DNA of 63,409 nucleotides, counting the filler, from Bigelowiella natans CCMP2755 (taxonomy: Eukaryota; Protista; Cercozoa): assembly GCA_000320545.1 (NCBI GenBank). It is 6 parts of 6 records of this genome, joined end to end, with 100 filler letters (N's around TTAATTAATTAA, not from the genome) between each part and the next. Parts side by side here need not be neighbours in the genome. Positions count along the whole stretch, not along the records: positions 26,123 to 53,310 come from ADNK01002250.1; 5 more parts are not named here. One strand, 5' to 3'. The stretch's first letter is position 1; each line of letters starts with the position of its first letter. The notes below the pieces were generated by a model. That model searched no databases, was not told the origin of the DNA, and saw only the letters and a program-made list of their open reading frames with translations. A program made the translations under genes and the position numbers. Shown piece by piece: positions 1 through 63,409 of the stretch.

Positions 1-156
1 TCCAAGATGCGGAGAGGTGTGTGTTCGGGGGAGGGAGGGGGGGGGGGGATGCATAGATATCTTTGGCATAAGAAGGAAACATACGACGCCGATATGCGCA
101 ATCAAACGCCGCCGACTGTTACTATGGTCTCGATGAATGGAGGCATGATATGCAAG

Positions 157-195
<39 letters not shown>

Positions 196-339
196 TTCCA
201 CCTAATTTTCATCGACGCTTTTAGTCTTGCTCCCATCCTCCTTCCCCCCCCCCCAAATCTTCCCCCGTCCCTCTCCCCAAATCAAGTCATTGCTACTATA
301 TCCCCCCCCCCCCCGCCGCGCCCCGTTCCTTCCTCTCAG

Positions 340-582
340 AGAACGAGCTCCACTCGCACCTTCGCTTCCTCGAGCAAGGCGCTACCTACGGCCTGATATT
401 GCTCTCCAAGATAAACAGGATCACCGACTCGAAATTCGTCGCGCGCTCGCATCACATCGTCGCCGAGTCGCGCCTCCAGTTTGGGCGCCTCGCGCGCCAG
501 CTGCGGAGTCTGCAGCTAGAGGAGAGCAAGGGCGACGAGGGCAAGGACCGCCCCGCGACCGCATTATCGGTGAGGGAGTGAG

Positions 583-631
<49 letters not shown>

Positions 632-835
632 GGGTGCTCTTGTATGCGTGCTTCGCTTTAGTATATATTCATTTTTTCACTTGTGTGATCACAGGGGCTA
701 CAGGACTCGTCCTCTCCGCCGCCGGCGAGACGGACGCACATCATGCAGGAGGAGTCTGCGCTGCACGCGTTCCGGATGGCCGCTGCGCACTACAGCTCGA
801 TTCTCCACCTCAACCCGGATGACTCAAAGTCGTGA
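340..835 (+). CDS. 3' exons of a hypothetical protein gene (partial; exons ~340-569 and 695-835)
   Basis: GC-rich open frame NELHSHLRFLEQG...RPATALS, GTGAG...CACAG intron with (TA)n, in-phase continuation GLQDSSSPPP...HLNPDDSKS* (TGA 833-835). No recognisable domain. Confidence 0.55.
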
Positions 836-1649
836 TTGCTTGTTTGCTGCTTTCAACCGCGAGATCCGACCGTGGCGCCATGCCAAGCAATACGAATGCA
901 CGCATGCTAGTATATACCATTTGCTTTCTGGCCAGGGCTAGCTAGTAGCAAGATAGCATTGGTATGCGGTGGTAACTTGGCCGTTCCAACCCCCCTCCTC
1001 CCCCCCCCCCCCCCTTTAGGGCGCAAAGCGGTCTTCGAGAGGCAAGAAGAGTGATAGAAGAAATGGGCCATAACGCAGAGAAGGGAAATGGCGAGGCGGA
1101 AGAGGAGGAGGAGGAGGAGGATGGGGAGGAGGATGGTGGTGGTGGTGAAGCTGAAAGAAATGAAGCGGAAAGCTGTAGGTGTTAACCCCGAAAAAGGTAT
1201 TTGCTTGCATCCTTGCGTAACCGTGCATGCTGCAGATAAACGAGCCGATTTAATATGAAACATTCGATCTGCCCGCGCATGCGTCTCTGGGATATGCAGG
1301 TAGGCCGCACTTTTGGCAGCTGCTCTGGCGACGAAGACAACGACGCTTTCATGCGAGGCTTGATGGGGATGCGAAAAGGAACAAATGGTCGCTGGAGGCA
1401 GCGGCGACCAGATCGTATCCTCGAAGGCAGAGTATGGGAACTTGCATTTGGTGTGGTTGGTGTAAGGGGCGCTAACAGGCGCGCGCAGCGGTGCGGAGCG
1501 GAGCGGAGAAGCTATGGCATTTGATTTTTCAATTAAATCAGTCAGAGCTTAGAATAACATGTAAAGATCAAGTATGTCCTCATCCCCTCGATGTATATTT
1601 AATTCGAGAAACACATCGAAATAGGCATCATTCAACAATTCGATTACGT

Positions 1650-3330
1650 GTTGCTGCACATTGCCTTTGTCATGCTAGCATGTCTGCAATATGGTGTGCT
1701 GCGTGGCATGCTAGCATTACAGAGATCTTGACACAGTGTGACTTTGGCATCTAGTCGTGCGTGCGCATTGATCTGTGGCCAGGCTGATCGCCTCAACTAG
1801 ACAAGTGAATGATTCTGTGCTTTTGCCCTGCTCTTGCGCTGCTAGCGCTAGCTGCTAGAGCTGGGCTGGCTAGATGATAGACATGCAATACACAACATGT
1901 CCATTATCGATCTAGCAGGGCTAACTAGCTAACTAGAGCTAGCTAGCCATCATGAGCTGCAGGTCTTGCAGTTGGCAAGCTAACGTGCATTTGGGGCTAC
2001 CCAGCTACTCAGTGTTTCCACAGACAAATTGCTGATCTCAAAATTTTTCAAGCTTGCGCTGGCTTGCTAGCTTGCCCCATTTCTAGATTTGCAAACAAGT
2101 GCGCAATGTCTAGCAAAGCCGAAATGCCAGATGAGCCAGCATGCTAGCATGCTAGCGCATGCTGTAGCAGCATGCAAGACGGATGTTTTCGGGATTCCAT
2201 CCACTGGCCAGCGCTAGAGCGTGCTGCTAGTGCTAGCGAGGCCTAGCTAGCTAGCTCACTAGTCCAGCAGTGCCAGAGTGGCGCAGCCACGCACCACTCT
2301 AGCTAGCTAGCACTAGAGAACTGGACTAGCACCTAGAGCACACTGCTAGACTGCGCATGCGTCATGTCATTCCGCCAGCATTCTGAATTCAAGCATTGCT
2401 AGATTGTGCTGTGCCGTTCCTAGATTGTTTCTCGCTCCATGCTGGCATGCTGCCAGCATGTCTAGATGTCTAGATGTGCCATGGTGCTGTCAATCATGCA
2501 TGTGCTCTGACTAGCTCTAAAGCTAGCTAGTCGCGTCAAAACGATCGAGCTCTGTGCATCTCTGGACATTGCAATCTCCAGATCTGGGCGACTGCTCTTG
2601 CTAGCTTGCTAGCTTGGGATCAACAATCCCATCGACTAGCTTTGATGCAACTTGGCTAGCTAGTACTCTGCAGCATGACACCTAGACATGCTGGCACGCG
2701 CACCACACAAGCTAGCTCCAGAGCTAGCATTCACGCTTGCCAGTGCGCCAGCATGCACTAGCTAGCTAGCGCATTGCAATCCAACAATGTGCGCATGCTG
2801 CATGCTAGCTAGCCGCCTAGTAGGCAGAGTAGCTAGTCACAGCATGTCACGTTTTCAAACTTTCTGGCTTGGCAATCATGTCTAGATGTCAACACAAAAC
2901 GATGCTAGCATGCTAGCTTTCCAGCTAGCTAGCTAGATCCAGAGATGGTCCAGATCCGCTAGCTGGTCCGTCTAGCCGCAGCGACCAAGCTAGCCTGCTA
3001 GGCTAGCTAGCTAGCTAGAGCTGCTAGGCTGGCTAGCTGGCACCATAGCTAGACAGGTTGCAAATCAAAGATCTGAAGATTTGAACACCATGCTAGCATG
3101 CTGTAGCCTAGTAGCTAGCATGCCTGTGAGGTGCAAAAGCTAGAAAGGCTAGCAGGCTAGCATGCTAGCAGAACGATGACTGAGTCAAAGTGCATCAGTG
3201 CTAGAGTGGTCATGTAATCTAGCAATGCATGCTAGCATGCTAGCATGGTGCATTTAGCTATCTAGCTAGCTAGGTATGCAATCGCGACATGTTTGGTGTT
3301 GCAAAAATCGAGCATGTGCATGTACTTGCC
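1650..3330. repeat. CTAG/CATG/TGCA-rich low-complexity intergenic tract
   Basis: Dozens of CTAG, GCTAGC and (CTAG)n units interleaved with CATG/TGCA; almost no TpA outside CTA/TAG; no ORF-track ORF between 1755 and 3343. Confidence 0.85.
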
Positions 3331-3554
3331 ATCGCGAAAAAGTTTATTGCCGCATCCGCATTGTTTGAGACACATTTTGCCTGACAACTAAGCCGCTGAT
3401 GATGCGACATGCATTGAAAAAATTATATGCAGCGTAAAAATGTAATGACACATATTGATGTGCTCGTAGCGGAAATGCAAAGACTATTCCGTATATTGTT
3501 TCGATATGTTTTTCCAAGCTGCTCTCGTCTTGTGCAGCGTTTATGTGGCATCGT

Positions 3555-12338
<8,784 letters not shown>

Positions 12339-12403
12339 ATGGGAGATACTCAAACGAGCAAGTTGCCTCGAATTATGATCAAATAGTCTTGTCCGACAAC
12401 ACA

Positions 12404-13470
12404 TTTTGATTGTCGTGCTATGGGAACCAATACGATTCCATCATCTTTGTGCTGATCTACAAATATGGGCTAAAAAAGCATGGAATTTTGACTCTGCGAC
12501 ATGGTATTGCTCAATTGGGAACTTTGTACAAGTTGTGTCGCTGCTATTTTCTGTTCTTTTTGGATGCGAATGCGAAAAATGGGTACCCGTTGAAGGCATG
12601 AGTGTCAGGTGTGTGCCGCGTTGGCAAAGTGTGATGCTCTTCATCGCCGACGCCTTTAAGAGCCAATCGAGACTTATTAAGGTGTTCGCTGGCCACAATT
12701 TTTCGGTCGACGCGAAGGGGGCAGTAGTCATCAGACGATATTTTTAGAAACGATGCGAACGCAGGGGGGTTGCAACAAAAGACATGACCTGTGCCCTGAC
12801 ACTTTCAGGCAGGCTGCGAAGAGTTTAATGAGACGACCCTGACGCAGCACAATGATTCATGTGATTTGTGAAAAGCTTCTTGGCCTTGAAAGAGGGCACA
12901 AAAAACGAAGTTACAGCGCACAGTGCGTACTTGAAGCTCACTTTGCTTGAGGTAAGATTGTGAGATTTCCAGACTGTTGCTGAATCACCAAGACCAGCTA
13001 TTTGAGAACTTTGGTGCATGATGATCCAATGAAATGCAGGCAATTAGGCCAAAATGAAAGCAACATCCAGCCATACTTGACATTTGCCAAAGCCACTTTG
13101 CCTCGACGAAAATCTGAAAAGTCCTATTCGTACTTTTGAGAAGCATAATGGGGCATTTCTTCGTGTCTTATGTTCTGTACGCAGGAATTTAAAACTGGCG
13201 ACAAGACTTGAACGCAACATTCTTGCAAAAGAAGCAATTTTGAAGAACAACTTTCAGGGAAATGTGCTTGTCATCAGCGCAGCCTGCTTGAACTCAGATG
13301 AATTGTCTATGCAATGAAATTCAGACCATTACGATCGCAAAACCAGGCGTGTGATGGATAAAAACCGATACGATTTTGCTCTCTAAACATTTTTTTTTCC
13401 TTTTTTGAGAAAATGCAAGCAAATGCAGGCAAGTGAGCTCAAACATTGAAATGAAATTAGATTTCATTCA
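12404..13470 (+). repeat. Diverged duplicated non-coding segment, copy A (upstream of the C2H2 gene)
   Basis: Colinear similarity blocks with 16561-17318, e.g. tttgattgtcg..atg.gaacc.at.cga, actttt.agaagca...cttcgtgtc...caggaattt.aaact..cgacaag, gtgatgga.aaa and caagtgagctcaaa...atttcat. Confidence 0.7.
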
Positions 13471-13489
13471 GGCAGAGCACTAGGGGAAA

Positions 13490-14884
13490 ATGGACCCTCG
13501 CCTTGATGCTATATCTTCTTTTAAAGACGATGTAAACTTGCTCTTGACCAATGTAGAGGACATTATTCCACCTGTTTGCGAAAAGAATGGTGATTCATCA
13601 ATGAACAGCTCGTCGACTTCTTGTGAAGACGGGGTTTGTTCTAAGAGCTTTGGCTTTGCTGATGCGAACTCACTGTGCCCTTCATTCTCAAGCCTCGGTC
13701 ATTTAGGAAAATATTCAGAAATTGGATTGCTCGTAAATGAAACTGCAAGTGTTGATGAATTTGATGAGGGGAAAGAAACATTGAGATGTGGTGCACTTGC
13801 AGTTGAACAAAATTTCAGTACAAACCTCAGCAGTGTTCCATTATTTCCAATGACCCCCGACCGTCCTAATCAGAAGCTGCAACAAACCCTAGTAACTCAG
13901 CTGTCGAATAATTGTTTACCTCCAACACATGGATCTGCGATCCAAAACCTTCAAAAAAAAAGGTATCGAGATCTTGCTTCTCCGACCCTTGGAAAAGCGG
14001 CAAGGGATCGCAATGTATGCCAAGGCCCTCCTGAAGAATCATGTAGGGAACCTATCTCCAAAGATAATACATCAGTAACAGAATCTCCAGTCCTTGAAGC
14101 TTGGACTCCTTCTAGTTCTCCTCAAACTTTCAAATCGAAGGCTTTCGGTCTTCCAATCCATAAAAATATGTCTACAAGGGCCACAAAACAGCACAGTAGC
14201 CGATTTGTCAAAAACACTCAGTTTCAAAAAATGCAGCGAAAGAGACGACGTTCAGGTGAACTAAGAATGAATCCCACCCACGCTGCTAAATATTATAGCT
14301 TGCTAGCATTCATGAAGGATGAAATCTTAAAGAAAAAATTTTTGCAGTTGCAACAAGCGACTCTATTAATTGATCAACTAACGAGATCATATTTACATAT
14401 TGGGACAGTATGTACTTCGGCCAAACCTTTTTTTGCCCCAATCATTGCAGCAGAGATTCCTTATGACGTAGTTAAGAAGTCTACTTCTGCAATTATCAAA
14501 GAAAAGTTAATTCAAAACTCATGTGGAAACGGGTATTTGGCGGTTGAAAGTGAAATTAAGCAAAACTTCAACTTTGCACGGACAAATAATGTCCTCAATA
14601 TTTACAATAGGGAGATGAAGTTCAACATCTCTCTACCTTCTTCATGCGTTAAACCTGAAAAGAAATATCGATGTCTTTATTGCAAAAAGGAATTTAAACA
14701 GAAGAGCAACATTGAAGCACATGTTCGTGTCCACACTGGCGCTAGACTATTCAACTGCAGTGTGTGCAACAAATCATTTTCTCAAAAGTCGAACTTAAAT
14801 CGTCATTTTGAATCTTCTTCACATATGAAAAATGAAAAAAGATATTCTGCAGATCAAAAACAAACGTCTATCAGCAAATATTAA
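13490..14884 (+). CDS. Intronless C2H2 zinc-finger protein (two C-terminal fingers), probable transcription factor
   Basis: 464 aa ORF ending YRCLYCKKEFKQKSNIEAHVRVH-TGARLF-NCSVCNKSFSQKSNLNRHFESSSH; basic NLS-like RKRRR. Confidence 0.88.
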   Translation: MDPRLDAISSFKDDVNLLLTNVEDIIPPVCEKNGDSSMNSSSTSCEDGVCSKSFGFADANSLCPSFSSLGHLGKYSEIGLLVNETASVDEFDEGKETLRCGALAVEQNFSTNLSSVPLFPMTPDRPNQKLQQTLVTQLSNNCLPPTHGSAIQNLQKKRYRDLASPTLGKAARDRNVCQGPPEESCREPISKDNTSVTESPVLEAWTPSSSPQTFKSKAFGLPIHKNMSTRATKQHSSRFVKNTQFQKMQRKRRRSGELRMNPTHAAKYYSLLAFMKDEILKKKFLQLQQATLLIDQLTRSYLHIGTVCTSAKPFFAPIIAAEIPYDVVKKSTSAIIKEKLIQNSCGNGYLAVESEIKQNFNFARTNNVLNIYNREMKFNISLPSSCVKPEKKYRCLYCKKEFKQKSNIEAHVRVHTGARLFNCSVCNKSFSQKSNLNRHFESSSHMKNEKRYSADQKQTSISKY

Positions 14885-15654
14885 TACATTGTCACATAGT
14901 AACTAGACACTTGACTAATGCCTAAGTGAGTCTATTTCAACAATTGCATCTTCGTCAAATCACATACATTGATACGATTTCGTAGAACATTGTCAATGGT
15001 TAAAAAATGTCATATTTAAACTGTTACGAAACGCTAGTGAAATAATGCACGCTCTTGCACACCAGGATCATCAAACAGCAATCAATCGAAACCAAGTGTC
15101 CAAACTTTCAGAGAGACAATGGAATGGTTGCATTTGCAATTTTTTGTTAATCAATGTGGAGACCTCTTGTCAGATTGCAAGTGAAAATTTGAATGGCATT
15201 GACTAGTTTGTGTGATTGGTTTTTCATGTCTCATTTGGTTTGAGCATGCGTGTTGATTTAGGCATGCGTGGGTCGCCATGGATTGTGTTGTGCTCTAGTT
15301 GTGTGTCAAGTCAACCTAGGTGTGCAGCGTCCATCGAACTGCATGCATGGCCGCACTAGCGCAATTGAATGGGCTGCTTTGCTTCCTAATTTAGTTCCAG
15401 AGTTAGGTAAGTCGAGGGTGTGAGCTTGACCTGAAGGCCACCAAAATAGCGAAAATGCCAGAAGAGGGCGAATGCGCTCTGTCAAAGTTTTTGCACATTC
15501 AGACATGATCACTGCATTTTGCATTGCATTGAGCTGGGCGCACTAATGGGCGGCAAGAAAGTGCACTGCACATTGTTGCAGATGTTGTCTACAATCATTA
15601 TTGACGTGGCAATCACTTCATTTGCACACATCTAGTACAAGCACTTCGCTTAAT

Positions 15655-16289
15655 CTATAAAGTTCGATATTTAGGGAGCTCCCTCGACAAAAGACAAAAT
15701 ATTTTTTTAATTTCTGGACGATGTTTGTAATAGGCGTTTAAGTGCTCCTTCAAAGAGAGCTAGGAGTCGGTGGAAGTGCACAATAAGGCAACAAATTTGA
15801 GGTAGTTTGTGTGTACCGAGATCATAATTTTTTACCTTAAAATCTACATTATCCAGTTTGCAGCGTTTGAATACTCTTCCTAAGCCCCTTTCCGTCCGTC
15901 TCGATACAGGAACATGAGAGGCAACATGCCTGAGGTAATGATGATAATGGAGGGAGGACAAGTGAAAAGGGAAAAAGTAAGAAAGGAAAAAGGTAGACTA
16001 GCGGAAAGGTATTATGAATTGCCTATAGTTTATAGTTCACAAAAATTTGATGGATAACCTAATCCAACCCTCTTTCAATCGGAACGTTTTTAACACTCCA
16101 CTTCCTTCTTCAAGAAAAAATCGTTCGAAGCGCCTGAATTGCAATGTGAGAAATGAACAAGCATTAACAAATAATGTGTTGAGCGAATCGATATTTTTTC
16201 ACACGCCGCCACAGATACGTGCAAGAAGCTTCATATCGCAATTCAGAACACACTGAAGTAGACCGGCAACCGAGGTAGTGAAATTTCAT
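15655..16289 (-). CDS. Small multi-exon hypothetical protein (start uncertain)
   Basis: Four GT-AG-bounded exons join in phase: MKFHYLGCRS...ASCT|RFERFFLEEG...GWIR|HVASHVP...NVDFK|LSLKEHLNAYYKH...YRTL*. Confidence 0.5.
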
Positions 16290-16560
16290 CTAATTCTACA
16301 AAATAGCTAAGAGCAATGGTGCTGCTTTAGTGGATAGTGGAAAATGATTAATCAACGATTACCATGGCCGATTCTTAATGCTATTCGTGGATGTTCATAG
16401 GGGGTTTGAGGTTTACAAATGATGGAAGTAAGCTCTCACCATTTCAAACGCTACTAAACTCCATTGACCTTTGATCCCGACCGACCAATCATCGGAAAGT
16501 CGCAAATACGAATTTTGAAAAATATATAAATACAATGGTTCTGAAGGGGAATCATTCCTG

Positions 16561-17318
16561 TTTGATTGTCGCTCAATGAGAACCGATGCGAATTTCGCAA
16601 AAGCGCCGTGCCCGAAGCCATGTCTTCCGTTCCAATCTCCCTGCGTTTTTCATGCTTCTAGAATCATCTTCTAATCCGCTGTCAGATTGCCATCAGGAAC
16701 CTACGTCACCGAACACCTTAAGTCTCGGTTTTGTCCACGATGTACTCGTAAGGGCAACAACTGGCTCGTGGCGTCCGAAGAGTACCCATTTTTCGTAGTC
16801 GAACTTACAGCGCACATGACTAATTCATTTGGAGCGAACATTCAATCTCCACTCATCTACAAAAACGAGGGCGTTTAGGCTTCAATTTGAACCAAAACCC
16901 AGCTGCGATTGACGTTAGTCGCAGCCACCCAACCTCAAAAAAAAACTGAGGTGCACTTGTTGCACTTTTAAGAAGCAAATTGCGGCATCTCTTCGTGTCA
17001 AAATTTCAGCACACAGGAATTTCAAACTAACGACAAGGCATGAACACAATTTTCTCATGAAAGAGCAAAGCAAAAAGCAAATTAGAAGAGCGACTTTGGA
17101 GGAAGCATGCTGAACCCAAGTGAGTTGCTCCGTCGCAGGAAAATGAGACGAATGCGAGTTCAAAATCCGGCTCGTGATGGACAAAGAACGGCGTTTTTTG
17201 GCTTTCTGGAGCAGAGGATTGCCATGTTTGTTAGAAAAAGATGCATTCACTTTTTAACCAAAAGGCCAATAATCATAGCCAAGTGAGCTCAAATGCCAAG
17301 ATCTAACCAAATTTCATC
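16561..17318 (+). repeat. Diverged duplicated non-coding segment, copy B (interrupted by the LTR)
   Basis: Same similarity blocks as 12404-13470; homology ends at atttcat a few bases before the LTR TG. Confidence 0.7.
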
Positions 17319-17322
17319 TCGA

Positions 17323-17648
17323 TGTAGCGCGTACCACTACGCGGGCACAAGTCACGTGCGACAACAAAGGGGTTGTCGCGGATATAGAATATAGATAACG
17401 TAGATATTAATACAGCATAGGCACGTGGGTTCCGGCGGGACTCATGGCAGCACACCGGAAGTGTGCTGCCCCACGTGCGGCGGCATTCGCGAAAGCTTCG
17501 CGAATGATTACGCAGTGCACGATTTAATAAAAATATAATCTTTAATAAAAATAAACACAACTCTTCAAAAGGAAGCAAACGTGCCTTTCCCCCCCCCTGC
17601 CTACTTGTGCACGTAGCGCCTCGGCCTGTGAACACCTTACGCGCAACA
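17323..17648 (+). repeat. 5' LTR (~326 bp)
   Basis: Begins TGTAGCGCGTA and ends TACGCGCAACA (10/11 terminal inverted repeat, TG...CA); duplicated TTTAATAAAAATA poly(A)-signal-like motif; followed 5 nt later by TGG. Confidence 0.75.
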
Positions 17649-17653
17649 ACCTT

Positions 17654-17671
17654 TGGCTTCCACACACGGGA
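17654..17671 (+). other. Candidate primer-binding site (TGGCTTCCACACACGGGA)
   Basis: Starts with TGG 5 nt after the LTR end; reverse complement TCCCGTGTGTGGAAG-CCA resembles a tRNA 3' end. Cognate tRNA not identified. Confidence 0.6.
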
Positions 17672-17687
17672 AACGATTTGACTAACA

Positions 17688-19744
17688 ATGTCACAGCAGC
17701 TAGAAGAACAGCAGGACTTTGGCTCGCAGGCCGTGCAAGGGCACGAGCAGAAACAGGAAAGGAAGGGCGATACGGACGCTAAGGAAGGAGGAGGAACACC
17801 TCCACAGGCACCGCCGGGACCAGCACCCGGGATTAAGAAAGCAGATGCAGCAGCAGAGGCACTGGAGAACTTCTACGAGGCGGACGACGAGGACGTGGCC
17901 GCCGAAAGCAAGAAGGTCGTAATGGCATTACGAGCCTTGCGACCCAGGGCGAGCAACTACGCCAAACTGAAAGTATCGATAGAATACAAGTATCAGACAC
18001 ATGATGTTTGGGCAGCTATCATGCAGGACATCATGGATTACGAAGCAGACTTACCTCCAGAGTGGGCAGCTTTGTTTAGGAACGACGGGGGTCTGGGCGC
18101 CTCGCGGGGGACGACCCAGAGCACCGTCAAGCAGCAGCAGCCGGTACAGCGGAACACCCAGTTCATGTCTGTTAAAACAGCACCGGTTATGATAACGAAA
18201 TACAACGGGAAAAGAGGTGAGGCAAGGAGGTGGTGGAAGAACGCTAGGAGTATACTCTGCGACTTTACCCCTAACCCCACCGAAAACGACAAGCTCAAAT
18301 GGCTAGCTATAATAAAGCAAGCCATGGACCTTTACGAGACAGGCAGGACCCGGATCAGGCAGCTAGAGAAAATACACACTACAGTTAGTGGGCTACGAGA
18401 CGTTGAGGCGATAATGAAGGCTTTTGTAAATGAACAGGATGCTAACTCCCTACCCCAGGCTATTAGAAAATACAGAGCAATGATGCAGCATGAGAGAGAA
18501 CCTGTTAGAGACTTTGCCACGCGCTTCCAGGATATGATCGACGAACTACATGATTTTAATTACAACACAGGTGATGATCAGGCAAGGTTTGAAGAGTTCA
18601 AGTTAAAGATAAAGGAATCCACTTACGTTACGGAGAAAGGCTACACCACGATGGAGGCAGCAGTGCAGGCTATATCCCTACGCGAGCAGGAGCAGGACCG
18701 CAAGTTTACCAGCCCTAAGGTACCTGGCATAGGAAACATTAACGCTATTAAGCCGCAGCGAGACTGGTACAAGGACAGGGAAGGTAACCGACGTTGCGGA
18801 TACTGCTCACGTAAAGGGAAACACACCGCTAAAGACTGCAGAGACAGGAAAGAAGGACGACCCAGGATGACGATCAGGCAGCTCAACGAACACTACGAGA
18901 AGTTAAAGAGAAAGAAAGGCAGAGGACAAGGATATAACAACAGCAAATGGCAAGGCAGCAACAACGGGAAGAACAATAAATATAAGAACAAAAAGCAGAA
19001 CAGTATCAATGCTATACAGCAGCAGATAAACGGAATATTAGATCACCTTAAGCAGGCGCCGACGAAGACAGCAGTACCAGCAACGCAGGACCAAGACAAG
19101 CCCATGACCCTAGACGACATAAAGAACTTAGGAGTATGCAACATTAATGACGAAGACGCTAACAGGACTATCAAAGTTGCTATGACCAAGGTTAAAGTTA
19201 AAGACAGCTACGGAGACTACAAGAAACTACCTGCCCTTTGGGATAGTGGCAGCATGCCGAAGTCCTTCATAAGCCTAAGCACAGTAAGAAGGTTAGGACT
19301 ATTGGATCAAGTGACTAAGAAAGAACGTAAATATGCTCAAGCAGACGGAAGCTCTTCCATGAAGACCGTCGGTGAGCTAATGCTAAAGCTACAGATACCT
19401 GGCAGCGACGCGGAGACCCAAATCAAGACCCGAGTAGCCATGACTTTATCCATGGAACTACTCCTCGGACAGGATGCCCTAGAAAAATTAGGGGGGATCA
19501 TATCATTCTACAATCACAAGATATACTTTGCTAAGTTGCCAAAGAAGTCAGGCAGGACCATCAGCCAGAACATGATACGGCTTGACGAGTGGACCTCTGA
19601 GTCAAGCGTTAATGCGTTAGAGTTTATGGACCTAGCGGACAACAAGCTACCTACACCTACCGAGCTACGGAAGAAGAACCCCGGCAAGACCATCCGACAG
19701 ATAACGGAGCTACTGGACAAGACCCCCCCAGCTGATGATTGGGA
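17688..19744 (+). CDS. gag-pol: Gag-protease polyprotein (partial)
   Basis: Capsid-like KYNGKRGEARRWW and MQHEREPVRDFATRF, zinc knuckle CGYCSRKGKHTAKDC, aspartic protease ALWDSGS...LLLGQDAL. Confidence 0.9.
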
Positions 19745-19844
19745 NNNNNNNNNNNNNNNNNNNNNNNNNNNNNNNNNNNNNNNNNNNNTTAATTAATTAA
19801 NNNNNNNNNNNNNNNNNNNNNNNNNNNNNNNNNNNNNNNNNNNN
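19745..19844. other. Artificial contig spacer N44-TTAATTAATTAA-N44
   Basis: Identical 100 bp six-frame-stop linker occurs five times in the window. Confidence 0.98.
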
Positions 19845-20282
19845 CCAGCCGATGCTTCAGCCAAAGTACAAGTCGTGGGAAGTCATCATCCTGATCAAGT
19901 AGTCGTCGTGACCATCAGAGAGATATTGAGGGGGGGGGAAGATCCGGCATCTTGAAAAGAGGCCGTGATCACGCACCGCCAGGATGAATATAACGAACGA
20001 CCAGAATCAAGAGGTGGAGGGGAAGGAGGAGGATACGGTGGCAGTGGGAGATCAACACGGAGCAGAAGAGATGATTATAACAGCAGCAGCAACAGTAGCA
20101 GAAGCCGGGATCGAGCAGTTGGAGGGGGTGTCGGGGGGGGGAGGGAAGCAAACAGGGAGAGGGACTACTTTAGGGGAGGAGGAGGGGATAGGCGAAGCAA
20201 TCACGGTGGCAGCAGCGATGAGTATCATAGTAGATCCCGTCGCGGATATGAACCAAGGGACGAAAGACGACCGCAATATTGA
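19845..20282 (+). CDS. 3' end of an Arg/Gly/Ser/Asp-rich low-complexity protein (partial, frame disrupted upstream of 19965)
   Basis: RGG/RD/RS-rich frame ...YFRGGGGDRRSNHGG...DERRPQY*; similar-composition peptide in another frame just upstream. Confidence 0.35.
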
Positions 20283-20340
20283 AAGGCCACGCCCATCATG
20301 GAGGAACACGAAGAATCGAATCATATACTAATTTGCGGAG

Positions 20341-20385
<45 letters not shown>

Positions 20386-20978
20386 GAAGAAAAGATACGC
20401 AATACGTGACGGCAGGCATGATGCTACGCTTATGTCGTTATCTTGACAACAAGATGGAAAGTATGCTTACTGTCTTCCCGCCCCTCTGCAGCTAGGAGGT
20501 TTCGCTTGTAGAGAAAAACGTTAGCCACCAAGTAGTAGTCGTATGTTATACAACAGGACGCAAGCCGATTTACAGCACGTAGTAACCTACTTGGCAACGC
20601 ACGATTGCGTCGGTGTACTGATGGAGTGGCGCTAACGTTACTCTAGGCCACAGCTAGCTTGCAGAGAATAACACGTTTTTTTGACGCAGTGGGCATGTTG
20701 TTGTGTGACGAACGTGATTGGTTAACTTGTATAATAATGGCCCATGGCATCGCAAATTGCACGCGCCTCACTGCCCGTAGATACCAGCAATCATTTAACA
20801 ATATCATGGTCATATAACGCAGTGATAATAAGCACTTATACGCGCAATTTAGCAACTGCTGGCAATCCATACGAGATTGAGATTGATCGCTGGCCATCGT
20901 AATAATCGTGCCATGACTAATGACATATGCATTCCCATGCATGCATGCCCCTGCTCTAGCGCTGCCTTTTTTCCTAGC

Positions 20979-22472
20979 TCAGTTGAATCCCCGGAAAATG
21001 TACTGGATGATATACGTGAACAGCCCCATGCGACTTCCACCACCGCTGCTACTACCAGTCGCTTCGTGGGCTCCAAGCATTGAATCATATCGGAATCTCA
21101 CAAAGTCGGCGCGGTAAAACTTCTTGACGACCTGAAACATGAAAGTGATTGAAACGTGTTATAGCAATTCTCCAAACCGATGCTCGGTTCCGTAGTTTAA
21201 TATTTGAACAGCATAAATGCAACTGAAAGCCTCATGAGTCAGATAAACAAGAACTTGTTGGTGTCATTCGTTAGTCGAACAGTGCGAACCTCAGCTGCCT
21301 CATCGGTGTAGAGATCTATTTGCTCTTCTGCATGGATAGAGTGGTGCTCCGCATGTGTTCTGCTGTGCGTGATCGCCCCCGACGATGATGATGGCCGCCG
21401 GCTTCAAATATCACACGAAAGAAAACAATCTAGTGAACAAGACGCAAGTGTGTGTACGTGTGTGCGTGTGCTACGTTACTTTTATTTGTACCGTTGCTGG
21501 TAAAGTGGTTCCACGCAGCGATTCTGTTTCTCCTCACCACCACGACTACCATCGTTCTTATCATCGTTATCGTGAGCGATTTCTCTACATTCGACATCTC
21601 CCTTGTCCGTCCCTCCCTCCCTTCTCCTCCTCCTCCTGCCCATGAACATATTTTCGCATGAACGTTCTTTTGCGTAGAAGAAGCATTCCTGTCCTAAGTT
21701 TCCCCATCCGTGCTGCATTACATTTTCCATCCCTATGTAACAGGGAGGAGGTGGAGGAGCGAGTATCCTATGCTGAGAATCGTGTCCATAATGCGTGCTC
21801 GAAGAACACAACAGTGAAGAACATGTAACGATTGTGAATATTACTATCTACTGTTTCCTTCTTCTTCCTCTTCTTCTTTTCCCATCTTTCTTGGCTACAT
21901 CATATCGAGAGAACGACCTAGGTGCCGCACAAGTTCTTCGTACCACAATTCCGTTTCTTCTATCTAAGATGAGCAGATCTATGTGAGTTGTATGTTTTAC
22001 TGTATGGATTGAATGGTGTGTAATAAATCTATCCTCCGACGAATTTTCACTCCTTGTGCTCAAAGCGAGTAAGTGGAGTGTTTCATATTGAGTGGGCGCT
22101 GGTTTTAAAATGAATCACAAATTCGTTTTTTCCTCTAACACCAAAAAGACAGTTTGGGCCTATTTTGAAGTCTTTACACACACACACACGCACAGAGAGA
22201 GAGGGGGGGGGGGGGGGGGGGGAATTGGGGGATACATAATGCAGCAACTACCTTCAAGTAATAGTCATAGAGAAACCCGTTTTGTACCTACAACATAAAT
22301 GGTATAAAATACTGCATACGATATGTTGCGTGTGGTTTTACCATTATTACTTGTGTATCATAGATGATGGTGTTATTGTTCTAAATGCAACTGATGATAA
22401 GTAGGATTAAAAAGAAGATATTCATGTTCATGTTAGCATCAAACACACACAAGTACATACACACAAACATAC

Positions 22473-22509
<37 letters not shown>

Positions 22510-23500
22510 AATGAATACAAGTACCCCACAATGTGAAAATTGTGGCGTGAAATGCGGCTCCTTTATCTCCTGCGTATAGTGCGAAGATTCGAAAGCAATC
22601 AGTCATAGGAGGAGGTCATATATACACAAGACGCCTCTGTTTGTACGTGTGTGTTAGTGCGTAGTATAAGCAAAATCCATCGACTTTTTCAGCACCATTG
22701 CTCATGTGTACCACATTGAGAATTGCACTTGATGATTCTATCATCCCCCCCTCCCTCTGCGTATCACGCCCTCTTTTCGTTTCATCCCCCCCCCCCATAA
22801 TTGCCTTTCTGTGCCTTAGGAACTCAAGGGAAAAGTCGGTAAATCCCGTACGCTTGGCCTTTATTCGTAAGGAATACAACACACACACACACACACACAT
22901 ACATACACACACACACGCAGACATTACGTATTATATTTAAAAAATAATTTCACACAATACCACAAGCGGCGAGGATTATGAGGAAGGGAAAAAATTGCAA
23001 ATCGGACAGCAATGACAACTCTCCAAAATAACCATGATGGTTTTGCTGCGGATGGTGATGATGATAATGATGATGATGATGACGATAATAGCAGTAGGTA
23101 CCATTGATTCCGTTAGCCAAGGAAATATCCTCTTCTTCCACACCTGCATTTATGTTGGGTGAGCAACGAAAATTTAACAGAATGTGAGAAAGAGGTTGCG
23201 CTCAAAGATAGGTAGACGGCAGCATAGAGGGGGTCAAACGCAACAAAAACCATTCCATATGCATAAATGAGAGATACACCCACATTTACTCACCCCCCCC
23301 CCACCCTCCTCCCTCTGTCTCCCTGCCCGATTTGATTAAATTCCTACATGCACACATGGGTACCTGAAAGTCCCCCACGATTTTGTCTAAATAACCGGAG
23401 AGAAACCTGTGCGAGCAAGAAAGTTAGTTGTTTCAGTCGAAGGAAGATATTCTACAAAGGGAAGGAGAACAGGTATGGCTGCTCAATAGGAAAGCAAAGT

Positions 23501-23541
<41 letters not shown>

Positions 23542-23548
23542 TAAATAC

Positions 23549-23585
<37 letters not shown>

Positions 23586-23769
23586 GATTATATCCATTTT
23601 CATCACCTTGCGTACGGATTGCGGACCAGCATGATTCTTGTCACATTTGGGCTAAGAATAAGCTTCAAACAAAATGAAGGAACCGTAAGCTAATCTCTCC
23701 TACCATTATTGCCATTACTATTGGCATGCTCTTGAAATTTTTAGTAGTACATATGGCATATGACAAATA

Positions 23770-23813
<44 letters not shown>

Positions 23814-24972
23814 GTAGATAACCTGAGAGAGTTCTTCTTTGGGTAGGGCAGGTATTGAATCTATAGACACATCCGCACTGCCAGAAGTCTCCTGCATAAA
23901 TATCGGTGAGAATTGTAGCTATCTGCGACGACATGTTTAGAAGAATCATCGAGAGAATGTTCAAGTAGCCAAGGCAGTATGTGCTCATCTCTTCGCACAA
24001 CAAAAATTAAAATGAAAGTTATATCATTAGATGTTATTGTAGAGGAGTCCTGACATTGAGAAGGTAGCGCTTAAACGCCAACCTCCACATTGTGCTAGCC
24101 ACTTTCTCCTGAAATAGAGAAATGATTGATGACACATCTGCTTCTTCTTGCAAAAGTTTTGCGGGTAATACCCCCAGATATCATGTGCATTTTGCGTGTA
24201 TTCGCGTCTCTCCCTCCCTCCCTGAGTATGTGTGCGTGCGTGTGTTTACGAACATACATTCAATGCACGTACCTGCAAGCAGAAGATGACGGTATTTCCA
24301 TTCTGGCTCCGCACTGGAAAGGGTATCCCTGATAGGTAAAGAGTGAGAAGCTGCTGATTGAGGACAACCCACGCTTTTGGATGTATTGCATTAAAAAGGG
24401 TAATAATAACAGCCCATACTGATGGTCTACTCTAGATGTACTCCCCCCCCCCCCCCCCCCCCCCCCCTCTCTCTCTCTTAGAGATAGCACCAGTAGGAAT
24501 GCCCCCTTCGTATGAAAACCATGAAGGACTCTGATTCTGAGAACACATTAATTTTGTAAGCTTCAGGCAGGCAAGGGGCGAAAGGCTCGGAGAATAGTAC
24601 ATTAAATATCAGCTTGAATAGAATTTCTCAGCTAACAGCTTCCCCAGTAACACCGCCCCACATACCTTCTCATAGGAAGTCTTTCGTTTTTGAACGGAGC
24701 TTAGATGCAGCGGACGGCTGTGCTTTGAGTCCGATATTTTCTTCAGAGGAACATGAGCAGCCCCCCCTACTAGGTCGTCCAATGGCTGACTCGGGGGAGG
24801 GCCTTCCCCTAACGATTCGAGCACTAGGAAAACAAGCTGGTAGGCTACCAAGGCCACAGTTATGGTGGAGAGGACGACGGTGGTAAGAGGCAGCTGACAA
24901 GGATATTATGCACCCGTCATTTAATACTCTAATAGCTATAAGATCAACACGATGAGATATAACTACCCGCAT
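20979..24972 (-). CDS. Carbohydrate sulfotransferase, Sulfotransfer_2 family (type II membrane protein), many exons
   Basis: Spliced product MR|LPLTTVVLSTITVALVAYQLVFLVL (TM), 5'-PSB IFCLQEKVASTMWR, 3'-PB RIMLVRNPYARFLSGYLDKIV, PHFTPQFSHCG, YDYYLKIEE and C-terminal FYRADFVRFRY. Confidence 0.9.
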
Positions 24973-25029
24973 CAAAGAGCTCCTAGAATCGCCGCGTTTA
25001 ACCCCTCCTCCTCCTCCTCATCCTCATCG

Positions 25030-25060
<31 letters not shown>

Positions 25061-25405
25061 ATCATCACGGATCGATAGATCCAGCAAGCGGCGTCGTCGT
25101 ATAGGCGTTGGGGGAGGAAGGCCAGTGGTAACAACTCCAAGCTTTCCGATTTCATCTGGTTCAGCCCAATCTGCATCAACAATTCAGAGAAAATACAGGC
25201 GGTTAATTAAGAAAAAATATAATTTGAATCGTTTTTAGAACAAATTGACCGGACAGTAAAGGACGTCGTCAGCAACCAAATATTTCCTATGTCTTAATTT
25301 TTCGGCTGTTGCTAGCACACAACTTCCCTTCTCTCCCTTGGCCTCCTCCCCTCCCCCAATTTGAGGCGTAGAGATCTTCTTCGATAGGCCGTGTCATTTG
25401 GAGAG

Positions 25406-25865
25406 ATGAGCTCAATGGAGGGCTATTTGGACAAGAAGTCTCATGGGTGCTTCAAAGCTTACCAAGCACGCTACTTCAAACTATCTCTGCAACCCGGCGG
25501 AAGAGGAGGTTAATTTCACATCGCCGTATTTATTATCATAGCAATTGTTCGTATGTGAGACAGGGAGTTGATTCTAAGTATCAATTTTTTCATGGGACTG
25601 CGTAGAATGGAAGCTAATGTACTACAAGGAGCTTGGGGAGCAGCAGGAAAGAGGTCGGTCTTCGATTGTCACCAGTTCCTAACAAAATAATTCCTAGTTA
25701 CGTACAAATTATGTCTAGTAACAAATGCCCGACCCCTACCAAGCTTACCTCCGACCAGGCGCTTGAGAGTTAAATTGCTACATTCATTTTTTTTCTACAG
25801 GAGAGTTGCTGCTAAAGGGCAGCACCGTCTCTAAATTATCTGACACGATTCTCGTTCTTGAAACG
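25406..25865 (+). CDS. PH-domain protein, 5' exons (truncated by contig end)
   Basis: Three exons join to MSSMEGYLDKKSHGCFKAYQARYFKL...LMYYKELGEQQERGELLLKGSTVSKL, a typical PH beta1-beta5 pattern. Confidence 0.82.
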
Positions 25866-26022
25866 GTGTCCTCCATCTCTGCCGCCCCCCCCCCCCCACC
25901 CTTTAAATGATGATTTGGCTGTAAAGAAGGCGCATGAATCACAAAATCTTTTTCATACAAACTATACGGGGGGGTACATTTGTGTTTGCGAAAATCACGA
26001 GCCCATTATTCTAAATCCACCT

Positions 26023-26122
26023 NNNNNNNNNNNNNNNNNNNNNNNNNNNNNNNNNNNNNNNNNNNNTTAATTAATTAANNNNNNNNNNNNNNNNNNNNNN
26101 NNNNNNNNNNNNNNNNNNNNNN
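26023..26122. other. Artificial contig spacer
   Basis: N44-TTAATTAATTAA-N44. Confidence 0.98.
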
Positions 26123-26129
26123 AAAGAGA

Positions 26130-26174
<45 letters not shown>

Positions 26175-26329
26175 AGTTCGTGTGGTACGATCAACGAATA
26201 TGACGCAACAACAATGCACAATTTCCAGTGGCCCCCAATATGTAGCTTGCTCCTCTTTTATCCATAGTGTCTTCATTAGCACCTTAATCATCAAACTCAG
26301 TTGATGCATCGTCTTTCGTCAATATATAG

Positions 26330-29300
26330 GCCTACTATCCATCCCACCTCTGGACACCCGTATACACACATCCCTACGAGGACTCCAACAACTTTGTCCC
26401 CTTCCACTTTATCTCCTGCTACCCAAAGCCCTTCATCGTGCTCCCCCTCGACTCGATCACCATTAACGTTTTCTCCTACATCGCTTTCGCCTTCCACACA
26501 TTCTCCATCCTCATGCTCCCCAACATCTGTCGCACCATCAACGCTGTCGCCGACTTCAATGTCGCCTACAAGTACGTTGAAGTTGCCCTTGTTCCCATAT
26601 ATTTGTGGGAGATGATGTGTGGTGTGAAGGGATGTTTGGGTCAATGTTGGACTTAATCGCCATCTTATGATGATATCGATAGTAGCGCGTCTAAGAATTT
26701 TTAAAAAACATGCTTAAAATTGATGCCGATGATTGTTTTAGGTGCTGCTCCAACAGTCACGCCGACAACATGCGCTCCTACAAGTACATCGCCAACGTCG
26801 CTCTCCCCCACCTCCTTGAGCCCTTCTACATGTGCTCCTACAAGTACATCGCCAACGTCGCTCTCCCCTACCTCCTTGAGCCCTTCTACATGTGCTCCTA
26901 CAAGTACATCGCCAACGTCGCTCTCCCCTACCTCCTTGAGTCCTTCTACATGTGCTCCTTCCTCTGCCTCACCTTCCGAGGCGCCAACGACGGCAAGTCC
27001 GACGATGTCTCCGAGTACAGGTACGACGCTTTTGACATCAGTGATAAAGCAGAATTCGATACTGCCCGCTACTACCTGTGGTGGAGTGCTGTCAGTATTT
27101 CTACCTTCAACCTCGTGCATACATTGAAATGGATCATTCGTGCCTATTTATGAGGAGAGATACGTGTATGCACGTTACATGATATTACACACACACACAT
27201 ACACACACGAGAGCGCGCATATGCGTGCGTACACACCAGACAACATTATAACGTGGAACAAACGATCCCTAAAAATATTACGTTGTTTCCTCCTCCTCCT
27301 CCTCCTCCGTCTCCTTGGTCGGTATGATTAGGTTCGCCGTTGACAGAAGCTCCAACGACGGCACCCACCTCTATCGCGCCTGCGACAGTTTCTCCGTCTT
27401 CGACTCCATTGACAATGACGCCGTCCTGCGGTCCTTCTACTTCTAGTCCGTTGACGGTAATCCAGATGCATTAGTTATCTCTCGAATATGGTTTCCCACC
27501 TTCATGTTGCGACATGACGCGAATCAATTTTTTGTTCCGTTTGGGGCCTGTACGGAAACGTCCCAGATTTCATCTGCATCGCGTTGTTTTCTCCTTTCGC
27601 CATCCGCCAGGAGGCAAGAAAACGGACATTCAAATATGGTTTTCCCCTAAGGGAAATCCCTGCTCATTCATTGAAAAATGTTCGTGCATATAAATGTAGG
27701 TCGCGCCATCAAATGTGCCAACGACGATGCAGCCTTCACATATGCCTACGACTCTAAGTCCGGCTACAAATGCGCCCTCTGTATCCCCCACCACCATTGC
27801 TCCAAGCACATGCAGCCCCATTACATCCACCCCAACAGAGGTTCCAACTTGCAATCCCACTTCTATGTCTCCGGTTACTGGAACACCGACTCTCTCACCA
27901 AGTACGGTGTCTCCGACAACGAGTCCATCTACAGTCTCCCCGGTACAGTAGTAGTAGTAGTAGTAGGAGGAGGCAATAGTAGATGTAGTTGAAGAAGGGT
28001 TAGGGATACTCTTTGGAGTCACGCAATTTTACTGATATCGACGATGTACGATTCTTAGGCGACTGAGAGTCCATCCCAAAGTCCCACAAGTGCTGTGCCT
28101 TCGCAGTCACCATCAACCTTGACACCGACAACATCCAGCCCAAAGACTGGCAGCCCGACTACATTGAGTCCTTCTACAGGTGAGGATATGTTAACAGAAC
28201 CTGACTTTGTGGTGGTGGGTAATTATCACAGCACTCCCAACGCATGCGATTACCTTCTTTTTTTTTTTCCGCTCAAAAACTGTCTTTCTCCCTCCCGTCC
28301 CCCCTATTTTTTTCTCTGATCCTGTCGTTTGTTTGCCTCTATTCATGGTGCTCCCCCATTACAAAGTCTCTCCCACGAGCTCCAGTCCGACTACGACCAC
28401 GCCGACGACGATGAGCCCTTCGATTTGTTTCCGACAAATCACAGTCCAGGCAACCAGCAAGGAATATAATATTACGCGTGACCAAAAACTTACGATATCG
28501 GCAGGATACCAGTCTGTAACTTGCGCCGGGACAAAATCGACGTAATAACCCCAGCTATGTCACTAAATAGGGCATCATTGAAACTCTCATTGTTGATCTA
28601 ACTGGTGACCTCGATTCATTTTCCTTCAGGTATGCGCACTCCTGGACCCAGACGTCCTCAAATAACAACGTTCTCTCCCAAACAGGAGTCGCAGGCACTA
28701 GCACACCTAACCTGTACCTCCCCCCTTCGACGCTAACTGCCGGAGCTCGATATTGTTTTAACATAACCACAACGATGAGGTCTGGTGGCTATGTTGGGGA
28801 GAGCAGCGACCGAGCATGTGTATCTGTATCCAAGCAGCCTGTCAGCGCCGTCATCGGAGGGGGCTCCTCACGCTACGTGTCACCATTGAATGACCTTATT
28901 CTCGACGCGACAATGAGCTACGACCCTGATAACATCTACTCCGTTCCTGATTCCTACGTTTGGTCGGCGGTCTGCCAGCGGTCGGCAACATCAGCCTTGA
29001 CGGGATCCACGTGCGCGGGAGCAATCAACCCAGCCACGGACAACACCGCTGGCCAGAATAACCCCGGACTTCTACAAATTCCAGCGGAAAAGATCCCAAA
29101 GAGCGGGTGCACGTGCCAATTTGGCGTGCGCGTCGGGTTTTCAGGACACTTCGCGAATGCAGAGGTATCAGTGGAGATTGCTGCACATATCCCCGATGCT
29201 GGTGGCAGCGGCGATGTGGCAATGGGCGGGATTGTAGAAATTCCTTTGTCATTAGTATCAGCGCACATTCCGACATCTATGGGGGCTAAGATAAATCCCG

Positions 29301-32300
29301 GGGAGGTGGCGCGCGTCGTTGCAAGATATCCTGGCAAATCCTTCAATTTCTCGTGGACTATTCGAGGGCCTGGTTTCGACGGAGATGCGAAAATAGAAAA
29401 GGTGCGGTAATCGTAGCATGAGTACCAGTAGGAGTAGTAGTCGTAGTAGTCGTAGCAGTAAAGGTAGATATAGAAGTATGTGGAGAAAAAGGGTGGGGGA
29501 GAAAAACCGGATTCTTCAGTGAGGCGATGTCCGAGCTATTCACGTGTTTCCATGTTCTAGCGTAATCTCGCATTAGATGTTACAATAGCCACTAGACTCA
29601 TTTTTCATACTTGCCCTTACCGTTTTTGTGTTTCCTTCTTCGCTGCACAGTCGCAGACGCTCTCCCCTCTGCTTGGACATCTGTTGGTGCTTAGAGACGG
29701 GGTTCTCCTCCCTTCCTCGAGTTACGTCCTCACAGCAAACGCTCACAATGACTCTTCATTTGAAGGAAGAGCATCATTCGATATCTTAACCCTCGGGAAG
29801 CCATACGGCAGTGAATGCGGTATCTCCCCAAGGGTGGGCGTTGTGTATGACACGCAGTTTTCTGTGTCATGTTCCGACGATTGGCAGGATCCGGACGGGA
29901 TGGGATTTCCCGTCGTCTATCGCCACGAGCTTCTGTCATGGGATGGCCTCACGACTGCCACTGGCACATACTCGGCAAGTGGAAATAACACTGTACTAGT
30001 CGAGGACTCCTCGAAAGTAAAGGCTCTCTTGATCCTTCGCGGGTACAGCCCAGCTTCCTTCCTTCCATACGTATTCCTCCCCATCGGCGACCACACGCGG
30101 AACTACACGCTGCCAATGCGGACCAAGATCCGAGGGTTCTATGGGACGATATCAGAAGTCTACTACTTCGTCCGCGTCGCGCCCCCCCCCGCCCCATTAG
30201 ACGACAGCGTTTTAGAAGAGATGTTCGAAGAAGAGACTACTGCCGCAGCAGAGAGTGGCGACGTCGGCACAACGACGTCTTCAATCACAAATCTAATGAG
30301 TGTGCTAACGACACCATCTCCTTCCTCGACGCAACCTCCTTCATCTTCAGGATCGTCAGTGTCTCCGACGGTGATGGGCGGTTCTGCTGCAGCTACTGCA
30401 TCTCCTAGCGTCTACGTTAACAACACGCGGCGGAAGAAGCTTATCTCGAGCGCCATCTCGCAACTGGATGTCGTCAACCAACGCTCAGCAAACACCACTG
30501 AGAACGCTGCTTCTGTCTCACAGACTCTCAGCACAGTCGTCAGTGCAGCTAAGGATAGCGACGTATTGGACAAAGACGTTGGGAAATCGGTACTGGTACT
30601 GGCAGAGAATGTGCTAGTAGACATGCAGGCTATCAATAGCGAGAGTGCAGGAGGAAACTCCTCGAACGCTAACAACAATAATAGCCCATCGTCTTCGTCA
30701 GCCTTATCGGCCGAGCTGAAGGATAATGATTCTGAGGGTGAAGAAAGTGCCATTGACAAGCTATTTCAAGCAGCATTGGATGCGCTCTCAGCCGACGATG
30801 TCGACTTGGAGATGATGGACGAATTCTTCGAGCTATTGGGGCTGATGACTGATGTCGCCACGCATAAATCAGAGGCCGGTGAAGCTCCAAAGATTTTGCA
30901 ATCCGGAAACACGTCGCTACAAGTCTCTAAAGTCGACCAAGACTCTGCCGAGGGGAGCGACTTGGTTTTCTCCTCGCTCATGGACCTCATTGGAGATGGC
31001 GGCGAGGGAGACGAAGACGTAAGCAGTTCTGGTGGCATCCCGTATGGAGAAATCATCATCCCAGATGGGGTCGTGGAGGAGTGGATAGAAGAGTATGGAG
31101 ATGACTTTGAGTTCTCGTTCTTGAATTCGGAAGACGACTTTCTCCAACGTGCAGTCGATAATGCGATTGACTTCCTCGAATCCGAGGGCTTGCTGCGACC
31201 GTATACACAGCAGCAGTACCAACTGCTGCAACGCCCTGAAGTGAAGCGTCAACTGGGCATCAGCCACCCCCATTTGCTCGCATCATCGTCACAATCTTCC
31301 TCAAATACTTCCCAGAGACAGCGAAGTAGTGAGAACGTCACCGTAGTCTCCGGTGTGATGAGGTTGACGGCGCAAAAGGGCAACCAGGAGCTCAATTTCA
31401 AATCGCGCACGCCCATCATCATTATGCAAGAACAGATGAGAAGCACAGAAGGCGCGCGGTACCTCTCCTGCGACACATGGAACTCGTCTATTGGAACCTG
31501 GCAAGAAAACAGACGGGGCGGTCACTGCGAGCCGCAATACTCGAACATGTTCAACATCACCACCAGTTTCAGTGACTCAATCGGGGGGTTCCGTCTTACG
31601 TCTCGGCACGTCCAGATCCACGTCAACCCTCCTACTTCTGAAGACTTCGATTCGCTTTCTTGGGACAACATTTTCGCGACATCAGGGCCGCTCCTTGCGT
31701 TCTCCCTCACGTTTGGCATATTCTTGCTGCTGCTCCCCTGCGTGCTATTCCATGACCATCAGGTCATGATGTTGATCGACTTTGGCAACAAAGAGTCTAA
31801 GCTTCACAAGCGCGTAAAGACTGCAAATATCCAACGCCGTAGAGCATCTATGGGCAACTTGTTCATAGAGGATGATTTTAGCGAAAGTAGCGTGGCCGAT
31901 GGCCGACGTGCTGCCAATAATGCAAAACATAATGCTGTTAATAGGTTTTCCCAAGTTGCACCCTCGCAGGGGCATTTACGGGAAAACAGCCTGGAGGATT
32001 CTAAGAAGCAATTTTGCTCAGAATCGTCATTAGTGTCCTCGGTCAATATGGCAGCTTCTCCTGCAAATATGGGCTTTGGCACGACTTTCTTCAATCCAAA
32101 TCGAAACCCTGGAAGTGATATCGACGACGACTCGTCCACGTCTTCCGAGTCCAGCGATGATAATTCCGTCGCTATCAGCAATGCTTCATTAGGATCCCAA
32201 TTGAAATCCGGCTTCAATATGCCTAACGCCTCGTCTACGACGACAACGATGCCGTCGTTACCAGGGATGGCAGATGTTAGCAACGACAGCCTTGAAGCAA

Positions 32301-33806
32301 AAGAAGCTCCCCCCACCATGATCCCTGTCCGAACACTGACTCTTCGAGGGCGCGGTAGATCACGTGGGAGAAGAGGAAGAAGAGGAAGAGGAGGAAGGAC
32401 GGGAAGAATAGGCATCACGACGATGCGTACATCCCTCTCGAGTTTAGGGACAAGCATCTTGGCTCTCAAAAGAGTCTCCGAAGGAAAAGCAGGGGGGGCA
32501 GCAGCAACAGCAACTACAAGTAGCATCAGCGGGGGCCAGCTGATGGCCTCCTCTGCTTCGCATTCAACACGCGGTAGGCGTAGCATCCGAGGAAGAGGGG
32601 CAGGAGGTCGACGTGGAGGTAAACTAGCCGCGCGTGTGCGAAAGGCGCTCGGGAACAAACTAAAACTCCTTGCACAGAATGGGGTGGGTCCGGATCTTGC
32701 ATCTCGCAAAGAAGCAGCGAGCCAGAAGAGCTTCGCACACATTGGAGCAACCTCCGTCTCAGCTTTCCCCAAAGTTAGTAGCAGCAACAACGATCTGACT
32801 CCAACTCTTCCGGCGTCATCCACTGTCTCCGGAGAGCATCTTGCAGGGAGCAGCTCGACAAGGGTGTCGGAGAGCAGCAGCGATTCCAAAAGCAAAAGTT
32901 CTGATTCTGCAACCCGCAAGGCCACTGATCCGAACATCGAAAAGAAGATGCTGAAGAACTTCAAAATCGACCTCGCAGACACGGAAGAGGACGACGCGGC
33001 TGAGAAACTGACATTTCGCGGCGCCTTGCACGAAATGTGGCGGGAGCATCCTTGGACATCGATGTTCTCGTGCGGGCCCGATGACGAGCATAATGGCTTC
33101 GAGAGGCTGTGCAGTTTTTGCTTAATGTGGTCCATATCGGTTGCGATGTGTGGGTTCTTCTACGGATCCGGGGATGACATGGCCTCTACATGGGTGGTGG
33201 GCATGATTTCGGTTTTCATGTGCTTGCCGTTCGTGAAGCTGAATGCCTACCTACTGAGCAACTCAGACAGCATCAAACGCCAGAAGATTCGTGCTCGCGA
33301 CCAGGCCGTTGTAACTAGCTATAAGTCTAGAAGAAATATGGTGGATAATAGCACTGCGGAGGAGGAGACCAAGGAACCTAGATTTTCTCTTCGAATACAC
33401 TACTGCACACTCTTGTGGCACGTGGTCCTCATCGCTTTTATGACGCTGTTGGCGATTATGTATGCAATAAGGTTCCAGAATTTAGAGGGTGACCTGACAG
33501 CGTTGTGGATTGCATCCACGCTGCAGGGGCAATGCATTGATGCAATCATCGTGGAACCTTTCCTGGTGATCGTCCTGTGGATGGCGAAGGGAAGGTGCGT
33601 GCATTTTTGGTTTATTTGAATAAGTGTGCGCACTGTGGATGATGATGATGATGATGATATTGATGCTGTGTGTGTAAGAGAATGTGTGCGTGTGCGAAGA
33701 TACTTTCTCCGAATCTTTCATGCTAGACATTCCCACTCACGATCTGCATGCCATTAGATGCGAGCTTGTGGCCGAAGCTGTTGCTGGATTCCTTGGTGTA
33801 GAGTAA
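26330..33806 (+). CDS. Polycystin-1/REJ-like multi-pass membrane protein with Ser/Thr/Pro mucin stalk (5' end missing)
   Basis: SPT-rich exons; REJ motifs LILDATMSYDPD, LVLRDGVLLPSSSYVLT, KPYGSECGISPRVGVVYDTQFSVSCSDDWQDPD; GPS-like CDTWNSSIGTW...GGHC; TM; PKD1-like EHPWTSMF...FERLCSFCL...MCGFFY and further TMs; last exon CELVAEAVAGFLGVE* (TAA 33804-33806). Confidence 0.85.
26771..26959 (+). repeat. 60-bp coding tandem repeat x3 (CAPTSTSPTSLSPTSLSPST)
   Basis: Near-identical units start at 26771, 26831 and 26891. Confidence 0.95.
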
Positions 33807-35199
33807 ATCCTAAATGATTGTGGAAGATAGAATTATTCTTTATTTCCTCATTACATTAGGCATTATGTATCCACCAGTCATTAGTGAATTATGTCTTATT
33901 TTTGTTGTTGTAAATTACACATTAACATGTAGTATCACGAAGAAGGCATGTATCGCATGTGTGTATCGCCATTAATAAAATATCATAGGCCGCGTGCGCT
34001 AATGATAGACAATGCTAAACACAACATGTACTTGTACGCCCATCACGTCGATCTAGACGTGTACAACGCATGTAATATATGACACATGGCGTGCGTTCGT
34101 CATCTGCAAATTGTGACAATAATATAATTGGCGCTGCTCGATTCTAGCTGCGCGGAATACATGGCGGTCTAGCGGTGCATAACATGCCATGTATATTGAT
34201 ACATGACGTGACATCAGAACGTCATATATTATATACCTGACGCAACACTATCTAGCTATGCATGAAATGCTGGGCAATCGGATATCGATCATATCGATGA
34301 TCATGTCGTAATTTACTGCTACATCCGTCTTGTGCATGACTAGATAGTGAGCTCCTGGTTAGTGTCGTAATGTCATTAATAAGGGCATCTTGACTTGCAC
34401 ATGCATGCGACATATAGAGCATATGACACCGTGAGCGCAATTTACAACACTCTAACAATCCATTATTCAATATATGAGACAGATAACAGCACATCAAGCT
34501 ATGTAGATAGAACAACATTTTGTCAATATATAATATATACATATATATAGCGAGATTGATGTAATGAAATTATTACATTCTTTCAATGGCCATCCTAATG
34601 CATGTAGATAGCTTTGCAACACTGCGATATATATAATGCCCACGTTGTGTTTATCGTTAACTACCGTTAAAAGTGCTGCTATAAATCACAAAAGAGAATA
34701 TAATGATTCCCAAGCATAGTAAGTAGGGTCCCTAATTGCAATGATACAAAATCATAAATGACATGGCGCATTGACTTTGCGGACGTACATGCATTGGGTA
34801 AAGAAAGGCGCTAATACGAATATCTATTTCTGCGCTATGATGAAGTAACGAGTGTGTTTTTGGATTGGACGATTGTAAAACAAGTTAACAATAAAGCAAC
34901 AAAATGATCAGTACTAACATACCCATCGCCGGAACCATAGCTGGACAGTGCTGATATCGTTGAAGTCGCATTGGCACCTGCGTAGCAAGGAATGCAAGTC
35001 ATAAACCACGTAACAAGAGAAGAGTGTGGACCGCAGAATATATAGCCATTCTCCCACTCACCAATAAATAATTGTTTTGTTGAATTAAGAGAGATACAAG
35101 TTGATATTAAATTACAACATGCCTCTATGCAATAACAGCCTCTATAAAATCATCACAATATTCTTAATCTTCGTTTCGTCTCTTTCAACCAACTATCAA

Positions 35200-35459
35200 T
35201 CAAACAATACATTCGGCACATAATACTTGGTTGTAGCACAAACTCACTCTCCCTTGATAAAAGAAATTACACCTTTCAGCGCACGTGGTATTTCCATTCT
35301 CGCAACAACCTCCACAGCCACCGCCTTCGTCACCAGTGTATGCTGCGCCGCTATAACCTCCTGCTGACTGCACTGGCACTGCCCCACCTGGAGAGCTTCC
35401 TGATATTTTTAGGAAGAAGGCAACAGCGAACAATAGCTGGTCATATTTATACTTAAATA

Positions 35460-35501
<42 letters not shown>

Positions 35502-35737
35502 TTGTGTGTATGTGTGTGTTTGGTTGAATAACCTGTTGGCTGATATTGATGGGGGGTTGGTATGTACTGCTGTGGGTGGTGGGCAGAATGGGAGGCTGGT
35601 GCTCCTGCTGGTGTATTATAGTTATTCGCAACATTATACTGCACTGGTGCCTGCATATATCCTCCCCCAGCTTGACCTTGCTGGGAGTAGATCATTTGGT
35701 GTTGGTGTTGGTGAGGGGCTGATGAGACGCCTATTTC
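35200..35737 (-). CDS. Small Gln/Pro/Gly/Tyr-rich protein with Cys-rich C-terminus (5' end uncertain)
   Basis: Exon ...MIYSQQGQAGGGYMQAP...HQYQPT joins in phase across GT-AG intron 35400-35532 to GSSPGG...GCGGCCENGNTTCAERCNFF...LCAECIV*. Confidence 0.55.
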
Positions 35738-36440
35738 CTACATACCCACAGGAAATAATCAATACAGATTTCATCATAATCCAATCCCGGTACGATTGAG
35801 TCAATTCTAAAACTTCAACAAAAATGCGCTGATGAAAGTACTGGATGGGATAGACTTTACACAGACGATACATAGGTAAGATATCTGCCGATGAAACAGA
35901 AAAAACTCATCAACATTATTTTACTTTTCTCTTTCGTCCTCTCGAATTACTTCTCACACACGCCGCCACGATGTCCGAGCTTAATCAAAATGTTTAAACT
36001 CCTTAGCCGTCACCAACCCACAACTACCTACCGCCGCACTCGCGAGAAATACTCCCAGCACAAACCTGGTGTGCATGCACATACGCTGGGGCGTTTGCAG
36101 GGGGCGGTCCTTGCTGTTGCTGCGCCAGCACGCCATACTTGGCGTTGGAATCAGCCATGTGACACGGACAGCTGTGTTGTGCTTTCTTCGAATTAGGTCT
36201 ACCGTGCTTGTTTCCTTGTCGTCGCAGTCCTCTGTTTCCTCGCGATTGCAGGCCGTTTTACATACCGCGACTTAGTCGTTAGCCCATGTCGCAGTGAGCA
36301 AAATCGATCTGCGGATGATGACCCGAGGGATCTGCAGATTTGTGCTCCGTTGCTCATTGTTCATTGCTACGTTGTTCCGTCGATGCCTCATTGCCCAACA
36401 GCAGAGAGCAGTAGCTGGCCGTGATGGTAGCAGCAGTAGC

Positions 36441-36476
<36 letters not shown>

Positions 36477-37157
36477 CGTAGTAGTTGTTGTTGTTGGAGA
36501 AATGGTGGCAGTGGGGTCATTCGGTGCATTCTCCATTGCATTGCCAATGAGAGTGCAATGGCGGCTTTTCTTGTTGTGTTCATGTTTGCTGTCCTCTGAA
36601 GCTGAGCGCCATGCCACCAAGTGCTGTTCGCTACCTCCATTCCAATTTGATGGCAATTTTTCTTGCTGTCTTCTCATGTGCTGTGTGCCAACATGAAACG
36701 CTCACGTCTGTCATGTTTCTTTGTTTGCCTTCTGCATCGTTGCAAATGACATCATTGGTGATTCCACGAATCTGAAAGTGCACTGTTTCATGCCAAAGTC
36801 GCGCGATTGTGCATGCAGCAATTGCAAATTGCACAGCAAGCAGATGTTGACGCTCGAACGAGCTAACGAGGTTCCTCGCTGTGATTTCGCATGCCAGCAC
36901 ATGCAAGAATTACTAGCTCCTGAGCTGGATGCAGCAATGCATGACAAACGTGCATGCCCGAACAAGTGCAGAGTCCACCATCAACGGACGAATGTTAAGA
37001 ACAACAGCCTACAACCAAGCTATGCGAGCAATGAACAAGTTAATTCGGCAAAGAAAGCTACACTGCTGTGCTGAATCTTTACATGATTCATATTTACAAA
37101 ACTACAAGATCCCATAAAATTGAGCCGAGGTTGTTCCTCACATGACGGTGCGAATAG

Positions 37158-38100
37158 CTACATATCGCCTTCTTGGCTTCCAAGTGATGCTAACGTCTCA
37201 TACAGTTCTGGGCATAGGAAAATGGGTTCTCCTGCCTCGATTGAAGCTCTATTTTCATATCGCTTATCCCCTGCACATAATCATCTTAGTTTGCAGTCGC
37301 CGACCGGGAATCATATTCATGGACAACGATAAAATCATCTAGCATGAAGGAGACATGTGTGAAATGAGAATGTAGTAAGTAACCTGGGAGCCTAGGTATG
37401 CTATGGACAAAATCTAAGTCGAGGGAAGAATAAAAATATATAATAGCCATTAGTGCACCTCACTTTCCTGGTGCAGGAGGAAGAAAGGAAGATGAATAAT
37501 CACACACTGTTGCGAAGATTGCTTGGGCTTGTGCTGGTTTCAGATTACAGCAATGGTGATGCACTCTATAGTCAACGCCAGCATAATATGCTACTTTCAT
37601 GTTTTTTTAAGGATAGAGCACTACCATTCTGCTCGTCGTAGGTGTCCATATCCAGAGTTGACTTCACCTGTTAATGCCAAAACCAAAAGCAATACGATCA
37701 TCTAAGGCACACCCACACACACGCACACACAAACACAAACGCACTCACGCGCACAGTAAATATATTATGCTCCAAATCTTTGCCAACTTAACGATACAGT
37801 CTAATGCTGCTGCTGGTGATGAGAGTGATTCTACGGAAAGGGCCTGATGTGTGACCTTGACATCCTCTATTTTCCCCTCCCCTGACCGCATATGCTCGAA
37901 TAACAATTCAGCTCTTGCACTAGCAGTCATTCCTTGGATAACAAACAAGCAAACTGTCACTTTTGCTTATGGCGATGAGGCCCAGTAGTAGAGATAAGAC
38001 AGAGGTATGAGCAAAACAGCAAAGAGGCATAACTCCATTCTTCAGAGGGGTTCGGCTCCCGTTCCACGCAAATGGGATTTGATATTTATCATATATGCAT

Positions 38101-38171
<71 letters not shown>

Positions 38172-39043
38172 CCTGCTATCACGATCGCAATGTGGGGAGA
38201 GTGCTTGAGCTGATGGTGTGGTTGGCAGCATGCTGCGGCTGGGTTGGGTACCTCCCGGAAAGAACTCAGGAGAAAGAGCCAAAAAAACCTTTACACCACC
38301 AGTTTTAGCGAGTGGCTATTATTCACGGAAACTGTACTTCATAGATCATCGAAGATCTCCTATATTGAATTGATAGCATTAATTCCCCCCCTCCCCCCTT
38401 TTTCTTTTTGGGGGGGGGGAGGAAAATGAACTCCTAATACATTCTCATAGTAGTTTTAATAACATATTTTTTGAAGTATTCGGTATTGGCAAACAGCATC
38501 CTCCTCCTCCTCCCTCCCCCCCCCCTCTCATTCTCCTTATATTGTTCAGAATAGACCATTCCACGGTCCATAGATGCTAGATCCGCCTCCACCCCTCCCC
38601 CTATTATACCACACACCGAGCGTTAAATAAAGATTGCAGACGTGACAGGAAAGCAAAATGCGCGGAGAAATCATTTCAGTATGGGGTGATAGTGATGAGG
38701 ACGATAGTGCCATCAAAGCACAATAAATACCTTTTGTTGTTGTTGGAGACGAGAAAGTGTCTGTCTCTTCTCCTTCTGCGCCGGGTGCTTTTACGGTCTC
38801 AAACGCCATATTTCCTCCTGCAAATACAGCAGTAGTAGCATTAGTAGCAGTAGTAGTAGCAATAGGAGTTGTAGTAGTAGTAGTAGTAGTAGTAAAGAAG
38901 GTGATGAACACCACCGCGACAACAGCAAAATACAACAGAATACAGAAGTTCCTCTCATCACACTACCTGCCAGCAAGGACAGAAGCTCGACCATTAGCGC
39001 TACATTCGCCCCTGATGCATGTAGAAGACATTGGTATGATTGA

Positions 39044-39082
<39 letters not shown>

Positions 39083-39459
39083 CGCATGCATGATGACTCG
39101 TTATATAATCGTCGTTTTCCAATTAAGCAGCCCTCCTCCCTCCTCCTCCTCCTCACCCTCACCCTCACCCTTTTGGCCTCCAAAGGGCAACATAGCACCG
39201 CTGAGCCCTTTGGAAGGGTCTTGCACATGCCTATCTCGTACGTAACAAACGACCCAAGAGGGGGGTAGGAAGGGGGGTGAGAAGAATAGGCGCCCCTCAG
39301 CAAATAGACAAGAAAATTTTGTTTGTTACTCAGATGAAGAAGGAGGACAAGGAGAAGAAGGAGAAAGTTACCAAACTAGATGGATGAGAAGAAATGCTAC
39401 ATATATACTTGTATAGCACTGCGTGTAGTGTCACAATGTTTATGATGATGATGGTGATA

Positions 39460-39491
<32 letters not shown>

Positions 39492-39969
39492 CTTTGTGTA
39501 TTATGGTTATTTTGTATCCTCCCCAATTTCCTACCTTCCAAGGTCATCAACAGCAGCCTTTGGAGGGAGGGGTTGCTGTTCTCCAACCACACTCGCCAAT
39601 CGCTCCATTGCCCCTAATCATGTAGACATAATGGCAAGATCATCATCATCATCATTATCATCATCATTATCATCATCACCACCATCTGCACGCTTTTTTT
39701 TCTTCTCCACCCCTCCACCTTAAGGCCGACCAATATCCATAGCAATGCCATCAGAAAATATGTGCTCTTTCACACATTACCTCGAGACATAACGGACGAC
39801 GCCTACACCGAGCATCAAGAAGGGACAGAGCGAATAAGGGGAATAGGAGGAGGGAGAGGAGGAGGAGGAGGAGGAGGAGGAGGAGGAGGAGGAGGAGAAG
39901 GAGGAGGAAGTGGAATCACTACAGCAGCAGCAATTATAAATGTTAAGGATATTTACTTTGGGAGGAGAT

Positions 39970-40007
<38 letters not shown>

Positions 40008-40095
40008 CACCTGGTCAAACACCATTGGAGGTTTCCCCCTTCTAGGCCATCCAAAGCCTACATCGCAACACACACAGCAACACACAAACACACAC

Positions 40096-40153
<58 letters not shown>

Positions 40154-42694
40154 GAAATCACATCGTTCAGCAGCTGTGTGTATGTTGTTGTATTTGAGTG
40201 AGGCACCTAGCGGATTAGTGCCTAAGAGGCGTTTTCTAGAGCCTGGGACAACACACAAGTGAATAGACGATGACAACAGTGCTAACAACAATAACGACGA
40301 AGACGAAGGTGCAAGTTAATGAAGAAACCGGGCCAAGCAACGTAAGCAGGGGTATTGCACAGTCCAACCGCGATAAGACCCGTAGATGATATCTGAGCGT
40401 TGTCATACCGAGGAGGGGGGGGAGAGGGGGAGGAGGGGAATGGATTGAAGTGGGAGCTCGGTCATGCTGAGTATTCTAACACAACGGTAACAAAGATAAT
40501 AGTACTTGCTCTAGTGGCGACCAAAGAGTGCCTGGATGTGTCAAGAAAAGCATCACAATATAATAGTTAGTTTCTCTAGAGGAAGCAACACATTCAGGCG
40601 TTATCAGGCAGTGTACAGTAAATACCAGAATATCTCATAAATCGGTTATTTACGAGAATTATCATCATTTTTTATTGTGTGGAGTATTTTGATTTTGATT
40701 CCGCTTGAGGAGACTTGCATAGTGACTATCATTATCATCTCCATCAGCAAGACCGCTATCCCTATATTTGCGCCACTATTTTGACCGCACCATTCACACA
40801 ATCAAAGGGGGGAGGGGCAGACAGCAATAGCTAGCAGTAGCTAATGGCATTAGATGACCAGTACCTAAAATCCCACGGCAGTTGCTGATTGTCAGGATGC
40901 AGATGCCATTCTCCCAAGCCTTGATCGATGTTTATGATAATGATGGTGATGATGGTGATGGGGATGATAAGAATGATGATGATGCATTTGTGGGGACGAT
41001 ATATTTACCGTATCTATGAGCTGTGGAATTGCCAAGTGCAAGCATGGCTGGGCGAACCCCCCTCCTCCATCCGCCTGGCCAATATGTATTGTTTCAACAG
41101 TGCGGATCTCTCTCACATTCATTCTGCATGCACAATGACAGTCCTTCGTGCACGCACACCTTGATGATTGTGTCTGTTGTTTCCTCAATAATAGGCTCTG
41201 CTGTTCCAGCTGCTGTACCTTAAAGGGAAAAGAGTATTGTGCGCGAAAAATTGTCAAGGAATATTAGCAAGGGGAGGAGGAGAGAGGGAGGAGGGACAAA
41301 ATTAGAATGAAGAAGAATTCCAAAGATGGGATATTAAAGATGGGAAAACCACAAAAAAGGTATAGAAACTATTTGAATTAGGTAGAAGAGAGGAGGGGGT
41401 ACTGATGGGAATAACTGAAGGCCTATCAGCAATCATCTTATTTCAACTCAAAACCCATGCTGTATATGTTATGGAGGTCTCCGCACCCGTTGCTAGCATG
41501 GAGCAAAATATTTCCAATCGGCGAACCTGATCGATGATACGGAATTTGTTGCGAAATTGCTTCAGCTGCTTTCATGCTAACTTCTATCATTTTCTCATGT
41601 TCTATTATCACTATTACTAGTACTACTGCTCCTCTACCCCATGGTCTTTAGCCCCATCTCTCTCAGCTTTGCACAGTTCATCCGCAATCGACTGCAGCAA
41701 TCACGATCATCGGTCACCGTTGCCATCACAAACAGCAAATAATAACATAATATCAGCATCATAATTTTTCTTGAGAAAAAACCTCTCATCATTAATAATG
41801 GTCATTGAGATTCATCATATGACGAAAATACGTTATGTCGACAACAAAGCCATAAAATTGAAAATTGTAAAAGAACGTCTAAGAGGAGGAAAGGGGAGAG
41901 GGAGGAGGAAGAATTTCATTCGCATAATCAAAGTATTTGTAGCCACCGATGATTCAAACACGCTACCCGATTCACCTCCTCCTATTGCCGACTTGCAGTG
42001 AGGTGATAATGGAAAATGCTGGTGCTTTATTGTGTGTCGCCATAACATGTTGTTGGAAATCAGCATCGTCAAAGTAAGGATTACCAACGCCACGAATTCT
42101 GAAGCTCCGTGTTTCATCAATGCACGGCTGCCCCAGAAAGTAAAAAATAAATCTCGTTGAATATATCAAGTATTATATATCAACAAGAATTGATGACAGA
42201 CCTCACGGTTTCCCTTAGAGACCCATAGCTTATTGCCACAGGCTATAGTAGGATATTCGTCCACAGATGTGATCAAAATAATCAATAGCATAGGCATACA
42301 GCTGATAGCGTTGGTTTTTTGAATTTTAGGACAATTTAGTATGAATCTACCTTCTCTATTTCCCCGAATGCTGATGTGGTGCCAAGCTTCCTCCTCCACA
42401 GGGCATTGTTTATCTAGGAGGAATGATGATCTACGTGATATGGCTCCGCCAAACATGAACATTTCGCAGAATTTCCTCGAATTAAATTTCAACCCCGCTC
42501 ATTAGCCTGCTCTTCACCATCATGCAATTTATTTTTTTAACGTACGCGTTTGAATGAAGCAAGGAGCACGCCCCTCCTCCGTGCACACAACGAGACCATG
42601 CTCCGGGTGGCGCGTGGCGTAGTCCTGCTCTGATTGAAGACTTTAGATCCAACCATGCTCCTAGCTTCTTGCTCTCATTTTCATTCTGCGACAT
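37158..42694 (-). CDS. Ldh_2-family NAD(P)H oxidoreductase (DpkA/ComC-like), roughly 20 exons; start uncertain
   Basis: Spliced motifs CRALMKHGAS, KAERDGAKDHG-VRRL, ADGGGGFAQP, GTLWSPLEQ, GLIAVGLCNTPAYVAWPG, LLGTNPLGFGWP...PMVFDQASSVMSRG, MLPFGGQKGANVALMVELLS, VRLPGDKRY. Confidence 0.9.
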
Positions 42695-42956
42695 GTAATA
42701 TACGGGAAACCAAATAGAAAATCATGGGGTTCTTGCATTCGTAAACTTTAAGTGTGTTTCACGTATCTCTTACCAGCTGGTGCTCATACAGGTTTTAGGT
42801 TCCGAAGAAGGAGCTTCTGGATCCCGAAATCGAATCGCAGTTTGTGTTTACCACGGATATCATTCCTGCGACATGGGAATTCGGTTGTCGCTATATTAAC
42901 GCGTCATGTTTTTCTTTCCTATCTTGCTCACTTGCGAAATCGATCGCTATCGGAAA

Positions 42957-45016
42957 ATGGAGTCGCAAATGAGAACCGAGGTGCCTTCGTGTAAAGCATA
43001 CTGCTTTCACTATCAGAGAGATTTGTTGCCAAGAAGAAGGAATCCGCTCGTTACTGAAGAGAGTTTTGGGATATGCAGGAGGACGATAAGACGGGAGAGT
43101 CAGGGTCAGGACAGAGCTCGCAGAAAGGGGCTGCTGACTCCAAGATCGAAGGTGTTGTCAACATATGAGGGAGGGAAGGAGGGAGGGAAGGAGGGAGGGG
43201 GCATCTTGTAACGAATTGGAACATTGTTCTTCCCTGTGTTTATAATTTGTAGAGGATGAAGAGATGCAGGAAGCAATTCACTTCTGCGACATCCTCAAAG
43301 CTTATGCAAACTACGCGACGCACTGCTTTCAATTGGTACGATTGACTTCGTCGAGACTGCCTCTTCCCATATGCCACTCTTGTTGCCCACTCCTCTCTGG
43401 TTATCGCCGTGTGTTATCATAATCAATGTCTTCCGGGGTGATCTACTGCGCCTTCATCGAGGATTTATGAAACGAAAGCAGACATTACCCATCGAGACAA
43501 CATTTGTTACCTTTTATCAGTTCAATCGTTTGGAGTCCGATTTTCGATCGATACCGAAGATTCAGCAAGCTCTTGTTCCCAGTACAGTACTCTTTCATCG
43601 ATAGATGATCATCCTAACGAACCTATTGCGCGACATCAATGACAACCGACTTCCTTCCTCTGGCCATTTCTTTCTTTCATACCAGGTTTCGAGAAAAAAC
43701 TGAGGACGATGAAGGCGTGTGTGGGAGCAAACCAGTTCTTTGTAAGGAAAATCCTGAACGAACGAGTAATATTATTGACATGTTGATTTTCCGTGGAATA
43801 CTGTTCTTGGAGCCTTGTCATCGGTCCTTAGTGTTTTGTTACTCTTCTTCTTCTTCTTCTTCTTCTTCTTCCATTTCTCGTTTGTGACGGTAACGATTCT
43901 TTATTGTTGTTTATTCTTGCGTCTGATCATCGCACAGCGTGTCTTCATGAATTCGGATACAATTAACTACGATTGGGTCATGAGGAAAAACCGACCTCCA
44001 ACCCCAGGTCTATTAACATCATCATCAACTTGAAGAAGAAGAAGAAGAAGAAGAAGAAGAAGAAGACGTAAAATGGTGTTCGTGGGATGGAGGAGCTGTT
44101 GCTTGTTATTTCGCCAATACGTGTACTACTACTACTACTACCAGTACTTATGTATTACCTCTCTACTTTCTCCACAACCATGATGACGTTCGTTGTGCGT
44201 GTATGATGATGATGGCCTCCTCCTGATGACGTTGTGTATGACCTTCCTCCTCAGGGAATATGGAAAAGGTGCTGAGCACGTTGAAGCAATGTGTTAGAGA
44301 CTGGAGGTACTCTTTGTGCGATGTCCTCTTTCCAATATCTCTTCTTCTTCTTCTTCTTCTTCTTCTTCTTTCCATTCATAATCCATTTGCTCATCCTTTC
44401 ACAGCGAGGAAGGAAAAGAGGAGCGAGCGATGTGTTATGGGCCGATTCTGTCTGAGATAAAGAAATGTAATATTATAGTACAAAGGGCAGCAGCAACACG
44501 GGAATCAAAATGAACATGTCTACACATCTCACTCCTCTTTACCCCCCCTCCTTTCAATCAACAACCCCCAACGCCTTGTTAGTCTTTTACCTACCCATCA
44601 TTCTCACTATTGTTGTTCTTGTTGTTATTAGTATCATTAGTTATTGTCATTACTAATAACTATTGTCATCATTTGTCGCTGTTGTACTAGTATTCCCCAA
44701 GCCGAGCACGAAGATAAGGATGTTGGTGCCAGGATGCGGGATGTCTCGCCTTGTTTGGGAAATAGCAAATGCAGGTTCACATGAATCATCATCATCATCA
44801 TCCTCATCACCATTTGTCGGTTCACATGAATCATCATCATCATCATCCTCATCCTCATCATCATCATCCTCATCACCATTTGTCGTTGATTGGAATATCT
44901 TCACTATATAATGTGTATCTCTCTACACCGTACAGGGTTTCATGCCCAGGGCAATGAGTTCTCTTATTTTATGCTGCTTTGCTCCTTCCTCATCCTCAAC
45001 TGCACAAAGAAAGTGA

Positions 45017-45048
<32 letters not shown>

Positions 45049-45507
45049 TGAATAGTAATAGTAGTAGTAGCAGTAATGATAGCAATGCGTAGCCAGGCGA
45101 CGATGATAGCAACGAAAGGGCGAAAATGATAGTGAATGCACAACGCGCACACTCCTCAATCACTACTACTACTCCTACCATCAGGCCGCTGTATATCAGC
45201 TGTTTCCGTACATCCATCAAACGCAAAATCAATATTCTCCAAGAGGGCAGCTAACGTAGGGAGTATTATTTATTCCCCGCTGATTCATCAACGGCGTCTT
45301 ATGCGTGCAACAACATCATTTGTTAGAGACAGACCATCAACGGCGTCTTATGCGTGCAACAACATCATTTGTTAGAGACAGACCGTCAATGGTGTCTTAT
45401 GCGTGCAACAACATTTTTGTAAGCGACAGACCATCAATGGCTGTTTTCGTTATTCGTTTCACCCTTCACGTTCCCCCTCCTCCTCCTCTCCAAGTCTTAT
45501 CATCATC

Positions 45508-45545
<38 letters not shown>

Positions 45546-46675
45546 AATCATAGTCCACATGCATACCCAAACAGGCGTGTACTGGTGCCGGACGTGGACC
45601 CTTCAACTATCCCCGATTCGTCGTTATCCATGGTAGTAAAGTAACCCCCCCCTTCAACTATATCCCCAATTCTTCGTTATCCATATGGTAGTAGTATGAT
45701 AATGATGATGATGATGATGATGATGACGACGATGATGATGAGGATGATGAGGATGATGGTAGTGATGATGGTGATGGTGGTGAGTTTAGACTAGGTACGG
45801 CCCTATTGTCGATGTTGGGTGTTATCGCATTCATCATTGTCTTGTTGCCCAGAATGCAGGCGATTTCCAGGAAATATACGAAGAACAAGTAGAGGTGTGT
45901 ATGATAAGTGCTCACCGACGATGATCTCACCATTCATTTCTATCATATTCGTCGTTGTCCTCGATTCGAGAGGGGGGGGTTAACGATTGGCCATAACGTC
46001 AGCAGATTACAATATATTGTGCTGCTGCTATTACCCTGTACATACGCACTTCTAATGATACTGCAATGAAGGAAGATTGAAAGCCAGCGGAGGACGATGA
46101 GCTTTTCCTCCTCCTCCTCCTCCTCCTCCTTGATATTTTCCTTCTTGTCGTAATGCTTTCCGCTACTTACTACCTGCGAGAATGAACGGCACTGGTGAAC
46201 ATATAATACATATAAAGGTGTATATTAATCATATTATCAGGAGTGGGATTGCGTGGCGACTTGCTTCTTCATTGACACGGCCAACAACGTTATTGTACGT
46301 TCATCCGCCGTAGCTACAACAACAACAACTACTACTACTACTACTACTACTACTCATGCCATCACGTAGGATAAGCTTGGGTGATACAGGAATACAACAG
46401 AATTTGATGTCGTTGCTCATATGTCATCAAACACACAATAAATGGTGACAACAACAACGGCAATAATATTAGTGATGATTAATGATGATGATAATGATAG
46501 TTGCAATAACAACAACAGGAGTATATCCGCCTGATCTCGCAACTGCTGAAAGTCGGAGGATACTGGGTCAACTTCGGCCCCTTGCTGTACCATTACTCTG
46601 GGATGAGAAACGAGATATCGGTAGAGCTCTCCTGGGAGGAGGTAAGAGTAGCAGTAGCACCACCACCACCACCAC

Positions 46676-46707
<32 letters not shown>

Positions 46708-46716
46708 ATAGTAGTA

Positions 46717-46762
<46 letters not shown>

Positions 46763-47689
46763 GAAGAAAAAGAAAGGAAGGAGACATTGCATACAGCTGA
46801 GAAATGATGGCGGGTGTTTTAGTAAGTCAGAAAGCTAAGGGTGGTTACTCTTCTTGCTCGTACGTTATGCTGTCCACGATCATCCTCCCCCTCCCCGTCC
46901 TCCTCATTACTGTTGATATATCTTCAGATAAGAGCATGCTTAAAGCACTACAACCTCAAATTGGTCGGTGAAACTGCTGCTGCTACCACCATCATCTTCA
47001 TCATCATCATCATCATTATCATCATCATCATCATCATCATCATCATTATCATCACTATCATCATCATCATCATCATTATTATCATCATCATCATTATCAT
47101 CATCATCATCATCATCATCATTATCATCACTATCATCACTATCATCATCATCATCATCATTATCATCATCATCATCATTAAGGTTCGAGAGGAGAGGTGC
47201 AAGCCAGCGACGTACTGCTTTAATAAGCAAGGTGCGATCATCTTGATGTTGACGCTGATGATGATGATGATGCTGATGATGATTGCTAGGATGAGGGCCA
47301 TTTCTCTGCTAATGATGATATGCTCGTAATTATTATTAATCATAACGATATCATCATCCTCCTCCTTCTTATCATCAACATCATCATCACTCATCACCAT
47401 GATGAAATCTATGTAGGAATGATGAAGAACGAGTACTCGTGCGTATCTACAACATGCGTTAAGGTGAGCTTGGGATGCTAGTGTCGGACTGCATGTGAAT
47501 ATTATGTACGCTGGTGGTGTTGGTAAGAGTGCTGATTGTGATTATGATAGCCGCCGCATTTCTCACACTCTATGGGAGGTTGTTGCAATTTTAAGTCGTT
47601 GCTGACTATCATGCTTCTCGCCTCTTTCAGATAGGGAAGACACCTAAGGAAAAGCCCGCGCCACGATTCCAAGCGTTGGTCAATAGAGG

Positions 47690-47723
<34 letters not shown>

Positions 47724-47753
47724 GAGACTTATTTTTGCCAACCGTGTAAGTGA
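42957..47753 (+). CDS. CARNMT1: Carnosine N-methyltransferase (N2227 family), many exons
   Basis: [108 protein letters not shown]. Confidence 0.94.
45286..45440 (+). repeat. 49-bp intronic tandem repeat x~3
   Basis: catcaacggcgtcttatgcgtgcaacaacatcatttgttagagacagac repeated head-to-tail, third copy diverged; no spacers. Confidence 0.9.
46990..47178. repeat. Long imperfect (ATC)n microsatellite filling an intron
   Basis: About 60 ATC/ATT/ACT units between two CARNMT1 exons. Confidence 0.9.
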
Positions 47754-48097
47754 TATTTCTCCATATATGCTGTTTCGAAACAACAGCAGCAGCAGCAGCA
47801 GCGCTATCTAGACCAAACGAGCGCATATGTAAGTTGCGATCATTGGTCCGTTGTGCACAGACGGTTCGTTTATTCATTATTCCAGGCAGCGGCATCTCTG
47901 CAGTAGTAGTATGTAGGTAGGAAGGGAGCACGTGCAATGAAGGAAAAGCTCGAGTCTGCACGTGGAGAAAGAAGCCAACTACAATCTCTGTTGTTATTAC
48001 CCAAGTTTATTATCAACTTAGCAAGTATTGCAAGCATGTTCAGCAATGAAGTGATCGATGAAATGATCTCTATGATCGCAGCTGCTATATATGGCGA

Positions 48098-48127
48098 TAT
48101 ATATATATGTATATATGTATATATATG
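48098..48127. repeat. (TA)15 tract at the LINE 3' flank (12 TA + 3 TG)
   Basis: Read directly; lies about 20 nt after the ORF2 stop on the minus strand. Confidence 0.9.
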
Positions 48128-48146
48128 AGACGGATGTAATGAAGAA

Positions 48147-51100
48147 TTAAATTTTTTCAATGGTCATCCTGATGTAGCTGTGCAATGCAGCGGCTACAGC
48201 GCTAATGTTACATCTGTTGGTTTCTGCCACCACGTGCTTCATGCAATTGAAAGCGTCCTCATGCGACCGATGTTGCCGCGCACTGCGCGCAGCAGTTCTG
48301 GAGTCCTTTTCAGCCTTTGTCAGCCGGTTCGTGTCGTCGTTGCGATTCATGATCGCGCGCATTTGATTGCGCAATCTGATTTGTTCTCGACTGTGTGTTG
48401 GACATTGCAGGAGATGATCCATGTCCTTCAGGATGCCACATGCATCGCACGTGGCATCTTTCTCTGTGCATTGTCCACGTGAGAACATGAATTTTCCAAG
48501 ATTGCCGACATCACAGATGGCGCGCATCCATGATGTGGCAACACTTGGAAGTTTTGGTTTGATGCCGGTGATCGAAGATGACGGGAGGAATCCAAGATTC
48601 TTGAGATGCACAGCGCGCAATGAATCATTGGACCATTCCTCTTCGAATTCGTTGAAAGCACAGGATTTCATCACCTTGTGATGTTTTTTCAGTTCTTTTT
48701 TCAGCGCCTCTGTTGTCGCCAAAACGGTGGGCAATTCGTCATCTAACAAATCGTCAGTGATCGATTTGAGCCGACGAAACCAGGATGCTTTGTTCCACGC
48801 ATTTGTGGACACATCAATCCACGATGTGCCATCTGGCATTTTTCGATTTTCAATGATGAAGCCACAACTGCTCCAATCATTTGTTCCCTCATGGATTTGA
48901 GGACCGCTGCCTGTGTCGATCCATGCATCAGTGCGCAACCATGATTTGGCACACTGCACTTTGGTTTGACGTCGGGGTGGCAACGTGCCAGTGAGGACGT
49001 GGGGGACGTCGTTGGAGATGGATCCAGGTGATCCCAATGCACGTTTCAGGGTTTGGGATTCCATGGAATCCATCTGTTTTGTTCGCATGTTTCTTCGTGA
49101 TCTCCACATTGGAGCTGCGCATCTGCTGGATGCAAGGAACCATGATTTGCAAAATTTTAGTCCAACACTTGGCGGTGCGAGGTGTCTGGAATGACACAAC
49201 CTTGACAAAAACCTTCGCTTCTTTTGCAATCTCAGGTGAGAAGCAAGAGCATGTTTTTCAAAGGTTGATTTGTTGTCGAAGATCAGTCCGAGACATCTGC
49301 CGCTGTCGACTCTTTTCACTTTGCCTTGGAGATTGAGAGAGATGTTCCAGGAGGTTTGGTGTCGGCAGGCTTTGTTTCTTTTGTCAATTGTGAGGTGCCC
49401 GCTCTTGTCCCCATTGAATCGCATCCACCATTTCATGCACCAGTCCGTCACTTGGTTCAGGTCGGCCTGGATGTCACCTTGCATTTTCCCCCATCGGTTT
49501 GGCGAAAACAATTTGTGGGGGGTGACGTCGTCACAGTGCACTTGGAAATCTGTGTTGGTGATTTGTTCGCAAGTGTCGCAACAGGTTGTGAAAAGGAAAC
49601 AGCTGAGAGATGATCCTTCGGGGACGCCGCTCCCAAGGTTCATGTGCTCAGAGAGAGTGTTGCCAAATCTGAATCTGGCGGTGCTATCTCTGAGCCAGTC
49701 GTCGATCCACAGCAACAGCGAGCCTCGCATTCCGCATTTGTCATGCAACTTGCGTGTCATGCCGGAATGCCAGGCTTTTGGATGAGCTTTGGAGGCATCT
49801 GCAAACAACATGATGGCTGCAAGCTTTTCATCGTGCACTCCATCCTCGATTGACTGCGTCATCTTTGTGAGTGCAGTTTCACAGGATCGATTTTTCGTGA
49901 ATGCGCACTGATGTTTGCTGACATTTTTGGGGGGCACAGCTTCGCGGAGACGTTGCTCCATTGGTTTGTCTTCCATTTTTGAAGCTATTTGCAGGAGAGA
50001 AATCGTTCTCCCGTTGAGAGGGGTGTCAAGTTCTTTGTTGGCCTTGGGGATGAGACAAAAAATGGCCGCCTTGCGTGAGCCATCTCGGGCACCCCATCCA
50101 CATGACATGTTGAATGCAGCTGACCATGGTTCATGGAGTTTTTTGCTTTTTTTCAATGTGTTCAGGTGAACACCATCATCGCCAGGAGACTTGCACGGTG
50201 ATGCTTTGTTGATCACGTTTCTCAGTTCACACATGGAAAAATCTCTGTTGTGTGAATTGACACTGTGAATCTTTTTGTCTTCACTTTCCCTGAAGGCACT
50301 TCTCCAGGCCTCAGTTTCAGCGTGAAAGGTTCGATTTTTCTTGTCTGACGGGTGTGATTTGCAGATGTGTTTCCACTTCGCAACACACACTTCACATTTT
50401 TCATCTTCAGAGGTTTCGCCGTCGAGTCCTCCGAGTTCATCCCGCCCTCTGGATTTTTGGAATGATTTGCACAGCACTCTGGCATGATTCCCATTGTTGT
50501 GTTTTTCAAAGCGAGACAAAAACAATTGCCATGCTTCGCACTGAAGGGTTTCGGTGGTTCGATCAAGTTCAGCGTTGATTTCTTGGATCTTGGTTTCCAT
50601 CAATTTTCTCTTCCGAAATTTCCTTCCATGTTTCAAGGATCCAAGTGACTTTTCTTGTTGATCTTTGATGAATTTGCATTTTTTGTCGTTTTGGTGTGGC
50701 TTGATTGGACTCCAACGTTGTCGTTTTTTTGGTGTGCAACCATCAAAAGCTTTTCCGGTGAAGTCCCAGAACCAGCGTTCAAGCTTTTTTGCATCAGCCT
50801 CCGATTGAACGTTTGATGTGCGCTGGTGCAAGTGTTCGGTGACATCATTCAATTTTTCGTCAAATCGTTTCACATCAAATTTGTCGACATCACACATCAT
50901 TGGTGAAGTCTGTTGATGGATTGCCACAGGTTTTCCAAAGTGGACACCGAAATGGTCACTTGTCGTGGTGTGGGCCATCTGATGTTCTGTTTGGTGATGA
51001 TGGACATGCAATGCACAACGTGCATGATGCACACAGCTGTGTCCATCATGGTGTGCGAAGTTTGAGGAGCACAGCACATGATCAAGTGTGCTTGTGTTTC

Positions 51101-51698
51101 CTTTTCTGAAGCATGTGGCTTCCCCAGGGTTGATCATCATGATGTCATCATCCGACAACCACTGGTGCAAACATCTGCCACGTCTGTCTTCTTGGTTTCG
51201 GACATCGCAGGTGGAGTGCTCAGCGTCAGTGTCCCCCACTGTGATGTGTTTTTTCCATTTCTGTTTCCGAATGATGTTCATCATGAAATCTGATCTCTCT
51301 TTCAGATGTGAGATGTTTTGGTGTGGTTGGAGGTGCACCCTTGTGACAGCGTGTTTTTCAATGCAGTGTGTGAAAAAACCAATGTCGCAATTGTTGTCTT
51401 CTGTGGGTGCATGAATCACATCTGTGTTCTTTTTTCTCAATCCAAAGCTCCCAGAGGAGCCGCTCGTCCGAATCACTTCGTGTCCCGCTGGAGGATGCAG
51501 CCTCTCCGACTCTTTGAGGCGGCCTTCCCCAAACCAGGCGAGTTCGATGTTGTTGGTGGTTGTCATTTCTTTTGACATGTCACATCTTCTGTTTGTTCTT
51601 TGCCTGCCTTGTTCAGTTCCGTTTTTGCTGCGCATGTTTTGGTAGCAGCATGGGAGACTCAAATGATCAACCATCTTTGCGTGTCCTTTTGTTTTCAC
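48147..51698 (-). pseudogene. LINE ORF2, open for 1183 aa but catalytically degenerate
   Basis: APE: CYQNMRS, VGDTDAEH (GDxN), TLDHVL, SDH. RT: SPGDDG, LIPK, RTISLL, QCAF, DASKAH, GVPEGSSLS, VHCDD (YxDD), RCLG (YLG). C-terminal CDACGILKDMDHLLQC. Only 2 Tyr. Confidence 0.88.
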
Positions 51699-52078
51699 AT
51701 GCCCTGAATCGTGGGTAGCTGCCCTGATGTGTGATTTGTGAATTCAGCAGTTTGGTGACCTCTTCATGCGAGTGCACGAACAGCTGAACTAGAGGGCCCT
51801 TGCCGAGAGGTTCTGCTGCTGCGACTTTCACATCGATGTTGGTTTCGATTGTCTGCTTGATGATTCCATTTCGTGTTGATTTTTCCTGCTCGTTAGGTCC
51901 CAGCCTTGGGCTTCTCAGAACTGCAGAGTGCTCACTTGGCCTTGATTTAGCTGCTCTGACCATGGTCACCAATCCAAAGAGTGAGGGAAGGAACGATCCT
52001 TGTCCTAACTGGTGTTCGGTGTTGAGCAGATCCAGGCAAGCATCCATCTTTGATTCTCTGGAGCCTTTGAAGAACACT
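51667..52078 (-). pseudogene. Possible short or truncated LINE ORF1
   Basis: Open frame whose end (AAA GAT GGT TGA) overlaps the ATG of MVDHLSLPCCYQN at the APE start; no domain recognised, and TpA loss alone can open frames. Confidence 0.35.
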
Positions 52079-52108
52079 TGTGCATGTGTGTATGTGCACA
52101 CATGTGCA
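52079..52108. repeat. Fossil (TA)15 tract converted to a TG/CA mosaic at the LINE 5' flank
   Basis: TG TG CA TG TG TG TA TG TG CA CA CA TG TG CA: every in-register dinucleotide is TG, CA or TA. Confidence 0.75.
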
Positions 52109-52735
52109 AGCCGTCTCACACTAGCACATTCATATGCACCTAATGTGCAGTCTAGCAGTGCAGCATATCTCTATTATTCGCCGCTAAATCTAGCCATGCT
52201 AGCATGCACGATGAACATGACGCATCCGTGCTCTCTAGCTCGGACAGCATCTATCTTGAAATGTGTGCAAGAATCTTGCTCCTGCTGTAGCAAGTTTAAC
52301 GCTTACTAGCTTACTGCGATCGGTGCTGTGAGGTCTAGAGGTGCATGGAGTGCATGGTTAGCAATATTAATGAGTCGGTAGTCAAGAGCGCTATGACACC
52401 ACTACACGCTGCGTGACCACCTAGATCATGCTATCTGCTGTTATAGTCGACTTCTCGACTTACTGTGCGATGTAAAGTCTTATGCAAAGCGAAGCAAGCG
52501 AGAGCGGTCTCCAATCATCCACTAGCTATCCCTTCTAGCCTTCATAGCACTTGCCTTTTAGCTACAGCACTATTATTTGAAACGTATTTGGCCACAACAA
52601 GTAAGCTTAGCTTGATACGCCTCATGAGCGAGTTGTCCGCAAAAGTAGAAAGATATTGCACGCTCAAATGCCAGGTTGCGGCTACATGATACTCTGTTTC
52701 TCTCGTTAGCTACGTAGAGCCGCTCCTTCCTCTCT

Positions 52736-53233
52736 TTACATCTTTCCAACGCAGAGATATGCATCATTGCCTTCGTCGTCTTCATCGCCTTGGGATCCAA
52801 AGGGATTCTCCTTTTGGTTCCACAATTTCCGCTCTTGATCATACGCTGTAGCGTTTAAGCTCATCGGCGCAATCCGGCGCCGCCGTGCAACACTCTTCGG
52901 ACTAGTTTTGTGGCTCCCCGCCGCAGCATCTGCTTTCTCGTGGTCGCTACCGACGCTCGCTATTCTACGGTTTTTCCTGCTCGAGGACGATGATGAAAGC
53001 GCCGTTTTCATTATGGGCTCCCCATATATATCTTCCTGCAAGTGCGCCGCTCTATCATCGCCGTCATCTGGATGGGTTGCTGCTCCCCGCCGACCAATAG
53101 TCATCACACCGCCTTTCTCGCTAGTTGCCTCAGGGATCTTCCGAGTACGGACATATTTTGGGTGGATGTGCATCCCTTCGTCGCCGTCTTCTAATGCGAT
53201 GTTGTAGTACCCATCTGCCAATACCTTCACAAC
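52736..53233 (-). CDS. Last exon of a gene with a Tudor/Agenet-like motif (partial)
   Basis: Acceptor CCTTATCAG, then VVKVLADGYYNIALEDGDEGMHIHPKYVR followed by a low-complexity tail to TAA. Confidence 0.5.
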   Translation of the reverse strand, partial: VVKVLADGYYNIALEDGDEGMHIHPKYVRTRKIPEATSEKGGVMTIGRRGAATHPDDGDDRAAHLQEDIYGEPIMKTALSSSSSSRKNRRIASVGSDHEKADAAAGSHKTSPKSVARRRRIAPMSLNATAYDQERKLWNQKENPFGSQGDEDDEGNDAYLCVGKM

Positions 53234-53310
53234 CTGATAAGGAGGAAAGATGCGGAGGAGGAGGAGGAGGAGGGAGGGGAAGGGGGGGGGAAAGGGGGGG
53301 GGGGGGGGGG

Positions 53311-53410
53311 NNNNNNNNNNNNNNNNNNNNNNNNNNNNNNNNNNNNNNNNNNNNTTAATTAATTAANNNNNNNNNNNNNNNNNNNNNNNNNNNNNNNNNN
53401 NNNNNNNNNN
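53311..53410. other. Artificial contig spacer
   Basis: N44-TTAATTAATTAA-N44. Confidence 0.98.
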
Positions 53411-54220
53411 TGTGTGTGTGTGTGTGTGTGTGTGCGTGTAAGAAAGTGTTTGTAAGGAAGTGTTTGTGGAAGCGTGTACATTATTATACTGCGACACAAG
53501 AAATAGTAGGAGTAGTTGTGTGTTTGATGGTAGCAGCCACCGCATGTATGTATGTTGGTGATATATCTGACTTTTTATCATCGTCGTCATTATCGTCATC
53601 GTCGTCATCATCTTGTGGTTGACTGTATGATTATTGAATTTATGCCTACAATATACATGAAGAGTAATTACTAACACATAACAGCTGACCGAATCAGTGG
53701 ATTTTGAGGACTCTATCAAGCACTACTTCAATGTACAACTACTCCTACTACCACTACTACTACTTACTACTGCTACTTTGGCCAGCAGCAGAGAGAGAGT
53801 CGATGATGATATTTCATGAAGAAGCGAATGAAAATTTTTCGCGCATTGATGATGATGATGATGATGATGACGATGACGATGTATAGAAACTGCTGCTGCT
53901 TTGTTCTGTTTGTTGTGTTAAAAAATAATGATAGTAGTAGTATTTGTACCTGCTACTACAACAACCTTCAAGGGATTGACTACTTGGTGGTGACATATGA
54001 TGTTGATGAGCGATAGTATCTTTCCTCTAATTTGTTCTTTTTCCTTCTTCTTTGTGGTTCCCACGTTTAAAAGGGTCGTAAGCGCAGTTCAGGTGTTGGA
54101 AGTCTTTCTTCTTCATCTGTATCTTCGTCGGCAGCAGCAGCAGCACCTCTAGCAAGGCTCTTTGGGAATAACGACGATGATACTACTGCTGCTGCTGCTG
54201 GGAATCAAAAAGGTAGGTGT

Positions 54221-54253
<33 letters not shown>

Positions 54254-55379
54254 CTTTTATATGATGAGGAGTAATTGTGGATTTGTTTTAATTAATTTCT
54301 TTACGTGTGTAATAATCGTTTCTTTAGAGATGAGTATGGAGGAGGCAGTTGCAGCTATTGAAAGGGTGCTGTCTCTCGTCGTCTTCTTTACATCTCATGC
54401 ATTGTTTACAAGAATTTCTTTGCTCTTCCTACATGTCATGCATTGTTTACAAGAATTTTTTTGATCTTCCTACGATCTAAATGGCTTTTCCTTAAATTGT
54501 TGCTGCTAATTCAGGCTGCATATCAGAATGGCGTGACCGATGTAATATAGAGTTTCTATTGCTTCTAATTGTTTAGTGCAATAATATAGAGATTGACCAA
54601 TAGCGACAAGTAGTGTATCTATCTTTGCGAACAACTACGACGTGATATTATCCTAACAAATGCCAGGTCTTGCAAAGTTTAGCCCGCCAAGAATTCCAAC
54701 AGCAACTGAAAGATTCGACAGGGAAGAAAAATTCAGAGAAAAGAAGCATGGTAGCAAGCATTCCCACCTCACTTACTGAGGAAGACATGATGATGACTAC
54801 TATCACACACTAATGATTTCCACACACAAAGTTGTGTCTAAAGCTATTCTATGTTTGATATTGCACTTCAACCATCAGTGTGTAGTGGTAAGTGGTGAAA
54901 TAATGAATGTTGCGTCATAGGAGTTACAATGATGTTTCTAGCCTGATTCCTGCCGAATCGTTGTTGTTGTTGTTGTTGTTGTTGTTATCACACTATCTCT
55001 CGCCGTTCAGCTCGGCACTGTTCTTGAGAATATGCAAAGTATGTTCGGGGCCGCTCATCAGGCACAGCAATCCTTTCAACCGTCGCGAATCAGCGACAAA
55101 AGTCGTTCTTCAGAGTACGATAAGAAGGCACCCTCCACAAAAGATCATGTTCATGGCGATGAAAATAATGGTGGCGTTTAATTATTTACATTCTAACAAT
55201 GCAGGGGTTTGCTTTGGGATCACAAATGAGCAGCGCTACACGCATGCCATTAAATGATTAAAATTCGACAACGTTTATTACGTGTAGCATATTTGGTGTT
55301 TTCAGCTTGACAGAAGGAGTTATTGTAACAGAGAGTCTAAATCGTACGTACACCTGTGCAATCAGAAGCGCTATTATCT

Positions 55380-56320
55380 AGTTATGCCTTTCGATCTCGC
55401 TAGCTCGCTCGGATTTAACAAGTCGGCTAGTCAGCATGACCTAGTGACCATTTAAAATGTGATAATTTCATTGCATCGACCAGTCTCACACACCTAGACA
55501 TCAAAGCGGCGCTTTGCAGTGATGATCGATTTGCTAGTTTGCGTAGGCTGCATGTTGCAACAAACTTGCAAGCGCAAATCAATCGTTTGTTTATTAGCGC
55601 GTGCACAAGAATCAAAACGAATGTTTGCCATGTGCATGCGTGCATAATCACATGCTGTGGATCACAGGACCGCGGTGCCTTTATTGCACCGCCGCATACA
55701 TCGCAAGCAAATCAAATTTGTCATCCCACAATGTACGTAGCTGTGCAAGCTACAGCTACAACACTCATACTGTCTAGCTGTGTTATAATTTGGTTAGTTT
55801 TGTAATCATGCATGCTAGCTAGCATGCCATCTTCGAAAATACGTCATGTCTAAATCTAGAGACATGCTAGCATGTGTACATGTGCATGTCTAGATGTGCA
55901 TGAACACTACTTAGACTAGAATATGCTGGCATGTGCACATGCATAGCTCTAGCTAGCTAGAGCTATCTAGCTATGATAGGATGTCTAGATGTGGCTGTTG
56001 AAATGAAAGTGTAACATCATTTTATCACACTCTTCATCTCACATGCATTTACATTCAGCACACACCGATTCTCGTAGTAACAAACAACTCTAAAACTCGA
56101 CGCACATCTATAGCTAGAGCTAGGAGTGACATGTCGATCTAAATGTACAATGCTGCGCCTAGAGCGCATCAGGCGAGCTAGCGAGCTTGTACGCTGAGCT
56201 TCACATCACATCACATGGTCACATTTTGCGAAGTAACTCCGTGTATGTTTTCTAGACACTTAGATGCAAATTATTGCGTACCTCTGTGTGCTGTGGCACA
56301 CGACATACCTAAAACCTAGG
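55380..56320. repeat. CTAG/CATG-rich low-complexity intergenic tract
   Basis: Frequent ctag, gctagc, catgc and tctaga, same style as 1650-3330 but with more residual TpA. Confidence 0.7.
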
Positions 56321-56326
56321 GACTTC

Positions 56327-57241
56327 CTATAAGTTGCCTCTCATTTTCCCGACCTTGAGTCTCTTCAAATTCGAGACGAGCAATCTAGTTGAGCTCTTTG
56401 ATTTACTCCCAACACCATTGCTTCTTGAAGAACTCAAATGTTTTCTCTTTTTTTTTTTACTGCCAGATTTGGTCTTCTTCGATGTTGGCATTTTTACATT
56501 GATATTCGACACGGTTTGATGTGTCATGCACTTTTTGATTCCTGTGCTGATTTCTTTGCTCCTTCCTCCTGACGTGTTATTCTTTCTACTCCTAGGAGTG
56601 AGGGACCGATCTTGGAGCCAAATTGGGGTGGTTGTGAAAGATTGTTGCTTAGTATTTGATCTGTTGCTTCTCCTTGTTCTACTACAAGCAGCAGCCCTCC
56701 AATTCAACTCTGCTGCTTTGTGCTTGCTAATACCACCTCTGCATGGATTGCTGCTGCTGCTGCTGCTACTACTACTATTATCACTACTACTATAACTACC
56801 CTTCTGGGATACCTTACTTGCCGAACTAACATGATCACCATCGTCACCTGAGCTGTTCCTTTTTTTTGTCTTGATCTCCTTTTTGTGGTGTTGTAGGAAA
56901 TTGATCTCACATGATGATTCAAGGGCAGTCATGTCGATTGGTTCCTGCTTTCCCCACCCAAACACCTCAAAGATAGTGTCAGAATAAGAAGTGGATGAGA
57001 TATCATCATCGTCACTATTTTCGTACTCTCCTTCACCATCGTTCCTATATGAGGTATCATCATCATCATCATCATCCTCCTCATCGAAGTCTCTGGAGAT
57101 TCCTTCCGCATACTCTGCAAAGTCAGTAGTCCCCACAAATCTCTCACTGGTTCGATGGCGTTTATGGGTAGCACAACTTGAAGGAGGAGGAGGCTGAAAA
57201 GAACAGTATTCTCCCTTCTGAGAACTAGAAGATTGTTCCAT
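56327..57241 (-). CDS. Hypothetical Ser/Lys/Asp-rich low-complexity protein
   Basis: 304 aa uninterrupted ORF with an acidic tract and basic NLS-like clusters; no domain recognised. Confidence 0.45.
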   Translation of the reverse strand: MEQSSSSQKGEYCSFQPPPPSSCATHKRHRTSERFVGTTDFAEYAEGISRDFDEEDDDDDDDTSYRNDGEGEYENSDDDDISSTSYSDTIFEVFGWGKQEPIDMTALESSCEINFLQHHKKEIKTKKRNSSGDDGDHVSSASKVSQKGSYSSSDNSSSSSSSSSNPCRGGISKHKAAELNWRAAACSRTRRSNRSNTKQQSFTTTPIWLQDRSLTPRSRKNNTSGGRSKEISTGIKKCMTHQTVSNINVKMPTSKKTKSGSKKKKRKHLSSSRSNGVGSKSKSSTRLLVSNLKRLKVGKMRGNL

Positions 57242-57333
57242 ATCACCATCATCATCATCTTCTTCCCCTTTCTCTCCTTCATTTTCTTCCTTTAAATCCA
57301 GGTGGGAGGCTACTCTTTTTAACCCCCTCCTAG

Positions 57334-57433
57334 NNNNNNNNNNNNNNNNNNNNNNNNNNNNNNNNNNNNNNNNNNNNTTAATTAATTAANNNNNNNNNNN
57401 NNNNNNNNNNNNNNNNNNNNNNNNNNNNNNNNN
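57334..57433. other. Artificial contig spacer
   Basis: N44-TTAATTAATTAA-N44. Confidence 0.98.
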
Positions 57434-58260
57434 TAAATATCAACCATAGCAGATCTTCACTGGCGGGGCAACTACGATTTTAAGTTAATTAAGAGGTACC
57501 AATCGCAGTCTGCTACACCGCATCTAGATGTACCCTAGGCGTTGATTAGTGTAGCTGAAAGTGCATGCATTGCTGATGCGCATGTGTTAACTAGTTCAGT
57601 AAACATGTATGCATATAGCACGCCGTGCGCACGACGTAACGGCAGGAGCAGCCAAGCTGCAATTGGCGACACGCATCTGTATAGCGTGTCGATCACACGT
57701 ATCATAGCGTGTGTGCGTACGGTTTGTATAATGCTATGACGACACTTGCTGCTGCGCTGCTGCTAGTCGTAGCTAGAATATAAAGCAAAATGCAGGCGCC
57801 TATACATGATAATTGCGCCTGCTACGCGTTATTATCTGAGCGCCTCGTCGCTCTGTTCTGCTAATTATATAATATATAAGTACGCAACGTGCGTGCAACA
57901 TGCACCGCATCGTACGTTTCACATCGAGCTTATTGCTTCACCATCGATTATATATGCACGTGCGGGCCATCGCCATGCCATGAGCTGCAAAAGTCTGATG
58001 AGATGTGTGGGTCGAAGAATCCACGAATATAACATGATCATCAGCAGGGCAGTTTCAACAATGATACTATGCTGCGCGCTTGTGCTTCGTGGTAGAGTGC
58101 TATGCTCTGCTTACTTGAGATCACAAAGTGGGTGTAATAGTTTGTTTTCGTTTGCGCAGTTCAATGCATGGCACGGTTGAGAGGTCGTGACGCACGATTG
58201 GTAGTGATGAATGTGAATAGATGATCTTAGTTTTATCCGGCAAAAGAGTTTAGCTAAACC

Positions 58261-59599
58261 TTACAGTGCCTTGCCATCTTCCTCGGAGAATTCTGCAGCA
58301 GCATGGAGACGTACGATGCCCTGTTTTCTCGATGTGCTCCGAGATAAATTTTGCAAGGCGATGTGGTCATCGTTTGATTGAGGAGTAGCTCTTTCTTGCT
58401 GAACCATCAAATCGTCTATCTTCCTACTAACAGCTCGCTGAAGAGCTTGAGCTCGCGGGCCGAAACTAAACACATTGTTATGTCAGTGTCGGTTTCAGCA
58501 TCGCCATCATCGTTATCCGCAGAGCAGCAGCAACACCACCAACATCATCATTATCATCATCATCGTACGCTCAGAGTAGAACGTATCCATTACGTGAAGT
58601 AGAGCGGAACCACCAGTGTGGTGGCAAAGAACACGCAGAAGAGGAGATTATATCTGCCAAACAACAGCAGTCAACGATTAGGTAAAATCGCACTGAAAGA
58701 CTCATATGATCCAAGGCACATATAAAAGCGGAACAGACATTGTCACTCCAAGATTTAGCAAATCGGTCATGTACTGAATACTGGTGTAAACCACCTAAGA
58801 TTTGGGGGGGGGGAGGGGGGATGCGAGAGAGAGGGGAGGAGTGGGGAGGAATGTAGGAACAGTTAAGGCATCTATCACTGAGCGAGTACGTGCCTCTCAG
58901 ATATGACACACGTCTAACAACTTCATACACATTGTCCTCGCTGCGTGATGATTACAGTGGATCTGATGACGAGAGGAGCATGATCCAGGTCACTCTCAAA
59001 CATGTAGATGGTCAACTTGTTCCAGAAAACGCTGAGAGGGTGAGAGAGAGAGATAGAGAGGGAGAGGGTAGAAAGATTATTGCCTTGCACCGGCACCGTG
59101 TAAACGAAAGAAATGTGATTGTATTTGAAGCAAGGTTATATCTTCCCCCATCCTCATTTTACGCTTTAATGTATACACTTGCACATCCGTTCACATGCGC
59201 GTATACATGTATATTTATGAGAATAGTACATTTTTTTGCATAAATGAGAGGCGTGAGTGCGAGGCATTATAGCACTTTAGTGGCCGCATGTTGGTGTTGT
59301 TGTACCCTTACCCTTGTTCTGGTCCGATGTATCTGCCCACCAAATTCCTGATGTATTTTCAAGGAAACGATAGCGGTTTGAGACGAAGGGATAAGGGCGT
59401 GAAAAATCGAAAGAATGGCGACATGTCACGTAGAGGAGGAGGAGGGGGACTGGTGATAGCAGCTCGTATTTCTGTGTTGATGAAGGGGAAAGTGTAATGC
59501 GTTTGGCCCCCCTTGTGTGTCCATACTTTTCTGCTGCGACATCGAAGCTCTCTAGTTCGTTTCTTTGGTTCTCGTACAGAGTGATTTTTATCTGATACG

Positions 59600-59679
<80 letters not shown>

Positions 59680-59893
59680 GGGTAGACGTACGCATGCACA
59701 GATAGACAACGAATGCAAGCTATTGAGTTCGTATCCTTCCATCAAGCATAACTATCATTAAAATTCTAGATTATGCTCCCATATAATCTACTGATGCGTT
59801 AAAAATCACACCAAGACCGGACACCAATGCTGATCTTCCACACGTGCTACCCCGCAACAAATACGAATGGTTTTCTGTTGTTCAACTTTTTGT

Positions 59894-59933
<40 letters not shown>

Positions 59934-60138
59934 GCTCTCTCTCGATCACTGCGCAGGTACCCCCAATCTCAAAAACTGGTTTTGGTAGGCGGAGAAGTAG
60001 ATTCGTTGCTGACGTTTAAACAAAACAAAACATTTTTAAGTCAATACACTAGCTCGTACCCTGCAGCGAACACGCGCGCGCGCGCACACACGCACACATA
60101 AGCACATGCAACCCACGGCGAATGTTACGAATGGGTGA

Positions 60139-60175
<37 letters not shown>

Positions 60176-60311
60176 ATCAACAACGTAAAAGTTCCTCACT
60201 CTGAAATCGTTGACATCGTTCGCGTCGATATCATACTTAGGAGGGTGGTTGATGACCATGAACTAAAACCATTACAAGGAGATGAATAAATACAGCTGTG
60301 TGTGTGTATAC

Positions 60312-60355
<44 letters not shown>

Positions 60356-60356
60356 G

Positions 60357-60394
<38 letters not shown>

Positions 60395-61005
60395 TCTATG
60401 TAATGCAACAAACGACAGCAGCAGAACGTTCGTGCTGTCCCGATTACAGCTTAATAATACAACTCAAAATAGAAATACGTGGTGCCAGGAAAAAAACTAG
60501 GGGAGAAGACGACTACCATCACAGTGCAAAGGAAGTTGTTCTTCACAGACACAGAGTAATTGGGGTATATCGCGTCGAAGAGAAGGTAATTATCAAGCGC
60601 TGAATCGAACAACACAAACATGCGCCTTAAGTAATGATGATATGAGTCAGTGAACGCTTTAACCTCAAGATATTCATACTGTGACAACCAAGACCGCAGC
60701 CGTATTCGCTGATGCTGCGGCGGCATCATGCCGTTGCCCCCCCCCCCGCATAACCCCATTCTCATTCCTGCTACCGCTGAATAATTTAGGATGCACTTAC
60801 GGCCATTTAAGTCGGTGTCATGTTGCGTCCTGGTGGGGCTGAGTCCCTGGCAAGATGCGATTGAAGGTGTTGTCGTAGTCGTTACCGATTATCGGACAAA
60901 GCCGTGTTACTAAAACTACTATGGTGAAATGAAAGCGGATGGAAAAATGGGGAGAACCCGTGAGTGCTAATCTTCTTGTGTGAGAGCTTCTGTCCACAAG
61001 TGAGA

Positions 61006-61047
<42 letters not shown>

Positions 61048-61190
61048 GTGTGCGTGTGTGTGCGTGTGTCGTGTACATGCAGCCTTCGCCGCCCTTCTAT
61101 TCAAGAACGTAAGCACTGTACCTGCTCGGTCGGTGTTTTGAAGACGTTCCACACATAGCAATCCAAGTACTCACCATTATTCGTGAGTAC
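58261..61190 (-). CDS. Multi-exon hypothetical protein gene (boundaries approximate)
   Basis: GT-AG-bounded coding-like segments between microsatellite introns, e.g. FMVINHPPKYDIDANDVNDFR, QRIYFSAYQNQFLRLG, IKITLYENQRNELESFDVAAEK, FWNKLTIYMFESDLDHAPLVIRST. Confidence 0.55.
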
Positions 61191-61227
61191 CTACCACATG
61201 GCATTATTTTCTACTGTGTTTTATCCG

Positions 61228-61266
<39 letters not shown>

Positions 61267-61758
61267 CTGGGACATATTGTAAGACATGAATTTTGCTGCC
61301 GATGGCGAATTAATGGATTCCTCGCTACCTTGGTAACATTCTAGGCTTGCTCAGCCATGATGCAGCAGAATTCATGCTGGAGCTCATCTGGGGCTTGCAC
61401 ATCGCTGCAGCAACACACACCCCCTACTCGTACCAAGTTCTCCAAGGGAGTGCTATGGTCAACAGCATTCCCAACCACATCTATGTATCTGTCACTAGTT
61501 ATCTAGCAGCTCAAGCTCAACACGCAGGCGAAGCTACTCAGCCTGCAGCCGCATCAGCTCTAGCAGCATCGGCAGCGGTTGGAACGGCGGACCCTCTGCC
61601 GCAACACCACCAAGGTGAGGCCAAGTCCCTGTTTGGAGGAGTAGGCAAGAAACTGTTAGGAAGAGTTAAGTCCCTGTTTGGCGGTATAAGAAGAAAAAGG
61701 GCCGCAAGACAAAGAAATTCGGACGCAAAAAGCCAAAAGCTGGCTGGCTCAAAGGTGG

Positions 61759-61858
61759 NNNNNNNNNNNNNNNNNNNNNNNNNNNNNNNNNNNNNNNNNN
61801 NNTTAATTAATTAANNNNNNNNNNNNNNNNNNNNNNNNNNNNNNNNNNNNNNNNNNNN
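61759..61858. other. Artificial contig spacer
   Basis: N44-TTAATTAATTAA-N44. Confidence 0.98.
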
Positions 61859-62683
61859 GAACGAACGAATGAATGAATCAAGTGATTCCAATGATGCAGC
61901 AAAAAGCACCACCTCTTTGTGTTTTTGGAATGCCAATGGTCCATGTGAATGTGAATGGATGGATCAGTGTCATCAGTGGACAGATGAACTGTCAAGATTC
62001 AGATCCGTCGTGTGGACGTTGGTATTCCGTTCCAATCTTCAGCAAGCAGCACACGAGAAGAAGGCGGCACAGGCTGTTTCCCAACTCGCAGACACGCACG
62101 CGAACCCCAAAAAACGGCTTCAAAGTCGAAACACCGACGGGGAGTGAGCTTGGCGGGAAAAAAGCAAAGAGTCAGACCTTCCAGTCTGTGAAAACAGGCG
62201 TTTTAGGCCTAGATTTGAGGAAAATAGCACCTAAATTGGATGATCTGCGTCTGCACCGGGAAGTCCGAGGAATTCTTTTCTCGCTTAGTGTCACCCGAAA
62301 TGATGCGAGTGTGACTCTTTCCTGCATGATACCGGGATATGGGAAAGCTCCATGGCACAAACGGAGGCGATTATGAGCAAAATGGAATCCATTTTAACCA
62401 GTTGTGAACAAGAATCGCAATCTCCTTCCCTGCCCATCGGCGGTGGAGAATTGCAAAAGCCCAAACCTTTCACTGCCCTGCAAAGCGGACCCCACCTCAT
62501 TCATCGTTTCTTTTCGGCTCTGCTGTGAAGTTTTCTTGTGAAATAGAACAACTAGAACCACATTGGTTGCATTGAATCTCTGAACGTCCCAATTTTCTTG
62601 GCAGTCTTTCCCACATCTTCTCTAATATCCCAAAGCGAAGTCGCAGTGAACCTACCTCGCAGCAACCTCACAAAATATCGTCA

Positions 62684-63409
62684 ATGCATTCGTCCCACTC
62701 GTCCCGATCCACCTCTCCAACATTCAGTGATGAGGAGTACATGTGTCAAAAGTCCCTTTCAGATGTACAATCAGCCAGAAACAACTACATTGATTCTGAA
62801 AAAAGCAAATATAGATTTCACCATGAAACGCAAGCACAAAGCGATATGTCGTCACACGACTCCAACTACAGCAAAAAAGGAAGAGCATCCTCTCGTCTAA
62901 GGAAGCTTCGCGTTCGTTATGAAAAACCATTAGATTTCGATCCTTTCCTAGAAGAGAGTTCATACTCGAGTCCTTCGACCATGTGCGACGTTCATCAGAG
63001 GCTGACTTCCGAGGTAAGGATCACCGGAGTCTGCTATGATAAGGGTCGAAACGTTTGGCTCGGTCATTGGCACGAAAATAACAAGCCATTCCGTAAATCC
63101 TTTTCTGTTGTAAAACACGGATATGATGGAGCTCGTAGCAAGGTTCGTAGTGTTTCTCTCCAAAAAATCTCACTTTCTCACCAATACATTAACTCCGAAC
63201 CATTAAAAGGCAATCAAATGGCGAAGAGATCGTGAAAATGGAATTCCATACGTAAGACCAAAAGGTGCCTGTGGAAAGTACAAAGGTATATCAACAAAAA
63301 AATAACAATAAACCATTCAAAGCTAACATGAATAAGATTTTTAGGTGTATGCTATAACGAAGCACAGAAAGGATGGAGTATGCTCCTTGTAAATAATATC
63401 AAAAGTTCA
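62684..63409 (+). CDS. AP2-domain (ApiAP2-type) transcription factor with tandem AP2 domains (3' partial)
   Basis: ITGVCYDKGRNVWLGHWHENNKPFRKSFSVVKHGYDGARSK|AIKWR, then after short introns YK|GVCYNEAQKGW starting a second AP2. Confidence 0.85.

What the first reader, a model, noticed from the sequence alone, without database searches (positions are those of the whole stretch)
48098..52108. LINE sits within a (TA)n microsatellite whose two halves record the mutation direction
Seen: the 3' flank 48098-48127 is 12 TA + 3 TG. The 5' flank 52079-52108 is 15 in-register units that are all TG or CA except one TA, with no CG. Inference: (i) the element inserted into, or targets, a (TA)n tract; (ii) the ancestral state is TA, polarising the change; (iii) mutation extends into flanking DNA, so it happened after integration rather than on the RNA; (iv) it fades on the side facing the CARNMT1 gene, where the last ~80 nt of the element also keep TpA.
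Basis: partly seen in the sequence, partly recalled or inferred. Interest (0 to 1): 0.8.

Follow-up and report, generated by a model that had tools for sequence, protein, structure and literature searches.

The report
TpA-hypermutated dead LINE in TA microsatellite
A dead, 5'-truncated LINE in the alga Bigelowiella natans has lost nearly all its TpA to TpG/CpA, and a neighbouring TA repeat shows the same damage; a 2026 preprint already describes this editing process, so the finding is correct but mostly not new.

Summary
The window is nuclear DNA of Bigelowiella natans, not human.

- **The element.** A 5'-truncated APE/RT LINE lies on the minus strand at 48126-52078. It has 16 TpA in 3951 bp (observed/expected 0.06, against 0.83 in the background). 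ORF2 has 2 Tyr in 1183 residues.
- **Direction of change.** Relatives show that TA is the older state. Of 153 TA sites in a Tara Oceans relative, the window has 54 CA, 42 TG and 3 TA. Of 41 Tyr, 18 became Cys and 15 His. The two outcomes are interleaved at random, so both DNA strands were hit.
- **The flanks.** The 5' tract at 52079-52108 is 9 TG, 5 CA and 1 TA, with no CG. It lies outside the homology detectable with a 64%-identical relative. A tract like it is expected about 2e-5 times by chance.
- **Prior work.** This matches the TpA-to-TpG/CpA hypermutation of integrated foreign DNA reported in mutation-accumulation lines (bioRxiv 10.64898/2026.01.13.699255). That paper's low-TpA gene lists include four paralogs of this element, and probably this locus.

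- Long (TA)n is not obligatory. Most copies end in one to three AT units.
- Much of the TpA loss predates this insertion. It is seen across the lineage and shared with a paralog on another scaffold.
- The sparing of the 3' end is specific to this copy.

The new parts are the microsatellite record and the base-level boundaries of the mutated zone.

The parts
48098..48125 (.). 3' (TA)n tract of 14 units (12 TA + 2 TG). It is the element's tail and/or the target microsatellite, and is nearly unmutated.
   Evidence: Loss is 2 of 14 units here against 14 of 15 in the 5' mosaic (Fisher p = 2e-5).
48126..52078 (-). 5'-truncated non-LTR retrotransposon (LINE) copy, hypermutated at TpA.
   Evidence: Pfam Exo_endo_phos_2 and RVT_1. 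60% amino-acid identity over 99% of ORF2 to P0001 from a Tara Oceans contig. TA observed/expected 0.06.
48147..51698 (-). ORF2, 1183 codons and open, but with only 2 Tyr. The RT motif reads HCDD where relatives have YCDD. It stays open because TA-to-TG/CA cannot create a stop codon.
51685..52086 (-). C-terminal remnant of ORF1, corresponding to residues 344-478 of the 483-residue ORF1 of L001. This shows the 5' truncation.
   Evidence: Of 21 L001 TA sites here, the window has 8 TG, 6 CA and 2 TA.
48126..48209 (-). 3'-terminal 84 nt of the element. It keeps 6 TpA and has no detectable TA loss against close relatives.
   Evidence: 0 of 3 reference TA sites are lost here against 18 of 19 in 48210-49204 (Fisher p = 0.003).
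52079..52108 (.). TG/CA mosaic of 15 pyrimidine-purine units (9 TG, 5 CA, 1 TA, no CG). Best read as the 5'-side (TA)n, a target-site duplication or half of the target, after TpA hypermutation.
   Evidence: No homology to ORF1 of L001 upstream of about 52086.
52111..52119 (+). 9-mer CCGTCTCAC, identical to the family's 3' terminus plus 'AC', inverted relative to the element and lying just beyond the mosaic. Unexplained.
44248..46647 (+). Exons of a carnosine N-methyltransferase (CARME) gene. This is context for the spared side.
   Evidence: PF07942 hits with E = 4.6e-14, 5.2e-9, 2.1e-6 and 2.8e-5 on separate exons.

Best explanation
The window is nuclear DNA of Bigelowiella natans. A non-LTR retrotransposon with APE and RT domains inserted on the minus strand, truncated within ORF1. 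It landed in or next to one of the many (TA)15-18 microsatellites of this genome.

The copy, and before it its progenitor, were then exposed to the host's TpA-specific hypermutation of integrated foreign DNA. Each TpA is converted once, to TpG or CpA, depending on which strand is hit. After that the site is no longer a target. This explains three things:
- almost no CpG is produced;
- no stop codons are created;
- the ORF stays open although Tyr codons are erased and the protein is dead.

The mutated zone runs from about 48210 to 52108. It includes the (TA)n on the element's 5' side, now a TG/CA mosaic. It ends within 14 bp beyond that tract. It excludes the last 84 nt of the element and the 3' (TA)n.

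Shown: the dinucleotide specificity, the polarity, the involvement of both strands, the 5' truncation, and the multi-copy family with unmutated and independently mutated members.

Inferred: that the mosaic was once (TA)n, which enzyme acts (an adenine deaminase on DNA was proposed by Mettrop et al.), and what sets the boundaries.
For: - **Organism.** The REJ-domain ORF is 100% identical to jgi/Bigna1/89894.
- **Element.** Pfam APE and RT domains, and an ORF1 tail homologous to L001.
- **Specificity.** TA observed/expected is 0.06 against 0.83 in the background, with CA at 1.82 and TG at 1.40. Rho_TpA is 0.00-0.13 in four consecutive 1-kb windows. Rho_CpA+TpG is 1.48-1.64.
- **Against L001.** 153 TA sites give 54 CA, 42 TG and 3 TA, while other dinucleotides are retained at 30-56%. 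41 Tyr give 18 Cys, 15 His and 1 Tyr. A runs test on the order of outcomes gives z = -0.05.
- **Against 93%-identical copies L005-L010.** 18 of 22 TA sites are changed (10 CA, 7 TG, 1 CG). The other 41 differences are spread over the 1132 compared columns.
- **Independent outcomes in paralogs.** Tyr945 is Cys here and His in P0165. Ile873 is Thr here and Met there. Tyr728 is kept in P0165. Against P0014 there are 2 identical and 2 different outcomes.
- **Literature.** De novo TpA-to-TpG/CpA mutations occur only in integrated foreign DNA of B. natans. Among 324 low-TpA coding sequences, RVT_1 and Exo_endo_phos_2 are enriched. Paralogs 130944, 137665 and 132805 are in its Table S6. Paralog 144798 is in a second supplementary gene list. 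Model fgenesh1_pg.57_#_78, from the same scaffold as this window, appears in both lists.
- **Mosaic.** Not chance. It is the only long mixed TG/CA tract in the piece, whereas the six other (TA)15-19 tracts are at least 88% pure (four of them 94% or more).
Against: - No empty-site allele and no second copy with both junctions could be obtained, so the (TA)n origin of the mosaic remains an inference.
- For the 5' junction only a 64%-identical relative (subfamily B) was available. A subfamily-specific internal sequence cannot be strictly excluded.
- 16 of 18 derived residues are shared with paralog P0165 (p = 7e-4 if outcomes were independent). Most of the body's mutations therefore predate the split of these two loci and may predate this insertion.
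- If targeting depended on homology between copies, the 3' end that all copies share should be hit hardest. Here it is spared.
- Direct proof that this particular locus mutates in situ is lacking.
Confidence: 0.72

Rival explanations
1. The hypermutation is confined to the element. The mosaic is an ordinary compound TG/CA repeat of the target, or junction filler made at integration, and never was (TA)n.
For: Short mixed TG/CA tracts of 6-8 units occur elsewhere in the piece, at 34396, 36070 and 39081. Pure (CA)16-18 tracts also exist there. The background is rich in CATG and TGCA words.
Against: Tracts of 6-8 units are near chance expectation, but 15 units is expected 2e-5 times. Slippage repeats do not switch strand within one register. 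The unit spectrum (TG and CA mixed, one TA, no CG) is what the element body shows at former TA sites. The tract's length matches the genome's usual (TA)15-18.
Confidence: 0.13
2. All the mutation happened in a progenitor copy elsewhere. The already mutated copy was then moved here, either mobilised in trans or by segmental duplication, and nothing happened in place.
For: 16 of 18 derived residues are shared with paralog P0165 on scaffold 12, including four Tyr-to-His/Cys changes. The close intact lineage is already poor in TpA.
Against: The window has private TpA-type changes and different outcomes at the same ancestral TA. The mosaic lies outside the detectable homology with the family. A 5'-truncated RNA cannot carry upstream flank. 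Mutation-accumulation lines show that the process acts on resident DNA.
Confidence: 0.1
3. Editing of the LINE RNA before reverse transcription, of the ADAR type.
For: ADAR prefers a 5' U (discussed in the preprint).
Against: Sense-strand TA-to-CA (54) and TA-to-TG (42) are equally common and randomly interleaved. Editing of one RNA strand gives only one of them. Non-element DNA appears affected. ADARs are a metazoan family (established knowledge).
Confidence: 0.03
4. A functional element that avoids TpA through selection or codon usage.
For: The ORF of 1183 codons is open. The intact A1 lineage is partly depleted in TpA.
Against: There are 2 Tyr in 1183 residues, against 41 in the relative. 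The catalytic YCDD reads HCDD and KAYP reads KAHP. The copy is 5'-truncated. The ORF stays open only because this type of mutation cannot make stop codons.
Confidence: 0.02

Closest known systems
TpA-to-TpG/CpA hypermutation of integrated viral DNA in Bigelowiella natans (Mettrop et al., bioRxiv 10.64898/2026.01.13.699255)
   Same: Same organism, same dinucleotide, same two products, both strands, and foreign or mobile DNA as the target. Coding sequences with RT and endonuclease-RT domains are already listed as TpA-depleted. Four paralogs of this element are in its supplementary lists, and probably this locus too.
   Different: The preprint works at the scale of 1-kb windows and whole coding sequences. 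It does not mention LINE families, microsatellites, flanks or boundaries. Here a (TA)n tract serves as a natural reporter: one hit per TpA and no CpG. The boundaries are resolved to tens of bases, and inherited loss is separated from loss in place.
Repeat-induced point mutation (RIP) of Neurospora and other fungi
   Same: A genome-level, dinucleotide-specific transition process that destroys mobile DNA on both strands.
   Different: RIP turns CpA into TpA and creates stop codons. This process does the reverse: it removes TpA, removes TAA and TAG, and leaves ORFs open. RIP needs duplicated sequence, whereas the preprint's 186-kb target is single-copy.
APOBEC3 or ADAR editing of retroelements in animals
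   Same: Deaminase-type, context-dependent hypermutation of retroelements.
   Different: Those act on cDNA or RNA intermediates and mark one strand. Here both strands are hit equally, and resident DNA is the substrate.
Microsatellite-targeting APE-type LINEs: Dong (TAA), Waldo (ACAY), Mino (AC), Kibi (TC), Koshi (TTC); reviewed in PMC3812793
   Same: An APE-type LINE whose 3' end is a simple repeat and which is found in a matching microsatellite.
   Different: Those families are flanked by their repeat in essentially all copies. Here only about a quarter of junctions show a long TA tract. No (TA)n-specific family is named in that review.

Membership tests
B. natans TpA hypermutation target (Mettrop et al. 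2026) | The sequence is from the B. natans nuclear genome. | tested here: met
   the 1311-residue ORF is 100% identical to jgi/Bigna1/89894. Paralogs of the element are Bigna1 gene models.
B. natans TpA hypermutation target (Mettrop et al. 2026) | [quoted passage not shown] | tested here: inconclusive
   Rho_TpA is 0.11, 0.05, 0.00 and 0.13, well under the cut-off in all four windows. Rho_CpA+TpG is 1.58, 1.48, 1.64 and 1.58. The second window falls just below 1.52, so only two consecutive windows pass both cut-offs in this window frame.
B. natans TpA hypermutation target (Mettrop et al. 2026) | Changes are transitions at TpA only, on either strand. | tested here: met
   96 of 153 (against L001) and 18 of 22 (against close copies) TA sites became CA or TG. 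The two outcomes are randomly interleaved.
B. natans TpA hypermutation target (Mettrop et al. 2026) | Foreign or mobile origin of the sequence. | tested here: met
   APE and RT domains; multi-copy LINE family.
B. natans TpA hypermutation target (Mettrop et al. 2026) | De novo mutations at this locus in mutation-accumulation lines. | not testable with these tools
   Read data are not available here. The held part of the supplement lists genes, not this locus's mutations.
APE-type non-LTR retrotransposon (LINE) | APE endonuclease and reverse transcriptase in one ORF, with an upstream ORF1. | tested here: met
APE-type non-LTR retrotransposon (LINE) | Conserved 3' terminus, variable 5' truncation, simple-repeat tail. 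| tested here: met
   13 copies end in the same terminus followed by A or (AT)n; this copy is truncated at ORF1 residue 344.
APE-type non-LTR retrotransposon (LINE) | Target-site duplication. | tested here: inconclusive
   The two 14-15-unit tracts could be a duplication of a (TA)n tract, but one is mutated and no empty site is available.
Microsatellite-specific LINE (Dong, Waldo, Kibi type) | Essentially all copies flanked by the target microsatellite. | tested here: not met
   9 of 12 other 3' junctions have 3.5 AT units or fewer, followed by unrelated sequence. Long tracts are still over-represented: 3 or more of 13 against 0.7% of the sequence (p = 1e-4).
Fungal RIP | C-to-T at CpA, giving TpA enrichment. 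| tested here: not met
   The direction is the opposite.
ADAR-type RNA hyperediting | A-to-G on the edited (sense) strand only. | tested here: not met
   54 CA against 42 TG on the sense strand.

The most novel reading that the evidence does not exclude
The hypermutated zone may be set at base resolution by the inserted DNA itself. It includes the 5' copy of the duplicated (TA)n and stops within 14 bp of it, while its 3' edge differs between copies. That would point to a guided recognition of insertions, by RNA or by a mark laid down at integration, rather than to spreading chromatin.

In parallel, the still-intact lineage of this LINE (TA observed/expected about 0.3, Tyr codons kept, present in Tara Oceans metagenomes) may be shedding TpA at tolerated sites under this pressure. 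That would be an arms race comparable to target depletion in viruses under APOBEC or ZAP.
Probability: 0.25. Interest if true: 0.65.

Novelty: already known. Interest (0 to 1): 0.38.

Why it matters
This is a useful independent confirmation at a retrotransposon.

What this locus adds is mechanistic constraint:
- A (TA)n tract inside the zone shows that each TpA is hit once on either strand and then becomes immune, since no CpG appears.
- The zone ends within tens of bases.
- The spared 3' end varies between copies.
- Because the process erases TAA and TAG and creates no stop codon, dead elements keep long ORFs that gene predictors call as genes. This matters for annotating this genome.

Tried and rejected
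- The hypermutated ORF2 found only one close relative by word search. Searching with the relative added only distant LINEs.
No empty site could therefore be sought.
- DNA of the B. natans paralogs is not on record. Their flanks, and the choice between segmental duplication and retrotransposition, stay open.
- L003 and L004 belong to a distant family without a TA tail and were not used further.
- No second fragment of the family lies in the piece.
- The neighbours of the edited TpA show only a weak preference: a 3' T in 20 against 11 of 47 sites.
- There is no strong 5' gradient: 14 of 16 ORF1-tail TA sites are lost.
- A first Markov simulation timed out and was replaced by an exact calculation.
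- The last CARME exon was not found on either side of the element.
- I considered a second, abortive target-primed reverse transcription event, and a tandem or inverted older copy, to explain the 9-mer at 52111-52119. The order of motif and repeat fits neither.
Only column-agreement counts were used.
Full report
**Observation.** 48098-48127 is 12 TA + 3 TG. 52079-52108 is 15 in-register pyrimidine-purine units: 9 TG, 5 CA, 1 TA and no CG.

One correction applies. The TG at 48126-48127 is the complement of the final 'CA' of the family's conserved 3' terminus, seen in 12 of 13 copies. The flank proper is therefore 48098-48125, which is 12 TA + 2 TG.

Between the tracts the sequence is nearly free of TpA:
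- 16 TA in 3951 bp, observed/expected 0.06 against 0.83 outside.
- Only 4 TA between 48210 and 51642.
- CA is raised to 1.82 and TG to 1.40.

A Markov model of the surrounding DNA expects 2e-5 pyrimidine-purine tracts of this length per 23 kb.

**What the element is.** The minus strand carries an open 1183-codon ORF at 48147-51698 with APE endonuclease and reverse-transcriptase domains. Upstream of it lies the last 135 residues of an ORF1.

The closest relative is P0001, at 60% identity over 99% of the length. It sits on a 5-kb Tara Oceans contig (L001) that has a 483-residue ORF1 and normal TpA content. The window copy is therefore a 5'-truncated LINE.

Homology to L001 stops at about 52078-52086. 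The L001 sequence upstream of that point is A-rich and unlike the mosaic. By the only available comparison, the mosaic is not part of the element.

**Organism.** A 1311-residue REJ-domain ORF in the same piece is 100% identical to a JGI Bigelowiella natans model on scaffold 57. The contig is not human.

**Polarity and specificity.**
- Against L001, 153 aligned TA sites are CA (54), TG (42) or TA (3) in the window. Every other dinucleotide is kept at 30-56%.
- Of 41 Tyr codons in the relative, 18 are Cys, 15 His and 1 Tyr.
- The catalytic YCDD reads HCDD, so the protein is dead.
- The ORF is open only because TA-to-TG/CA cannot create a stop codon.
- The two outcomes are interleaved at random (runs test z = -0.05). 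Both strands were therefore hit site by site, which excludes editing of one RNA strand.
- Against much closer copies (L005-L010, 93% identical, from marine metagenomes), 18 of 22 TA sites are changed. The other 41 differences are spread over the 1132 compared columns. A single site became CG.

**Prior knowledge.** A 2026 preprint (bioRxiv 10.64898/2026.01.13.699255) reports mutation-accumulation lines of B. natans. In those lines, two integrated viral regions mutate about 1000 times faster than the rest of the genome, almost only TpA-to-TpG/CpA.

The preprint also finds 324 TpA-depleted coding sequences enriched in RT and endonuclease-RT domains. It finds 124 depleted clusters and proposes a DNA adenine deaminase.

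Its Table S6 contains three paralogs of this element (Bigna1 130944, 137665, 132805). A fourth (144798) appears in a second supplementary gene list. Model fgenesh1_pg.57_#_78, on the window's scaffold, appears in both lists. The preprint does not mention microsatellites, flanks, LINE families or boundaries. The process is therefore known, and this locus is an instance of it.

**Does the family target (TA)n?** Twelve other 3' junctions were recovered. All but one share the same terminus. After it they show:
- a single A, ATA or ATAAT, or two to three AT units, followed by unrelated DNA, in nine copies;
- a long (AT)n in two copies (L001 with at least 15 units, L015 with at least 6);
- a TG/CA/CG-rich mosaic-like tail in one copy (L010).

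(TA)15-19 tracts are common in this genome. There are six others in the 27-kb piece, at least 88% pure (four of them 94% or more), but they cover only 0.7% of the sequence. Three or four long tracts among 13 junctions is therefore an excess (p = 1e-4). TA tracts are favoured, probably because the RNA's (UA)n end pairs with them. They are not required, and part of the 3' tract may be the element's own tail.

**When did the mutation happen?** Three layers can be separated.
1. The intact-looking close lineage (open frame, Tyr kept) already has TA observed/expected of about 0.3.
2. The window shares 16 of 18 derived residues with paralog P0165 on scaffold 12. These include four Tyr-to-His/Cys changes (p = 7e-4 if outcomes were independent). 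A common ancestor copy was therefore already heavily mutated.
3. The two copies then diverged by the same process. Tyr945 is Cys here and His there. Ile873 is Thr here and Met there. Tyr728 survives only in P0165. Against another paralog (P0014) and against mutated copies of the other subfamily (P0013, P0016), outcomes agree only about half the time.

The mosaic is best assigned to the last, in-place layer.

**Boundaries.**
- On the 5' side the zone includes the mosaic (14 of 15 units changed). It ends before 52122, beyond which TpA density is normal (Rho 1.02).
- On the 3' side, 0 of 3 reference TA sites are lost in the last 84 nt, against 18 of 19 further in (p = 0.003). The 3' tract has lost 2 of 14 units, against 14 of 15 in the mosaic (p = 2e-5).
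- With close references, the 3' edge is resolved only to the interval 48210-48537.
- In paralog P0166 the mutation runs through the stop codon (TAA to CAA) into the tail. The sparing is therefore copy-specific.
- A CARME gene lies on the + strand, with exons up to 46647. These were searched exon by exon and not joined. Its last exon was not found. A protective effect of its transcription is possible but untested.

**Verdict.** The phenomenon is already described. The added value is the microsatellite reporter, the boundary resolution and the layered history.

Noticed in passing
window 52111-52119 (+): The 9-mer CCGTCTCAC is identical to the LINE family's 3' terminus plus 'AC', as in copies L005, L008 and L010. 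It sits two bases beyond the mosaic, inverted relative to the element. The chance of this placement is roughly 1e-4 to 1e-3. Neither a second target-primed reverse transcription event nor an older tandem copy fits the order of the parts.
   Followed up: partly
window 36490-36900: A second zone nearly free of TpA: 2 TA in about 400 bp, with 53 TG and 38 CA. It starts right after an intact (TAG)n tract at 36430-36485. Its ORFs have no Pfam hit. It may be another hypermutated foreign fragment.
   Followed up: partly
window 26134-46759: Dinucleotide microsatellites are frequent and of uniform length: (TA)16-18 five times, (CA)16-18 twice, (GA)15 and (GA)19, all within 21 kb.
   Followed up: no
L005-L010: Copies from marine metagenomes, 93% identical to the window, have an open frame with Tyr kept, yet TA observed/expected is only 0.26-0.36. 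Subfamilies B and C have 0.62-0.84. The active lineage may be shedding TpA.
   Followed up: partly
P0166 (Bigna1 84609): In this paralog the stop codon TAA became CAA. The gene model reads on through the 3' terminus into the tail, which reads AT-GT-AC. This shows that the process removes stop codons and can reach the tail.
   Followed up: partly
L008:1103-1272: A complete 3' end is followed after two bases by a 5'-truncated copy of the same family (ORF2 from about residue 476). This is either a tandem insertion into the tail or an assembly chimera.
   Followed up: no
L010:1115-1162: The tail after the 3' terminus is a pyrimidine-purine mosaic of CA, TG and CG with two register breaks, running to the contig end. 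It may be a second mutated TA tail, but the evidence is weak.
   Followed up: no
L015, last 45 nt: This public metagenome contig ends in (AT)6 followed by what looks, from memory, like a Nextera adapter sequence. This is probably untrimmed adapter in the assembly.
   Followed up: no
window 48147-48149: The window copy keeps TAA as its ORF2 stop, as subfamily C does. Subfamilies A1 and B have TGA at the same place. That is a TpA-to-TpG change that preserves the stop.
   Followed up: no
window 28775-33619 (+): A large gene with a REJ domain (polycystin-1 / receptor-for-egg-jelly type), identical to Bigna1 89894. Its interval 32661-33091 is poor in TpA without any TG/CA excess, which is ordinary coding bias.
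   Followed up: partly
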